Source: an uncultured Pseudomonadota bacterium
GTDB lineage: Bacteria; Oederibacteriota; Muellerivitia; Muellerivitales; Muellerivitaceae
Direction: 5' to 3'
Assembly: GCA_963836235.1 (NCBI GenBank)
Contig: CAWIIP010000001.1
Location: 416,001-480,000, forward strand
Length of the DNA stretch: 64,000 nucleotides
Of the stretch, positions 1 to 64,000 are shown piece by piece (within the stretch, counting starts at the first letter, position 1; the number at the start of each line of letters is the position of its first letter). Position numbers and translations under genes: made by a program. The notes below the pieces were generated by a model. That model saw nothing but the letters and a program-made list of their open reading frames with translations. It was not told where the DNA came from and made no database searches.

Positions 1-150
1 TTTCGATTGTCCGAAATCAATGTTTTCCTGCCCCAATTAAGTCCAATCCAAATATACAACTTAAATTTTTTAAACCTGACTTTCATCATAAAGGTTTCAC
101 TCTCGGAGTCTTATAAAAGATTCTCAAATTATTTTAAAAGGAGGTGCTGT

Positions 151-618
151 ATGGCATTAACCAAAACAAATGGTGAGGAAAGGGCGCTCTCGCTGTTCCG
201 GCCCTGGGCTTTTGACCGGAGCATCCGCCAGCTATTCGACAACTTCCAGGATTTTTCCAAGGAATTGGATTTCCCCATCATGGGCCGCGAGCTTTTTCCC
301 TCGGTGGACATATCGGAGACGCCCCAGCAATACAACATCCGGGCGGAAATCCCGGGGATGAAAAAGGAGGACACTAAGATTTCCGTCAACAACAACGTCC
401 TCACCATTTCAGGCGAGAAAAAGTCCGAGACCAAGACCGACGACAAAAAATTTCACCGTGTGGAAAGTTATTATGGCTCTTTCCAGCGCAGTTTCGTCCT
501 TCCTGACGGCATCAAAACGGACAAGGTGGAAGCCAATTTCAAAGACGGTGTTTTGACGATAGCTGTCCCCAAAAGCGAGGAAGCTAAGTCCAAAACCGTC
601 GAAATCAAAGTGGGATAA
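151..618 (+). CDS. Hsp20/alpha-crystallin small heat-shock protein
   Basis: PSVDISET...RAEIPGMKKED...ESYYGSFQRSFVLP...ANFKDGVLTI motif; RBS AAGGAGG before ATG at 151. Confidence 0.95.
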   Translation: MALTKTNGEERALSLFRPWAFDRSIRQLFDNFQDFSKELDFPIMGRELFPSVDISETPQQYNIRAEIPGMKKEDTKISVNNNVLTISGEKKSETKTDDKKFHRVESYYGSFQRSFVLPDGIKTDKVEANFKDGVLTIAVPKSEEAKSKTVEIKVG

Positions 619-660
619 GCCGGTGGGTAAATTGGTGTGGCCCCATCTGGCTGAGGATGG

Positions 661-693
661 AAAGCCCCGGTGTAAAACCGGGGCTTTCATTTT
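661..693 (+). terminator. Probable intrinsic terminator after Hsp20
   Basis: AAAGCCCCGG-tgtaaaa-CCGGGGCTTT hairpin followed by T-rich tract. Confidence 0.7.
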
Positions 694-711
694 ATTAGTC
701 GGGAGTAGCCC

Positions 712-1185
712 ATGAAACGCGAACCATTCCTTTCCGCGCTCAGGAGCGGGCATCATTCCGCCCTCGTTGTCGGCATGGTGATCCAGCAATGCTTCGATAA
801 AATCCAATGCGACGCCGCAGAGGAGGTCTTTCGGGGATTGCCCGAAATGGTTGCGGTGTTTTTTCATAGCGAACTAAAACCCCATTTTGCTTCCGAAGAA
901 AGCATCATTCAGGTTTTCCGGGACCGTTTGGATAAGAAACACTCACAAAGGATCTATTCGGATCACCGTTACTTGATTTCTCTTATCCAAGACGGCTCCC
1001 TTGAAGCATTGAACGAATTCGCGGTCTTCCTAGCCGCCCATATCCAATTCGAGGAGGAGGAATTTTATCCAACATTGGAAAAAATCCTCCAACCCGGGGA
1101 AAAACAGGCCGTCGCTTTGTATTTCGAGAAAACCCTTCCCTCATTTTCCGAAATTGAGCGGGAAAAAGAACCGAAGCCTGGATAA
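712..1185 (+). CDS. Hemerythrin HHE cation-binding domain protein
   Basis: His/Glu pattern GHH...HFASEE...DH...HIQFEEEEFYP. Confidence 0.75.
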   Translation: MKREPFLSALRSGHHSALVVGMVIQQCFDKIQCDAAEEVFRGLPEMVAVFFHSELKPHFASEESIIQVFRDRLDKKHSQRIYSDHRYLISLIQDGSLEALNEFAVFLAAHIQFEEEEFYPTLEKILQPGEKQAVALYFEKTLPSFSEIEREKEPKPG

Positions 1186-1235
1186 AGCAGACTTCCATCC
1201 GGATTTGACGAACCGGAAAAAACTGGAGACTTGCC

Positions 1236-2282
1236 GTGCTTTATTCCAAGCCGCTTTTTGATAAAAAGACTACGAAAAATGAGCCTCGGAGGATCATCCA
1301 GGAAACGCAACTTCTCCTTCTTCCTTTTTACTCTAAATTCCTTCCAAAAGACCTCCGAATGCGCTTATCCCCCTATTGGGGGAGGGGCTATTACGTTACA
1401 GAAGTTTTTGCGGAGGCGGTCTTTCTGGCTTTTATCCTCCTGGCCCTCGGGAGCTTGGTGGCGGGCCGGAAGGGCGCTGGGGACACCCTTGTCTATGCCC
1501 TCCTTTACAGTTTCCTTTGGATCACCTGGCTTGGGCTGGTCCGCTGGTTCTCCCAACGTTCCGCGTTGGCGGCTTATGTCCGGGGGTTTGGACCTTGGGT
1601 TTCTGTCATGCTCAGTTACAACCTGGTGGGAAAGTTAATCCGGTTGGTCCATCCCGCAATCTATGACGACCAGCTTCAGGATTTGAGCGACCATTTTGGA
1701 ATAAACCCCACTAATGAAAAATTCCGATTCTTGGAAAACCACCCAGGCTGGGTGGATTTTTTCTCCCTGCTTTACCTGGGGCTGTTCGCCTGGCTGTTCC
1801 TGTTCCTTTTTTACTATTCCCTGCGCCGACGCTCCCGCTATCAGGACTTGATGCTGGGATTTATGCTGATTTACGCCGTGGGTTTCATGGGCTACCTTTT
1901 ATATCCGGCCCAGGGCCCGCGATACGCCTCCCCCGAACAATGGGCCCGGCTCAAGGGAGGATGGGCCTTTAACCTCATGAACGGGATCGTATCCCATATG
2001 GGAGCCAAATGGGACGTGTTCCCCAGCCTTCATGCCGCCATCGCCTTTTATCTGTTCGGCTGGCAATGGACCCAGCACAATCCCCTTCACCGGCTTTGGT
2101 CCATCCCGCTAGTAGTAGGAATTTTGGTTTCCACGCTGGTGCTAGGTTTTCATTACCCATTGGATTTGATCAGTGGCGGACTCCTGGGAGGCCTGGCTTT
2201 TCTATTGAGTCTAGGGTGTGAGGCGAAATTCGGAAAGTGGGTGGAATCTCCCCAGGTCGGTTTCCCCGGAAGCCATTCTTGA
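1236..2282 (+). CDS. Membrane PAP2_3 family phosphatase/phosphotransferase (Aur1/IPC-synthase-like); start uncertain
   Basis: Multiple TM segments; YPAQGPRY, FPSLHAA and GFHYPLD motifs. Confidence 0.8.
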   Translation: MLYSKPLFDKKTTKNEPRRIIQETQLLLLPFYSKFLPKDLRMRLSPYWGRGYYVTEVFAEAVFLAFILLALGSLVAGRKGAGDTLVYALLYSFLWITWLGLVRWFSQRSALAAYVRGFGPWVSVMLSYNLVGKLIRLVHPAIYDDQLQDLSDHFGINPTNEKFRFLENHPGWVDFFSLLYLGLFAWLFLFLFYYSLRRRSRYQDLMLGFMLIYAVGFMGYLLYPAQGPRYASPEQWARLKGGWAFNLMNGIVSHMGAKWDVFPSLHAAIAFYLFGWQWTQHNPLHRLWSIPLVVGILVSTLVLGFHYPLDLISGGLLGGLAFLLSLGCEAKFGKWVESPQVGFPGSHS

Positions 2283-2321
2283 GTCCTTCCCGTCCAGAGT
2301 GGCCAGTCTAAGGAGGCGTCA

Positions 2322-3194
2322 ATGATTTTGGTAACTGGTGCAAAAAGCAATGTGGGGAGAGAATTGATTTTCCAACTCCTCGGCCTGAAGCAGGATGTGC
2401 GTGTCATCACCCAAAGTCGGTCCGAGGTAGCCTATCTCTCGGGCCGCGCGGAATGCTGTGTGGCCGACCCGGAAAAACCGGAAACCTTGTCCGGCATTCT
2501 GAAAGGGGCGGAGAAGATATTCCTTGCCAGCTCCAACACGCATCAGGACCAAAATATTTTGGAAGAAGCTAAAAACTCCCGGGTCGGCCTCATTGTGAAA
2601 CTCTCTGGATTCGAAGCAGATCTGCGGTCCCCTTCCTGGCACGGAAAAGCCCTCCGCGAACGGGAGGAACTGGTCCAGGCTTCCGGCTTATCCTGGACTT
2701 TCCTTCGCCCCGCCTTGTTATCGGATATGGCCCTCATCTGGGCAAGGAGCATCGCCCGGGATGGCGTTATTTATTGCCCCTGCGGCGGAGGAAAAGTCGC
2801 ACCGGTCGACCCTTACGATGTGGCCGCCGTGGCGGCCCGTGCCCTGACCCAAGACGGCCATGAGGGGCAAACCTACGCTTTGACCGGCCCTGCCCTTCTT
2901 TCTATAGAGCAGATGGCGGGGGTCTTCGCTAGGTATCTCGACAAACCCGTGGAATTCATTGCCGCCGCCGAGTCCGAGTTCATCAGGGAGTCGACCCAAT
3001 ATGGGATGCGCGATGAATCCATCCAAAAATGGTTGGAAGTATTTAAGTCAATACGCCAAGGAAAGTGCTCTTACCTCACCGACACGGTGGAACGGATCAC
3101 CGGCCATAGTCCCCGTTCCTTTGGAACCTGGTGTCAAAACCACTTGGCCGCCTTTCAACCCAGGGCCAGGGTCGAGGGCGGAGCCTACATATGA
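2322..3194 (+). CDS. NmrA-like/atypical SDR NAD(P)H-binding protein
   Basis: MILVTGAxxNVG start; WTFLRP; VDPYDVAAVAA; YALTGP. Confidence 0.85.
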   Translation: MILVTGAKSNVGRELIFQLLGLKQDVRVITQSRSEVAYLSGRAECCVADPEKPETLSGILKGAEKIFLASSNTHQDQNILEEAKNSRVGLIVKLSGFEADLRSPSWHGKALREREELVQASGLSWTFLRPALLSDMALIWARSIARDGVIYCPCGGGKVAPVDPYDVAAVAARALTQDGHEGQTYALTGPALLSIEQMAGVFARYLDKPVEFIAAAESEFIRESTQYGMRDESIQKWLEVFKSIRQGKCSYLTDTVERITGHSPRSFGTWCQNHLAAFQPRARVEGGAYI

Positions 3195-3425
3195 GAACCA
3201 GAAACCCCCGAGAAGGACTTCATGCCGAATACAAAAATTTTAAAAGATTTCTTCGATGGACAACAGAGGAATTGGAAGTACTAAATCAATGCCGATGATG
3301 GCCATGGGGAGCCTCCTTACCGAAGATGCTTGTTTTTGGTTCAGGCTTTATTTCCGAGTGTTTTGGAAACAATCCATATGTTCCCAGTCATAAACCCCGT
3401 CCATTAACGAGGTTATGCTTTTCCC

Positions 3426-4193
3426 ATGGAAAAACCCGTTTCGTTCGATTTCCACGGCCAAAAGATGTTTGGGATGCTTCATGTCCCTGATGTCCGCGGA
3501 AAATGTCCGGCGGTGGTGTTTTTACACGGTTTTTCGGGGAACAAAATTGAACCCCACCGTTTGTTCGTCAAATCGGCCAGGCTCCTCGTCCTAAAAGGTA
3601 TCGTCTCAATGCGGTTCGATTTCCGTGGCTCCGGCGACAGTGAGGGAAATTTCGGAGACATGACCGTCAGCGACGAGGTCGCGGACGCGGCCAGAGCTTT
3701 CGACTTCCTTTCCCGCAAAACTTTCGTAGATCCCGACCGCATGGCTTTCCTGGGCCTCAGTCTGGGCGGCGCCGTGGCCGCCTGTGCGACGGCTTTCCGT
3801 CCCCAAGTGAAAGCCCTGGCTCTTTGGGCTCCCCTGGCCCAAATCAACCGCCTTTTCACCCTACCGACCGGCTTGAGCCGAGCGCAACTGCGCGATTGGA
3901 CAAAGCGGGGCAAAACCGATTATCACGGGAATGAGCTTGGCATCAATTGGCTAAAGGGATTGGACTATCACGATGCCTTGGAATCGGCGGCCAGGTTCAA
4001 GGGGAGGGTCCTGATCGTCCACGGCGGCCGGGACCGGGCTGTCCCCCTGTCCCAATCCCACCTTTACTTGAAAAACTTGGGCCGCCGGGCCCGGCTTCAC
4101 GTGGTCCGGGGGGCCGACCATACTTTTAACAAAGTCGAATGGGAAACTGAAGTAATCCGAAAAACCGTCCATTGGCTTAAAAAGACGCTTTAA
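3426..4193 (+). CDS. Alpha/beta-fold hydrolase
   Basis: HGFSG, RFDFRGSGDSEG, GLSLGG nucleophile elbow, HGGRD and GADH triad residues. Confidence 0.9.
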   Translation: MEKPVSFDFHGQKMFGMLHVPDVRGKCPAVVFLHGFSGNKIEPHRLFVKSARLLVLKGIVSMRFDFRGSGDSEGNFGDMTVSDEVADAARAFDFLSRKTFVDPDRMAFLGLSLGGAVAACATAFRPQVKALALWAPLAQINRLFTLPTGLSRAQLRDWTKRGKTDYHGNELGINWLKGLDYHDALESAARFKGRVLIVHGGRDRAVPLSQSHLYLKNLGRRARLHVVRGADHTFNKVEWETEVIRKTVHWLKKTL

Positions 4194-4635
4194 TCTAGAA
4201 ACTATAAACCGTCTGGAAAAGACTCATTCGTTTAACGCGGGATCCGTTGCACGAAACTTCTTTTTCATTCTTACTTATCTGCATTTTTGCAGCCTTCTTA
4301 CTGCTAAACGAGCTTGTCAAATTTCCCAGTGTTTTCCGGTGAACCCGAATCGAAAGTTTTGGAAGTGGCGCCGCTGGATTTCAAACGCCTATTTTTTCGG
4401 CGAAGTAAAATCATCTTATACCTCAGGTAACGGGCAAATCCCTGAAGCCTGTTTTGGGGCGAACCCACAGCCCTTTCAGGCGGAAGACCTGGTATTCGAC
4501 CTACAGGTGGTGGGATGGGCCCAACAGGGGGTATGGGATTGCCTAAAGGCATGTATTTCCTCCACTCCAACGGCGCGAAAGCCTTTTCATAAGAAAACGC
4601 GGCGTTAATGAAGCCAGACCGGGATGGAATTTGCC

Positions 4636-5811
4636 TTATCGGATGGAAGGATAGCTATCCGGCATTCCCTTTTTGGAAAGCACGACCTGCCACACCTGTT
4701 TTTTGCGGGACCGGAAGAGTCCCGCGCATTGGAGCAGGTAATATTTCCACATCCGGTAAAACCGCTTCCCGTAACAGGGTTTAATTTCATCCCAATGCTC
4801 GTTGAAGTTCTCAAACCAGGCCATCAAGGTCTTGTCGTAGTCCAACCCGAAATTGTGCCAATCCTCCATCACAAAAAGGCCCTCAATGGCCGAACCAACC
4901 TGTCCAATGGAAGGAATCAGGGAGTTTGGGAAAATGTATTTGTCGATCCAGGGGTCCGATTCAACTTCCGATTGGTTGCCGCCGATGGTGTGAAGAAGGA
5001 AAAGACCGTCATCATTTAGGCAGGAATTCATAATTTCCATGAACCGGCGGTAATTCTTGTAACCGACGTGCTCAAACATTCCCAGGGAGACGATATGGTC
5101 GTATTTCTCCTCCCCTAAGTCGCGGTAATCCTGGAGACGTATCTCAACCGGGAGTCCTTTACATCTTTCCCGCCCAAGTTCGGCTTGGTCCTTTGAAACC
5201 GTGATGGCCGTTACCCGAGCCCCGTACCATTCGGCGGCGAACTTGGCGAAACTGCCCCATCCTCCGCCCACGTCCAGAACATGCTGGTCGGGACGCAGTC
5301 GGATTTTTTGACATACCAGGTCCATCTTAGCCCCTTGCGCCTGGTCCAGATTCCCCGCGTTCTTCCAGTACCCACAGGTATAGGCCATGTGGGAGTCCAG
5401 CATTGCCTGGAACAGGTTATTGCCCAGGTCATAATGCCTTTCCCCAACTTCGAAAGCCCTATTCCGGCTCTGGAGATTCAACACCAACGCTTTGAAGTGC
5501 ATCCAAACCAATTCCCAGGTGGGTTTCACTTTTTCAACCAGTTCCGCTTTGAAGAGACGGTAAAAGAAATCATCCAGGCGAGGGGCATTCCACCATCCGT
5601 CCATGTAGGATTCCCCTAAGCCAAGCGAATGATGGGCGAAAACCCTGGAATAAAACCGATCGTCGACCACTTGAATATCCCAGGGCCTTGGGCCGTTTAT
5701 TTGAATTCCGCCAAATTCGAGGATTTCCCTTGTTTTGGATTTCCAATAGGATCCGCTGAAAGGAACAGGCGCGGAAAAACCCGTGTCGTATAGACTTTTT
5801 GAGTTATCCAT
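4636..5811 (-). CDS. cfa: Cyclopropane-fatty-acyl-phospholipid synthase
   Basis: HYDLGN, YTCGYW, VLDVGGGWG, GMFEHVG, YIFPNS motifs. Confidence 0.93.
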   Translation of the reverse strand: MDNSKSLYDTGFSAPVPFSGSYWKSKTREILEFGGIQINGPRPWDIQVVDDRFYSRVFAHHSLGLGESYMDGWWNAPRLDDFFYRLFKAELVEKVKPTWELVWMHFKALVLNLQSRNRAFEVGERHYDLGNNLFQAMLDSHMAYTCGYWKNAGNLDQAQGAKMDLVCQKIRLRPDQHVLDVGGGWGSFAKFAAEWYGARVTAITVSKDQAELGRERCKGLPVEIRLQDYRDLGEEKYDHIVSLGMFEHVGYKNYRRFMEIMNSCLNDDGLFLLHTIGGNQSEVESDPWIDKYIFPNSLIPSIGQVGSAIEGLFVMEDWHNFGLDYDKTLMAWFENFNEHWDEIKPCYGKRFYRMWKYYLLQCAGLFRSRKKQVWQVVLSKKGMPDSYPSIR

Positions 5812-5861
5812 TTCATCCTCTTGCGGCTTCAACCGCCAAGATTGTTCTTGTTAAGTAACTA

Positions 5862-6272
5862 TTAAGCTTTCATCATTTCCCTTTTTTTAATCCGTTTACC
5901 GTGATGTTGTATTGTTTCATCTAGTGTGTCGGATAATTTCATCAATCCGAGGGAAGGCGGCGGCGGGGGAGTGGACAAAAGTTTCCCAATCCAGTGGACC
6001 AAATGCGGCAAGGGTTTCAAATGTGAGGACTTTGACCAGGTCTTATTCTTTGGGGTGGTCTCCAACCTTCCCATTCTTTTTGGTCTACGCGTGGTGTTCA
6101 TCCTGAAGAGCCGCCATAATGGACAAAAACGCAGGATGGCGGTCAATACAAGAAAAAGGCCGATAACGATGAAAACCAGACCGAGAGGATTATCTATCGA
6201 TATCCCATCGGCAATGAGAAGGAACGAGAAAACAAACCTGAAATTCCGGTCGACAAGCCCCACATTTTTCAT
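5862..6272 (-). CDS. DUF2892 (YgaP-like) membrane protein with C-terminal extension
   Basis: KNVGLVDRNFR...RFCPLWRLFRMNT pattern, two TM helices. Confidence 0.75.
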   Translation of the reverse strand: MKNVGLVDRNFRFVFSFLLIADGISIDNPLGLVFIVIGLFLVLTAILRFCPLWRLFRMNTTRRPKRMGRLETTPKNKTWSKSSHLKPLPHLVHWIGKLLSTPPPPPSLGLMKLSDTLDETIQHHGKRIKKREMMKA

Positions 6273-6303
6273 GGCTAATCCCTTAGTTGAAAAGACATTT
6301 CGG

Positions 6304-6492
6304 TTATTTTTTGGCTGGAATCGAGTGGGATTTCTCGGCCCATTTATTTTCGACTTCCACCCAATCCTTGAGGTCGTCGTTCAATGGGCATCCCCTCTGC
6401 TGCCAGTGGTAATAAGCCGCCACTTTCAGGTATTCCCTCGGAATTTCCTTTTTTGGAATTACCGCTGGTTCTTTTTCCTTGGTCTTTAACAT
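6304..6492 (-). CDS. DUF2934 domain small protein
   Basis: AAYYHWQQRGCP...DLKDWVEVE signature; RBS GGAGG. Confidence 0.8.
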   Translation of the reverse strand: MLKTKEKEPAVIPKKEIPREYLKVAAYYHWQQRGCPLNDDLKDWVEVENKWAEKSHSIPAKK

Positions 6493-6801
6493 TTTTCCCT
6501 CCTTGGTTTTGTCCTAGATATACATCGAAACAGTCGGTTGGTTTATGATCTATGGCAGGTTTGGGATTGAATTTCTTCAGTAAACCTATTCCAAAAACCC
6601 CATTTGGACGGCGCGGCTCACAAGGAGGACCGTTATGAGATTTCCAATGCACAAAACCTCGTCCAGGACTCCCGGCAAAACTTCGAGCAGGTTTTTAACG
6701 GCATGAACCGCTGGCAACTCACCTTTTCTTGACCTTCTTTAACGACGTGTCCCCCTTTGCGTGGACACCTAAAAAAAGATAATCAATAATTTTGAAGTGA
6801 A

Positions 6802-7620
6802 TTAAGTTAAAAGGCGGGGGTATTGACGGGTGGCGAGAGCCCATATAAGCAAAGAGGCTCCAAACAGGACCCCTCCGTCCAACAAACCGTGGGCGTAGGA
6901 AGGGTCCAGCAGAAGCCCCCTCAAGCCATCCACTAGGTAGCTTAAAGGGTTCGCTTTGGCGAAAACCTGGAGCCAAGGCGGCATGATGGAAACGGGATAG
7001 AGGGCGCTGGAGGCGAAAAAAAGCGGCATGGTTACCAATTGGCCGATACCCATCATGCGGTCCCGGGTCTTCACGATGGCCGCGATCACCATGGAGAGCC
7101 CGGAAAAAAAGGACGACCCCAAGACGACGAACCCCAAAAGGCCAGCGGCCCTATCCAAACTCCATTGCAAGTGGATACCCAGTAAATAGGCTACGGCCAG
7201 CACCACCGCAAGTTGGCAAAGGGACCGGGCGGTCGAAGCCAGCATCTTTCCCAGGACCAGCGCGGAACGCTCGATTGGCGTGGTAAGGATTTTCTGCAAC
7301 AATCCCATGTCTCTTTCCCAAATAATGGACAATCCGTTGAAGATGGAAACAAAAGTGATGGACTGGGCCAATATACCTGGCGTGAGAAAAGCCAGGTAAT
7401 CCCCTCCCGCTTCCGGCACAGCTTTCAACCGACTAAAAGCCTCCCCGAAGAGCAGGAGCCAAACGACCGGTTGGATGCTCCGGGAAAGGATTTCGGTCGG
7501 GTCCTTCATCATTTTCAGGGTTTCCAATTCGATGATGACGCCCACGTGGTAAAGATAAAGGAGGGGAACAGATCGGCCTTTAGCCGAGTCTTTGGGCAAT
7601 ACGGCGGCTGCGTTTGACAT
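6802..7620 (-). CDS. ABC-2 type exporter permease (DrrB-like)
   Basis: YLAFLTPGIL, IIWERDMG, NPLSYLVDGLR; about six TM segments. Confidence 0.9.
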   Translation of the reverse strand: MSNAAAVLPKDSAKGRSVPLLYLYHVGVIIELETLKMMKDPTEILSRSIQPVVWLLLFGEAFSRLKAVPEAGGDYLAFLTPGILAQSITFVSIFNGLSIIWERDMGLLQKILTTPIERSALVLGKMLASTARSLCQLAVVLAVAYLLGIHLQWSLDRAAGLLGFVVLGSSFFSGLSMVIAAIVKTRDRMMGIGQLVTMPLFFASSALYPVSIMPPWLQVFAKANPLSYLVDGLRGLLLDPSYAHGLLDGGVLFGASLLIWALATRQYPRLLT

Positions 7621-8392
7621 TAGCCAAACCTCCTTGCTCGTCGGATTCGGACGGTCCGACGAAATGCACAAACAGTTCGTCCATGGTAGCCCGGGGCTTG
7701 TGGGCTTTCTTGCGCAATTCTTTGAGCGTTCCCATGACCTCAATGCGCCCCTTGTCCATGATGGCGATGCGGTCGCATAATTCCTGGGCTTCTTCCATGT
7801 AATGGGTGGTCATCAACAAAGTTGTCCCATATTCCTTGCGCAGTTCCCGGATATGCTCCCAGAGGGCATTTCGGGCCACGGGATCCAGTCCCGAAGTGGG
7901 TTCATCCAAAAACACCACCGCAGGACGGTGCAAAATGGATTGGCCGATTTCCAGCCGCCGCACCATGCCGCCCGAATAGTGGGCCACGAGCCGATGGGCC
8001 GCCTCGGTTAGGTCCAGCATTTCCAGTATTTGGGGAACCCTCTCCTTAAGTTGGGCCTTTGTCAGGCCATAAAGTTTTCCAAAGATCGTAAGGTTTTCCA
8101 ATCCCGTCAGACTGCCGTCCACCGACAAGGATTGGGGGACGTAACCGATGGATTCACGAATGCGGGCCGATTCTTTTTTCAGGGAAAAGCCGTTTACTTT
8201 CGCATCGCCGGAGTCCGGGGAAATCATGGTAATGAGCATTTTGATGGTGGTGCTTTTACCGGCGCCGTTGGGTCCCAGGAGGGCGAAACATTCTCCTGGG
8301 GCGACGTCGAAACTCACGTTCTGGACGGCGTGGACTTCCTTGAAGCTCTTGGTGAGGCCGCAAACTTCGATCATGGGTGCCATGGGGATCAA
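7580..8392 (-). CDS. ABC exporter ATP-binding protein (DrrA-like)
   Basis: GPNGAGKST, YSGGM, FLDEPT, TTHYMEEA. Confidence 0.93.
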   Translation of the reverse strand: MIPMAPMIEVCGLTKSFKEVHAVQNVSFDVAPGECFALLGPNGAGKSTTIKMLITMISPDSGDAKVNGFSLKKESARIRESIGYVPQSLSVDGSLTGLENLTIFGKLYGLTKAQLKERVPQILEMLDLTEAAHRLVAHYSGGMVRRLEIGQSILHRPAVVFLDEPTSGLDPVARNALWEHIRELRKEYGTTLLMTTHYMEEAQELCDRIAIMDKGRIEVMGTLKELRKKAHKPRATMDELFVHFVGPSESDEQGGLANVKRSRRIAQRLG

Positions 8393-8476
8393 AACCTTTC
8401 AAGCCTGGATAGGCCCAGGAGGACATTGTAATTCATTCCTCCATTGGACGTTCCGGCTCGATTCAAAGAGTCGTAT

Positions 8477-9091
8477 CTACGCCGTTATCCAGTTTAAAAT
8501 CCGTGGCGGATTTCTCGGCGTCCTGGGGGAATCCTCCGACGGGTATCCGACGATGATGGGAAGGACCGGGAAATGCCCTTCCGGTATTCCCAATTTATGT
8601 TTCATTGAATCGGTCCGCAGAATGTCCCAAGCCAGCCCGATGGGACAAGTACCCAGCCCCATTCCATAAGCGGCCAACATCAGGTTTTGGCAGGCTAGGT
8701 AGCAATCCGCCTCGGGAACTAACCCTTCCTGTGTAGCGCAAACGATAATGAGGGTTGAAGCGCCATAGAAAATATTGAAACCCGGGTCCAGGAAACGGCT
8801 GGGCCCGTGTTGGGCTTCGGACTTCCACCTGGGATCTCCGGCCAGCGTCTTCTTAGCCTCGTTGGAAATTCCCCGTAGGAGAACCGCATCCTGGACAACG
8901 GCAAAGCTCCAGGGCTGGCTGTTGACAGCGCTGGGAGCTTGAACGGCGAATTCCAAGAGGATTCCCACGGTTTTTTCGTCAACCGCCTTGGCCGTGTAAT
9001 GGCGGACGGCCCTCCGGTCACAGATCGCATCGAGAACGCTGATCGAAGCGCCTGTCTTCTTACTTTTTTTCGCTTCATCTAAAAGTGTCAT
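8477..9091 (-). CDS. Nitroreductase family protein
   Basis: RRAVRHY, APSAVNSQPW, QNLMLAAYGMGLGTCPIG. Confidence 0.92.
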   Translation of the reverse strand: MTLLDEAKKSKKTGASISVLDAICDRRAVRHYTAKAVDEKTVGILLEFAVQAPSAVNSQPWSFAVVQDAVLLRGISNEAKKTLAGDPRWKSEAQHGPSRFLDPGFNIFYGASTLIIVCATQEGLVPEADCYLACQNLMLAAYGMGLGTCPIGLAWDILRTDSMKHKLGIPEGHFPVLPIIVGYPSEDSPRTPRNPPRILNWITA

Positions 9092-9175
9092 ATTGTTTCC
9101 TCCGACTCAAGCTGAATAAGTCGAGAAATGAATTGAAGAACTTGTATTAGGATAATTACTAAATGGAGCCTCTCA

Positions 9176-9191
9176 TGTGACCTCCGTCATA
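9176..9191. promoter_or_regulatory. Candidate CRP/FNR-family binding site in the divergent nitroreductase/ADH intergenic region
   Basis: TGTGA-CCTCCG-TCATA, 9/10 match to TGTGA-N6-TCACA. Confidence 0.4.
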
Positions 9192-9296
9192 CCCATCCGT
9201 TTTTTTATGGGATATTCTTTTTAGAAACCTGCGCCGAAAAGGTCATAAGGACCGGTAAATGGAGCCCGTATTAATACATAAAATTTTCGGGTTGAC

Positions 9297-10334
9297 ATGG
9301 GAGATGAACCAAAACTTCAGAATGTTCCCATGAATAAAAAGACAATGCAGGCCATGGTGTTGGCGGCACAGGGACAACCCCTGAAACCCCTCTTTCTTCC
9401 CAAACCAATTCCAGGACGGGGCCAAGTACTTGTACGGGTCCTCGCTTGCGGCCTATGCCGCACCGACCTGCACGTGGTGGACGGCGACCTGAAGGAGCCC
9501 AAACTGCCCCTTGTTCCGGGCCATCAAGTGGTGGGCGTAGTGGAGAGCTTGGGCCCCAGCATAACGGCCGTTCAAATCGGTGAACGCATTGGTATCCCCT
9601 GGCTTGGCGGCAGTTGCGGCTCATGCGATTACTGCCGAAGCGGAAGGGAAAACCTTTGCGACCATGCTCGATACACCGGCTATCAATTGGACGGCGGCTT
9701 CGCCGAATACTGCCTGGCGGATGAGCGCTTTGTTTTCCCCATTCCCAAGTCCTACCCTGACCCGCAAGCCGCGCCCCTTTTATGCGCGGGCCTGATTGGC
9801 TACCGCTCTTTACGGATGGCGGGAAATGGAAAAAAACTTGGATTTTACGGTTTCGGCGCGTCGGCCCACCTTTTAATCCAAGTCGCGAAATACCAAGGGC
9901 GTGAAGTTTATGTCTTTACCCGCAAAGGAGATACCGAAAGCCAGGCCTTTGCCGAAAAACTGGGGGCCACGTGGGTGGGAACATCGGGTGAAACCCCGCC
10001 AAAACATTTGGATGCGGCCATCATCTTCGCACCCGTTGGGGAATTAGTGCCGATGGCCCTTAAAGCGGTTGCCAAGGGCGGGGTGGTTGTCTGCGCGGGC
10101 ATCCATATGAGCGATATCCCCTCTTTCCCCTATTCCATCCTTTGGGGCGAGCGGCAGGTGCGTTCAGTGGCAAATTTAACCCGCCAAGACGGAGAGGAAT
10201 TCCTGAAGTTGGCCCCCCAAATCCCCATCAAAACGCAGGTGAAAATCTATCCTCTTGATCAGGCTAATGAGGCTTTGGCCGACCTTCGCGCGGGCCGCCT
10301 TCAGGGGGCTGCAGTATTAAGAATCGGGTCTTAA
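9297..10334 (+). CDS. Zinc-dependent alcohol dehydrogenase family protein (start may be slightly downstream)
   Basis: CGLCRTDLH, PGHQ, CGSCDYC...NLC, APLLCAGLIGY, YGFGASAH. Confidence 0.93.
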   Translation: MGDEPKLQNVPMNKKTMQAMVLAAQGQPLKPLFLPKPIPGRGQVLVRVLACGLCRTDLHVVDGDLKEPKLPLVPGHQVVGVVESLGPSITAVQIGERIGIPWLGGSCGSCDYCRSGRENLCDHARYTGYQLDGGFAEYCLADERFVFPIPKSYPDPQAAPLLCAGLIGYRSLRMAGNGKKLGFYGFGASAHLLIQVAKYQGREVYVFTRKGDTESQAFAEKLGATWVGTSGETPPKHLDAAIIFAPVGELVPMALKAVAKGGVVVCAGIHMSDIPSFPYSILWGERQVRSVANLTRQDGEEFLKLAPQIPIKTQVKIYPLDQANEALADLRAGRLQGAAVLRIGS

Positions 10335-10425
10335 ATCCCCAAATGATTAACAAGTTATCCACAATTTTATCCTCTTAATCCCCAATCATGCAGGCCGGAA
10401 CGATGCCCTCCCTTTGGCGCCATCC

Positions 10426-11238
10426 CTATTCCAGCATTCCCTCCAAGTAACGAATTGCTTTACGGGCGCGGCGGAGCAACCTCCATTCTTTCCGCTCCAG
10501 GATTTCAAAGCCACCCTTCTTCCCTTCTGCGGTTATCCCGAGTCGTTCGAAGGATTTTTCCACTCCTTGCCAATCCCTCAACTGTCCCAGGGCATACTGG
10601 ACCTCGTTGGTGGCCTTGAGAAGTTTCTTCCTCTTAGGAGGATGCAGGAAGTCAAACAGTTCCAGGTCGTAACGGAGGCGTTTGGCTTGGATGCGCAGAT
10701 GATGCAAGACTTTTCGTTTGGGGCCCCCCTGGTCATAGTTCGAAATGGATTTTTGAACCCGTTCCATCTCCTTACAAAAAGAAGCCTCAACCTTTTTTTG
10801 CAATTTACTCCTTTTCATCTTTCTCTCAATCTCTTGAAACACCATGGCAATGTCCGAAAAAAACAGGTCGAAAGCCTTATTAACCAGGATGGCTTGGAAG
10901 GCTCCCTCCTTCTTCCTCCTTCGGGCGGACCCGCTGGTTGCCTGGCGTTTTTTGGAAAATCCCTCCGACCGCAATATTTTCGAGGACACATGTGACTCCC
11001 TCAGGGGCCCTGTCAAACCTTGCAAGTATTTTATTTGTTCGATTTCATGTTCGAAACGCCGTTTTTCCAAAAGATGCTTTTCCAAGCGCAGTACCGCTTC
11101 GATGCGTCTTAAGGAAGTCCTGAAATCGTGGAGGGTGCGTGGGTCAATCCGTTTTATCAGCTTTCGACGGCACACTTTTCGAGCGGCGCTAGCATCAATA
11201 GCCTCTTCAAATGCCCGCTCGCGATGGTCTACCGGCAT
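10426..11238 (-). CDS. CHAD domain protein; N-terminal ~14 aa resemble a type I HsdR start
   Basis: LHDFRTSLRR, LHHLRIQAKRLRY and LGQLRD CHAD motifs; start overlaps the hsdS stop (TGATG). Confidence 0.8.
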   Translation of the reverse strand: MPVDHRERAFEEAIDASAARKVCRRKLIKRIDPRTLHDFRTSLRRIEAVLRLEKHLLEKRRFEHEIEQIKYLQGLTGPLRESHVSSKILRSEGFSKKRQATSGSARRRKKEGAFQAILVNKAFDLFFSDIAMVFQEIERKMKRSKLQKKVEASFCKEMERVQKSISNYDQGGPKRKVLHHLRIQAKRLRYDLELFDFLHPPKRKKLLKATNEVQYALGQLRDWQGVEKSFERLGITAEGKKGGFEILERKEWRLLRRARKAIRYLEGMLE

Positions 11239-11753
11239 CAGGCCACCTCTTCGCGAAGATCGATTTTCCCTGTCATGGCTGCCGAAATTAACGTTTGGCG
11301 ATATTCTCTAAGTTTTTCAATTTGAGTTTTGATTTTTCCAGCGGGTTCATCAAGATGCTGATTTCCACCCCTTTCATTTTTGATGGCAAGCAAATCTATT
11401 CTCGTTGTTTTTTTATCCAAGAAAGAAACAATTTCTAATTGTTCTTTCGCCTCAGGAATATAAATTTCTAAATCTCCCAATTTATCGCCAGTTAAGTGTG
11501 CAATTGTCGCCCTATTACACAAAACTTCAAACCAACCAAACCAATCCATAGTTTCGAGTAAATATTTTAAAAACTTCAAAGAGTTCTTTTTTTTGCTTCG
11601 AATTCTGTGAAGAGCATTTTGAATTATGCATTTATTTGGAACATTTTTTAAAATGGAAGCTCGACCTACTTCTCCGCCCTCACAAACAAGCAAGTCCCCA
11701 TCTAAAACTTCAAATTTCTCTAGTTCGTTTTTATTTGTCCACATTTCAGGCAG

Positions 11754-13177
11754 GAAGTTGTCCCGCCGCCAGTTGAATTAGTGAAGTGACGGCCCCTGGT
11801 TTGCCTACCTTAGGCCACAGCCGTTTCTGCGTCAACGTCGTTCGCCGTGCACCTCCTCAAAGCCGCCTGCAAAATTGGAATTTCCCTGTATCCTCTGAGG
11901 CGTTTGAAAGCTCCTTCCGCACGCATCAGGCCCGCTGTCGCCCAACGCTGGCGCATGTCCCCACCCCTCCACCGCTTCACCCGCACCGTCACCTTACCCG
12001 CCACACTGAACGCCGACTCGATGGGGTTTGTCGTCACCAAGCTTTTCGCCAACAGGGCCGGTAGACCCAGCTTGGCCACCGTCAGGGTCTCTTCGAGGCC
12101 TTCTCTCAGGCTTGCGGCCGCGTCCTGGTTGATCCGGGTGAGCCAGGCGCCCAGAGTGTTGAGGCGCTTCTCGCCTTCACGCCAGTCCTTGCAGGCGTAA
12201 GCCTCCGCCATGCGGCTTCGGATTTCGTCGTGGTGCTTCTTTGCCACGTAGCCCAGCACGTTTCGGATCTTGTGCTGCTGGCAGCGCTGAATTTGGACAT
12301 TGGATCCACACAGCCGCTTCACCGCCGCCGCCAAAGCCTTGGACCCGTCCAGTACGAACAGCATGGGGGTTTCGAAGCTTAAGCCCCGATCTCTCAAGTC
12401 CGTCAACAGATCGGTGCAGACCTGGGCATTCTCCGTGGCCCCTTGGCGCAGACCCAAAATGACCTTCTCCCCGGCCCCTTTCCCGGCTTTCACCCCCAGG
12501 GCCACCACCAGCATCTCTCCCCCATAGGGCACCCCGTCGATGAACACTGCCACGAACTCTTGCCCCTCAAAACGTCTTTCTGCAAGGGTTTTCATCTGTT
12601 TGGCCGAGGCCTTCACGAAGCCACGGCTCACACTGGAGCGCTTCATCCCAAACCCTTTAGCCAAGGGCTCTAGGCACCCTTCGTACTCTCGGCAGGACAC
12701 CCCCCGCACCATGCGCCGAAGGGCGTTTTCAGGCATGGCTTCGGGGTTTTGGAGTTTCTGATAGGTCTGAAGAAGGACTTCACCGCCCTCTTTCATCCGC
12801 GCCCGGGGCTTCTGGAGGGGCACCTTGCGTCCGGCCAGTACAACCGTCCCACCCTGGCTTCCCCAACGGCTGGCCGATCGCCCCAGCTGGCGCTGGTGCA
12901 TCGGCCCGCACAGGTCTTGGATTTCCGCTTGTAGCAACTCCTGGGCCGCCAACAACCCCAACTGACAAGCCAGGCTGTTGAGCCCATCCTGAATCATCGC
13001 CAATCGCTCTTCCCGGCTTAACGGCAGTTGTCCAAAATTCTTGTCGCCTTTCGAGGTGTTACGGTGTAACTTTCTCATGGTGGTTTCCTCTCTTTTTTAA
13101 AAAAATTGGTCACCCAGACTTTACAGTCTGGGCAGAGGAGCCACCACCTTCTTTTCAACTACGAACGGGACAATTTC
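11754..13177 (-). mobile_element. IS256-family insertion sequence
   Basis: Terminal IRs GAAGTTGTCCCG..AGTTGAA / TTCAACT..CGGGACAATTTC (18/24 match); 8-bp TSD TCAGGCAG at 11746-11753 and 13178-13185. Confidence 0.93.
11810..13078 (-). CDS. IS256-family DDE transposase
   Basis: FIDG, VLDGSKAL, QRCQQHKIRN, TTNPIES. Confidence 0.95.
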   Translation of the reverse strand: MRKLHRNTSKGDKNFGQLPLSREERLAMIQDGLNSLACQLGLLAAQELLQAEIQDLCGPMHQRQLGRSASRWGSQGGTVVLAGRKVPLQKPRARMKEGGEVLLQTYQKLQNPEAMPENALRRMVRGVSCREYEGCLEPLAKGFGMKRSSVSRGFVKASAKQMKTLAERRFEGQEFVAVFIDGVPYGGEMLVVALGVKAGKGAGEKVILGLRQGATENAQVCTDLLTDLRDRGLSFETPMLFVLDGSKALAAAVKRLCGSNVQIQRCQQHKIRNVLGYVAKKHHDEIRSRMAEAYACKDWREGEKRLNTLGAWLTRINQDAAASLREGLEETLTVAKLGLPALLAKSLVTTNPIESAFSVAGKVTVRVKRWRGGDMRQRWATAGLMRAEGAFKRLRGYREIPILQAALRRCTANDVDAETAVA

Positions 13178-13411
13178 TCAGGCAGATCAGTCACGTCTAC
13201 CTTGTACCACAGAACATGAACGGCTTTTAAATAAGGTACGAGAATATCGCTTTCGTCCTTTCGTTCAGATTGGAGCATTTTTCCAAGTTGTATCGAATAT
13301 TCAAACTTGATCTTTGTTTTTTGCCAATGACTTGGAACCCGATCCACCCATTCAACGGACGAACTTTTATATTCGGGATAGGGTTTGTATCTGTCTTGAC
13401 TTGGATGGGTG

Positions 13412-14086
13412 TTATTTTCCAATTATTTTACTTTCAAATATTTCCAATTTAGTTAACCACTCATTAAAATGCAGGCATTCGCCCCTGATTCTGGCCAACC
13501 CGATTCTTTGAGTGACCAACGGTCCGTAAATCTTTTTTTGATATCCAGGGAAAATATCCGAAAGTCTTTTAGATGGAGCCGTTTGTGGGTTGTCGTTAAT
13601 GTCTTCGGGAGTCTCAAATTTTCCCTTTATCTCAGCCAGTTTTTTTTCTTTCCCCGTGTCCAACAGCGCCCCAGCCGTTTCACCGGGGTCCACAAAAAGC
13701 ATGGCTTCGAACTCATGGACCTCAAAATTAGGGATAAACCTTCCATCACCGATATCCTCCTTGAACTTTTGTTCCAGGAACTTTACCCGTTCGATACCGC
13801 GCTTTGAGGTTGAATGATAGCCTGGAAAATCGGAAGGGAGGCCGTAATAATCAATCATGGTGGTGACACAAACCACATCCGTGTCCTTCAAAAGATTCAT
13901 CAGGTCGTACCTGACTTTTCCATATGAAACAATGCCGCCCTTAAAATCCGGCCCCTTTTTCACCCGCTTCGTGGTGGCCAGTTTTGCGATTAGGAAAATC
14001 CCTTTCAGAGCAAAATAGGGGCCTAGTACGTCCCGGACGAAGGTTTCTTCCGTTTGCCCTTCAGCCAAGACCAGGATTCGGCTCAA
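13412..14086 (-). CDS. DUF4276-like TOPRIM-fold protein (putative nuclease effector)
   Basis: LAEGQTEETFV, TTMIDYYG, HEFEAMLF, PEDIND, APSKRL; TTG start overlaps the ATPase stop. Confidence 0.85.
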   Translation of the reverse strand: MSRILVLAEGQTEETFVRDVLGPYFALKGIFLIAKLATTKRVKKGPDFKGGIVSYGKVRYDLMNLLKDTDVVCVTTMIDYYGLPSDFPGYHSTSKRGIERVKFLEQKFKEDIGDGRFIPNFEVHEFEAMLFVDPGETAGALLDTGKEKKLAEIKGKFETPEDINDNPQTAPSKRLSDIFPGYQKKIYGPLVTQRIGLARIRGECLHFNEWLTKLEIFESKIIGK

Positions 14087-15171
14087 TGGGTTGGCCTTCC
14101 GCCCAGAATGTTTTTCTCCCATAGATCGCCCAATCCGTATTCCTCAAGCCAATCATCCATCTTGGCTTTCTCCAACTTGGAAAAGACCGATTGTCCTTCC
14201 TGCCGATCAACAACAACAATATCGGCTGGCTCAAACTGGTTGACAAGTCCAACGGACTGGGTAGATGCGATGATTTGTGTTTTAGTGGAAGTGCTTTTAA
14301 GAAGATCAGCGAGCAAAGCAACGGCGTAGGGATGAAGGCCAAGTTCGGGCTCATCTAGCAAAATGACGGATGGTAGTTCCGGTTGCAACAATAGTGTGGC
14401 CAGACAGATGAACCTTAAGGTACCGTCCGATAGGGTATGGGCGTTGAAATAGTCGTCCGAACCCTTTTGGTGCCATTCCAAAAGAATTTTTCCCTTATTC
14501 AACTTGGAGGGGCGCAAAAAGAAATCATCAAAGAATGGTGCCGCCAATCGCACGGTTTCAACGATATTTTTATAATTGCCTTTATGGCGTTCCTGTAGGA
14601 AGTAAAGGAAAGCCGCGAGGTTTGACGCATCGGGCCTGAAAACCTCGTTATCATCTATTTCTCCCGTTTGTTTCATCTTGGAGCTTTCGCTTGTGTCATG
14701 AAAGTGGTAGACACGCCAGCTTTCCATGTTTTTTAAAACATGATTGACGGTCGCTTTTTGCTTAGCCAAAGTATGTAGTTTTGTTTCCTTGTGCCCTTCA
14801 CCGAGGCCTTCCTCATATGGGCGTTTATACCCGGCACCTTGAAAATAGGCGGATTCTTCCAGGAAAATCAGCGAATCATCCGTTGAGGGGCCCAATTTGC
14901 AGGAATATCCATTCGGATTGAAATCACAATGTATAAAAATTTCATTGGTTATTTTGGAGCCGAAGTACAAGAACGTGTTCGCGCCGCCTGATTTACCGAC
15001 AAAAACCTGGAGGTTTTTTAGGACAATTTGGTTTAAAAGCTTAAAGAGAGAAATAAAATTTGACTTCCCTGCCCCGTTGGGACCAATGAGAACATTTAAG
15101 GGTCTTAGTTTCAAATCCATATCTTTTATGGATTTGAAACCTTGAACTTTAACGCTTTTAAGTGCGTGCAT
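14083..15171 (-). CDS. ABC/AAA_21-type ATPase (defence-associated)
   Basis: GFKSI, GPNGAGKSN, LSDGTLRF, LLDEPELGLHP, STQS. Confidence 0.92.
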   Translation of the reverse strand: MHALKSVKVQGFKSIKDMDLKLRPLNVLIGPNGAGKSNFISLFKLLNQIVLKNLQVFVGKSGGANTFLYFGSKITNEIFIHCDFNPNGYSCKLGPSTDDSLIFLEESAYFQGAGYKRPYEEGLGEGHKETKLHTLAKQKATVNHVLKNMESWRVYHFHDTSESSKMKQTGEIDDNEVFRPDASNLAAFLYFLQERHKGNYKNIVETVRLAAPFFDDFFLRPSKLNKGKILLEWHQKGSDDYFNAHTLSDGTLRFICLATLLLQPELPSVILLDEPELGLHPYAVALLADLLKSTSTKTQIIASTQSVGLVNQFEPADIVVVDRQEGQSVFSKLEKAKMDDWLEEYGLGDLWEKNILGGRPTH

Positions 15172-15247
15172 GATAATCTCCGGGATTCGATGCGTTTATT
15201 ATAACCCAGCTCTTTGGGTGCTTTAAACAAATCGGCTTTTGAAATTT

Positions 15248-15430
15248 TTATAATTCCTTTAATTCCTCAGCGATCTCGGCTTCCAACTGTTTAATCTCCG
15301 CCTCAATGACATCCAAGGGTCTTATGGTCTGATACTTGTAAAAATGCCGAGTGAAGGGAATTTCATAACCTATCTTGGTCTTACCATCGTCAATCCAGGC
15401 ATCCGGCACGTGTGGCAGAACTTCAGTTGC
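15248..15430 (-). pseudogene. hsdM: 3'-terminal remnant of a type I methyltransferase subunit (not in the ORF track)
   Basis: Manual translation EVLPHVPDAWIDDGKTKIGYEIPFTRHFYKYQTIRPLDVIEAEIKQLEAEIAEELKEL*, a typical HsdM C-terminus; no start codon, in-frame stop just upstream. Confidence 0.85.
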
Positions 15431-15484
15431 ACACTATCCTTTTTGCGACAGGCATGTGCAGGAGCCTGCAATTATTGGTGTTTT

Positions 15485-15820
15485 TCACCGTTCCGCCGAA
15501 TTCGGCGTGATTTGGATAAGTTCAAACGCAGTTTCAATGTCGACATCATCTTTCTTAGAACTAAGCGTACCACCGAAAACCGAATCTTCAAAGCACGACC
15601 GACAGAGCGTACTGATAAAAAACTTTTCGGTCTTCTTTGCGAAAGCCCCCTTGAATTTATTCTCGAGTTTTTCCCGTTCTTTTGAATACAATTTTCCGAT
15701 ATACATATTCCGGAAAACCGGCTTGAGACCATAATTCTTGCACCACAGAACCGCCTTGTCCCGATGCCGCCAGTCGCGCGTTTCCCACGATACTAGGGTG
15801 ATGGCATTGAAATTGTTCAT
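15485..15820 (-). CDS. cas2: Divergent CRISPR-associated Cas2
   Basis: ATGA overlap with cas1; Cas2-like size and pattern (LVSWE..RDK..CKNYGL..V..MYIG, C-terminal LCRSC); canonical YD replaced by WE. Confidence 0.75.
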   Translation of the reverse strand: MNNFNAITLVSWETRDWRHRDKAVLWCKNYGLKPVFRNMYIGKLYSKEREKLENKFKGAFAKKTEKFFISTLCRSCFEDSVFGGTLSSKKDDVDIETAFELIQITPNSAER

Positions 15821-16827
15821 GATATCGAAAAAAGTTTTTCCGCACGAAACGGGTTGTACTTGTCCTCCTTTTCGACAAAGTGACGTGCCAACGCCCTAAT
15901 CTGGTTATCTATGATCTGCTTAAGAGTATATTGTTTCCCCCGCCATGCCGTCGTTTCATTCAACCGCCTCATGATCGCCCCCACCACGACGCTTTTTCCC
16001 TCAGGCGATAACAGATATTGCCCAACCGCGGTTTTTTCAAAATATTTCCGTTGGCTCAGTTTCTTTTCTATGAAAAGCGGGAAAAGCACCGAGTCGACGA
16101 TTGGTACGCGGAATTCTTCGACAAGATCGAGAACGAGGGCAGGCTTACCATAGCGTTCACTGTGGTAGAGGCCGAGATATGGATCAAGACCGACGTAAAG
16201 GCATGCCCGTTCGACTTCATTGTAAAGGATGCCGTAACCATAATTCAGTACGCTGTTAAACTGGTCCCTGCCTTGTGGTTTTCGGCCCGGGAATCTATAG
16301 AATTTTTTTAACCCGCTGAAATATTTGTCCGCGATGTATCCTTCCGTACCAAGGAGTTGCTCCTTGCCTTTCTCCGAACACGGGACATTGTCCAAGACAT
16401 CAAAAAGGGTCTGCGCTTGTAAGAGCTCGGTCCCCACATCCTTTTTATATCGGTACGCGAGATATCGGAGTAGATCGAGCTGATTAGCGCATTTGCCCCG
16501 CACTAATTCTTTTGCGATTTTGAACGATCGCTCAAGCGAAGTTGACGCTTCCAGTTGCGCTTTACGAAGACTCGCCAACCCTTTTGGTTCGCTTGAAAAT
16601 AGTCTTCCGATGGGCTTGCCAAAAGAACCGAGATAGACGATATCAACATCGTGCTCAATCGCGAGCTGAACTGCGTGAGTCGTGAGCGAGGCCGGCCGCA
16701 GTATGACTATTTTCTCCAGTCTGTGGATTGGGTATTCTTTTTTCTCTTTAACTTTCGGAAAAGAAAGGACGATGCGCTCACCATTTACGCCGATCTTGGT
16801 ACCGTAAGTATCAATAAGCAAGTCCAT
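15817..16827 (-). CDS. cas1: CRISPR-associated endonuclease/integrase Cas1
   Basis: LLGTEG, DQFNSVLNYGYGIL, GLDPYLGLYH, LVLDLVEEFR; catalytic E/H/D present. Confidence 0.95.
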   Translation of the reverse strand: MDLLIDTYGTKIGVNGERIVLSFPKVKEKKEYPIHRLEKIVILRPASLTTHAVQLAIEHDVDIVYLGSFGKPIGRLFSSEPKGLASLRKAQLEASTSLERSFKIAKELVRGKCANQLDLLRYLAYRYKKDVGTELLQAQTLFDVLDNVPCSEKGKEQLLGTEGYIADKYFSGLKKFYRFPGRKPQGRDQFNSVLNYGYGILYNEVERACLYVGLDPYLGLYHSERYGKPALVLDLVEEFRVPIVDSVLFPLFIEKKLSQRKYFEKTAVGQYLLSPEGKSVVVGAIMRRLNETTAWRGKQYTLKQIIDNQIRALARHFVEKEDKYNPFRAEKLFSIS

Positions 16828-16901
16828 GTGATCTGCCCCCCAAATTTCGTAAACCATCTTTGTACGGAAGATGCCTGGCTACCATTATCCATCATTTTCG
16901 T

Positions 16902-16929
16902 TGTTCACGAAGGGTCCCCGCCGTGGACA
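16902..16929. repeat. 28-bp palindromic repeat, copy 1
   Basis: TGTTCACGAAGGGTCCCCGCCGTGGACA. Confidence 0.85.
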
Positions 16930-16968
16930 GTGTTTTCTACGCTTCTCCTTGTTCAAGACTCCTCCGGC

Positions 16969-19632
16969 CTACCGAACCCCGAATTTCCTAATAAACCAGG
17001 TTTTCACAAATTGGGTGAGCACGCAATAGCACAATAAGGTGAGGGCGATAAACCCAAAATAATGAAGGGGCAAGGGCATGAGGCCGACCTTGGAGGCTAA
17101 GGGTGAAAAAGGGAAATAAATGCCGACCGCCATGACGCATAGGGTCGTCAAAGCCAACGCCGGCGCTGCCCGGCTTTGGATGAAAGGAATCTTGTTGGTG
17201 CGGATCACGTGGACGATTAGGGTCTGGGTCAGAAGACCCTCCACGAACCAGCCGGATTGAAACAAGGACTGTCTTTCGGGGCTATTGGCCCCGAAGAAGA
17301 ACCACATCAAGGCGAAGGTGGTGTAGTCAAAGATGGAGCTGATGGGGCCAATGAAAAGCATGAAGCGGCCGATATCGGCGATTTCCCATTTGCGAGGCCG
17401 GGAAAGGTATTCCTCGTCCACCCGGTCCAAGGGGATGGCCGTCTGGGAAACGTCGTAAAGAAGGTTCTGAATAAGAATTTGCACCGGCAACATGGGAAGA
17501 AATGGCAGAAGAGCGCTGGCCCCCACCACGGAAAACATATTGCCGAAGTTGGAACTGGCCCCCATCTTGATGTATTTGATGATGTTGCCGAAGACCTTGC
17601 GACCCTCCAAAACCCCATCCGCCAACACTAGCAGGCTTTGTTCCAGCAAGATGATGTCGGCGGATTCTTTGGCGATGTCCACCGCGTTGTCCACGGAGAT
17701 TCCTACGTCCGATGCCCGCAGGGCAGGCGCGTCGTTGATGCCGTCCCCTAAATACCCGACCACATGGCCCTTCTGATGCATGGCTTTGATGACGCGTTCT
17801 TTTTGGGAAGGGGAAAGTTTGGCGAATACGTAACAGCCCTCCACGGCCTCGGCCAGTTCCCCGTCCCCCATGGCCTCAATTTGCCCGCCCAATAAAATCT
17901 TTTCCGCGTCAATGCCCACCTGGGAACAAACCATACGGGTCACCGTTTCATTGTCCCCGGTGAGGACCTTCACCGCCACGCCATGATCCTTCAAGAGGGC
18001 TACCGCTTCCTTGGTGGTTTCCTTCGGTGGGTCCAGGAAAGCCAGATAGCCGAGCAACACCAAGTTGCATTCGTCTTTCATCGAATAGGCAGGGTGATCG
18101 GTGGGCATTTCCTTATAGGCTACGGCAATGACTCTTAGGCCTTCCCCGTTCAAATTTTCGGGGATACCCTTCAGGCCCTTTCGCGTTACTTCGTCTAAGG
18201 GAGTAAGCACCCCGTCAATTTCCACTTGGTCACAGACGCTGAAAACTTCCTCAAGGGCTCCCTTGCAGATAAGAATGTCCCTTTTGCCTTCCTCCTCTAC
18301 GACCACCGACATGCGCCGACGTTGAAAATCGAAGGGGATTTCATCGACCTTCTTATAGTTGGCCTGGGGTTTCAAGGATTTTTCCAGATCCACAAAGGCA
18401 AGCACCGCCACGTCCAGGAGATTTTTCAAACCGGTTTGGTAAAAGCTGTTCAAGTAGGCATATTCGAGGGTTTTAGGGCTCTTGGAGCCGCGCGCGTCCG
18501 CGACTTTCAACAGGGCCACCTTGTTCTGGGTCAGGGTCCCGGTCTTATCCGTGCAAAGGACGTCCATGGCCCCAAAGTTCTGGATGGAATTCAGGCGCTT
18601 CACGATGACCTTCTTGCGGGACATCATCATGGCCCCCTTGGACAGGTTGACGGTCACGATCATGGGGAGCATCTCGGGCGTCAACCCCACGGCCACTGCC
18701 ACAGCGAACATGAAAGCCTCGAACCAATTGTGTTTTTCAATACCGTTGATCACAAAGACCAGTGGCACCATTACCAGCATGAAACGCAACATGAGGGTCG
18801 TGAATCGGTTTACTCCCGTTTCAAAGCTGGTAAGGACACGACGGCCCACCACGGATTTCGCCAAAGTGCCCAGATAGGTTTCGGCGCCGGTGCGGAGTAC
18901 TAAAGCTGTGGCAGTACCGCTCAAGATGTTGCTCCCCATGAAACAAAGGGTCGGCCATTCCAGGGGGGTGGCAGGAGAGGCTTCCAGGGGTGCCGCCGTC
19001 TTTTCCACCGGCAGGGATTCCCCCGTGAGGGCGGCCTGGCTGACAAAGAGGTCCTTGCAGGAGAGAAACCGCAGGTCGGCGGGAACCATGTCACCAGCGG
19101 CTAGGTGGAGAACATCGCCCGGTACTAAATTCTCGATGGGTTCCTCCAAGTTTTGAATCGGCTCGTCCCCACGACGGCGCAGGACCGTGGCCCTATTGGT
19201 CACCATGGCCTTGAGTTTTTCGGCGGCCTGGCTGGAACGGTATTCCTGGTAAAAGCCGAGAGTCACGCTGATGAAGGCCATCGCGGCGATCACGATTCCC
19301 CCCGCGAAGTCGTGTGTGAGGAAGGAAATGAGGGAAAGGACTCCCAAGAGTAGTGTGAAGGGAGTGCGGAAGTTACGGAACAGCTGTAGGTACCAGGGGT
19401 CGGGTTTTTCATGCACCACTAGGTTGGGTCCGTGAAGCTCAAGACGATGGCGGACTTGGCTTTCGGTGAGGCCCTCGGGCGAACTGTGCAGTTGCTTGAG
19501 TAACGCGGGAATATCAGCCTTTCCCATTTCCAAAAGAGAGGCGAGGGAAAGGGCCGCTTGGGCCTTCGCAGTTTCGCCTTTGAGCCTTTCCGGTTGCAAC
19601 AATCGGTAGAAATGGTTTTTTAATAAGGGCAT
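16969..19632 (-). CDS. mgtA: Magnesium-translocating P-type ATPase
   Basis: LTGES, GLTPEMLP, DKTGTLT, PFDFQRRRMS, GDGIND, SSNFGNMFS. Confidence 0.95.
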   Translation of the reverse strand: MPLLKNHFYRLLQPERLKGETAKAQAALSLASLLEMGKADIPALLKQLHSSPEGLTESQVRHRLELHGPNLVVHEKPDPWYLQLFRNFRTPFTLLLGVLSLISFLTHDFAGGIVIAAMAFISVTLGFYQEYRSSQAAEKLKAMVTNRATVLRRRGDEPIQNLEEPIENLVPGDVLHLAAGDMVPADLRFLSCKDLFVSQAALTGESLPVEKTAAPLEASPATPLEWPTLCFMGSNILSGTATALVLRTGAETYLGTLAKSVVGRRVLTSFETGVNRFTTLMLRFMLVMVPLVFVINGIEKHNWFEAFMFAVAVAVGLTPEMLPMIVTVNLSKGAMMMSRKKVIVKRLNSIQNFGAMDVLCTDKTGTLTQNKVALLKVADARGSKSPKTLEYAYLNSFYQTGLKNLLDVAVLAFVDLEKSLKPQANYKKVDEIPFDFQRRRMSVVVEEEGKRDILICKGALEEVFSVCDQVEIDGVLTPLDEVTRKGLKGIPENLNGEGLRVIAVAYKEMPTDHPAYSMKDECNLVLLGYLAFLDPPKETTKEAVALLKDHGVAVKVLTGDNETVTRMVCSQVGIDAEKILLGGQIEAMGDGELAEAVEGCYVFAKLSPSQKERVIKAMHQKGHVVGYLGDGINDAPALRASDVGISVDNAVDIAKESADIILLEQSLLVLADGVLEGRKVFGNIIKYIKMGASSNFGNMFSVVGASALLPFLPMLPVQILIQNLLYDVSQTAIPLDRVDEEYLSRPRKWEIADIGRFMLFIGPISSIFDYTTFALMWFFFGANSPERQSLFQSGWFVEGLLTQTLIVHVIRTNKIPFIQSRAAPALALTTLCVMAVGIYFPFSPLASKVGLMPLPLHYFGFIALTLLCYCVLTQFVKTWFIRKFGVR

Positions 19633-19857
19633 GGATTAAACTCGCTTTCCAAAACGTCCTCAACACTGACCAATTCTACTCCCCCTTCTGGCCGCACCGA
19701 AAACTCATTACCTTTCGAAATTGGGGCGACGTCAAGTCTACGCAATCAGGAAAGTAACGGCCGTTTCCCGATCTGCTTCTAAATATGAATATGGGTGTGG
19801 CTAAGGCCGTCGGGGACGTTGTGGGCGAAGCGGCGAGGAAGGCTTTGGGTCTTTAGA

Positions 19858-19885
19858 TGTCCACGACGGGTCCCCATCGTGGACA
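19858..19885. repeat. 28-bp palindromic repeat, copy 2
   Basis: TGTCCACGACGGGTCCCCATCGTGGACA. Confidence 0.88.
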
Positions 19886-19934
19886 ACCTTTAAAACAGAA
19901 AACCTTAATTAAGCGGTTAATAAAATCCTATTTT

Positions 19935-20563
19935 CTAAAATCGAAACTGAAGATAAAAATTAGGAACAACGATAGACGTGTTGTTGGTCGGAGAATAAGA
20001 ATCCCAGGAGTAATAGGGCGGGGAAAAGACCGCGTAACCGGGAACAGAATTGGTTCTGAGAAAGCTTTTCATGTAATCCATGGTTAAACCGACACCCAAA
20101 TTGGAAAGGATGAAATATTCGATGCCCAAGCCAACAAGTAAATCATGTTCCGTTGTGTTTGCATTTGGATAAACCCCGTTTTCGTAATAATTCACGGAAT
20201 TCGCGGACGTGGTTCCGCTGATGAAATCGTAGCCGAAATGAAGGTAGGTTTGAAACAAGTTGAACACCCGTCTTTTGCGGGTGCTGAGATTATATCTTCC
20301 TTGAAGGGTAAGCCTGAAAAAGTCGACTGAGCCTCCAAAGGATGAGTCAGAGGTATTGAAGGAGGTCCCGCGGAGACTTCCCAATGGGGATCGATCAGGT
20401 AACCGAGGGTGATCCCGGTAAGCAGTGGAAAACCGTAATCCAGCTCAATTAAGAACTGCTGTTTCCCGGATAAGTCATTTCCGCCATTGGAGTCAAAATT
20501 ACCACCTGAACAAAACCCCACCGGAATCAGTATCAATAAAAAACAAAAAATACTTTTTTTCAT
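19935..20563 (-). pseudogene. Small outer-membrane beta-barrel-like protein with one frameshift near 20368
   Basis: Signal peptide MKKSIFCFLLIL in one frame; beta-strand pattern ending FYLQFRF in another; adding one G at GCG-GG-ACC joins them. Confidence 0.65.
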
Positions 20564-20586
20564 AATCACACCTTTCTAATATCGCC

Positions 20587-20614
20587 TATTCACGACGGGG
20601 CCCCGTCACGAATA
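20587..20614. repeat. 28-bp palindromic repeat, copy 3 (compensatory changes at the ends)
   Basis: TATTCACGACGGGGCCCCGTCACGAATA. Confidence 0.8.
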
Positions 20615-20635
20615 GGTTGGTTTGATAAAAAATAT

Positions 20636-20663
20636 TGTTCCTTCAGGATCCCCGTCGTGGACA
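20636..20663. repeat. 28-bp palindromic repeat, copy 4 (left arm degenerate)
   Basis: TGTTCCTTCAGGATCCCCGTCGTGGACA. Confidence 0.75.
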
Positions 20664-20700
20664 GCGACCCCTCATCCATATCCATCATAATTTCACGGAG

Positions 20701-21105
20701 TTAACCGCCAAGCACTTCCAAAAATTCCCGCGGGCTCAACACTTTTATGCCGTGGCACTTGGAATGTGGAAAATGCTTTAGATTGCCACTGACGAGGTAG
20801 GCGTTCTCTTGTTCCCGGGCGGCCTCCAAAAAAGCCTCATCATGCGGGTCGGGCAGCCCCGCCGGCGGGAAAGGCTGGACGGAACGGATTCCCTCGCTCC
20901 GAATCCGCAAAATCAAGAAATGAACAGCTTGCGTTTCAAAACCAAACTCAGGCCTCGACAGCACTTTTTCATATTCCCCAATGATATCTTCGTTATAAAC
21001 CGGCTGAAACCCGCCTTCGTTCATGAAATCCAGCAAACGGGCGCAGGGTCCGGTTGCGGTTAAAAGGCCGGAAACCAAAACATTGGTGTCGAGCACCACC
21101 TTCAA
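20701..21105 (-). CDS. PIN-domain toxin (VapC-like)
   Basis: MKVVLDTNVLVSGLL, EY, DPHDEAFLE, SGNLKHFP. Confidence 0.92.
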   Translation of the reverse strand: MKVVLDTNVLVSGLLTATGPCARLLDFMNEGGFQPVYNEDIIGEYEKVLSRPEFGFETQAVHFLILRIRSEGIRSVQPFPPAGLPDPHDEAFLEAAREQENAYLVSGNLKHFPHSKCHGIKVLSPREFLEVLGG

Positions 21106-21389
21106 CGGCGTTCGGCCTTCCTCGTTTTGGCCACAACCGCGTCAACTTGTCCCATCTTCCATCGGTCAAGTCCCTTTGCCTTTGCCTTGGCCCTCATATG
21201 GTCAATGGCTAAACGGGCCTTCGCCTGGTGCCAGGCCTCCAAGGTTTCTTCCAATTCCAGTTCCCCAACCCGGCAAAGGAGGGCCATCGGTTTTCCGTTA
21301 TTAGTGACCACTACGTCCCCTTGTTGGTCCAATTCCTTCCAGACCATGCCCGATTTGCCTTTCAATTCCCTCACCGAAATAAATTTCAT
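21102..21389 (-). CDS. Phd/YefM-family antitoxin
   Basis: ISVRELK...VVVTNNGKPMALL; overlaps the toxin start. Confidence 0.9.
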   Translation of the reverse strand: MKFISVRELKGKSGMVWKELDQQGDVVVTNNGKPMALLCRVGELELEETLEAWHQAKARLAIDHMRAKAKAKGLDRWKMGQVDAVVAKTRKAERR

Positions 21390-21413
21390 GGCGTCTCCTT
21401 ATCGTATAACAAT

Positions 21414-21441
21414 ATGATACTCAATCGTGACACGCTTTCAA
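21414..21441 (-). promoter_or_regulatory. Candidate sigma70 promoter of the TA operon
   Basis: TTGAAA-16 nt-TATCAT on the minus strand. Confidence 0.45.
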
Positions 21442-21464
21442 GTCCATAAATTAGTGGCTGGGAT

Positions 21465-21492
21465 TGTCCACGAAGGGTCCCCGTCGTAGACA
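21465..21492. repeat. 28-bp palindromic repeat, copy 5
   Basis: TGTCCACGAAGGGTCCCCGTCGTAGACA. Confidence 0.88.
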
Positions 21493-21581
21493 CCTGTATT
21501 CCGGCGACACCGGTTAAATGCTTTTAAGTGCTACTTCTTGCCAAAGACCAATAGTTGTTGGTGAAGGATGAAGTTCCGTGA

Positions 21582-24500
21582 TTAAACCTTAGAAAGCTGC
21601 TTTGGCGGGTTGGCGGGATTGAAAGCTGGCAGCAAAGCTGTTCCTGACAGAATCTTCTCGGCTTGTTCCATGGCCTGTTCCATCTTTGGGTAACGAACCA
21701 GACGGTATCCCCTCACTTCTTCGGGCAAAGAAAGAACAGCCACCCATCGCTCGTACATCTCCGGGCTGGTATATTCAAAACGGTCTACCAGGGCCTCGTA
21801 CCAGGCCCTAAAGCCTTTTTCTCGCTTGTGCCAGGTGGGCATCAGGCGGCGGAGGAATTTCATGTGTTTCATGGTGTTCAGCATCCAATCGCGGCTGTTG
21901 AAATCGAATTCGATATTCATGCCCATTATGTCGAAATGGGGTCGGTTGAAGTGCTTGTAGATGATCTTGTCCCCGTGGGCTAAATCCACCTTGTAACGCT
22001 TGGCGTCCTTCTCGTATTTCTCGGGGCTGGTCAAGAGATGGGCCACATAGACCTCGTCCTTGATTTCCATAACCTTATGCAAATACTTCACCACCGCTTT
22101 GGTGGCTGAGAATTCGGCGGCTTTAGAATCCTTCTTCAAGGTGGCCAGCACCCGGTTCAAGTATTTTTGGGCGTAGGCGGTATTCTCGAACTCGATGAGG
22201 TCGTAGAGGCGGTTGGCGAATTGGACCCGGGTGTCCTCGTCCCCTTCCCAGGCTTTAAGGAACTCTTCGGTCATCCTGATGTAAACATCGGCGCGGCTTC
22301 CACCTAATAGCCCGGCCTTCTTTGCCATGATTTCCTGGAAACTCAAGCGCACTTCGGCGTTGTACTTTTCGGGATGGACGGCCACATCCCGGCCCAAATG
22401 GAAGGCGTCAATATTGTGCTTGGCGGCGCTGGGGTTGAAGTTGTCCTTAATGGAATCGATCATCTCGTGAAGGGTGACGGGCAAAAGGCCCCTTTGGAAG
22501 GCCACGCCCAAAAGGAGGACGTTCACGAACACCTTGTTGCCCAGGTAATGCTCGGCAATGGCGCTCATATCGGCGCCGAAATAATCCTTGGTGTATTTCT
22601 TGAAAAGCTCGGCCAGTTCGACAGGGCTGAAATCTTCCTTCCCCATCAGGCTCAGGATGGTATGGGTTTTGTGGGTGTTCACGACCGATTGGGTATATTG
22701 CTTGGAGCCCACCCGGAAATTTAGGCGGGGGTCCAGGCCCCGGGCCGCTTCCAGGATATCCAAACCCAAGAGCAGGTTTGTTTTACCTTGGGGTTGAAGG
22801 GGTGAGACCACTTTTTTCTTTTTGGAAAAGGTAATTTGGGAATTAACGCCGCCATTGCGGATGGCGATGCCCTTTTTATCGCAAAATGTGATGTGGTAGC
22901 CATGTTTTTCGGCGGCCCGGACCAGGACGGCGGTGGAACTGCCGATACCCATGCCCCCAACGCCTGATATATAAGCCCGCCAGTCTTCCTCAAATTCGGT
23001 GGGCTTGGGCATGGGAATGAGGCCGGGGTCCGGCAAGGGCAGATTTTCCTGCTTGTGGGCGCGGACGATGGTGAGTTCCTCGAAGGCTGGGCAAGCCTTG
23101 ATGCGGGTGCAGGCCATGTCGGAAACGCAATAGGACAAGTCAGTAGACATCTTGGGGCCGTAAAGGGTGTCCTCGATGGCCAAGCCGGGACAGCCGGTCA
23201 AGCGGGTGCATTCCAGGCAATATTCGCAGGTATGGTCGTTCACGTTGACGCGCTTTTGAACGGGGAAATAGCCGTTCTTGGCCTTGAACTGGCTGACTTC
23301 CCGGCGCTTGCGGCGGTGGTAGGTGATGCCGCATTCCTTGTCGGCGATAACGAATTTCACGCCCGGTTCCAAAAGCATGTCTTCCAACAGGAAGCGGTAG
23401 TCGTCCCGTTTCTCCGGGTTGACCCTGGCGATGGTGAGGTCGTTGCCTTTCGTCAAGCCCTTCAAAACCTTCTCGATATCCTGGCCGAAAGTGGGGTTGC
23501 CCATCAAATCCGACTCCATGCCGGGATGGGGCTGGTGGCCGGTCATAGCGGTGGTCTTGTTGTCCAAAATGACGTAAAGCACGTCCTGGTTGTTCTTGAT
23601 GGAATCTGAAACTTCGGAAAGCCCGGAATGAAAGAAAGTGGAATCACCAATGAAGCAGACCGACTTGTTCGTCGAGAAGGGTGAAAGCCCAGCGCCCGTG
23701 CCGCCGCCCAGGCCCATGCCGATATAGTTGTGCATCAAAGGCCCGTTAGGAGGCATGAAGAGTAGGACGTAACAGCCGGCGTCGCCGTGGAAGAGAATGT
23801 CCAGGGGACCCATCTTGTGATGTTTCTTCATGTAAGCGGGGTCTTTAAAGTCCGCCACCAATTGAAGGAAGACCGAAGAGGAATCCCGATGGGGGCAACC
23901 GGGGCAGAAGGACGGCGTGCGTTTGGGGATATTGATTTCCAGGTCGTCCAGGCTATGAATAAATTGGATTTCCTTGTTCACCTTGGGAGTCGAGAGCTCG
24001 AAATGCTTCAAGAGGGGCGCCAAGGTGGTCATGACCACCGCCGGACTAAGACCCTTGCCTTCTGAAAAGCCTTCCAGGCTGTTAGGGAAGGATTTTCCCC
24101 AGACCGTCGGCATTTCCTTGAGCTTGCCGGACTGGTAGAGGTCCATGGCGATGTTGCGGACTTGGCTTTCGATAAAGCGGCGTTTTTCCTCCACCACCAC
24201 CAGGGTCGTGGAGTATTTCAGGATTTCCTCGACCGCCTGGGGGTCGACCGGAAAGGTAAGGCCCAACTTCAAGATCGGGAATTTTCCCGACATGCCAAAT
24301 TCGGAGAGGGCCTGTTCCAAGTAGGTATAGGACGCCCCCGCGGTAATAAAGGCGAAACTCTTTTCCTTGCCCGGAAGAACCTTATTAATGCCTTTCGCCC
24401 GGGCGGATTCCAGGAGCCGGGGAAACTTGACTTCCAGCGCCTCTTTTTCCAGGGGGATGGTGTGGGGCGGCAGGACGATGGAATGGGTGACGTCGAATTT

Positions 24501-25124
24501 GGAACTATCGATGGTGACCCTATTTAAAGTCGTGGCGCCCTTTGGTGGCTGGTTGGGATGGACTTCCACGCTTCCCCCGCCCTCGGCCGTATAGGTGATG
24601 AGCAGATAGGCGATGAAGAGGTCGGCTTCTTCCGAAAGCTCAAAGGCGACCTTGACCCAATCCTTGATTTCCTGGAAGGTGGCCGGTTCTAAAACGGGGA
24701 TGAATAAATGGTCGGAGAGGCGGCGGGAATCGACCGGAACCTGGGTAGTGTCGCTCCAGGGGTCGTCGCCAATAACGATCACCCCGGCGCCTTGATGGTC
24801 TTTCTTGGCCAGGCTTCCTGCCACCAGGGCGTCGGCGGCCACGTGGAAACCCACCGATTTCATCACCGTAATGGCCCGCAGACCCGCCATTTGGGCCCCG
24901 TTGAGCCTGGCGGCCGAGAGGGCTTCGTTGTTGGCGATTTGGGCGAGAATGCCGTGTTCTTTGAGGTAGGGCGTGGCGTTGGCGGCGGCCTCAAAAACAT
25001 CCGCCACGGGGGAACCGGGATAACCGGTTAAAAGGTTCATCCCCGCTTCCAGCCCGCCTTTGAGAATCAACTCGTTGCCGGTATAGGTTTCTGTGCCCGT
25101 ATCTTTGACAAATCTTGGGTCCAT
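21582..25124 (-). CDS. Indolepyruvate:ferredoxin oxidoreductase-family protein, fused alpha/beta subunits
   Basis: GYPGSP, FCPGCPH, GDSTFFHSG TPP motif, CEYCLEC ferredoxin, GVGGMG, KDEVYVAHL. Confidence 0.88.
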   Translation of the reverse strand: MDPRFVKDTGTETYTGNELILKGGLEAGMNLLTGYPGSPVADVFEAAANATPYLKEHGILAQIANNEALSAARLNGAQMAGLRAITVMKSVGFHVAADALVAGSLAKKDHQGAGVIVIGDDPWSDTTQVPVDSRRLSDHLFIPVLEPATFQEIKDWVKVAFELSEEADLFIAYLLITYTAEGGGSVEVHPNQPPKGATTLNRVTIDSSKFDVTHSIVLPPHTIPLEKEALEVKFPRLLESARAKGINKVLPGKEKSFAFITAGASYTYLEQALSEFGMSGKFPILKLGLTFPVDPQAVEEILKYSTTLVVVEEKRRFIESQVRNIAMDLYQSGKLKEMPTVWGKSFPNSLEGFSEGKGLSPAVVMTTLAPLLKHFELSTPKVNKEIQFIHSLDDLEINIPKRTPSFCPGCPHRDSSSVFLQLVADFKDPAYMKKHHKMGPLDILFHGDAGCYVLLFMPPNGPLMHNYIGMGLGGGTGAGLSPFSTNKSVCFIGDSTFFHSGLSEVSDSIKNNQDVLYVILDNKTTAMTGHQPHPGMESDLMGNPTFGQDIEKVLKGLTKGNDLTIARVNPEKRDDYRFLLEDMLLEPGVKFVIADKECGITYHRRKRREVSQFKAKNGYFPVQKRVNVNDHTCEYCLECTRLTGCPGLAIEDTLYGPKMSTDLSYCVSDMACTRIKACPAFEELTIVRAHKQENLPLPDPGLIPMPKPTEFEEDWRAYISGVGGMGIGSSTAVLVRAAEKHGYHITFCDKKGIAIRNGGVNSQITFSKKKKVVSPLQPQGKTNLLLGLDILEAARGLDPRLNFRVGSKQYTQSVVNTHKTHTILSLMGKEDFSPVELAELFKKYTKDYFGADMSAIAEHYLGNKVFVNVLLLGVAFQRGLLPVTLHEMIDSIKDNFNPSAAKHNIDAFHLGRDVAVHPEKYNAEVRLSFQEIMAKKAGLLGGSRADVYIRMTEEFLKAWEGDEDTRVQFANRLYDLIEFENTAYAQKYLNRVLATLKKDSKAAEFSATKAVVKYLHKVMEIKDEVYVAHLLTSPEKYEKDAKRYKVDLAHGDKIIYKHFNRPHFDIMGMNIEFDFNSRDWMLNTMKHMKFLRRLMPTWHKREKGFRAWYEALVDRFEYTSPEMYERWVAVLSLPEEVRGYRLVRYPKMEQAMEQAEKILSGTALLPAFNPANPPKQLSKV

Positions 25125-25198
25125 TGGTCTATTACATTACAAGTTTAAACCGGTGATTTCAACCTTCCAAAAGACCATAAGGAAAGGACTTAGAAGTT

Positions 25199-26185
25199 TT
25201 AAATAAACAACAGTGGATCGACGGGTTTGTTGTTCCTGCGGATTTCGAAATGAAGATGGGGCCCGGTTACTCGGCCCGTGGCACCAACCCGCCCAATCAA
25301 GTTTCCGCGGCGCACCTTTTGGCCCTGCTTGGCGTAAATTTTGGAAAGATGCCCGTAGTAAGTGTGATAGGAACCAGCGCTGGCGATGATAATCAGGTTT
25401 CCGTAGCCGCCGGAAACCCCCGTGAAGGTGACCTTGCCGCCCGCCGCCGCGTAAACAGGATCGCCATATTTGGCCTTCAGGTCCACTCCGTTATGGTGGC
25501 GAATCTCGCCCGTGATGGGGTCCGTCCGAAAGCTGAAGGGGGAGTTGATCCTTCCCCAATGTCCCAAGGGGTCGCCGAAAATGCCCCGGCGGCTGAAATA
25601 ATCCTTCCACTCCTTCACCATTAGGGTCGGCTTGACACTGGGAATAAAAAGGACGTCCCCTTCCTTCAAACTGTTCCACCAGTTGATGCCGTTTTCCGCT
25701 TTGATGGTTTTCGCGTCCGTGCCGAAAGCTTCGGCAATTTTGGAGGGGTCATCCCCTTTTTGGGCGGTATAAAGAACCCCTTTGCGGGAAAGGAGGTTCA
25801 AAGGCTGTTTGATTTTGGCCTTGAAGGGCATGGTGGGGTTGGCACCGATGAGGGTGTAGATGTCAATGTTGTTGTTTTTAGCGATGGTCCAATAGTTCTC
25901 GCCCATGGCGATGGCATGGGCCAGGACCTTGACAGTTTTGGACCGGAGCTTGGCGATGTTGAAATCGTCGCTGGGGCTGGATTGCGCGATAGGGACGGGA
26001 GATTTGCGGGCCGCGATGGTTAGGGGAACGGCTTCGACCGTTGGGGTGATGAGGATGTTTTCGCTTAAAGGCTTTTGCGCGGGAACGAAGGCGTGATTGA
26101 CCGCGGCGAAAACCCCCATGAGCGCCAGGAGAATGACCGCGTCCAGAAGAAGAAATTTAAAGACCCGACGGTTGAAAAACGGCAT
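25199..26185 (-). CDS. LysM/M23 peptidase family protein
   Basis: HNGVDL, YGHL, TGPHLHFE; LysM-like repeats; N-terminal TM. Confidence 0.9.
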   Translation of the reverse strand: MPFFNRRVFKFLLLDAVILLALMGVFAAVNHAFVPAQKPLSENILITPTVEAVPLTIAARKSPVPIAQSSPSDDFNIAKLRSKTVKVLAHAIAMGENYWTIAKNNNIDIYTLIGANPTMPFKAKIKQPLNLLSRKGVLYTAQKGDDPSKIAEAFGTDAKTIKAENGINWWNSLKEGDVLFIPSVKPTLMVKEWKDYFSRRGIFGDPLGHWGRINSPFSFRTDPITGEIRHHNGVDLKAKYGDPVYAAAGGKVTFTGVSGGYGNLIIIASAGSYHTYYGHLSKIYAKQGQKVRRGNLIGRVGATGRVTGPHLHFEIRRNNKPVDPLLFI

Positions 26186-26186
26186 T

Positions 26187-28103
26187 TTAAGAGACGACTC
26201 CCAACATGTAAGGCGTTTGATCCTTTAACATTGTTTTCACGGCTTCGGCAACTTGGGCCGGTTCCAGGCCGCACATTTCCCTTTGCAACTGCGGCTTGCC
26301 ATGCTCGATAAAGCGGTCGGGAATGCCGATACATTTGACGGCGCAATCGGTGATGCCGTTTTTTTGTAGGGCTTCCAGGACGGCGCTGCCGAAGCCCCCG
26401 ATGGCCGAATTTTCCTCCAGAGTGACGAGGACCTTCGTTTTTTGGGCGATGGAAACCAGAAGTTTTTCATCCAACGGCTTCACGAAACGGAAATTCGCGA
26501 CGGCGCCTTCCAGGCCTTCCTTCTTCAGCGCCTCGCGGACCGTCTTGGCCACGCCTACCATCCGGCCTACCGCCAGCAGAGCGTAATCTTTTCCTTCTTC
26601 CAGGAGGATTCCCCTGCCGATTTCGATTTTCTTGAACCCTTCTTCCAGCTTTACCCCTTCCCCGTTCCCCCGGGGATAACGCAAAGCGATGGGACCGTTG
26701 TGCTCGACGGCGGTATAAAGCATGTTCCGCAATTCATTCTCGTCGGAAGGGGCCATGACCACCATGTTGGGGATACAGCGGAGATAGGAAAGGTCGTAGA
26801 CTCCCTGGTGCGTCTCGCCGTCTTCGCCGACCAGGCCGCCCCGGTCGAGGGCGAAAATAACGGGCAGTTTCTGCAAACAGACGTCATGGATGATCTGGTC
26901 ATAGGCCCGTTGTAAGAACGTGGAGTAAATGGCGACAACCGGTTTGATGCCTTCGCAGGCCAGGCCCGCCGCCATGCAAACCCCGTGGCCCTCCGCGATG
27001 CCGACGTCGATATAGCGGTCGGTAAAGACTTCCCCGAATTTCTTGAGCCCTGTTCCCTCGGGCATGGCCGCGGTGATGGCCACCAGCTTCGAATTATTTT
27101 TGGCCAGCTCGATCATAGCGTCCCCGAAAACTTTCGTGTAAGCGGGGGCCGCGCCGGCGGCCGGAACCGCCGTGCTCTTTCCGGTTTCCTTGTCGAATAC
27201 CGTGACACCGTGGAACTTCTCGGGGTTTTCCTCGGCCGGGCTGTAACCCTTACCCTTCCGGGTCACGACATGCAGCATGATAGGGCCCTTCAACTGCTTG
27301 ACCTTCTTGAAGATCTCCACCAGGGTCCGCAGGTCATGGCCGTCGATGGGGCCGTAATAGCGCAGGCCTAATTCTTCGAAAAGGGTCCCTGGCGTCATGA
27401 AACCCTTGAGGGCTTCCTCGGCATGGTGGGTCATTTGGAGCATTTGGTGGCCGACTTTGGGGATGCGGTCGATCAGGCGCTCCACGTGGGTTTTCGCCTC
27501 GTTGTAGGACTTGCCCGCCAGGATTTTGTTCAGGTAGGCGGTCATGGCCCCCACGCTGGGGGAAATGGACATTTCATTGTCGTTTAGGATGACCGTCATA
27601 TTCATGTTGGGGTGGTCTCCGATATTGTTGAGGGCTTCCATGGAAAGGCCGTTGGAAATGGCCGCGTCCCCGACTACCGCCACGACGTGGAAATCTTTTT
27701 TCTGGATATCACGGGCCCGGGCCATGCCATAGGCGGCGGAAAGAGCCGTGCCGGCGTGGCCGACGGCGAAGGTGTCATATTCGCTTTCGTTGCGCTTCGG
27801 AAAGCCGCAAAGGCCCTGGAATTGGCGGAGGGTCGGAAACTTTTCCCGGCGTCCGGTGATGGCTTTGTGGCCGTAAGCCTGGTGCCCTACGTCCCAAACG
27901 ATGCGGTCCTGGGGAGTGTCGTAAACGTAATGCATGGCCAGCGTCAGCTCCACCGCGCCCATGCTGGAGCCCAAATGGCCCCCGGTTTGGGCGACGGAAG
28001 TCACGAGGAAATCGCGCAATTCCTCCGCCACTTTGGGAAGGGCTTCGACCGGCAAAGCCCGCAAGTGGGCCGGGGTTTGGATTTTATCTAAATATTCGTA
28101 CAT
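26187..28103 (-). CDS. dxs: 1-deoxy-D-xylulose-5-phosphate synthase
   Basis: GGHLGSS, WDVGHQAY, DVGIAE, YSTFLQRAYDQ. Confidence 0.97.
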   Translation of the reverse strand: MYEYLDKIQTPAHLRALPVEALPKVAEELRDFLVTSVAQTGGHLGSSMGAVELTLAMHYVYDTPQDRIVWDVGHQAYGHKAITGRREKFPTLRQFQGLCGFPKRNESEYDTFAVGHAGTALSAAYGMARARDIQKKDFHVVAVVGDAAISNGLSMEALNNIGDHPNMNMTVILNDNEMSISPSVGAMTAYLNKILAGKSYNEAKTHVERLIDRIPKVGHQMLQMTHHAEEALKGFMTPGTLFEELGLRYYGPIDGHDLRTLVEIFKKVKQLKGPIMLHVVTRKGKGYSPAEENPEKFHGVTVFDKETGKSTAVPAAGAAPAYTKVFGDAMIELAKNNSKLVAITAAMPEGTGLKKFGEVFTDRYIDVGIAEGHGVCMAAGLACEGIKPVVAIYSTFLQRAYDQIIHDVCLQKLPVIFALDRGGLVGEDGETHQGVYDLSYLRCIPNMVVMAPSDENELRNMLYTAVEHNGPIALRYPRGNGEGVKLEEGFKKIEIGRGILLEEGKDYALLAVGRMVGVAKTVREALKKEGLEGAVANFRFVKPLDEKLLVSIAQKTKVLVTLEENSAIGGFGSAVLEALQKNGITDCAVKCIGIPDRFIEHGKPQLQREMCGLEPAQVAEAVKTMLKDQTPYMLGVVS

Positions 28104-28111
28104 TCCATTTC

Positions 28112-28567
28112 CTATCGCATCCATTGGTACATCAACAAAACCACCCCGATACCGAGGAGGGCACCCGCGAACACCTGGACCGGAGTATGGCCCAACAGTT
28201 CTTTCAGCTTTTTTTCAGCGACGGGCCTGGAACTGTACAGGTCGTCCACGATTTCATTGAGGATTTTGGCTTGCTGGCCTGCCGCCCGGCGGACACCCGC
28301 CGCATCCGACATAATGATCAAAGCCATTCCCACCGATAAAAGGAAAATCGGCGAGTCCCAGCCGCTTTCCAGTCCGATGGCGGTGGCAAGGGAACAAACA
28401 AAAGCCGAATGGGAACTGGGCATGCCTCCCGTACCGACGAACAAACGAAAGTTGATTTTATGGTTGCGAATCCAGTAAATCAACACCTTTAGGCCCTGGG
28501 CGAGGATCCAGGCTACGGTTGTCACATATAAAATCTTGATACTTCCCTTTTCATCCAAGGGTTTCAT
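28112..28567 (-). CDS. Divergent PAP2 family protein (DUF212)
   Basis: GGMPSSHS, DAAGVRRAAG, ELLGHTP. Confidence 0.92.
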   Translation of the reverse strand: MKPLDEKGSIKILYVTTVAWILAQGLKVLIYWIRNHKINFRLFVGTGGMPSSHSAFVCSLATAIGLESGWDSPIFLLSVGMALIIMSDAAGVRRAAGQQAKILNEIVDDLYSSRPVAEKKLKELLGHTPVQVFAGALLGIGVVLLMYQWMR

Positions 28568-28569
28568 GG

Positions 28570-29466
28570 TTAGTTAGTCCTCCGGGCCATGTGACGCACC
28601 AGTTCCCGGAGCGGTTCTCCTTGGGCGCCAAAAGGCTTCAAGGCTAAGACAGCTTTTCGAGTCAGGTTTTCGACCTCGCTTTTTGATTTTTCCAACCCAA
28701 TGGCCGAAGGAAAAGTCATCTTCCCCCTGGCCCGGTCACTCCCAGCGGACTTCCCCAGGTCCTTGCTGTTTCCGGTTTCATTCAGGATATCGTCCACGAT
28801 TTGGAAAGCCAGGCCCGCCGACCAGCCGTAATCCGTCAGGGCCTTGAGTTTTGGACCCGTGATGCCCGCCAAAATTGCCGGAAGCCGGACGCTGGACAGC
28901 AGAAGAGCTCCGGTTTTGCGGCGGTGGATGGAAAGCACCTGGGACAGGCGGGGCCTTTGCTTTTCGGCTAGGACGTCGTCCACCTGCCCTCCCACCATGC
29001 CGGGATAGCCCGCATAGTGGGCCAGTTCGAAGACGGTTTGTGAAAGGTTCTTTCGGTAACGGCTGTCATAGGCAGCGGGATTGGAAATCCACTCGAAGGC
29101 CAGGGTTTGAAGTCCATCCCCCGCCAAAAGGGCTATGGCTTCCCCATAAACCTTGTGGTTGGTCTTACGGCCCCGCCGGTAATCATCGTTGTCTAAAGCG
29201 GGCAAATCGTCGTGAATCAGGCTATAGGTATGGATTAGTTCCAAGGCACAGGCGACTCGAAGGGCATTCTTGAGGGGCAAACCCACGGCTTCCCCCGAGG
29301 CCAGGCAAAGGATGGGTCTCAGGCGTTTGCCGCCCGCGAAGACGCTGTACTTCATGCTGTTCCAGAGCTTCGAGGGACACTGGGAACCATCACGGAAGAC
29401 CCGATGGAGCGCCTGGTCGACCACCCGGGCTTTTTGTTCAAGGTAGGATTGAAGGGAAAAGGACAT
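28570..29466 (-). CDS. ispA: Farnesyl/geranylgeranyl diphosphate synthase
   Basis: GGKRLRP, SLIHDDLP, FQIVDDIL; xseB-ispA-dxs synteny. Confidence 0.92.
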   Translation of the reverse strand: MSFSLQSYLEQKARVVDQALHRVFRDGSQCPSKLWNSMKYSVFAGGKRLRPILCLASGEAVGLPLKNALRVACALELIHTYSLIHDDLPALDNDDYRRGRKTNHKVYGEAIALLAGDGLQTLAFEWISNPAAYDSRYRKNLSQTVFELAHYAGYPGMVGGQVDDVLAEKQRPRLSQVLSIHRRKTGALLLSSVRLPAILAGITGPKLKALTDYGWSAGLAFQIVDDILNETGNSKDLGKSAGSDRARGKMTFPSAIGLEKSKSEVENLTRKAVLALKPFGAQGEPLRELVRHMARRTN

Positions 29467-29471
29467 GCGTA

Positions 29472-29696
29472 TCAGCTCTTGGACTCTTCATTTTTGGATT
29501 TCGCCGAGGCGCTTTTCAGGAGCAGTTTGACCTTTTTTTCAATTTCGTTCAGGCGGGAATTGCATTCTTTGGTAAGTTTCATTCCCTCTTCAAAAAGTTT
29601 AAGGGAATCTTCCAACTTGAGGTCTCCCGATTCCATCTTTTCGACGATGGCTTCGAGCTTCGTGAGCGAGTCTTCAAACGCGGGCTGTGTTGGCAT
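29472..29696 (-). CDS. xseB: Exodeoxyribonuclease VII small subunit
   Basis: FEDSLTKLEAIVEKMESG..LEDSLKLFEEG. Confidence 0.95.
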   Translation of the reverse strand: MPTQPAFEDSLTKLEAIVEKMESGDLKLEDSLKLFEEGMKLTKECNSRLNEIEKKVKLLLKSASAKSKNEESKS

Positions 29697-29744
29697 AACC
29701 GATCCTCGGATAAATTTGGAGACTTAGTTTACCCCAAGACAGGC

Positions 29745-31700
29745 CTATTTTTCGATGGAGAAAACCCGATAGGAATGCGGTGGAATTTGGACCTTGAAAT
29801 TCGTTTTCGGCGCTTCGGGGTTTTGCTGGGCCCACCAATTGTTCGGATCGGGAGTCGGTACCGGCTGGGTTTCCACCGGCATGTCCAGCAGCGCATCCCT
29901 CAACTTGCCTCCCGTTCCCGGCAAGGTCACCGTCACGTCACAGGGCTCGGAGCGGAAGGACTCCACCACGAAACGGTTGTTGTCGTAGGCAAAGAGGGCC
30001 ACTTGGGCAGGAGAATCGATCCGTACCGGAAAATTACCTTGTAAGTAACCCTTGATCGCGGTCACCACACCTTGGGGCAGGTTGTAAAGGTCGGAAATGT
30101 TTTCCGGAATGGTGAGAACGTAAAGGATGCCTTTGGAATAGCGGTTCATCAGCAGGATCGGGAATCCCTTGGATGTGGCCACGCCCCGGATGATGCCCCA
30201 GGTGTCGTTCGTGAAGAAGCGGATTTCGGGGAATAGAATGGAAGGGTTCTCGTGCTTGGCATCGTTCAAAGGGGTTCCGTTTCCGGCCCCGTATCCATTG
30301 ATGAAATCGTGGATGGAGACCGTGCGCCCGGTGCACTCCAGTTCAGCGATGTCCTCGATTCCCTTCTCCTGCAAGGCCTTCAAGAGCCCGGATGTTATAA
30401 AGACGCTCTTTCCCGCCTTCAGGCTGGACTTGATCTTGGAGACGATTCGCGGATCGAACTTTGCCGATTCGGTCAACAATATAGTATCTGCGTCCTTCGG
30501 GTATTCGGGTTGGAGCTCAATGGGAATCCCGATGTTGCCCAGGTAGTTGTGGAGAAAATCCTCTCCCGTGGATTGGTAGGGTTTGTAGCTGGCGATGCCG
30601 ATGGGATTCCCCAGCTTGCCCAAGACCTGATCGATTTTCTCGAGTGAATAGCCCGCGGCTCTTCCCCAACCTGGAGGAGCGGTATCACCTGGCGCCGATT
30701 TATAGGTTTTGATCATTTCGTCCCAGTTGAAGCTGGTTGACAGTTTCTTCCAAGCTTCCCGGTTACCAGGTTCCAGCGCGCGGGTTTCGGACATGGGGGC
30801 CCAGTTGAAAAGGGTGATCTCCGGCGCCTTGGCGAAAAGGGTATCCCACAATTCTTCAGCGTAACGGTCCACGTAACGGGTGCTATAGACGTCGACCCAA
30901 CCACCCAAGTTCTCGCCGTCTGGACGGATGTTGCTGAAATAACGGAAAATCTCATAGCTTTCGTACTGCTGCAGAAGCTGGTCCGTAATATAGGGATCGC
31001 GGGTTTCCGTTCCGGTATAGATGTAGTCGAACATCTGGGACTGTTTTTCCAGGTCGTATCCGAGTCCCTGGAAATGCTCGTACCAATTGGGGTACTTGAT
31101 GATCATCTTTATCTTCGGATTGATTTTTCGCGCGGGTTTCAGCACGAGGTCTTGGGATGCCTCGCGCATGATGTCCAGCCGGTATTGGGTCCAGGAACGC
31201 TTGCCCTTGGCGGCGATATCCGCGTCGGATTTGCTGGTGTAGAAGAAAAAATCATCCAGGATGACATGGTCGAAATGCCGGGCGGCCATCTCCACGGCCT
31301 TCTTGCATTCGGCCCGATCCTCCGACTTTTCATAATCAAAGGTTCCGAACTGGCCTCCATGCCCGCCCTTGGCCAGGGTAATGCCGCCCCATACCTCCAC
31401 CCCGTGGTCGGTAAAAAACTTTTTGATCCCGTCCAACGTGGATTCGTCGGCAAATTGCTTATCCCGGTAAACTTCCAGGTAGACCTTGTCAAACTTGACC
31501 TGGGCCATGGTCCGGTCGAATTCTCTTTGGAGCCTTTGGGGATCGGTAAAGGAACGGGTTGCGTTCACCACGATATAAATAGCGGTTTTGAAGTTTTTGT
31601 AATGTCCTTCGGGCATTGTTCCTTCTGAATGAACCAAGGATGGGAGTAAAACCGAAGCCATGAAAACGGATTGGGTGACCATTTTCGACAAAGCCTTCAT
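29745..31700 (-). CDS. Secreted hypothetical protein, possibly glycoside-hydrolase-like
   Basis: Long clean ORF with RBS GGAGG, signal-like N-terminus, ILDDFFF motif, aromatic-rich; function is inference. Confidence 0.6.
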   Translation of the reverse strand: MKALSKMVTQSVFMASVLLPSLVHSEGTMPEGHYKNFKTAIYIVVNATRSFTDPQRLQREFDRTMAQVKFDKVYLEVYRDKQFADESTLDGIKKFFTDHGVEVWGGITLAKGGHGGQFGTFDYEKSEDRAECKKAVEMAARHFDHVILDDFFFYTSKSDADIAAKGKRSWTQYRLDIMREASQDLVLKPARKINPKIKMIIKYPNWYEHFQGLGYDLEKQSQMFDYIYTGTETRDPYITDQLLQQYESYEIFRYFSNIRPDGENLGGWVDVYSTRYVDRYAEELWDTLFAKAPEITLFNWAPMSETRALEPGNREAWKKLSTSFNWDEMIKTYKSAPGDTAPPGWGRAAGYSLEKIDQVLGKLGNPIGIASYKPYQSTGEDFLHNYLGNIGIPIELQPEYPKDADTILLTESAKFDPRIVSKIKSSLKAGKSVFITSGLLKALQEKGIEDIAELECTGRTVSIHDFINGYGAGNGTPLNDAKHENPSILFPEIRFFTNDTWGIIRGVATSKGFPILLMNRYSKGILYVLTIPENISDLYNLPQGVVTAIKGYLQGNFPVRIDSPAQVALFAYDNNRFVVESFRSEPCDVTVTLPGTGGKLRDALLDMPVETQPVPTPDPNNWWAQQNPEAPKTNFKVQIPPHSYRVFSIEK

Positions 31701-31834
31701 GCCTACCTCCGGGGACAGATGATATAAGCGGATTTCAAAAGAGGCCAAGAAAATTAAAATCATTTAAAAGAAAATTGGATTGGAGTCGGACAAAACCCCA
31801 AAAAAGCGCTTTTACAAATACTTAATAATCCATT

Positions 31835-33130
31835 TTAAGAAAGCCCGGGCCTTTCTCCGTCCAGTGAGCTGACTTCCGATTCCAGTGTTCCCTGCTGAAG
31901 TTGTATGCCAAGCCGGTTACCTTTCTTTAAACCCCTAGGTGATCGGAGGATTTCCCCAGTTTTTTTAAGACTTACCACCGCGTATCCCCGTTTCAAAGGT
32001 CCATAAGGATGATAAGCCTGCAATTGGGCTTCCAGCCTTCGAAGTTTTTCACAGAAAGGTTTAATGGACTGCAAGGGCGTGGAGCGGGCCAGGAAATCTG
32101 CGAAACGTTGGAAATGAAGCTTCTTTTCTTGGAGCGATTGCCGCAAGGCTTCTTGCAAGTCTTCGGTTATGCGATCCAGGTTCTGGCGGGCTTCGGTGAT
32201 CAAATACTCGGGGCGGCGCTCTTGGAGGATGCCGGCCAGTTCCTTAAGGTCTCTTTTCTTTTCTTGAAGCATGTCGTTTAAGGCGTCTTTCAATCTTAAG
32301 GCAAGATTGGCAATTTCCGCCTGCACCTTGTCTCGGCCCGGCGCCAGCATGGCCGCCGAGGCGGTCGGGGTCGGAGCCCGTAAGTCCGCCACGAAGTCGC
32401 AAAGGCTGAAATCTACCTCGTGTCCCACGGCGCAAATACTCGGTACGGAAGAGGCGGCCAAGGCCCTTACCACGCCCTCGTCGTTGAAAGCGGCCAAATC
32501 CTCCTGGCTGCCCCCGCCACGGGTTAAAACCAGAACCTCATGCTCGCCCTTTTCGGAAATTTCTCGGATGGCCGAAATGATTTCGGCGGGAGCTTCCTTT
32601 CCCTGAACCTTGACGTCAAAAACATCAAAGTCTTCAATCCCCACGCGGGTGGCGAGGATTTTTAAAAAGTCCTGCAATGCGGCCCCTTGGGCGGAGGTGA
32701 TGATGGCAATTCGCCTGGGATATTGCGGCAGGGGTCTTTTTCTGGCGGGATCAAAAAGGCCTTCCTCCGAAAGTTTCTTTTTTAACTGCTCGAAGGCTAA
32801 TTGAAGACCGCCCACCCCTTGAGGTTCCAGCAATTGGACATTCATTTGAAATTGGCCGTAACCTTGGTAGATCGTAATAAGGCCGCCGGCCACGACTTTT
32901 AGGCCGTTTTCAGGTTTGAAGACCATACCAAAGTTATTGCCTTTGAAAAAAGCGCAGCGCAGAACGCCTTTTTCATCCTTTAATGAAAAATACATGTGGC
33001 CTGAAGAGTGATGCTTGAAGTCGGTGATTTCACCCTGAACCAGGACATTCGTGAACTTGGCTTCTAAAAGCATTCGGGCTGATTGAAGCAATTCGGAGAC
33101 TGAATAAATCATCCGGTTTTCAAGGTTCAT
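31835..33130 (-). CDS. xseA: Exodeoxyribonuclease VII large subunit
   Basis: SGHMYFSLKD, RGGGSQEDL, AVGHEVD, RAPTPTA. Confidence 0.96.
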   Translation of the reverse strand: MNLENRMIYSVSELLQSARMLLEAKFTNVLVQGEITDFKHHSSGHMYFSLKDEKGVLRCAFFKGNNFGMVFKPENGLKVVAGGLITIYQGYGQFQMNVQLLEPQGVGGLQLAFEQLKKKLSEEGLFDPARKRPLPQYPRRIAIITSAQGAALQDFLKILATRVGIEDFDVFDVKVQGKEAPAEIISAIREISEKGEHEVLVLTRGGGSQEDLAAFNDEGVVRALAASSVPSICAVGHEVDFSLCDFVADLRAPTPTASAAMLAPGRDKVQAEIANLALRLKDALNDMLQEKKRDLKELAGILQERRPEYLITEARQNLDRITEDLQEALRQSLQEKKLHFQRFADFLARSTPLQSIKPFCEKLRRLEAQLQAYHPYGPLKRGYAVVSLKKTGEILRSPRGLKKGNRLGIQLQQGTLESEVSSLDGERPGLS

Positions 33131-33137
33131 TGAAATC

Positions 33138-34058
33138 CTAGAATCTTTTTACTTTTACGGTTTTAACTAATTGGGAAGCCAGTCTTGGGTCGAAACCCAT
33201 AATTCCTGTCTCCGCTACTGTCGTAGCGGTAGCGCAAGCCAGACGAGCGCATTCAAAAAAACTTTTCCGGGTTTGAAACCCTTTTAAATATCCGGCCATA
33301 AACCCGTCTCCCGCTCCCACCACCATCCGTCCAGAAATCTTTCGGGAAGATTTAACCCAACAGGCTTCAACCCCGTTCCAAAGCAATGCGCCTTCCACCC
33401 CGTTGGTCACGGCTCCGTGCAAAAGGCCGGATTTAAGCAGGATTGGCAAGGATTGACGCACCTGTTGCAATCCCGATAACTTGCGGCCGATCGCTTCCGA
33501 ATATTCAAAAAGATTCACTTTGAAAAACCAGGGTTTGGCCAGGAAGGCATGCCGAAGGGCCGGGCCGGAGCTATCCACGACGGTCCAAAGGCCTCTTCTT
33601 TTGAAGGCTTGGATCCAGGACTGATAAAGGGCTGAGTTCATTCCCTTGGGCAGGCGTCCCGTCAAAACCAATAGATCATTTTTTTTAAGCGCTTTATCTA
33701 ATAGGCCAAAAGCCGTTAAATCCAGTTCGAAGCCCGGATGGTTGTACTTCTTACTTTTCCCATGGGTTTCCACCACGACATTGAGGCGGATTGGAACTTT
33801 CGAACCGAGATATAGGGGCGCCAGCCTTTCTCGTGCCAGCAAGGAACGATAGAGATGGTGCGTCGGGTGGTTTCCTCCACCGGTACCCAGCCAGATTTTG
33901 GATTTTATTTTTTCGGCGTTTAAAAACCGGGCAATGTTGAGGGCTTTGCCGCCAGCTTCCACGTCGGACTCTAAAACCTCTCCGATTTTCCCATGCGTCG
34001 GTTCTGATAGTCGAAGCTCTAGATCTAATGCGGGATTGAGGGTGACGAGATGGATCAT
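33138..34058 (-). CDS. PfkB-family carbohydrate kinase (1-phosphofructokinase-like)
   Basis: VTLNPALD, AGGKALN, VDSSG, VGAGDGF. Confidence 0.85.
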   Translation of the reverse strand: MIHLVTLNPALDLELRLSEPTHGKIGEVLESDVEAGGKALNIARFLNAEKIKSKIWLGTGGGNHPTHHLYRSLLARERLAPLYLGSKVPIRLNVVVETHGKSKKYNHPGFELDLTAFGLLDKALKKNDLLVLTGRLPKGMNSALYQSWIQAFKRRGLWTVVDSSGPALRHAFLAKPWFFKVNLFEYSEAIGRKLSGLQQVRQSLPILLKSGLLHGAVTNGVEGALLWNGVEACWVKSSRKISGRMVVGAGDGFMAGYLKGFQTRKSFFECARLACATATTVAETGIMGFDPRLASQLVKTVKVKRF

Positions 34059-34143
34059 GACGTTTGTTCAAACCGAGCATCGGCGACTTTGGCGTCTAGC
34101 GAGTGTTTCCACTTTAATAAAAGTGACAAGGCATCAAGACGCT

Positions 34144-34851
34144 TCAAGGTTTGACGCCTTTGGTAAGCAAGTAAAGTTCCTGAAGTTTTTGAGCGGCCTC
34201 AATCCTTTGTGCGTCCGTTTCACCCATTAGAAGCGTTTTTTTCCAAATTCTAATGGCATCCTGGTATCGCCCGACTTTTTTGTATGTGTTGGCCAAAATA
34301 TTTACCAGCATAGGCGGGACATCAGGTCTTTCGGCTTCTTCTTCCAATACGGGAATAATCAAATCATAACGTTCTGTATGCTCGTAGAGAATGGCGGCTA
34401 AGAGAAATTTAAGGCGTTCCGCGTGTGGATTCGACTTTATTCCTTTTTCCAACAGTTTGGCGGCCTCGTCGATTCGGTTCAGGTGAAAAGCGAGGGCCGA
34501 GGCACCGAAGGTATAAATCGAAACAAACTGGGGGTTTAAATCGGAGGTCAAACAACAATAATCGTAGAGTTTGGAAAATCGCGTTCCCGCGTTCGCCGCA
34601 TCACCATAGTACTGAATGACTTGTATCCAAAAAGCGTGACCGACCAAAACCTTGTTTCCGCTTAAAAACGCGATAGCACGCAAAGTCGAGGAAATGGTTT
34701 TATCCATTTGCCGGGTTTCGTTGACCTCAAAAGGTACGGGATGAATCCAAATTTCCAAGCGATCGGAAAGAACGGCCTGGGCAATAAAGAGGACAAAAAT
34801 CAGTATCGGAGACCATTTTAGTGACCGTTCATAAAAGATCGTGGAATTCAC
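34144..34851 (-). CDS. TPR-containing membrane-anchored protein
   Basis: WIQVIQYYG, LNPQF, TPR-like helices; GTG start overlaps the permease stop. Confidence 0.65.
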   Translation of the reverse strand: MNSTIFYERSLKWSPILIFVLFIAQAVLSDRLEIWIHPVPFEVNETRQMDKTISSTLRAIAFLSGNKVLVGHAFWIQVIQYYGDAANAGTRFSKLYDYCCLTSDLNPQFVSIYTFGASALAFHLNRIDEAAKLLEKGIKSNPHAERLKFLLAAILYEHTERYDLIIPVLEEEAERPDVPPMLVNILANTYKKVGRYQDAIRIWKKTLLMGETDAQRIEAAQKLQELYLLTKGVKP

Positions 34852-35624
34852 TTGAATTCCCTCTTTTCCAAATTGACCCAGCCGATGAGGAACAAGACGA
34901 AGGAATAGGAAAAAGCGTAAAGCAGGATTTCTTCCCATTGGGACCAACCCAAAATCAAATTTGGATCATAAATCCGGTCTTTGAGATTAAAGGCTTCCAA
35001 ATTCGGAAGGATGAAGTAAATAATTTTTAACAGGGTCTTAACCCAATGCGCTATTTCCTGGTTTAAAAGCCATTCCACCACGCCAATGCAGTGGCCTAGA
35101 AAAATGGTGAAGAAACTGTAAAGCACCACCCCCACCATGGAAGTGGCGATCATCTGGAAAGTCAATCCCAGAACCGTGAGGACGAACATTTCCAAAAGTA
35201 TGAAAACAATACAATCATAAAAAAGAGTCGGGACTTGCCCTCCGCCAGCTAAAACAACCAATCCCATCACCGTGAAACCCATTCCCAGAACAACCAAGGC
35301 AACCACCGCGTAAAATCCAAGAATACGCCCCAGCAAATATTCCCCTTTTGTAAGTGGTTTGGCTAAATGGAGGTAAATGGCTTTTTGATCAATTTCAGTC
35401 GTGTAGGTAACGGCTAGACTTAGGATTAGAACCAAAAGCCCCGAAACTTCCATGCCGGTGAGGCCCAAATCCATGAAAATTTGGAGAACACTGCCAAAGC
35501 TCAGAATGGATAAGAGAAAAGCCAAGCCACAAAGGACCACCACGCTAATGAGCCAAATGAAAAGCATCTTGCTTCGGATCAGTTCCCGAAAAGTGAAGTT
35601 TCCAACAGCGAAGATTCGTTTCAC
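34848..35624 (-). CDS. ABC transporter permease (PilI-like)
   Basis: TFRELIRSK, EIDQKAIY..KPL..YLLGR, ILPNLE. Confidence 0.85.
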   Translation of the reverse strand: MKRIFAVGNFTFRELIRSKMLFIWLISVVVLCGLAFLLSILSFGSVLQIFMDLGLTGMEVSGLLVLILSLAVTYTTEIDQKAIYLHLAKPLTKGEYLLGRILGFYAVVALVVLGMGFTVMGLVVLAGGGQVPTLFYDCIVFILLEMFVLTVLGLTFQMIATSMVGVVLYSFFTIFLGHCIGVVEWLLNQEIAHWVKTLLKIIYFILPNLEAFNLKDRIYDPNLILGWSQWEEILLYAFSYSFVLFLIGWVNLEKREFK

Positions 35625-36601
35625 TTTTTTTCTCCTATTAAAGAATGAGCCAAATGGTCTTGAGCCCCGATGGCATTAAGAAAATAGGCTTCCACCAATG
35701 AGGAGAGGGGTCGTACTCCCTTTATATTGGCTTTGCGGGAGTTCAAAAGCGCAAGGGTTTCCGCCAACACCAAACCAGGTATTTCCACTCCGCTATTACG
35801 ATGGATCGCTTCCTGAAACGGCATGCCGGATAGTTTTGAAGCTTCTTCCTTATCCACGTCAATCCAATAATCCACCGGAACCGAAGACTCGAGTATTTTT
35901 GAAATGGGTACCGTTTCTTTCAACATACCGTCATGGAGAATTCCAACACGGTCGCAAACTCGTTCCACCTCGTCCAGGATATGGGTGTTTAGGAAAAGGG
36001 TGGTTCCCGTTTTTTTCAAATCGATGAAAATATCCCGCATTTCCTTGTAGCCGACGGGATCCAGGCCGCTCATGGGCTCGTCACAAATAAGGAGTTTGGG
36101 CTTACCGATGAGGGCTTGCCCGATGCCGATGCGCTGGAGCATACCCTTGGAATAACCGGAAACTTTTTCATTAGCGGACCTCGTCATTCTTACCAATTCC
36201 AGAATTTCGTCTACCCGGTGGCCAAGGGCCGCGCCGGATAAACTGTGCAAAGAGCCGAAATATTCCAACAATTCACGGCCCGTATGCTGCTTTGAAAAAT
36301 AGGGTAATTCCGAAAGGTAGCCGATTTGTTGTCGAACTTGGCGGTTCGAAATTTTACCGCCTAAAACATGGATATCGCCTTTTGTGGGACGTAAAAGTCC
36401 TAGAATCAATTTAATTACTGTTGTTTTTCCAGCTCCGTTCAAACCCATCAGGCCAAAAGCTTGTTTTTCATAAATATCAAGATGAAGATTTTTAAGGGCG
36501 TGAGTAATTTTGGGGGTAAACCAAAACCCGGTTTTATAGGTTTTGGAAAGATCGCGGATTTGAATCGCGCAGGGGAGGGTTGGGTCAAACGGCTCGGACA
36601 T
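35621..36601 (-). CDS. ABC transporter ATP-binding protein (PilH-like)
   Basis: GLNGAGKTT, YSKGMLQRIG, DEPMSGLDP. Confidence 0.9.
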   Translation of the reverse strand: MSEPFDPTLPCAIQIRDLSKTYKTGFWFTPKITHALKNLHLDIYEKQAFGLMGLNGAGKTTVIKLILGLLRPTKGDIHVLGGKISNRQVRQQIGYLSELPYFSKQHTGRELLEYFGSLHSLSGAALGHRVDEILELVRMTRSANEKVSGYSKGMLQRIGIGQALIGKPKLLICDEPMSGLDPVGYKEMRDIFIDLKKTGTTLFLNTHILDEVERVCDRVGILHDGMLKETVPISKILESSVPVDYWIDVDKEEASKLSGMPFQEAIHRNSGVEIPGLVLAETLALLNSRKANIKGVRPLSSLVEAYFLNAIGAQDHLAHSLIGEKK

Positions 36602-37431
36602 CAGTTTCCAACCTCCACGTAACTCTCCAAACGCTCAAAAAGCGCGAGCGCGGCCTGGATCGCCAAGGCGCTTGTCCTGGGATTGTCCTTGGAAGGCCGA
36701 TTACGGGTAACGGCGGTGAGCTCACCGAAATCACCCGCGACATGGATCTCGTGTTGATTGGACTTGATCGTCGGATCGACCATAACCCTTACCTTTAGTT
36801 TTTTAGGATTCCCCGACGCTAGGGCTGTCGTCGCGGCCACGTTGACATTGGCTGGAAAACGACGGATTGCCCCCCAGACATCTCCCTGATAAAGATAAAA
36901 AGCGGATTTACTTTTGTAAAGCAGTCGTTTTTGAGAAGAGGTCAAACCGGGAGCCCCCTCAAAACCTCGAGGCGGTTTGGTCGAAGTGATGATCAATTCC
37001 CTTATTTTTCCTATTTGTCGGGCCGCCTTTAGCCCATCCAAACCGCAAAGCGCTCCCGACGGAAGATAAATTTTCGTTTGATAACGACGGGCTAGTTTTT
37101 CTAGTTTTTTTTGATGAAGCAGGAATCCACCGGTGCTCATCATCACCACAGGTATCAATTTTTTCAGGGCGACTTCCGCGACGGAAAGCGCCACCTGAAC
37201 GGAAGCCGCTTCCAAGAGAATGTCGCATTTACCAAGCATCGGACCAATTCCGACGCATACGGTTGGATTTGATTTTAAAAGTTTTGAAAGGTTGACCGCG
37301 GAGGTATGGTTGATATCGAAAAGTGCGGTGACACGAAAGGCGGATTTTTTCTTCTCAAGCAGACGGGCCACCACTGATCCGATGGCCCCACAACCGACGA
37401 TTCCAAGGCGCCTAGGAGGGGCCTTTTTCAC
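36601..37431 (-). CDS. nadX: L-aspartate dehydrogenase
   Basis: GCGAIG, PSGALCGLD, KPP, FPANVNVAA, NPRTS; adjacent to nadA. Confidence 0.9.
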   Translation of the reverse strand: MKKAPPRRLGIVGCGAIGSVVARLLEKKKSAFRVTALFDINHTSAVNLSKLLKSNPTVCVGIGPMLGKCDILLEAASVQVALSVAEVALKKLIPVVMMSTGGFLLHQKKLEKLARRYQTKIYLPSGALCGLDGLKAARQIGKIRELIITSTKPPRGFEGAPGLTSSQKRLLYKSKSAFYLYQGDVWGAIRRFPANVNVAATTALASGNPKKLKVRVMVDPTIKSNQHEIHVAGDFGELTAVTRNRPSKDNPRTSALAIQAALALFERLESYVEVGN

Positions 37432-38363
37432 TTCGTGGGCACCGCCGCCAACATGCCGTCAAGCGCTTTGAGAGCCTTAATCCGGATAGGCTCGGGAATT
37501 TCAATGGGATGTTGAAGTTCCTTCAATGACTCGTAGACATCCTCCAATTGAGTCATTTTCATATTGGGACAAATAAGACTCTTGGTGGGAAGAAGGAAAT
37601 TTTTCTCCGGCATGGCCGTTCGCAGACGATGAAGCATGCCCATTTCGGTACCGATGATGAAGGTCTTGGCTGACGAAGCCTGGCAATAGCGAAGCATTTG
37701 GGATGTGGAAAGGATAGCATCCGCCATATTACAAATATCCTCGTTGCTCTCGGGATGGACTACCACGACGGCGTCCGGATGCTCTTGTTTCAGAGCGATG
37801 ATGTCCTTGGGCTTCATACGCTGGTGCGTCGGGCAGCAGCCGGCCCAAAGGATTATTTTTTTATGGGTTTGGGTTTGGACCCAGCGGCCCAAGTGCTGGT
37901 CGGGCACGAAAAGAATTTCTTCTTGAGGCATGGAGTTCACGACTTGCAGGGCGTTCGCCGAAGTACAACAAACATCGGCCATGGATTTGATCTCGGCGGA
38001 GCAATTGACATAGGCCACTACGGCCGCTTTCGGATACTTGGATTTTTCCGCTTCCAACTGTGCGGGCGTAATCATGTCCGCCAAAGGACAGCCAGCTTCG
38101 GCCGCGGGCAAAAGGACCGTCTTTTGAGGCGAGAGGATCTTGGCCGTTTCCGCCATGAAGTGGACGCTGCAAAAAACGATCACATCGGCGTCGGTTTTGG
38201 CCGCCAGTCGGGAAAGTTCCAGTGAATCTCCTACATAGTCGGCGATATCCTGGACTTCCGGGCGCTCATAACTATGGGCGAGAATGATGGCGTTTCTTTC
38301 TTTTTTCAGTTCTTGAATCCGTGCAATTAGTTCGGTGTCGTCCAAAAACAAGTCGAGTGACAT
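37428..38363 (-). CDS. nadA: Quinolinate synthase
   Basis: ILAHSY, GDSLEL, VHFMAE, GCPLA, CPTH, CPNMK. Confidence 0.96.
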   Translation of the reverse strand: MSLDLFLDDTELIARIQELKKERNAIILAHSYERPEVQDIADYVGDSLELSRLAAKTDADVIVFCSVHFMAETAKILSPQKTVLLPAAEAGCPLADMITPAQLEAEKSKYPKAAVVAYVNCSAEIKSMADVCCTSANALQVVNSMPQEEILFVPDQHLGRWVQTQTHKKIILWAGCCPTHQRMKPKDIIALKQEHPDAVVVVHPESNEDICNMADAILSTSQMLRYCQASSAKTFIIGTEMGMLHRLRTAMPEKNFLLPTKSLICPNMKMTQLEDVYESLKELQHPIEIPEPIRIKALKALDGMLAAVPTK

Positions 38364-38365
38364 GA

Positions 38366-38731
38366 TCAGTTTCCTCTCTTCACTTTGGTGACTTTATTCT
38401 TTGCGTTGACCGAAACTACCGTGGGCGCGTAGCCGGTTGGAGGCGTCTGCGGAAAACTCTCGTAGGTCAAGACAATAAGTTTATCGCCGATTTCGGTGTG
38501 CCGGGCCGCGGCTCCGTTCATGCAGACGACACCTGAATTGGGTTTGCCCTCAATAGCATAAGTAGCGATTCGGCTTCCATTGTTAAGATTCAACACGTGT
38601 ACCTGCTCATAAGGGGCGATATCCGCGGCTTTCATTAATTTGGCATCCAGCGTAATACTTCCCTCGTACCAAAGTTCGGTTTGGGTAACGTTGGCGTTGT
38701 GGATTTTGGATTTAACGAATGTACGGGCCAT
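38366..38731 (-). CDS. panD: Aspartate 1-decarboxylase
   Basis: KSKIH, YEGSITLD, NGAAAR. Confidence 0.96.
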   Translation of the reverse strand: MARTFVKSKIHNANVTQTELWYEGSITLDAKLMKAADIAPYEQVHVLNLNNGSRIATYAIEGKPNSGVVCMNGAAARHTEIGDKLIVLTYESFPQTPPTGYAPTVVSVNAKNKVTKVKRGN

Positions 38732-38851
38732 GTTTTCCTCAAACTTAGGTTTAAGAGTGTTTTAGTTTAACCGAAAAGCTGGTGCGCATCCATATCTGGG
38801 AAAGCTTTGTTTTACGGATAAGACTTTGATCCGTTTCGACAACGGGTTCAA

Positions 38852-39694
38852 TTAAAGAACAATATTGTCAATCAAGCGAACATTGTCAAGGTAGGCGGCC
38901 AGCGCGATAAGTGTTCCTGGCTTGATTTCCCTGACTTGCTCCAAGGTTTCGGCATTGACCGCTTCCAAGTATTGAAGCTTAACCTTTCGCTCATCGAAGA
39001 TTACTTTTTTTATTTCACCGAGGACCTTTTCCGCTCCGGTTTCACCCAAGTCGACGATGCTCTTCCCCACTTTCAAGGCTTTAAAAAGAACCGGCGCAAC
39101 TTTTCGCGCTTCCAAGGTCAACTTGACGTTTCGGGAGCTCATGGCCAAACCGTCAAGCTCACGGACAATGGGGCACACCACTGTTTCCACAGCCAGGTCA
39201 AGATCCAGAATGACCTTTTTTAAAACCGCGACTTGCTGGGCATCCTTTTGCCCCAAGTAAAGCCGGTCGGGTTGAACGGCACCCAGGAGCTTGACTACAA
39301 CTGTGGCCACGCCATCAAAATGTCCCGGACGATAGGGTGCGCAAAGACTCGCGACGAGGGAACCCTTTATTTTAATTTCCGTGGAATAACCAAGAGGATA
39401 CATATCTTGGTTATTGGGGCTGTAAAGCAAATGAACTTTTTCATTTTTCAGAAACTCCAAATCTTTTTCCAATGTCCTTGGATATTGGGCAAAGTCCTCC
39501 TTGGGGCCGAACTGGAGCGGATTAACGTAAATCGAAACAACCGTAACGCTGTTTTGCTTGCGACAAGTTCGGATTAATTCCAAATGCCCGGCATGAAGCG
39601 CGCCCATGGTTGGTACGAACCCGATGATTTTCCGAGCTTGACGCCATTTCCGGACAAGCGCATGGGCATCGGAAGGTTTCACGGTGGTTTTCAT
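38852..39694 (-). CDS. panC: Pantoate-beta-alanine ligase
   Basis: PTMGALHAGH, RPGHFDGV, GQKDAQQ, AMSSRN, RLIDN. Confidence 0.97.
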   Translation of the reverse strand: MKTTVKPSDAHALVRKWRQARKIIGFVPTMGALHAGHLELIRTCRKQNSVTVVSIYVNPLQFGPKEDFAQYPRTLEKDLEFLKNEKVHLLYSPNNQDMYPLGYSTEIKIKGSLVASLCAPYRPGHFDGVATVVVKLLGAVQPDRLYLGQKDAQQVAVLKKVILDLDLAVETVVCPIVRELDGLAMSSRNVKLTLEARKVAPVLFKALKVGKSIVDLGETGAEKVLGEIKKVIFDERKVKLQYLEAVNAETLEQVREIKPGTLIALAAYLDNVRLIDNIVL

Positions 39695-39715
39695 TGGTGG
39701 CCTTTAAGAGAAGTC

Positions 39716-40504
39716 TTACTTGAGGAATTTTCCGGTTTTTACTTCTTGGGTATATTGTTTGACGGCGTCCCGAATGCTTTCGTGCAGTTTCAGGTAGGCC
39801 TTGGCGTGCTTAGGATGGAAATCCGGGAGCAATCCCAGGAGATCATGAAGGACCTGAACCTGGCCGTCGCAATGCGGTCCCGCACCGATGCCGATTGTCG
39901 GGATATGAAGCGTTGATGTGATTTTTTTCGCCACCTCAGGGGGTATCAATTCCAAAACAATGGAGAAAGCTCCCGCTTTTTCCAAAGCTTTTGCTTGTAG
40001 GAGTAACTTGTTGGCCGTTGCCTTATCCTTGCCTTGCGGGTGATATCCCCCCAATTGATGGACATGCTGGGGGGTGAAACCCACATGACCCATGACGGGA
40101 ATGCCGTTTTCAACCAAAAAAGCCGTCACTTCCGGAGCCTGGGGACACCATTCCAGTTTCACAGCCTGGGCTCCGGCTTCGGCGAGGAATGCTCCGGCGT
40201 TATCCAAAGCCTCTTCCAACTCTAACTGATAGGAAAGAAAGGGCAGGTCCCCGATGAGCAGGGCGTTTTTAACGCCTTTCGCGACAGCCTTTGTATGGTG
40301 AATCATCTCCTCCATCGTTGCCGAAAGGGTATTAGGACGGCCCAGCATTGTCATGGAAAGGCTATCCCCAACCAGGACGGCATCCACACCCGCGGCGTCC
40401 ACTGCCAAAGCCAGGGAGTAATCATAGGCTGTTACGACCGCTAGTTTCTCACCCTGGTCACATTTGTTTTGAAAATCCAAGACGGAGGTTTGTTTTAGGG
40501 ACAT
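39716..40504 (-). CDS. panB: 3-methyl-2-oxobutanoate hydroxymethyltransferase
   Basis: TAYD, LVGDSL, AVKLE, TIGIGAG. Confidence 0.97.
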   Translation of the reverse strand: MSLKQTSVLDFQNKCDQGEKLAVVTAYDYSLALAVDAAGVDAVLVGDSLSMTMLGRPNTLSATMEEMIHHTKAVAKGVKNALLIGDLPFLSYQLELEEALDNAGAFLAEAGAQAVKLEWCPQAPEVTAFLVENGIPVMGHVGFTPQHVHQLGGYHPQGKDKATANKLLLQAKALEKAGAFSIVLELIPPEVAKKITSTLHIPTIGIGAGPHCDGQVQVLHDLLGLLPDFHPKHAKAYLKLHESIRDAVKQYTQEVKTGKFLK

Positions 40505-41148
40505 TATTTTTTCACGCTGACCGGCTGGTAATAAACCGTCCCTTTGGTGACTTTGGCCATGTGGGTCAAAAGATCGTCCAAATCCGCGTCCCGATGGACA
40601 AAGTCGATCTCGCTCGTGTTAACCACCATCAATGGCGTTTCCTGATAGTGAAAGAAATAATAGTTATAGGCCTGGTTCAATTCCGCCAGGTAATCTCCCG
40701 TAATTTGATTTTCAAACTTCCGGCCCCGCATCGATATTCGTTTCAAAAGAACGTCGGTAGAAGCCTGGAGATAGATGACGAAATCGGGCTTTAATACCCG
40801 ACCACCGAGGATGGAATGGATCTGTTCATAAAGCTTTAGCTCGTTATCGTCCAGTGTCAGGTTGGCAAAAATCCGGTCTTTGGCAAAGACGTAGTCGCTC
40901 ACAATGCCTTGTTGGAAAAGGTCGCTTTGGGTCATTTCTTGTTGTTGGCGGTAACGTGACAGAAGGAAAAACATCTGGGTTTGGAAGGCGTGTTTTTTGA
41001 TGTCTTTATAGAACTCGGTAATGAATGGATTTTCTTCGGCGCCTTCCAATACTAGGCGGGAATTCAGCTTTTTAGCGAGGATATCCGCCAAACTGGTTTT
41101 TCCCACGCCAATCGGGCCCTCAATTGCGATGTATTTATGATGAAGCAT
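40504..41148 (-). CDS. Deoxynucleoside kinase
   Basis: IEGPIGVGKTS, QMFFLLSR, KDRIFA; folK-dNK-panB synteny. Confidence 0.9.
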   Translation of the reverse strand: MLHHKYIAIEGPIGVGKTSLADILAKKLNSRLVLEGAEENPFITEFYKDIKKHAFQTQMFFLLSRYRQQQEMTQSDLFQQGIVSDYVFAKDRIFANLTLDDNELKLYEQIHSILGGRVLKPDFVIYLQASTDVLLKRISMRGRKFENQITGDYLAELNQAYNYYFFHYQETPLMVVNTSEIDFVHRDADLDDLLTHMAKVTKGTVYYQPVSVKK

Positions 41149-41635
41149 GGAGTTTAACCTGTGCCAAATCTTTTACTTGTTCTAAAGCTTCTCGCACTGT
41201 TTTACGACTTTTTGGAAGAATAGTTTCCGGTGAAAGTTCCATCAAGGGCACCAAAACATGTCTTCGCAGTTCGAGTCGTGGATGGGGCAAAAGAAGTTCC
41301 GCCCCTTCCAAAACCCAATCGCCATAAAGCAATATGTCCACGTCTAAGGTCCGGGGTCCCCTGAGTATTTCCCTTTGACGTCCCGCCTGAACCTCTAAAA
41401 CCCGAACCCATTCTAGCAAGGTTTCCGGCGCCAAGTCGGTCCGCAATTCTACTACTTGGTTCAAAAACCAGGGTTGGTTAACCAAATCCACCGGTTCGGT
41501 CTCGTAAATTTTAGAAAACCGGACTCCTGCAAAGGATTTTTCGATGGCCTTGCGACCCTGCGCCAAGTGCTTTTCTCTTTCCCCAAGGTTTGAACCCAGC
41601 GACAGGTAAACCATGGCCATAGGGGCTTCTTTCAT
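41135..41635 (-). CDS. folK: 2-amino-4-hydroxy-6-hydroxymethyldihydropteridine diphosphokinase
   Basis: LSLGSNLG, FLNQV, GPRTLDVDIL, LPHP. Confidence 0.96.
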   Translation of the reverse strand: MKEAPMAMVYLSLGSNLGEREKHLAQGRKAIEKSFAGVRFSKIYETEPVDLVNQPWFLNQVVELRTDLAPETLLEWVRVLEVQAGRQREILRGPRTLDVDILLYGDWVLEGAELLLPHPRLELRRHVLVPLMELSPETILPKSRKTVREALEQVKDLAQVKLHASS

Positions 41636-42795
41636 TTCAGCTTTGATAACCTTTGAATGGCTTCTTCCAGTCGGGCCTTGTCAACCGTAATAGTCATCCG
41701 AAAATAGCCTTCACCTTCCTTGCCGAAACCGTTACCTGGAGTTACAACAATACCGGCTTCTTCCAGCACCTTACCGCACCAGTCGGAGGAAGACATGCCA
41801 TTGGGCACCTTAACCCAAAAATAAAAGGCCGCTTCGGGCACATGGAACTGCCAACCCAGTTTTTTTAATCCGGCGGCAAAAACATCCCGGCGTTCTTGGT
41901 AGATTTTGCGAATATTTTCCGTAACCGAATCGGGTGCCTCCAGCGCAGCGATCCCGGCATATTGGACCGGGTTGAAAACGCCCGAATCTAGGTTGCCTTT
42001 CACGTCGGCCAAGGCTTTTACCACGCTCTTATTGCCGACGGCGAAGCCCACCCGCCAGCCAGTCATGTTGAAGGTTTTCGAGAGGGAATGAAATTCGACT
42101 CCGATTTCCTTGGCCCCCGGCAGTTCGAGGAAGCTGACGGGTTTTTTGCCGTCATAGTAGATTTCCGTGTAGGCGGCGTCGTTCGCTACGATCAGGCTAT
42201 ATTTTTGGGCGAAAGCGATGACCTTAGTGAAAAAATCTTTTCCCGCTAGGACCGCAGTGGGGTTGTTGGGCGAATTGGTCCAAATCAACTTGGCCTTCTT
42301 AAGAACTTCGGCCGGGATGGCGTCAAAATCGGGCAAAAAACCGTTCTTTTCCAAAAGCGGCATGAAATAGGATTCACCGCCGGCAAAAAGGGTTCCCGCA
42401 TGGTATACCGGATACCCGGGCGACGGCATCAAAACCACATCTCCTGGGTTGATGATCCCGATGGGTAAATGGCCGATTCCCTCTTTGGAACCAATGAGTG
42501 CCACCACCTCATTCTTTGGGTCCAGCTTGACGCCAAATCGACGGTCATACCAATGGGCGATGGCCTCGCGAAACTTGGGAAGTCCCGGTCCCAAGGGATA
42601 CTGGTGGTTGGCCTTATCCCTGGCGGCTTTATAAAGGGCTTCGACGATGAATTCGGGGGTCGCCAGGTCGGGATCGCCGATGGCCAGGCTGATGATGTCC
42701 ACACCCTTTTCAATGGCGGCCTTTTTCTTCTTGTCCATCTCGATAAAAAGATAGGGCGGCAGTTTTTTCATCCGATCGGCTTGAGGGAAATCCAT
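41632..42795 (-). CDS. dapL: LL-diaminopimelate aminotransferase-like class I/II aminotransferase
   Basis: LPPYLF, IGSKEGIGH, PNNPT, SLSKTFNMTGWRVG; in dap cluster. Confidence 0.8.
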   Translation of the reverse strand: MDFPQADRMKKLPPYLFIEMDKKKKAAIEKGVDIISLAIGDPDLATPEFIVEALYKAARDKANHQYPLGPGLPKFREAIAHWYDRRFGVKLDPKNEVVALIGSKEGIGHLPIGIINPGDVVLMPSPGYPVYHAGTLFAGGESYFMPLLEKNGFLPDFDAIPAEVLKKAKLIWTNSPNNPTAVLAGKDFFTKVIAFAQKYSLIVANDAAYTEIYYDGKKPVSFLELPGAKEIGVEFHSLSKTFNMTGWRVGFAVGNKSVVKALADVKGNLDSGVFNPVQYAGIAALEAPDSVTENIRKIYQERRDVFAAGLKKLGWQFHVPEAAFYFWVKVPNGMSSSDWCGKVLEEAGIVVTPGNGFGKEGEGYFRMTITVDKARLEEAIQRLSKLK

Positions 42796-42809
42796 TCCAT
42801 CCTCCGGTA

Positions 42810-43577
42810 TTAAATAGCGGCAACCTGGTTTCGAAGAACGCCGATGCCTTCCACTTCAACCTCAACCATATCCCCCGGTTTTACGGGCCCAATGCCGGCG
42901 GGAGTCCCCGTGGTAAAAACATCCAGGGGTTCCAGGGTCATGACTTTCGAGGCGAAAGAAAGTAATTCGGCGGTGTTCCATATCCTCATTGAAATCTTGG
43001 AAGATTGCTTCACTTCTCCATTGACCCGGCTCAGGATTTTCTGGCCCTTCTCGACGAAATCCGTCACTAACCATGGGCCCAAGGGACAAAAGCTGTCAAA
43101 ACCCTTGGCGCGGGCCCATTGGCCATCGACCTTTTGCAAATCCCGGGCCGTTACGTCGTTGCAACAGGTAAAACCCCATACCGCTTCCAAAGCTTCTTTA
43201 GGTTCCGCGTTGCGCAGGCGGTGTTTCAGGACCACGGCCAACTCCGCCTCGTAATCCACCCGGGAGGATGAGGGAGGATACAGGATTTTACCTTCGGGTT
43301 TCAATAAAGCGGAGGGGGGTTTCAGAAAAAGAACCGGTTCCCTGTGGTCCTCATGCTTCATTTCCTGAATATGCTCCCGGTAATTCAAACCAACCGCGAC
43401 AATTTTACCGGGAATGGCCGGCGCCAGGAGGTGCTCCGTATGGACCGGGTAGGATTTGGGGTCAAAAGTTTGGTCGTTCCAGGGTTCGTCCGAATGGAAA
43501 AGGCGGTAAGTGTCCCCGGATTCCAACATCATGGCCCATCGGGGCTTGTTGCCATGTAGGAGCCGGGCGATTCTCAT
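42810..43577 (-). CDS. Fumarylacetoacetate hydrolase family protein
   Basis: VGLNY, DYEAEL, NDVTARDLQ, AKGFD, TGTPAG. Confidence 0.92.
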   Translation of the reverse strand: MRIARLLHGNKPRWAMMLESGDTYRLFHSDEPWNDQTFDPKSYPVHTEHLLAPAIPGKIVAVGLNYREHIQEMKHEDHREPVLFLKPPSALLKPEGKILYPPSSSRVDYEAELAVVLKHRLRNAEPKEALEAVWGFTCCNDVTARDLQKVDGQWARAKGFDSFCPLGPWLVTDFVEKGQKILSRVNGEVKQSSKISMRIWNTAELLSFASKVMTLEPLDVFTTGTPAGIGPVKPGDMVEVEVEGIGVLRNQVAAI

Positions 43578-43592
43578 TGAACACCCTATCTC

Positions 43593-43686
43593 ACCACAAA
43601 GCCACAGAGGCACGGTTAAAAGCAAAAAGATTCTGGATGAATTCCATCAATTCTTGCCTTTCGCCGTGCCTCTGTGCCTTTGTGGT
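43593..43686. repeat. Intergenic REP-like inverted-repeat element
   Basis: 23-bp arms ACCACAAAGCCACAGAGGCACGG / CCGTGCCTCTGTGCCTTTGTGGT (22/23 complementary), 48-nt interior. Confidence 0.8.
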
Positions 43687-43701
43687 AAAAATGGTTTTGG
43701 C

Positions 43702-44514
43702 TTATCGAAGACCAAGGACATCCCACATGTCATAGAAACCGTCTTTTTTATTGGAAAGAAACAAGGCCGCTTTCAACGCCCCTTGCGCGAAAGCTTCCCG
43801 GCTATGGGCCCGGTGGGTCAATTCCAGGCGTTCGCCCGGCCCGGCATAAAGAACCGTATGGTCGCCGACGACGTCACCGCCCCGAACCGCGTGAAAACCG
43901 ATTGTCCCCTTTTGACGCTCACCGACCTGCCCTTCCCGTCCGTGGATCGAAATGTCTTTCAAGTTCGCTTTCCAACCCCGGGCGACTGATTCCCCCAGGC
44001 TTAAAGCTGAACCCGAGGGCGCGTCTTTCTTAAAATGATGGTGGGTTTCCAAGATTTCAACGTCATAATCTTGTCCCAGTTTTGCCGCGGCTTCTTCCAC
44101 TAGCGCAAAAAGAAGGTTCATTCCGACGCTCATGTTTGTGGACATAAGAATGGGGATTGTTTTGGCGGCTTCATGAATTTGTTTCTTTTCCGAATCCGAC
44201 AAACCGGTCGTCCCAATCACTAAACCGACACCACAGGCCGCAGCCTCCTTCAAATAACCAAATGTCGCTGCCGGCTGGGTAAAATCGATGAGAACTTGAG
44301 GTTTGGGATTCAGACTGGAAAGGGTAGAATGGATGGAAGCTCTCACGCCAGGCCCTATGGAAGGCAAGGCTTCTGAAAGGTTTTTACCTATGGCCGGATG
44401 AGAGCTGTTTTCCAAGGCCCCGGTGATTTCAAATTGCGGGTTTTTTAAAGCCAGTTCAAGGATGGTGTGGCCCATCCGGCCTGTGGCGCCGGATACGGCG
44501 AGACGAACACTCAT
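43702..44514 (-). CDS. dapB: 4-hydroxy-tetrahydrodipicolinate reductase
   Basis: GATGRMG, IGTTG, ETHHHFKKDAPSG. Confidence 0.97.
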   Translation of the reverse strand: MSVRLAVSGATGRMGHTILELALKNPQFEITGALENSSHPAIGKNLSEALPSIGPGVRASIHSTLSSLNPKPQVLIDFTQPAATFGYLKEAAACGVGLVIGTTGLSDSEKKQIHEAAKTIPILMSTNMSVGMNLLFALVEEAAAKLGQDYDVEILETHHHFKKDAPSGSALSLGESVARGWKANLKDISIHGREGQVGERQKGTIGFHAVRGGDVVGDHTVLYAGPGERLELTHRAHSREAFAQGALKAALFLSNKKDGFYDMWDVLGLR

Positions 44515-45407
44515 CGACTTTTTCCGGCGGTAGCTAAAAGACCATATTTATCCAATAGTTTACGTAATGTTTCTTTTGCATCCGTTGCTAATGGAACCAG
44601 GGGCAGTCGAAACTCTTCGGCTACCTGTTCACGAAGGGCCAATACCGTTTTGATGCCCACTGGGTTTACATCCACATCCCTAATCGCTTTAACCAAATCG
44701 AAATATTTAAAGAAAAGCTCTCGGGATTCATCGATCTTACCTTCAAGGTAACTATGAACGACACGAGAAGTTTCTTGCGGTAAGAGATGGGATGTAACGG
44801 AAATTACACCAACTCCTCCGACCGCCAGAATCGGAAGAGTAATGGTATCGTCACCTGAAATTAAGTCAAAATCCGGTCGGCACAGCGATCTCACTTTAAT
44901 CATTTGTTCTAAATTGCCGCTTGCTTCCTTGACTCCCACAATATTACGGTGACCGGAAAGTTCAGCGATCGTTTCCGGGGTCATATTGATCACTGACCTG
45001 CCCGGAATGTTGTAAAGAACTTGGGGAATATCGACCGCATTGGCAACGGCGGTAAAATGAGCGATTAACCCTTTTTGATTCGGTTTGTTGTAATAAGGCG
45101 AGACTAAAAGGACGGCGTCAGCGCCAGCATCTTTAGCATAGCGGGTGTGATGGATAGCTTCCGCAGTGGAATTGGAACCTGTTCCGGCAATGACTGGTAC
45201 TCTTTTGCGGGCGGTTTTGACCGTGAATGAAATTACTTCATCATGCTCTTTGTCAGTGAGCGTGGGCGACTCGCCTGTTGTTCCACAAGGCACAAGGCCG
45301 TCAATACCTTTAGATATTTGGCTTTCAATCAAGGCTTCAAGGGCGGCGTAGTCTACCTGCCCGTTTTTGAAAGGCGTTACCAACGCCGTGTAAGCACCGC
45401 GAAACAT
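44511..45407 (-). CDS. dapA: 4-hydroxy-tetrahydrodipicolinate synthase
   Basis: GTTGES, PYYNKP, YNIPGR, GVKEA. Confidence 0.97.
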   Translation of the reverse strand: MFRGAYTALVTPFKNGQVDYAALEALIESQISKGIDGLVPCGTTGESPTLTDKEHDEVISFTVKTARKRVPVIAGTGSNSTAEAIHHTRYAKDAGADAVLLVSPYYNKPNQKGLIAHFTAVANAVDIPQVLYNIPGRSVINMTPETIAELSGHRNIVGVKEASGNLEQMIKVRSLCRPDFDLISGDDTITLPILAVGGVGVISVTSHLLPQETSRVVHSYLEGKIDESRELFFKYFDLVKAIRDVDVNPVGIKTVLALREQVAEEFRLPLVPLATDAKETLRKLLDKYGLLATAGKSR

Positions 45408-45430
45408 TTGATTTACCGGTCCTTTGTTCC

Positions 45431-45503
45431 AAAATACAAAACCCCCTGACGGGGGTTGGAGTAGAGTGAAAGCTATACTAGGGAATTTTTCCGGCTATCG
45501 CAA
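45431..45503 (-). promoter_or_regulatory. Candidate dapA promoter followed by a terminator-like leader hairpin
   Basis: TTGCGA-17-TAGTAT, then AACCCCC-gtca-GGGGGTT and T-rich tail. Confidence 0.45.
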
Positions 45504-45523
45504 GTGAACTTTGTGGGACCGGC

Positions 45524-46771
45524 TTACGGTAGGATTTTTTCTAACCGGACCAAATCCTTCCAAGTCTGCCGTTGGCGCGCCACTTGGAAGCGATTGCCCC
45601 GCACCACAATTTCGGGGGCCAGTGGCCGGGAGTTGTAGGTGCTTCCCATCACACTGCCATAGGCACCCGCGGAAAAGACGACGAACAGATCCCCGCGTTT
45701 TGCCAGGGGAAGTTTGCGGTTTTTCGCGAGGAAATCGGTCGATTCACAAATCGGACCCACCACATCCACCGTTTGAACATGCTTTTGGAAGCCTTCGGCG
45801 GGCGCTAGGTGGTGGTAAGCTTCATAAAGGGCTGGCCGTATTAAATCCCCCATGCCAGCATCGACAATATAAAAGGTTTTCTTGCCACTTTTCTTGACAT
45901 AAATCACCCGAGTCAGGATCACACCTGAATTCCCGGAAATAAACCGGCCCAGTTCCAAAATAAGCCTGGCGTTGAGCCTTTTCATTACGGGCAGGACTAA
46001 AGAAGCGTATTGGGAAGCCTTGGGGGGCTTTTCATCCTGGTAATGGATGCCGTAACCGCCGCCCAGGTTCACGTCATAGATGGGGAACCCTTCCCGGCGC
46101 AGTTTCAAAACGATTTGTTCCACAACCCTGGCCGACTTGCCCAAAGGCGAGGTCTGCGTCATTTGGCTTCCTATATGGGCGTGGACGCCCGTCCAACGCA
46201 CCGAAGTGGATTCGCGGACGGTTTTCATCACCTCATCCAGATCCCCCAAAAAAACCCCGAACTTATTCTCTTTTTTTCCCGTGGAAATATAGTGGTGGGT
46301 CAGTGCGTCAATATTCGGATTAAATCGGATGGCGATGGGCGCGATTTTCTTGAGCCTTTTGGCCACGGCGTTGATCGCCAAAATTTCTGGAATGGATTCC
46401 ACATTAAAGTAGCGAATTTCCTCCTTCAAAGCATAAGCGATCTCATCGTCGGTCTTCCCAACACCCGCGAAGATAATCTTACCCGCCGGAACACCTGCCT
46501 TGCGGGCCTTGAACAATTCCCCACCCGAAACTACGTCCGCACCCGAACCCAGCTTGGCCAGAGAATGGATGACCGACAAGTTGTCGTTGGTCTTGATCGA
46601 ATAGGCGACTAAATGCGGTACGGATTTATAGGCATGGTCGACTTCCCGATAACGTGCTTCAAAGGCCGGCAGACTGTAAACATAGCAGGGCGTCCCCACC
46701 TTTTCGGCGATCTTTGACAAGGCTACTCCATCCGAATACCAGCGGTTGTTTTTAAAATGAAATCCGGTCAT
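45524..46771 (-). CDS. lysA: Diaminopimelate decarboxylase
   Basis: YSIKTN, DVVSGGE, HIGSQ, GPICESTD, GAYG. Confidence 0.96.
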   Translation of the reverse strand: MTGFHFKNNRWYSDGVALSKIAEKVGTPCYVYSLPAFEARYREVDHAYKSVPHLVAYSIKTNDNLSVIHSLAKLGSGADVVSGGELFKARKAGVPAGKIIFAGVGKTDDEIAYALKEEIRYFNVESIPEILAINAVAKRLKKIAPIAIRFNPNIDALTHHYISTGKKENKFGVFLGDLDEVMKTVRESTSVRWTGVHAHIGSQMTQTSPLGKSARVVEQIVLKLRREGFPIYDVNLGGGYGIHYQDEKPPKASQYASLVLPVMKRLNARLILELGRFISGNSGVILTRVIYVKKSGKKTFYIVDAGMGDLIRPALYEAYHHLAPAEGFQKHVQTVDVVGPICESTDFLAKNRKLPLAKRGDLFVVFSAGAYGSVMGSTYNSRPLAPEIVVRGNRFQVARQRQTWKDLVRLEKILP

Positions 46772-46778
46772 AAATGCC

Positions 46779-48179
46779 TCACAAGGCTAATCTTTTTTTA
46801 ATTTTGAAGATTTCTTTCCTCAGTAGGGCAGCCTGTTTCAGAACATTCTTGGGAGAAGTTCCTCCAATGGATTTTTTCTGATTGACCGAATGGTGAATTG
46901 AAAGATTTTCAGCTGTTCTTTTTGGGAATAAATCGGAAAACTTGTTTAACTCATGATCGTTTAAATCCTGGATGCGTTTTCCGTGTTCCAGGCAATAGTT
47001 CACCACTTGTCCGACGGCCTCATGGGCTCTTCGGAAAGGCATGCCCTGAGTAACCAAAATATCAGCCAAATCCGTCGCCAAAAGAGTCAAATCTGCGTCG
47101 GCCTTCTCGGCCATTGTTTCCCGTTTGAACTTCACCGAGGCCAAAAAACCGGACATGGTTTTCAGGGAAGATATCACCGTGTCCGCCGAGTCAAAAACGT
47201 AATGCTTGTCTTCCTGCAGATCCCGGTTATAAGACAGAGGCAATCCCTTTAAAACTGTTAAAAGTCCGGTCAAATTAGCGATGGTTCGGCCCGCTTTTCC
47301 CCTGATAAGTTCCGCCACATCCGGATTTTTCTTTTGGGGCATCAAACTGGAACCGGTCGTAAAAGCGTCGTCCATTTCAATAAAGTTGAATTCGGTACTC
47401 GCCCAAAGAATGATGTCTTCGGAAAGTCTCGAAAGATGCATTTGGGTGATCGCCGCGGCCGAAAGAAAATCCACATAAACATCCCGGTCGGAAACCGCGT
47501 CCAGGCTGTTTTGAAGAACCGACTTCAACCCAAGCATTTTTGCCGTCAGCTTGCGGTCAAAGGCATGATTGGTTCCAGCCAAAGCGCCCGAACCTAAAGG
47601 CAGAGCATTCGCCCTGTCCCAAGTGGCAAGAAATCGGTCCATGTCCCGTGTCAACATGAAGGCATAGGCGGCCAGATGATGTCCAAGGGTAATGGGCATG
47701 GCCCTCTGGAGATGAGTATAACCTGGCATGAGAGTATCTTTTTCATCAACCGTAAGACGCGTCAAAAGTTCTACCAAAGTGATCCCAGCTTGGACGGCCT
47801 CCCGAACGGCATGCCGTAAATAAAGGCGGAAATCCGTGGCTACCTGGTCGTTACGGGACCTACCGGTATGAAGTTTGCCGCCTATGGGTCCTATAATCTG
47901 GGTGAGCGCCTTCTCAACCGCCGTGTGAATATCTTCCAAACTGGAATCAAGCGGCAATTTGCCTGATTCGAGAAGGCTTTTCACCTTTTGAAGTCCGGAT
48001 GATAATTTTTTGCCCTCTTGGGACTTTAAAAGCTTAGCTTTTACCAGGGTTTGGACATGGGCCAGGCTTCCCTCAATGTCAAAAGGCGCCAACCGCTGGT
48101 CGAAGGAAATCGACTCGGTAAAGGCCTCTACTTGAGGGTCAGTGGATTTTTTAAACCGTCCTCCCCATGTTTTCTTCAT
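46779..48179 (-). CDS. argH: Argininosuccinate lyase
   Basis: [24 protein letters not shown]. Confidence 0.97.
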
Positions 48180-49387
48180 TTGGTTTTCCTTTTCACCATG
48201 CCCACCACCTTTAAAGGCAGGCCGAACAAACGGATGAATCCCTCGGCGTCTTTTTGGTTATAAACAGCGTCCTCGCCAAAAGTCGCCAGGTCCTGTTGAT
48301 AGAGGGAATAAACCGATCTGGCGCCGGTCGCGACGACCCTGCCCGGATTCAGTTCGACCCGGACATCGCCAGTCACATTTTTTTGCATCTCCCGATAGTA
48401 GGCTTCCAACGCGTCCCGCAAGGGCGAAAACCACTGGCCGTTATAAACGAGGTCCGCGTATTTTACCGACATCACCTGGCTGTGATGCAGTATGTCCCTT
48501 TCAACGGTCAGGCTTTGCAAAGCCCGATGGGCTTCATACAGAACGGTAGCACCGGGAGATTCGTAAACCCCGCGGCTTTTCATTCCCACCAGCCTGTTTT
48601 CGACGATATCCATCCGGCCGATACCGTAAACGGCGGCTAGTTTGTTCAGTTTTTCAACCAAAGCGACAGCCGTGAGCTTCTTGCCGCTCAATCCGACGGG
48701 TATTCCGGATTTAAAATGAACAATTGCGTTCAAAGGCTTCTTCGGGGCCAATGCCGGATCTTTTGTCGTCAAGAAAACATGTTTCGATGGCGCGTTCCAG
48801 GGATCTTCCAATTCCCCGCCTTCATGGCTTAAGTGCCAGAGATTCCCATCCATGGAATAAGGCCTTTTTTTGGTGACGGGTATTTCAATGCCATGTTTTT
48901 CGGCGTAATCGATGGCGTCCTCGCGGGACTTGATGTCCCACTCCCGCCATGGGGCGATGATCTTCAAATGGGGGGCTAGGGCCATCACCGTCAATTCAAA
49001 ACGGACTTGGTCGTTTCCTTTACCAGTTGCGCCATGGCAAATAGCGTCCGCGCCTTCTTTCAAAGCGGTTTCCACTAATCCTTTTGCGATGACAGGCCTG
49101 GCCAGCGAAGTTCCCAACAAATAGGTTCCCTCGTATTTGGCTTGGGCCCTCAAGGCTGGAAAACAATATTCCTCAAGGAATTCTTTCCGCTGGTCTTTAA
49201 CAACCACCTTGATGGCTCCCGTGTGCAAAGCTTTAGCCCGGGCGGGGCCGACTTCCTTGCCTTGGCCTACATCGGAAATGAAAGCCACGACTTCACACCG
49301 GTAGTTTTCTTTCAGCCAGGGAATAATGACGGAAGTATCGAGCCCTCCGGAATAAGCCAGCACAACCTTTTTCACTTGTGGTCTCAT
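48176..49387 (-). CDS. argG: Argininosuccinate synthase
   Basis: [29 protein letters not shown]. Confidence 0.98.
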
Positions 49388-50319
49388 TTTTTCCCTCTTT
49401 TACCCATAAGCGTCACCAGCAGGGCCTTTTGGGCATGCAATCGGTTTTCGGCCTGGTCCCAAACCCTCGATTGTTTTCCATCCATCACTCCAGCGCTCAC
49501 TTCTTCCCCGCGGTGGGCGGGCAGGCAATGGAGAAAGATGGCTTTGGGTGACTCGGCCATAAGCTTTTCATTGATTTGAAACCCCCTGAAATCCTTCAAC
49601 CTTTTGGCGCTCTCGGCTTCCTGGCCCATGCTGGTCCAAACGTCGGTATAGACCACATCCGCCCCTTCGACCGACCCATGGACAAGATGAGTGACCTCCA
49701 TCCGGCATCCGTTCTTCTTCCCCTCCGTCCGGGCATAAGCCAGTATGGAATCGTTGGGCACATAGCCAGCAGGACAGACCAATTTAAAATGGATACCAGT
49801 CTTCGCCGAACCCACCATCAGGCTATGGGCGACATTATTGCCGTCCCCGATAAATACAATTTGAAGACCTTTCAGTTTCTTAAAATTCTCTTGGATGGTC
49901 TGTAAATCCGCGAGAGTTTGGCAAGGGTGATGGCCGTCGCTCAATCCATTGATCACAGGCACGGTTGCGTGTTTAGCTAACTCCTCGACCGTTTCCTGGG
50001 CGAAAGTCCGGATCATGATTCCCTGGACGAAACGCGAAAGAACCCGGGCCGTATCCGCCACGGTTTCGCTCTTGCCGAGGTGGAGATCCTGTTTGTTCAT
50101 GAAGAGGGCGTGTCCACCCAGTTGGACCATGCCAACCTCAAAGGAAACACGCGTCCGGGTGGAACTTTTCTCAAAAATCATGGCTAAAGATTGGCCTTTT
50201 AAGACATCAACGTATTTGGCGGGTGTTTTTTTGATCTTGGCGGCCAAAACCAGAAGTTGCGCGACTTCATCCGAGGAAAATTCCATTAACGTCAATAAAT
50301 GTTTTGGAGAAGTGGACAT
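49384..50319 (-). CDS. argF: Ornithine carbamoyltransferase
   Basis: STRTR, HPCQ, SMG, HCLP. Confidence 0.97.
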
Positions 50320-50329
50320 AGGAGTTTCC

Positions 50330-51532
50330 TTAAGCTGACTTCAGCTCGTCGGCGATGGCTTTTTCCAGCTTATTCAAAGCTTGGTCGATATCCTGTGAGG
50401 TAATAATAAGGGGCGGAAGAAACCGCAGGACATTCTCATGGGCGGAGCCCACCAACAAACCCTGCTTGGCGCAATGGGAAACCATCGGTGCCGCCTTTCG
50501 GGTCATTTCCAAGCCAAGCACCAAACCAATTCCCCTGACTTCGGTAAAAAGTTGCGGGTATTCCCGCAGGATGTCATTTAATCCCTCTTTTAACTTCTCT
50601 CCCATTTTCGCGGCATGGGCCACCAAGTCTTTCATGAGGATGGCCTCAATGGTGGCGATAGACGCGGCGCTCACGATGGGATTACCGCCAAAAGTGGAAG
50701 CATGGTCGCCGGGCTGAAAACCATGACCGACCTGATTGGTGACCAAAAGCGCCCCCATCGGAAGGCCACCGCCCAATGCCTTTGCCGAGACCATCATGTC
50801 AGGCTCAATGCCGTAATGCTCATAGGCCCACATTTTGCCGGTTCGGCCCAATCCTGTTTGGACTTCGTCCAGGATCAGAAGAATTCCTTTTTCCCGGGTT
50901 AAGTCCCGCAATTCCTTTAAGAACTTGGGGTCGGCGGGCTGGATACCACCCTCGCATTGAATGGGTTCAATGAGAACCGCCGCCGTCTTATCGTTGATTA
51001 ACCCTTTGACGCTTTCGATATTATTGAAAGTAGCGAATTTGATGCCCGGTAAAAGCGGTTCCAAGCCTTCCTGGTACTTCATCTGGCCGGTAACCGATAT
51101 GGACCCATAGGTCCTTCCATGGAAGGAGTGGTAAAAGCTGATGATCTCGAATTTGTCTTTTCCCTGCTGCCGGAAATGTTTCCGGGACAGTTTAAGGGCG
51201 GCCTCGACAGCTTCCGTGCCCGAGTTGCAGAAAAAGATTTTTTGAGCGAAGGAAATCTCGCACAGCAATTTCGCTAACTTAACGTTCGGCTCGTTGTAAT
51301 AAACGTTGGAAACATGCCCCAGCTTTTTGGCTTCTTCGATGATCGCATTGACTACTTCCGGATAGGCCTGCCCCAGGCCGTTGACGGCTATCCCGGAAAA
51401 AAAATCCAGGTAAACCATCCTCTCCGAATCATAAACATGCACCCCTTCCCCGCGCATGAGGACGATCTTTTGCCGGTTATAGACCGGCAGGAGATAGTCA
51501 TCGCCATTCTGGATAATTTGGAAGGTTTCCAT
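50330..51532 (-). CDS. argD: Acetylornithine aminotransferase
   Basis: [35 protein letters not shown]; arg operon. Confidence 0.92.
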
Positions 51533-51550
51533 GATCTTTGTCCTCGCTCA

Positions 51551-51629
51551 AAATGAAAAAGCCCCCGTGAGCCTTTCGCTTACGGGGACTTATGGATGGC
51601 ATCTTAATGTTAAAGGAATGGGCTGTCAA
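51551..51629 (-). promoter_or_regulatory. Candidate argD promoter followed by a terminator-like hairpin
   Basis: TTGACA-17-TAAGAT, then CCCCGTAAGC-gaaa-GGCTCACGGGG and TTTTT about 20 nt before the ATG. Confidence 0.5.
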
Positions 51630-51648
51630 CCAGCCCCCTTTTACGCTT

Positions 51649-52794
51649 TTAAACCCGGATGGAAGGTTCGGTCAACTTCTCGAATTCCTCGATCGCATAG
51701 CGATCCGTCATGCCGGCGATGTAATCGCAAATGATTCGTTTAATGGGTTCAGCCTTGTTTTTGATCTTTTCACGAGTGTTCGTCGGCAGGATCGTTGGGT
51801 CGGCTTCATAAAGCTTAAACAGCTCCTGGATCACCTTAGCCGACTTCCCCTCCATCCGGGTGACCCGGTGATGGCGGTACATATTCTGAAAAAGATACTT
51901 TTTCATATCCAGGAACTGCTGGCGGAATTCATTTGAAAAGGACGTCAATTCCTCCGGACATTTACGGACATCCTCGACGGATTGAACCCCAAATTTCTCT
52001 ATTCGTTTTACCGTCTCATCCAGTAAATCCGTTACCTGTTCATCGATCAAAAACCTCACGGTTTGATATTTAATTTTATCTTTACTCAGTTGAGGATGCT
52101 TCGATTTAACTTTTTCCATATTACGCTTCCAAAGCGGAACTTCACTGAGCCCCTCAAAATCCAGGAGTCCGGAAGTGAGTCCGTCATCAATATCATGGGA
52201 GGTATAAGCAATCTCATCGGCCAAATCAACGATTTGGGCCTCCAAGGTATATTGCTCCCCGGCCCCACCCGGACGGTCATAACGCGTGCGATGTTTGTCC
52301 ACTCCTTCCAAAACTTCGTAGGTCAGGTTCAAACCCCGAAAATCAGGGTAACGGTCCTCCAAGTGAGTGACGATGCGGTAGCTTTGGGCATTGTGCTCGA
52401 AGCCGCCATCATTTTTCATGATTTCGTTGAGGACTTTTTCCCCAGAATGGCCGAAAGGGGTATGGCCCAGGTCATGGGCTAAAGCGATGGCCTCTGTCAG
52501 GTCCTGGTTTAAGCCCAGGCTTCTCGCTATGGAACGGGCGATCTGGGCAACTTCCATCGTGTGGGTGATACGGGTGCGGTAATAATCGCCCTCATGATTA
52601 ACAAAGACTTGGGTTTTATATTGGAGACGGCGAAAGGCCGAGGAATGAATGACCCGATCCCGGTCCCTTTGAAAAGCCGTCCGATAAGGATGTTCGGTCT
52701 CCGAATGTTGACGGCCCTTGCTTTGGCCGCACGTTTGACCATAAGAAGTGAGGCTTTGTTCTTCTAGTTTTTCGAGTTCTTCCCTGGTTTTCAT
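51649..52794 (-). CDS. dgt: Deoxyguanosinetriphosphate triphosphohydrolase
   Basis: FQRDRDR, KTQVF, AHDLGHTPFGHSGE, DYIAGMTD. Confidence 0.95.
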   Translation of the reverse strand: MKTREELEKLEEQSLTSYGQTCGQSKGRQHSETEHPYRTAFQRDRDRVIHSSAFRRLQYKTQVFVNHEGDYYRTRITHTMEVAQIARSIARSLGLNQDLTEAIALAHDLGHTPFGHSGEKVLNEIMKNDGGFEHNAQSYRIVTHLEDRYPDFRGLNLTYEVLEGVDKHRTRYDRPGGAGEQYTLEAQIVDLADEIAYTSHDIDDGLTSGLLDFEGLSEVPLWKRNMEKVKSKHPQLSKDKIKYQTVRFLIDEQVTDLLDETVKRIEKFGVQSVEDVRKCPEELTSFSNEFRQQFLDMKKYLFQNMYRHHRVTRMEGKSAKVIQELFKLYEADPTILPTNTREKIKNKAEPIKRIICDYIAGMTDRYAIEEFEKLTEPSIRV

Positions 52795-52999
52795 TGCTTT
52801 TTTGCCTTTAAGAACGGAAGGGTAGAATGCCGGATTAAATACTTTAAACCTATATGACGGAAATTTAGATTAAAACGGGGAACCATTCCAGTGGAAGTTA
52901 AGGTGAATTTAAAATTTTTTACTTAAATATCTTATTGTTTTAAACTGGTCGCCCACGCGCGAACCGAATGGTTGAGAAATGCTTTAGAATTCTAAAAAT

Positions 53000-53075
53000 T
53001 GGTGGAGGCGATGGGGATCGAACCCACGACCCCTTCCATGCCATGGAAGTGCTCTCCCAGCTGAGCTACGCCCCC
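53000..53075 (-). tRNA. tRNA-Ala(GGC)
   Basis: Cloverleaf; anticodon arm CTTCC-ATGGCAT-GGAAG; CCA encoded. Confidence 0.95.
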
Positions 53076-53162
53076 AACTTTTGAAAACCCCGGCTTGAAA
53101 CCGAGGAGCAATTTTAATCAAAACCCCTAAAAAAACAAGCCAATCAATCGGTTTGGTTGAAA

Positions 53163-53239
53163 TGGTGGGCGAAACAGGATTTGAACCTGTGACCCCCTGC
53201 GTGTAAAGCAGGTGCTCTAACCAGCTGAGCTATTCGCCC
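53163..53239 (-). tRNA. tRNA-Val(TAC)
   Basis: Anticodon arm CCTGC-TTTACAC-GCAGG; CCA encoded. Confidence 0.95.
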
Positions 53240-53254
53240 AAATACCCCATCTAC

Positions 53255-53292
53255 AAAAAAGAAACCCTAGCCGTTAAAACGGCTAGGGTTTA
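53255..53292 (-). terminator. Terminator-like hairpin (probably the original spoVS terminator)
   Basis: AAACCCTAGCCGTT-aa-AACGGCTAGGGTTT with T tract on the minus strand. Confidence 0.6.
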
Positions 53293-53310
53293 AAAATTTT
53301 TATTTGAGTC

Positions 53311-54362
53311 CCCCAGTTCAATAGCGAAGTGCAACACTTAGCCCCGGCAGAATCCGGGGGTTATCCTAAGTTTTATGAAACAATCCTACAAGCACCTGTC
53401 GTTGGCCGAACGTGAAGAAATCGCAGTTTGGAAGGCAGAAGGCCTCTCCATACGAGAAATCGCCCGACGCCTCGAACGTGATGTGTCCAGTGTTTCCCGA
53501 GAGTTGAAGCGTAACGCACCACCTTTACGTCCTGGCCGTTATCTACCAGCTCGGGCTCACCTGCGATCTACCCAGCGTAACCAACTCTCTCGGACCCATC
53601 TGCGTCTCAAAAAACCAGGGATCCGACAACATGTTTTGCGTAAGCTTCATCAGGGGTTTTCTCCCGAACAAATTGCTGGTCAGCTTCGCCTTGAGAACTC
53701 CAAACTATTCATTTCCCACGAGGCCGTCTACCAGTTCATTTATTCCGAAGCCCGAAACCTCATCCCTCTCTTGGCTCGTTCCCATCGAAAGCGGCTTCGC
53801 CGATGGCATTCGCACAAACATCGAAAAAGCCATATTCCAGAACGAACTCCGATCACTCAACGACCCGCCATCGTGCAGACGCGGCGTCAATTTGGTCACT
53901 GGGAAGCGGACACCATCATCTCCAGAAAAAGTAAAGCCTCCCTTTTGGTGATGGTCGAACGAAAAAGCCGCCTCGTGAAACTCGCCTGGTTGCCTCAAAA
54001 GTCCGCTTCGAAAACACGAGCAGCTATCAATCGACGGCTCACCCTCTTTCCGAAGGGGTTACGCCGGACCATTACTTACGACAACGGCTCTGAAAACATC
54101 GAGCATCTTCAAGTTAACAATCTCTTAGGAACCCGTTCCTTTTTCTGTCTTCCTTTCCACAGTTGGGAAAAGGGAACCGTCGAAAACACTAATGGTTTGG
54201 TGCGGCGCTTCTATCCAAAGAAAACCGATTTTGCTACCATAACTCCAGCGAACGTGCGACGTGTGGAGCGGGCTCTCAACAGCCGTCCACGCAAGTGCCT
54301 TCGCTTCAAAACGCCGGAGCAGGTCTTTCGTCTAGGTGTTGCACTTACTGGTTGAATTCAGC
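53311..54362 (+). mobile_element. IS30-family insertion sequence
   Basis: IR core TTCAA-N5-AAGTGCAACAC at both ends; candidate 3-bp TSD GTC (53308-53310, 54363-54365). Confidence 0.88.
53375..54355 (+). CDS. IS30-family transposase
   Basis: YKHLSLAER HTH, GHWEADT, TITYDNGSE, WEKGTVENTNGL, RPRKCL. Confidence 0.96.
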   Translation: MKQSYKHLSLAEREEIAVWKAEGLSIREIARRLERDVSSVSRELKRNAPPLRPGRYLPARAHLRSTQRNQLSRTHLRLKKPGIRQHVLRKLHQGFSPEQIAGQLRLENSKLFISHEAVYQFIYSEARNLIPLLARSHRKRLRRWHSHKHRKSHIPERTPITQRPAIVQTRRQFGHWEADTIISRKSKASLLVMVERKSRLVKLAWLPQKSASKTRAAINRRLTLFPKGLRRTITYDNGSENIEHLQVNNLLGTRSFFCLPFHSWEKGTVENTNGLVRRFYPKKTDFATITPANVRRVERALNSRPRKCLRFKTPEQVFRLGVALTG

Positions 54363-54366
54363 GTCG

Positions 54367-54681
54367 TTATTTTTGGATTTTCTCGATGTTTAAAAAAAAC
54401 TTAATCGCGCTTTTCTTTTCACCATCAATCGTTAAGTGGATGAATTCAGGTTTAAAGTTCGCATCCATGCCGTCGCCTTTTAAAAAACCACGGGCAATAG
54501 CAATGGCCTTTACGGTGTTATTAATGCTTTCCGGTCCCATTGCCACGATTTCAACGCTTTTTCCATCTCTCACGTTGTTGGCAATGGCTCCAGCCACGGT
54601 GGAGGGATTACTTTTTGCGGCGACTTTGAGCGTCATTATCCCAACCAAGCGCGGCTCCTTCTTCCCCCGCTCCTCAACCAC
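54367..54681 (-). CDS. spoVS: SpoVS family protein (alternative start 54636)
   Basis: LKVAAKSNPSTVAGAIA, VKAIAIARGFL, PEF, SAIKF. Confidence 0.88.
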   Translation of the reverse strand: MVEERGKKEPRLVGIMTLKVAAKSNPSTVAGAIANNVRDGKSVEIVAMGPESINNTVKAIAIARGFLKGDGMDANFKPEFIHLTIDGEKKSAIKFFLNIEKIQK

Positions 54682-54738
54682 ATCACCCGGATTTTTATAT
54701 CACGGGCCTTCGGGGCTGTCAATCAAGCCCCTCTTCAC

Positions 54739-57078
54739 TCATCCCAGAATGACTTCAACTTCATTCAATTTCTGTGAGCGTTGAGCAGGAATTGTATTTC
54801 CAGAAATTTTCTTTCCGTTAACTAGGACTGATGATACACCTTTACTGACATGATGTGGATTTTTAACGACGATATGGAAAGTAGAACCACGGAATTTTCG
54901 TGTCACCTCATACCTGCCCCAATCCTTGGGGATACAGGGGTCAACCATCAACCCGGAGTAGGTTGGCCTAATGCCCAAGATATACTGGGTTGCGGCGACG
55001 AAATTCCAACTAGCAGCGCCCGTTAACCAAGAATTACGTGCAAAACCGAAATCTCTGTGTTCGCGTGAGGCGATGGCCTGGGCATAAATATAGGGTTCAG
55101 CTCGATGAATCTCTTGAATTTGATCTTTCGTGGTTGGTAGCAATTGCTTGTAATATTTCATAGCGATTTCGGCCCGTCCGAGAATCGTTTCTGCAATGAC
55201 AGCCCATGGATTAGCATGGGAAAAAATTCCGCCGTTTTCCTTGAGCCCGGGAGGAAAAGTGCTAACCCCGCCCAATCGTGAGCTGAAATGTTTAAACCCT
55301 GGAAACATCAAAGCAACACCATATTTGGAATCCAAATGTTCTTTGACCCCATCCATGCAAACGGGCCCTCGTTTGGAATCGGCAACACCTGATATAACTG
55401 CCCAAGTTTGTGTGTTCAAGTATATTTTTCCATCAACCTGTTTACGGGATCCCAACATTGTTCCCCATCCGTCAAAAGCCATGGCATACCAGCCGCCATC
55501 CCAACAAACCTTGTTTGTTCGGGTGGCCATGTCATCTGCAATATGGCGATATTTTTTAGCATCGGCGGTCTTTCCAAGGGTCTCGGCCAACTCGGAAAAG
55601 TCCCGGGCGCATTTTACAAGGAATTCGGCTACCCATACGCTTTCCCCTGGTTTTGGTCCGTTAATATGCAAAGTGTCGTTCCAATCGGCAAAACCCATAC
55701 AAGGAATCTTATGGGCTCCGACATTTTTGTACGTATAGTCCAGAGGCGCCTTCAAATGTTCATACATAGTGGCTGTTCCTCCGTCGGCCCACTTTACTTT
55801 TTCATTGAGGAACTTGAAGTCACCCGTTTCTTTAACGTATGCGGTCGTTGAAAGAATGATCCAAAGTGGGTCATCCGAATAACCCTTGCCGTCACCTTCA
55901 CCTGTCAATCGGAAAAATTGATGGTAAGCAGTCCCATCCTTAAACATGTTTTTAGCCAAATCCGTTATAAGTTTTTTGACCTTACCAGGAACACTGTGAA
56001 TGACACTAAGTACATCCTGGTTGCTGTCCCTAAAACCCATCCCACGACCTATGCCACCCTCATAAATCGAGGGGCCACGGGACATGCTAAAAGTTGTGTG
56101 AACCTGGTAGGCGTTCCATTGATTCAGACAAAGATTAACATCGTTGTCTGGAGTTTTGACTTGAAGGGAACCTAATTTCTCTTCCCAATGTGATTTTAAG
56201 TCTTTCATAACCCTATCGACCGCCCCGGGTTTACGGTAGGTAGCAATAAGTTTAGCTCCGGCAGCAATTGAAGGAGCCACACCCAAAATGTAAGTAACCG
56301 ATTTGGTTTCACCGGGTTTTAAGGTTACCGGAATGGTGGTCGCGGCGACTGGATTTCCGCCGTCGGCCGTTGAACCGGAGCATTTCCCATTCAGGACAGC
56401 CTTTGGATTGGCTTCCGAATGGTACAATCCCATGAAAGCTTCACGATCACAGTCGAAGGACGTAATCTTTTTATCCGCAGTGAAAAAAGCATAGTGACCA
56501 GCGTTTTCAATCATGGTTGTGTGATGAATGACGCCACCTTTTTCATAAGCCTTAGCGATGTTATAGGTGTATTGGAAATTGATCATGTCGTTTTGTGCGA
56601 AGAAAAGGCACAATTCTGCGTAGGAAATCAAAGTTAGGGTTTTAGTCGTGGAAGTGCGGTTTGTTAAGGTAATGTTCCACAATTCTAAATTATCTTTGAC
56701 TGGGACCACATAAAGCGTGTCGGAAGTAATTCCCCGGTAAGTGGAAGTAACCCGAGTGTAACCAAAACCATGCCGAGTCTCGGTTTTATATTCAGAAAGT
56801 TCTTTTAATACGGGTTGCCAGGTGGCAGACCAAAAGTCTTTTGTTTTTTCATCTCGAATGTAGATATAACGCCCGGGTCGATCCATAGGAATGTTATTAA
56901 GGCGATATCTCAAAATGCGTTTGTCACGAGCTGAAAGATGGAAGCTATATCCTCCGCCGTTATTTGAAATTAGCGCACAGTACTCATCATTATGAAGATA
57001 ATTCATCCATGGCACCGGCGTGTCTGGCCGTTCGATAACATATTCCTTGTTTTCAACGTCGAAATAACCGTAACGCAT
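54739..57078 (-). CDS. GH94 glycoside phosphorylase (cellobiose/chitobiose phosphorylase-like)
   Basis: YGYFD..EYVI.RPDTP.PW.NYL, GRGMGFRDSNQD, DWNDT, ENGGIFSH, WLTG. Confidence 0.92.
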   Translation of the reverse strand: MRYGYFDVENKEYVIERPDTPVPWMNYLHNDEYCALISNNGGGYSFHLSARDKRILRYRLNNIPMDRPGRYIYIRDEKTKDFWSATWQPVLKELSEYKTETRHGFGYTRVTSTYRGITSDTLYVVPVKDNLELWNITLTNRTSTTKTLTLISYAELCLFFAQNDMINFQYTYNIAKAYEKGGVIHHTTMIENAGHYAFFTADKKITSFDCDREAFMGLYHSEANPKAVLNGKCSGSTADGGNPVAATTIPVTLKPGETKSVTYILGVAPSIAAGAKLIATYRKPGAVDRVMKDLKSHWEEKLGSLQVKTPDNDVNLCLNQWNAYQVHTTFSMSRGPSIYEGGIGRGMGFRDSNQDVLSVIHSVPGKVKKLITDLAKNMFKDGTAYHQFFRLTGEGDGKGYSDDPLWIILSTTAYVKETGDFKFLNEKVKWADGGTATMYEHLKAPLDYTYKNVGAHKIPCMGFADWNDTLHINGPKPGESVWVAEFLVKCARDFSELAETLGKTADAKKYRHIADDMATRTNKVCWDGGWYAMAFDGWGTMLGSRKQVDGKIYLNTQTWAVISGVADSKRGPVCMDGVKEHLDSKYGVALMFPGFKHFSSRLGGVSTFPPGLKENGGIFSHANPWAVIAETILGRAEIAMKYYKQLLPTTKDQIQEIHRAEPYIYAQAIASREHRDFGFARNSWLTGAASWNFVAATQYILGIRPTYSGLMVDPCIPKDWGRYEVTRKFRGSTFHIVVKNPHHVSKGVSSVLVNGKKISGNTIPAQRSQKLNEVEVILG

Positions 57079-57164
57079 AATTCCCCTTTGTCCCATGGAA
57101 TTTCGGCTTGGGTTTGATTTATCGAAACCAACAAAATTCTAGCTCAGCAAATCATATTAAATAA

Positions 57165-57240
<76 letters not shown>

Positions 57241-57293
57241 GTTAGATTACTAAAAACAAATTACATCGACTTGTCGCTTAAACATCCAGTAAA

Positions 57294-57370
57294 TGGTACG
57301 CCTGAGAGGGCTCGAACCTCTGACCTACAGATCCGGAATCTGTCGCTCTATCCAACTGAGCTACAGGCGC
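57294..57370 (-). tRNA. tRNA-Arg(CCG)
   Basis: Anticodon arm ACAGA-TTCCGGA-TCTGT; CCA encoded. Confidence 0.95.
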
Positions 57371-57482
57371 ATTCGCCATCCATACGATCAAATAAAGCTA
57401 GGTCCTGCCTCTCGGTTCACCACACAGCATATGAATAATGAAGTTCTCTCTTGCCAGCATAGTTTTTATTCACTATGACAAA

Positions 57483-57560
57483 TGGGGTGAGAGACGGGAA
57501 TCGAACCCGCAACCCCCAGATCCACAATCTGGTGCTCTAACCGATTGAGCTACTCCCACC
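57483..57560 (-). tRNA. tRNA-His(GTG)
   Basis: Anticodon arm CCAGA-TTGTGGA-TCTGG; G-1 and C73; CCA encoded. Confidence 0.95.
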
Positions 57561-57757
57561 ATATTCTTTCACACCGCCAGATCATCACAGGGGCAACTTT
57601 TCATCCGAAAAATATAATTTAAAAATATTTTGGGCGAAAAGCCCTAAAAGTGTAAAAGTCTGGTAGAAAAATGTAAAGGTTTTATTTGAGTTTTTAACCA
57701 AAATTGAAAGGCTTTAGTGGTTTTTGCCAGGGACAATTTCGTGGCAAGAACAATTAA

Positions 57758-57834
<77 letters not shown>

Positions 57835-57945
57835 CCTATGGTTCAATGGAGCGCCTATTAACCCGCCCCAGGAAAACAATTCTTAACCAATTCATTTCCG
57901 TGCTTTTGTTCTTGACGTAATCGATCAATCGTCCGGTGTCATCAG

Positions 57946-58017
57946 TCGGGGCGGTGAGATTCGAACTCACGGCCCCTTGGTCCCAAACCAAGTGCGCTAC
58001 CGCTGCGCTACGCCCCG
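57946..58017 (-). tRNA. tRNA-Pro(TGG), CCA not encoded
   Basis: CGGGGCG acceptor stem; anticodon arm CTTGG-TTTGGGA-CCAAG. Confidence 0.92.
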
Positions 58018-58144
58018 ACTCATGACACCTTTATCATTTTAATTAACACAAAGCATATTCTTAACTTTTATCATTGCAAAAGCGAGCTGGAAAAAAGCAC
58101 TTTCCCGAATTAAAGCCACAGATTTTTGGATTAACCCTTCGTTT

Positions 58145-58738
58145 TTAAGCTCTTTTCATTAAAAGTTCTTTAGCTTTTTGGATAGCTCTTCCCCGATGAC
58201 TAATTTTATTTTTTTCAACGAGTGTCATTTCAGCAAACACTTTAGTGCATCCCAAAGGCAAAAAAACAGGATCATAACCAAAACCTTCACTTCCAATTGC
58301 CTTTAACGTAATGGAACCCTCTACTTCCCCTAATACCTGTTCCTTTTCGGCGGGATGGTGAAAGATAGTGATAATAGTTCGAAAAAAAGCCCTTCTCTGA
58401 TTTTCTGGAACATCCTTGAGTGAGTTTAAAAGTTTATTTACATTATCTAAATAAGTGCAGTTTTCTCCGGCAAAACGAGCGGCATAAATTCCTGGTGCGC
58501 CCTGAAGGGCATCAACATATAAGCCTGTATCATCCGCCAAAGACGAAAATCCGGTAAATTCCGCAATTTCTCTCGCCTTCTTAAGGGAATTCTCTTCGAG
58601 AGTCTGTCCATTCTCTATCACATCAGGAACGCCTGGAAAATCATATGCCGGAATAATCTCCCAACCAATTCCGGCGAGCGCCGCCTTCATTTCAACAAAT
58701 TTGCTTCGGTTATGTGTGGCAATAACTAATTTTTTCAT
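58145..58738 (-). CDS. rdgB: Non-canonical purine NTP pyrophosphatase (RdgB/HAM1)
   Basis: ATHN, ADDTGL, GFGYDP, SHRGRA; follows rph. Confidence 0.95.
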
Positions 58739-59433
58739 TTTTTGAGGCTTGCTGTTTGCGCTCGCATGACTTGCTTAATCCCATTTTCGGCAAATTTCAA
58801 AAGAGTGTCCAATTGCTTGCGTGAAAAAGCCTCCTTTTCGGCCGTACCTTGTAATTCTACGAATCTACCTGAAGCAGTCATGACCACGTTAAAATCAACA
58901 TCCGCGTTCGAATCTTCCTCATAACACAAATCTAGAACAGGTTTCCCATTGACAATTCCAACACTAATGGCAGCAACGGACTCCCGAACAGGTGTTTGTG
59001 TAATTATTTTTTTCTTTTCAAGAACCGTCAAAGCGTCTATCAAAGCCACATATGCACCATTAATCGAAGCTGTCCGGGTTCCGCCATCGGCTTGTATCAC
59101 ATCACAATCCAATATTATCTGTCTTTCCCCTAGGACTTTCAGATCAATTATGGCCCTCAGAGATCTTCCAATAAGCCTTTGGATTTCATGTGTTCGCCCA
59201 TTAATTTTCCCTTTGACTGCGTCCCGCTGAGTTCTTTCGAATGTACTTCGCGGAAGCATAGAATATTCAGCGGTTACCCATCCCTTGCCTTTTCCCTTCA
59301 AAAAAGACGGGACTTCCTCTGAAACAGAGGCCGTGCAAAGAACTTTTGTGTTTCCCATAGATGCCAGGACCGAACCTTCAGCATATTTTGTGAAAGCACG
59401 GATAAATTCAATTGGTCTTATTTTTTCTGACAT
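58735..59433 (-). CDS. rph: Ribonuclease PH
   Basis: [38 protein letters not shown]. Confidence 0.97.
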
Positions 59434-59464
59434 TTGTTTTCTCCATATTGCTTTTGACAAAAGA

Positions 59465-59502
59465 AAAACCCTATCTTGCGGTCACAAACAAGATAGGGTT
59501 TG
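59465..59502 (-). terminator. Terminator-like hairpin upstream of rph
   Basis: AAACCCTATCTTG-loop-CAAGATAGGGTTT. Confidence 0.6.
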
Positions 59503-59624
59503 GGAAAAAATTGTCCTTATAAAAACGGTTGAATTTTATCTTTGGTTTTTTGTATTGTCAACTTTGGCCTACAAAAAGCTAAAAAATATTTTTAATGCCT
59601 ATTAGCATAATTTTCAACTTCCTA

Positions 59625-60557
59625 CTAAGTCGCGGCCACATACCCACTCAATCGTTTTAAAAGCGTCTCATCCTTGCCTTCGCTAACAGCTTTTTGTGTT
59701 TTTTCGCTTATCCACTGATACATATGCGCTCGAACCTTGTTCTTAAGTCCAGAACCCAGGCCTTTTTCGACCGCCTGAAGACGAAGCTTTAATAACCCCG
59801 ATAATGCGGCATCTACTACTTCGTCCGCCTTTTTTGGGTCAATAGTTTTTTTATTCTCAATTATTCTTTGGCCGTTCACCGAGCCATCTTCCAACAAATT
59901 TCCAGCCGAATCCCAATTAACGTTTCTTAATACCTCTGGAAATTTTCCACGGGCTAATTCGACAGTTCTTCCCAACATGGTTAGGGTTTTTTTATCCCCG
60001 ACTAGGTCTTTTAACTCATAAAAAATGATGTTTCTAAATTCGTCGTAGAGCATCAAAAATTCATGCTCGGCTTGTAGTTTACTCACTTCGGCAATATTTT
60101 GAGGGGACTCCAGAACCGGAGTTTCCACAGATGATATAGGCTCTTCCGCTTTTGAACCTTGTAGATTGTCAGGATTAGCTATCGCACCCATAAATGGCGG
60201 TACTATAGGAGCATTAAAATCAACCGGTGAATCGGTCGCGGCCGGCATTGTTTCAATAGCGCTTGGAGGTTTTTGAGCTAAGGTTCTTTTCAGATTTTCG
60301 GCTTCTTGGTTTGTCGGAGCAAGAGTCTCAATATATTTATTTTCCACTTCAAGGGTTTCGGCTTCCGGTTCTTGATTTCGCTGATCCATCCACTCTTGGA
60401 ATTGATTTTTCACATCAGGAAGAATTTTCGATGGCACTTGGGAAACCACAGAAGTCTGCTCAAGGGTAATATCGTCCAAAGTTTCAGAAGGACTCGGTAA
60501 ATCTCCTCCAAAGAGTTCAGAAATATTGATTTTTAACTCATCATCCGGCTTACGCAT
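59625..60557 (-). CDS. Hypothetical protein (acidic/Pro-rich N-terminal half, helical C-terminal domain)
   Basis: 310-aa ORF with RBS-like GAAGG; no recognised family. Confidence 0.65.
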   Translation of the reverse strand: MRKPDDELKINISELFGGDLPSPSETLDDITLEQTSVVSQVPSKILPDVKNQFQEWMDQRNQEPEAETLEVENKYIETLAPTNQEAENLKRTLAQKPPSAIETMPAATDSPVDFNAPIVPPFMGAIANPDNLQGSKAEEPISSVETPVLESPQNIAEVSKLQAEHEFLMLYDEFRNIIFYELKDLVGDKKTLTMLGRTVELARGKFPEVLRNVNWDSAGNLLEDGSVNGQRIIENKKTIDPKKADEVVDAALSGLLKLRLQAVEKGLGSGLKNKVRAHMYQWISEKTQKAVSEGKDETLLKRLSGYVAAT

Positions 60558-60675
60558 TCACCCGCCTTCCGATACATACACATTGCATCATATAAACTGC
60601 CCCGGATTATTGTCAACGGCACTCAAACGAAACACTTAGTTTGGCAAGAGCTATTTTATAATCCAAGCACATCGA

Positions 60676-61767
60676 TCAAAATTTCCTTTCCGCTTCAAAC
60701 GCCAGAATATTCTTGATATAAAATTCACCCGGCTGTGTCGATTCATCCCTCAGACGGCTTAAGCTAAGGTTAGCTATCCATTGCGGAGACCATTCCCAGC
60801 TTGTTTTTATGGATAGTAGATCTTGACTATCCTCGTCCACGTAACCGATTTGAAGGTCGGGATTGACTAGTGGTGGTACGTCATAAATTTTTGAATATAG
60901 CCTAAAAAACAACTGCAAGTATAAAGATGAAGCCGGACGGAGAACCGCTGCCCAGGAAATGCTTTCAACTGTATTAGAAAATCCGTAGCTGTTTGAGTTT
61001 GTCCTTTGGTGCTCAATATTAATGTCTTGAAGTATAGAATCAAAGTAAATATGGGCGTTTAAAATACCTGACCAAGTTTCATCGGTTTGAATTCCCGAAA
61101 AATTAACAAGCGTTCCATTAACGAACCCAACCGGATTTCGATCAAATTGTCGGTTATTATAACTTCCTTCCATCTTCAACGAAATTTTCTCATTGATTTC
61201 CTGTTGAACGTTGAAAAACAACTCTTGGTCCACAAAATTTCTTGATTTGTAGGTGTTGCTAGGATCGAAATAGTCGCGAGAATAATAATTGTAGTCAGTT
61301 TCGTATGAACGCGAACCGGCGGGAGCCCATTGAATTTCCAAATAATTATTGTCATCGTAATAATTAAAATCGGAATACTCGCTTGTTCGTAGATAAAATT
61401 CTTTCTTATAAGAAAAACTCCATTCATTTGGATTTACAGAGATTGAAAGATTAAAATCATTAATTAAATTATTGAGAACCGAGTAAAGTTGATACTGGTC
61501 CGCCCCCAAGTGATATCCCAAATCGCTTTTGAGAATATCAAAATTGGAGTGCGCTTCAGCTCCAAAATTCAACGAATAAACCTCGTCCGGAAGTCGATTA
61601 TCCAAAGAAGCCCCCCGAAAGACGTTATCATCGTATCGTAACCCTACTTCAACTGTTTCGGGAACCGCCTCTAAGTGAAAATAATTTGGAGAAATTGATT
61701 CTTGTGCAAATCCCAAAAATGGCAATAACCAAAAGGTTAACCGGATCAAGAATAGAGTTTGTTTCAT
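60676..61767 (-). CDS. Putative outer-membrane beta-barrel protein
   Basis: Signal peptide, YDDNVFR, Tyr/Asn-rich alternating strands, C-terminal Phe. Confidence 0.65.
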   Translation of the reverse strand: MKQTLFLIRLTFWLLPFLGFAQESISPNYFHLEAVPETVEVGLRYDDNVFRGASLDNRLPDEVYSLNFGAEAHSNFDILKSDLGYHLGADQYQLYSVLNNLINDFNLSISVNPNEWSFSYKKEFYLRTSEYSDFNYYDDNNYLEIQWAPAGSRSYETDYNYYSRDYFDPSNTYKSRNFVDQELFFNVQQEINEKISLKMEGSYNNRQFDRNPVGFVNGTLVNFSGIQTDETWSGILNAHIYFDSILQDINIEHQRTNSNSYGFSNTVESISWAAVLRPASSLYLQLFFRLYSKIYDVPPLVNPDLQIGYVDEDSQDLLSIKTSWEWSPQWIANLSLSRLRDESTQPGEFYIKNILAFEAERKF

Positions 61768-62738
61768 TTGGTTCTCTCCTCACTAGAAGTCGCCAATTGA
61801 TTTTGAACTTTTTCAGTGAATTGATCGAGTTGGGCTAAGGATTCTTGACCGTGTTTAATCAAGCCCTGGATCTCGTTAAAATGAGATTCCAAGCTTTTTA
61901 TTTGCTTGCTGAAGGTGATGTCGCTCAAATTATTTTTTTTCATGTTTCCGCTAGCGAAATCTGAATCTTCATTCATTCGCTTGATGCCTTCTAGGAAATC
62001 CTGCATTTCACCCTGAAGCTTTAACTCGTTTTTAATTTCATCCTGCTCAATTGACCATTTTTCAAGTTTTTCTTCCAAATCCTTCTTCCTATCTCGGATT
62101 AGATCTAAAGTCATTTGCAGACCCTCTCGGTCATCGGTTTTAAGTGAACCCAAAGATACAATAGGAAGATTCTCAGCAGGGCTTGGTTTAGTTCGATACT
62201 TTTTCATCAAAATTTGGAGTTGGTTTCTCTTTTGTATTAAAAAGGACAGTGTATTAATCTTTTGCTGAAGCCCGAACGATTCGGAAGCGTTGCTAGATTT
62301 CAGTTCACTTTCTATTTTGTTATTGTAAAGCTCAATAGCAGAAAGAGTTTTTTGTTCAAATTCCTTTTGTTGATCATCCCGATCGTGTTGAAGAACCGAG
62401 CTTTTTTCAAGATCATCTTTTAAATCATTCAATAAACCTTTAAGTCGAATTTCATCAAAAACATTTGATCCACTTTGGGTATTCTGTCGAAGTTCCTCAA
62501 TTTTTACCTCAAGGCGATTAATATTTTTCTGAAGTAAGTTGAAATCGTTTTTATTTTTATCCAGTCGATTTGTGAGGTCTGTGATTGATCCTTGAAACTG
62601 TAGTACAGCTCCTTTCCACTGCGGATCAGATAAAACAACCTCAGCACTGGGGGATGGCAAAACAGAAGGTTCGGAATAACAAAGAGCTGAAACGACAAAA
62701 GTTAAGAAGAATTTGAAAAAAAGAGAAAAATTAGTCAT
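61764..62738 (-). CDS. Secreted/periplasmic coiled-coil hypothetical protein
   Basis: Signal-like N-terminus, heptad-rich; ATGA overlaps with both neighbours. Confidence 0.6.
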   Translation of the reverse strand: MTNFSLFFKFFLTFVVSALCYSEPSVLPSPSAEVVLSDPQWKGAVLQFQGSITDLTNRLDKNKNDFNLLQKNINRLEVKIEELRQNTQSGSNVFDEIRLKGLLNDLKDDLEKSSVLQHDRDDQQKEFEQKTLSAIELYNNKIESELKSSNASESFGLQQKINTLSFLIQKRNQLQILMKKYRTKPSPAENLPIVSLGSLKTDDREGLQMTLDLIRDRKKDLEEKLEKWSIEQDEIKNELKLQGEMQDFLEGIKRMNEDSDFASGNMKKNNLSDITFSKQIKSLESHFNEIQGLIKHGQESLAQLDQFTEKVQNQLATSSEERTK

Positions 62739-64000
62739 TCCGATTGATTGCTTCCTTCATTTCCATCGGTTAACAAACCGTATTTTTTCAGCTTATATAT
62801 AAGGGCAGTACGGTTGATGTCTAAAAGCTTCGCCGCTTTTGTTTGGACATGATCAGCTTTTTCCATAGCTTTTAGAATGAGTTCCTTCTCATAATTCTCA
62901 ACTTTTTCAGTGAGACTTGCGTCTTCTTTTAGATAATGCAGGTACTCATCTTTTTGAAATGTTTGAATATCGAGAGGTAGATTGGAAGGATATATCGTAT
63001 CCGTATCTGATAAAACAACCGCTCTTTGAATAGCATTTTCGAGTTCCCGGACATTTCCGGGCCAATTGTAACGAGTCATTAGTTCCAAAGCTTTTTTTTC
63101 GATTTTAGTTATTTTTTTATTTGCTTCCAGGCTATACCTATTTAAGAAATGAAAACTCATTCGCTCCATGTCCTCTTTGCGATCTCGAAGGGGGGGGACG
63201 TTGATGGGGACGACATTGAGCCGAAAAAAAAGATCCTCCCGGAATTGTCCCTTTTTAATGGCCTCTTCTAGATTTTTATTTGTGGCGGCTATTACTCGCA
63301 CATCGGCTTTGATACATTCGGTGCCACCAACCCGTTCAAATTCTTTTTCCTGCAGAACACGCAAAAGTTTTACCTGTGTGGAAAGGCTTATATCACCTAT
63401 TTCGTCCAAAAAAATGGATCCACCATTCGCAAGCTCAAAACGGCCGATTCTCTTCCCAGCAGCTCCGGTAAACGAACCTTTTTCATGTCCAAACAATTCG
63501 CTTTCCAAAACCCCTTCGGCCAAAACAGCACAATTTACTTTAATAAAGGGTTTATCCTTCCGCCGACTGTTGAAATGAATGGCATGGGCAACTAATTCCT
63601 TCCCCGTGCCTGACTCACCGCGGACAAGGACAGCGGTATCAGTTGGCGATACTTTTTCGATCAATTCGTAGACCGGTTGCATGGCGGGGCTGTTTCCGAC
63701 AATCCGTTTGTAGTTATATTGATCGTTTAGTTTTTCACGGAGGTATTTATTTTCATAAAGCAATTTTTGGCGTTCAATTGCTTTTTCGACCGTCAATTTC
63801 ACTTGTTCCGTTGAGAATGGCTTCGTAATGTAATCATAAGCCCCTAATTTCATCGCTTCAACCGCCGTCTCAATGGTGCCGTAAGCCGTCATAATGATAA
63901 CCACAATTTCGGTATCAAGTTCCCTGATCATTTTAAGAAGGGTCATGCCGTCCAGTTTAGGCATTTTAATGTCCGTAATGACCAGATCCACGTGTTTCGA
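62735..64000 (-). CDS. Sigma-54-dependent response regulator (NtrC family), 5' end outside the window
   Basis: Receiver DIKMP; GESGTGKE, ELFGHEKGSFTGA, WPGNVRELEN; Fis-type HTH. Confidence 0.95.
   Translation of the reverse strand, partial: SKHVDLVITDIKMPKLDGMTLLKMIRELDTEIVVIIMTAYGTIETAVEAMKLGAYDYITKPFSTEQVKLTVEKAIERQKLLYENKYLREKLNDQYNYKRIVGNSPAMQPVYELIEKVSPTDTAVLVRGESGTGKELVAHAIHFNSRRKDKPFIKVNCAVLAEGVLESELFGHEKGSFTGAAGKRIGRFELANGGSIFLDEIGDISLSTQVKLLRVLQEKEFERVGGTECIKADVRVIAATNKNLEEAIKKGQFREDLFFRLNVVPINVPPLRDRKEDMERMSFHFLNRYSLEANKKITKIEKKALELMTRYNWPGNVRELENAIQRAVVLSDTDTIYPSNLPLDIQTFQKDEYLHYLKEDASLTEKVENYEKELILKAMEKADHVQTKAAKLLDINRTALIYKLKKYGLLTDGNEGSNQSE

Follow-up and report, generated by a model that had tools for sequence, protein, structure and literature searches.

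A 28-bp inverted repeat bounds mobile one- and two-gene cassettes in candidate division FCPU426 and may be their crossover site

Integrons are the textbook system of cassette capture, and the dif modules of Acinetobacter (pdif modules) are a second one. The attC sites of integrons are imperfect hairpins of 55-141 nt with RYYYAAC/GTTRRRY ends and extrahelical bases, and they are conserved in structure; pdif sites alternate in orientation. Published work describes group II introns and IS110-type parasites that are attracted to attC sites (PMC3001079), movement of pdif modules by XerC/XerD in Acinetobacter (PMC13141974, PMC6449649, PMC7399989) and an IS family that targets pdif sites (PMC10132070). 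The repeat that we analyse here is, at the level of titles and abstracts, undescribed in work on FCPU426 and on integron-like or palindromic cassette sites. It occurs in a 64-kb stretch of DNA (the window) from an uncultured soil bacterium whose genome is 99.4% complete and, like all genomes compared, metagenome-assembled. We put at roughly 70% the probability that cassettes of one or two genes are moved by a conservative site-specific recombination system that uses this 28-bp inverted repeat for crossover. The proposal of the initial annotation, an undescribed cassette system delimited by such sites, gains support from co-oriented clusters of the repeat and from breakpoints that fall at its copies.

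Scored against the repeat consensus, the window holds three strong copies (at most 3 mismatches), which begin at 16902, 19858 and 21465, and no others, with a chance expectation of 0.00 from 100 shuffles; a limit of 7 mismatches recovers two weak ones (Table 1). The five intergenic copies reported by the initial annotation are therefore three clear and two decayed ones, and it was right to see none elsewhere in the 64 kb. Matching also confirms that the four copies with an asymmetric centre point the same way, and the distances it had given from stop codon to copy (39 bp for the P-type ATPase, 49 bp for the barrel ORF, 37 bp for PIN and 89 bp for the IOR-like gene) are exact. Among genome matches to a looser core pattern, the copy at 20587 is the sole GGGGCCCC-type variant, and the TGTTCCTT-type left arm of the copy at 20636 also occurs at loci L009, L011, L023 and L044.

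Table 1. Repeat copies, cassettes and neighbouring genes of the window array
Feature	Coordinates	Strand	Description
Repeat copy	16902..16929	+	3 mismatches; left arm variant TGTTCACGAA
Repeat copy	19858..19885	+	1 mismatch; between barrel ORF stop and ATPase start
Variant or degenerate palindrome	20587..20614	+	7 mismatches, symmetric GGGGCCCC centre; just upstream of barrel ORF
Repeat copy	20636..20663	+	7 mismatches; left arm decayed (TGTTCCTTCAGGA), centre and right arm intact
Repeat copy	21465..21492	+	2 mismatches; first site of the array, 89 bp past IOR-like gene
Cassette 1: Phd-like antitoxin (21102-21389) and PIN toxin (20701-21105)	20701..21389	-	ORFs, Pfam
Cassette 2: outer-membrane beta-barrel-like gene	19935..20569	-	ORFs, Pfam (weak)
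Cassette 3: MgtA-like P-type ATPase	16969..19632	-	887 aa, 225-nt leader; ORFs, Pfam
Terminal module: solo cas1 (15817-16857) and 111-aa ORF	15485..16857	-	Repeat on upstream side only
IOR-like oxidoreductase	21582..25124	-	Resident gene upstream of array; Pfam, relatives' loci

As for the genes between the copies, Pfam upholds cas1 (Cas1, 3.2e-68), mgtA (E1-E2 ATPase, 8.7e-36) and PIN (PIN_3, 5.5e-19) as named in the initial annotation, while its Phd and barrel genes have weak matches below cut-off (PhdYeFM, 23.1 bits with a cut-off of 29.8; OMP_b-brl, 21.2 bits with a cut-off of 28.7). The barrel gene reads as two overlapping ORFs (19935-20384 and 20192-20569) and is therefore probably frameshifted. 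The 225-nt leader of the MgtA-like ATPase matches no Rfam element, and no direct repeats adjoin cas1. Orthologues of the IOR-like gene in five relatives are followed by different genes, four of the five having no repeat within about 9-15 kb downstream, and the genome of the same genus has a different array. Because the whole downstream region differs between relatives, exact gain or loss behind the IOR-like gene is not readable.

The window's genome carries 67 copies of the repeat and none of a reversed control pattern. Rather than being scattered after housekeeping genes, which would have pointed to a plain REP or terminator, 61 of the 67 form 12 clusters, each in a single orientation, that take up ~1.7% of the genome. 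Between the sites of these clusters lie 49 segments (median length 912 bp; gene-containing spacings of 206-4,719 bp) that are tightly packed, 32 of them with a single ORF of 60 aa or more. Relative to an arbitrary repeat orientation, 64 ORFs run against and 12 along it, and with medians of 17 nt from stop to site and 48.5 nt from site to start, a cassette in gene orientation consists of a half-site, a leader of about 48 nt, the gene, about 17 nt and the next half-site. Cargo is heterogeneous, 73 ORFs matching 95 Pfam families. With respect to replication, array orientation shows nothing beyond the general strand bias, the arrays being co-oriented with replication because 80-83% of genes lie on the leading strand.

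Of 24 genomes sampled from the family (candidate division FCPU426), 20 contain the same sequence, which occurs in many genera; it is absent from 15 genomes of other families of the phylum and from viral contigs. With at most 1 mismatch, a half-site pattern gives 95 matches in G018 (99% complete), 38 in G023 (89%) and 40 in G001 (80%). Since many G018 contigs terminate at repeats, some joins could be assembly choices.

Whole cassettes recur in other surroundings. One of 1,217 bp is identical at 1217 of 1217 positions in C2 and C4, from site to site and amid unlike neighbours, and 5 of the 49 cassettes recur in other genomes or metagenome contigs at 91.7-100% identity, their homology running only 17-34 bp further where 300 bp of flank were offered per side. 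Contigs from runs X2, X4 and X6, which belong to three studies, align to the cas1 module over 129-1,258 bases, of which 1-11 differ; the alignments end at 16929, and the Cas1 protein is 100% identical in another genus. Sequence comparison shows that a cassette spans the DNA between the centres of two successive sites and that cassettes occur in different arrays and genomes with other neighbours. Five 'skip' joints in metagenome contigs, with short sides, fall within genes and away from repeats, and among these contigs we saw neither a circle junction nor a deletion junction. Besides cassettes, the sites house homing parasites, namely two group II intron lineages and one IS110-family element. 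The 132-aa ORFs that lie at a distance of 99 nt from repeats probably represent antisense reading frames within a group II intron.

Each site is a hybrid, and its flanks behave in this manner. Among 374 sites, 63 pairs have only the left flank in common, 33 only the right and 3 both; with strict flanks and 657 sites, the corresponding numbers are 32, 50 and 8, which shows that the two flanks of a site reassort independently. In left-sharing pairs we count 11 differences at positions 1-13 and 28 at positions 18-28, in right-sharing pairs 114 and 12, respectively. Informative variants at positions 12-13 follow the left flank, those at position 18 the right one. Because each arm of the palindrome thus travels with its own flank, exchange falls within positions 14-18 of the site. 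The TGTTCACGAA left arm of the copy at 16902 is a case in point, as it travels with the cas1 flank, and this flank and arm recur beside three other right flanks (L001, L052, L069). The right arm is less tightly tied to its flank than the left (12 differences vs 9 shared variants in right-sharing pairs). Within and between genomes, module breakpoints coincide with repeats; breakpoints unrelated to them would have spoken against the initial annotation.

These data bear on a reading that sees the repeat as a REP-like selfish or structural palindrome, self-spreading and a mere hotspot for general or illegitimate recombination and for insertions. Like a REP, it is palindromic, short, GC-rich and extragenic and has tens of copies, and the introns and IS110-family elements that target it are known to target REPs as well. 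Y1-transposase genes are present in the genome, too, and occur as cassettes in L003, L182 and L261. Yet the copies are neither dispersed nor arranged as inverted pairs, no compensatory change maintains a hairpin, the sequence is identical across many genera, and exchange is confined to a central stretch too short for ordinary homologous recombination, which has a minimum of about 20-25 bp. Moreover, the nearest repeat is about 10 kb from any of the three Y1 genes in the window's genome, and Y1 (PF01797) was not found in G018, G023, G001, G020 and G003. To our minds, a REP-like origin of the pattern is therefore unlikely.

Constraint on the repeat acts on sequence rather than on a hairpin, because a change in one arm is only very rarely matched by one in the other (1 of 132 at pair 8-21, none of 83 at pair 7-22; 0-13 cases per pair). 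Perfect palindromes make up only 54 of the 374 sites, and the central dinucleotide is near-invariant (T14 in 368, C15 in 364). In the window, the copy at 19858 is the only one that folds clearly better than shuffles (z -3.88); the other two strong copies do not (z -1.01 and -0.80), and the stretch with the two decayed copies reaches z -1.84. This matters for the view that the repeat is a protein-binding operator or an RNA signal (a terminator or a processing or stabilising hairpin) of accessory operons with a merely secondary cassette pattern. Its fixed position between stop codon and next start would suit such a role, as would half-sites conserved in sequence as if for a dimeric DNA-binding protein. 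Against it stand the poor folding of two of three strong window copies, a downstream flank that is A-rich in gene orientation and has no T-run, and the lack of any Rfam family matching the repeat. More importantly, it fails to explain why whole cassettes recur, their homology running out within the site at either end, and why arms segregate with flanks, all of which makes it a quite improbable account.

Which enzyme might recombine these sites is narrowed down by distribution. The initial annotation had suggested looking for a linked tyrosine recombinase or a RAYT; no tyrosine recombinase was found around the sites in 103 relative loci or 120 metagenome loci, and no RAYT in the most repeat-rich genome searched. 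Nor do the 12 arrays per genome or these relative and metagenome loci show an integrase, attI or promoter platform beside the arrays. IntI is lacking from the window's genome (best TIGR02249 score 40.9 bits with a cut-off of 265), and with ends that read TGTCCAC/GTGGACA the mismatch to attC noted in the initial annotation is borne out. For each of the Y1/RAYT, serine, IS110 and Cas1 enzyme types there are repeat-rich genomes that lack it, and we rejected RAYT/Y1 as driver on this ground. We likewise rejected an IS110 bridge-type recombinase, of which there is none in the window's genome, and Cas1 as a cassette integrase with CRISPR-like repeat duplication; of 25 family genomes searched, the window's included, only 2 have Cas1, and duplication predicts identical arms in flank-sharing pairs, which are not seen.

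Serine recombinases deserve separate mention. The repeat could be the crossover site of such an enzyme, with a 12-4-12 or 13-2-13 layout and strand exchange at the central TC; the truncated genes of large serine recombinases that lie at array edges would then be what is left of it. Consistent with this, dyad symmetry is perfect up to the non-palindromic, near-invariant central dinucleotide, conservation is found in the outer hexamer and the centre and is relaxed at positions 7-10, and the 28-bp size and TGTCY half-site start resemble res site I of Tn3-type resolvases. In addition, 5 of 31 family genomes, as well as metagenome contigs, have a truncated serine recombinase (278-323 aa) directly beside a boundary site. 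However, PF00239 was detected in only 8 of 24 family genomes; G005 (98% complete), G010 (99%), G021 (90%) and G023 (89%), all rich in repeats, gave no match. The truncated form, moreover, is missing the zinc-ribbon and coiled-coil domains that its full-length paralogue has. Present in just those 5 of 31 genomes, it was rejected as array enzyme, and we give the serine reading as a whole very little chance.

By elimination, a tyrosine recombinase is the known class most compatible with the crossover site proposed here, and the site is compatible with an 11-6-11 reading. Candidate enzymes are the order-specific single Xer-like protein of 353 aa and a P4-like integrase family. The latter is present in 20 of 24 family genomes, a distribution compatible with candidacy; four of six P4-like integrases and a separate 425-aa recombinase look like ordinary island integrases, because they lie 40-72 bp from tRNA genes. 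Single Xer-like orthologues (56-79% identity) are found in 23 of 24 family genomes and in the one genome of the sister family, although presence in carriers alone does not tie the enzyme to the site. At 12 of 16 orthologous loci, a single-copy AT-rich palindrome, which we take to be dif, lies 3 nt before the xer start codon and at a terminus-like skew maximum; it has no arm or spacer in common with the repeat, just as the initial annotation had judged the repeat unlike dif. That the repeat itself is the chromosomal dif was rejected, both because this different dif-like site adjoins xer and because the only array of G003 lies ~350-400 kb from the skew switch. A 303-aa protein beside a coupling-protein gene has a confident predicted fold (pLDDT 86) and weak restriction-enzyme matches (best E 6.9e-3); from this model it appears to combine a winged helix with a nuclease-like domain, and modules with this protein contain no repeat copies.

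How cassettes may move can be outlined as follows. Two direct sites would recombine to release a circle with one hybrid site, and this circle could enter any other site, which would account for many arrays per genome and no attI-like platform. Sites would act as duplex half-sites (outer hexamer plus 8-bp centre) rather than as hairpins, and the recombinase would work in trans. We hold at slightly below even odds the broader idea of a platform-free cassette exchange, a third independent invention beside integrons and dif modules, in which any duplex 28-bp site, wherever it lies in the chromosome, receives cassettes through a conserved trans-acting host enzyme. This enzyme would be the order's single Xer-like recombinase, acting on a second site unrelated to its own, or a recombinase from a family that present profile libraries miss.

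What makes the case worth pursuing is that the same architecture appears in an uncultured candidate phylum of soils and peat with a 28-bp sequence-specific site and with neither IntI nor platform. If true, cassette-based gene sharing has evolved repeatedly, sharing of this kind is invisible to integron finders, and a very small and simple recombination site with a mapped crossover becomes usable once its enzyme is found. Two direct sites and a short list of candidate enzymes provide a concrete test bed.

Set against known systems, the repeat differs from CRISPR arrays, as its copies are separated by genes (206-4,719 bp) and match no Rfam family, and from intrinsic terminators in its A-rich downstream flank and in strong window copies two of three of which fold no better than shuffles. 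It resembles REP/REPIN elements, which go with RAYT transposases, in its palindromic form, small size, high GC content, extragenic location, copy number in the tens and role as an IS110-type target, but its copies are clustered, co-oriented and identical across genera, hairpin pairing is not kept, and several repeat-rich genomes lack a detectable RAYT-type gene. Crossover sites of small serine recombinases (res site I, hix/gix) are alike in their 28 bp, conserved outer hexamer and dyad half-sites around a conserved asymmetric central dinucleotide; unlike the situation there, a search of 24 family genomes revealed no serine recombinase in 16. Closer still in design, pdif modules share short modules including toxin-antitoxin pairs, 28-bp sites readable as 11-6-11, use of these sites as targets by an IS family and the lack of a dedicated linked recombinase, suggesting a host enzyme in trans. 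They differ in that the arrays described here are chromosomal, at many loci rather than on plasmids, with direct repeats throughout, and (as for IMEX) in that there is a single Xer instead of an XerC/XerD pair and a repeat unlike the lineage's own dif-like site. From integrons the system departs in having no IntI, no RYYYAAC/GTTRRRY ends and no attI or promoter platform, in a 28-bp site conserved in sequence without compensatory pairing, in exchange at the site centre rather than at one end, and in 12 arrays per genome. Like integrons and CALINs, it consists of co-oriented, tightly packed and mostly one-gene cassettes with heterogeneous cargo including toxin-antitoxin pairs; every site combines halves of two cassettes, cassettes are common to several genera, and both group II introns and an IS110-family element parasitise the sites.

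The 28-bp palindrome (left arm, centre and right arm at positions 1-28, in an arbitrary orientation) was confirmed as a feature of the array downstream of the oxidoreductase (IOR-like) gene, where the initial annotation had counted five copies. With the consensus TGTCCACGACGGGTCCCCGTCGTGGACA and up to three mismatches, a scan of all 64 kb finds three clear copies and no further match in the rest of the window, against a chance expectation of 0.00 (100 shuffles); two weak copies, each seven mismatches from the consensus, are judged real. The distances of 39, 49, 37 and 89 bp from gene stops to sites given in that annotation are exact. All genes of the array region lie on the minus strand, and the beta-barrel-like one reads as two overlapping ORFs and is therefore probably frameshifted.

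Features of the window's array, in the order read from the IOR-like gene, and of related loci elsewhere
Feature	Coordinates	Strand	Remarks
Site	21465		clear copy; first after IOR-like gene, on its downstream side
Phd-like antitoxin and PIN toxin genes		-	between sites 21465 and 20636
Site	20636		weak copy; left arm lost, centre and right arm kept; 21 bp to next site
Site	20587		weak copy; variant palindrome with symmetric centre
Beta-barrel-like gene		-	between sites 20587 and 19858
Site	19858		clear copy
MgtA-like P-type ATPase gene		-	between sites 19858 and 16902
Site	16902		clear copy; followed by cas1 module
cas1 module	15485-16857	-	solo cas1 (TIGR00287, 250.9 bits) and 111-aa ORF
Stretch of about 36 nt	15427-15463		downstream edge of cas1 module; recurs just before the repeat at C4:58774
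AAA_21 ATPase and DUF4276 pair	13412-15171	-	may be a defence pair
Mutator-family transposase and fragment of type I restriction specificity subunit	11238-13078	-	adjoins AAA_21/DUF4276 pair
Palindrome before xer	G000:C1:329899-329924 (L119 5899-5924)		outside the window
Truncated large serine recombinase	G000:C2:163827-164663 (L107 6828-7664)		also L013, L044, L242, L277
Group II intron inside repeat	L110 8538-10500		junction also at C1:223031 and twice in L035 (3648, 7556)
Island module beside tRNA genes	L108 62-3716; L118 4993-9411; L112 5073-7741		repeated

The window belongs to an assembly (G000) of 3.97 Mb in five contigs, 99.4% complete and, like all genomes compared here, metagenome-assembled, in which it spans G000:C1:416001-480000. 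Across this genome a looser core pattern matches 43 times on the forward and 46 times on the reverse strand, most sites being counted on both because the core is nearly palindromic, and the reversed control pattern gives none. At six or fewer mismatches there are 67 repeat places in 18 groups; 61 of these places fall in the 12 groups with at least two copies (2 to 14 each), which together cover about 66.5 kb (1.7% of the genome); within each such group all copies point the same way. Segments between neighbouring sites (n=49) are 206-4,719 bp long, with a median of 912 bp. Counting ORFs of 60 aa or more, 32 segments contain exactly one, 8 two, 8 three to five and 1 none. Set against the repeat, 64 ORFs run opposite and 12 along; in the 40 segments where all run opposite, the stop codon precedes the next site by a median of 17 nt and the start codon follows the previous one by a median of 48.5 nt. 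Cargo is heterogeneous, with 95 Pfam families across 73 cassette ORFs of at least 75 aa and no family in more than three of them; examples are NHL-repeat proteins, PIN, SUKH-type immunity proteins, Sel1, a LOG-like protein, transposases and a reverse transcriptase. Gene strand in general is very strongly biased: among ORFs from 200 aa upwards, 83% on C4 and 79% on C5 follow the strand that GC skew favours.

Whole cassettes are found at more than one place. The 1,217-bp segment C2:1195380-1196596, which carries an NHL-repeat gene, matches C4:57557-58773 at 1217/1217 positions from site to site, with unlike neighbours on both sides. A comparison of the 49 cassettes, taken with their sites and 300 bp of flank, with loci from other genomes and from metagenomes showed five to recur at 91.7-100% identity along 90% or more of their length. 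In all five, homology reaches just 17-34 bp past the cassette, i.e. into the repeat; the subject locus extends on both sides in four of them, and in the fifth, L092, one side stops where the alignment does. The array after the IOR-like gene differs in a genome of the same genus, and in four other genera no repeat occurs within about 9-15 kb downstream of that gene.

The terminal cas1, beside which neither a recognisable cas2 nor a CRISPR array was found, encodes a protein 100% identical to that of a genome from another genus. The module recurs at 99% identity in contigs of four studies. Its private left arm TGTTCACGAA is joined to three further right flanks, in L001, L052 and L069, so that several copies of the module have different neighbours. 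Run contigs from three studies carry the module with 1-11 differing letters per 129-1,258 aligned bases and lose the match at 16929, the repeat edge, past which two of them go on, unmatched, for 41 and 139 letters. Judged from these sequence comparisons, the cas1 module behaves as a mobile module. At its other edge, contigs of three runs lose their match to the window at 15426-15436, where there is no repeat.

Where exchange takes place can be read from the flanks. Among 374 unique sites from G000 and the listed relative loci, all oriented and compared over 40-nt flanks, 63 pairs share the left flank only, 33 the right only and 3 both, the left-only class consisting in part of one multicopy element (presumably a second group II intron lineage) that was taken out before flanks were compared strictly (at least 97% over 60 nt). 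Under the strict setting, left-sharing pairs (n=12) differ at positions 19, 23 and 28 only, and right-sharing pairs (n=16) show 34 differences at positions 1-13 and 4 at 19-23. Adding metagenome loci (657 unique sites, flanks of at least 95%) yields 32 left-sharing pairs from 21 flank families, 50 right-sharing pairs from 34 and 8 sharing both. The left-sharing pairs have 11 differences at positions 1-13 and 28 at 18-28, and share 63 non-consensus letters in the left arm and 2 in the right; for the right-sharing pairs these numbers are 114, 12, 16 and 9. Of the informative rare variants, CC in positions 12-13 and T in position 11 track the left flank, and T in position 18 tracks the right. Arm variants thus segregate with their own flank, which places exchange within positions 14-18. 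Linkage of the right arm to its flank is imperfect and less clean than that of the left, which may reflect mutation at CpG-like positions 19/20 or some exchanges further right. Together, flanks reassorting at the site and cassettes moving whole support the cassette reading of the initial annotation.

Conservation of the repeat covers the outer hexamers, the whole right arm and the 8-bp centre GGGTCCCC (296/374 sites), left-arm positions 7-10 being free to vary. Perfect palindromes make up only 54 of the 374 sites, and left-arm variants are rarely compensated (0/83 for pair 7-22, 1/132 for 8-21, 4/119 for 9-20 and 13/154 for 10-19). Compared with shuffles, two of the three strong window copies fold no better (z -1.01, -0.80) and one clearly better (-3.88); the stretch with the two decayed copies gives -1.84. 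The site is therefore read as being of duplex type rather than a hairpin. The gene-downstream flank is A-rich, so the repeat is not an intrinsic terminator, whose defining tests it fails, and no Rfam family matches it.

The site has its own parasites. One group II intron lineage interrupts the repeat itself, its 5' exon ending in ...GGGGACCCA and its 3' exon starting with TCGTGGACA in gene orientation. A second multicopy element, which accounts for a multicopy left flank and for spurious 132-aa ORFs, begins 1-2 nt past the repeat and is read as a second such lineage because of adjacent reverse-transcriptase ORFs and a GTGCC-type end. Both lie in the sense of the cassette genes. In relatives, four copies of an IS110-family gene sit 69-70 nt from repeats. 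Integron attC sites draw the same two kinds of element, group II introns and the IS110 family (see PMC3001079).

At one mismatch or less, the right half-site is present in 20 of 24 further genomes from the family and in the sister family's single genome (2 to 95 per genome), and in none of the 15 genomes that represent eight more families of the phylum; control patterns gave one match in total. An exact-pattern scan with one genome per species found at least 103 stretches; of the 80 matches listed, the majority bear the title candidate division FCPU426, the remainder 'uncultured proteobacterium', 'uncultured bacterium', 'bacterium' and, once, Firestonebacteria. Metagenomes gave at least 120 stretches and the viral contigs scanned none. 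A repeat so well conserved across many genera is constrained as sequence. In G018, the genome with 95 copies, many contigs start or finish no more than a few tens of bases from a repeat, which suggests that assembly graphs branch there, with cassette order varying in the population or cassettes being multicopy.

As to the enzyme, G000 lacks IntI, a search of it found no IS110-family transposase, and it has eight tyrosine recombinases. Six are paralogues (57-70% identity), four of them 40-72 bp from tRNA genes and some in modules with a coupling-protein gene, and look like island integrases. The repeated island module encodes a TraG/VirD4-like coupling protein, a P4-like integrase and a lineage-specific 303-aa protein; the latter, with a predicted fold (pLDDT 86) and only weak restriction-endonuclease matches, appears to combine a winged helix with a nuclease-like domain and may be an unusual relaxase. 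A 425-aa recombinase adjoins tRNA-Gln. The eighth is a 353-aa Xer-like protein; its orthologues, which share 56-79% identity with it, come from 23 of the 24 family genomes and from the sister family. Matches in the phylum's other families reach only 24-35%, usually with at least two per genome. Hence the repeat-carrying clade is the clade with a single divergent Xer. Three nt before the xer start codon, 12 of 16 orthologous loci carry an AT-rich palindrome of TTCGGTATA-N8-TATACCGAA type with co-varying outer arms. It is present once in G000, where GC skew reaches a maximum like that of a terminus; in G003, too, the skew samples on the two sides of xer are opposite in sign. This palindrome, probably the dif of a single-Xer system, has nothing in common with the 28-bp repeat.

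Among the 24 family genomes, serine recombinases turned up in only 8, and none was found in G005, G010, G021 and G023. A truncated one (278-323 aa, catalytic and recombinase domain only), conserved in five genomes at 74-81% identity, always has its end 9-35 bp away from a boundary repeat with decayed left arm. It adjoins boundary sites in 5 of the 31 genomes, as well as in metagenome contigs, which is too few genomes for a general enzyme. Cas1 is present in 2 of 25 family genomes searched, the window's own included. Around sites, no tyrosine recombinase was seen in the 103 relative and 120 metagenome loci among the matches listed. Of the candidates searched, only tyrosine recombinases accompany the repeat in every genome where it is abundant; these are the Xer-like protein and the P4-like family, the latter found in 20 of the 24 genomes. 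The enzyme would thus act in trans, exchanging cassettes at the site centre, and what goes beyond such exchange in the mechanism is what we infer; no excision product was seen among the contigs compared.

Titles and abstract openings in the literature gave no description of this repeat. Its identity as REP/RAYT was rejected on the defining tests, Y1/RAYT-type genes not being found in G018 (95 half-site matches), G023, G001, G020 and G003, and so was that as a CRISPR array. The system is one of many arrays with a 28-bp duplex-type site and no linked enzyme. Although it fails the defining tests of integrons and of Acinetobacter dif modules as well, it is like both in working as a cassette system.
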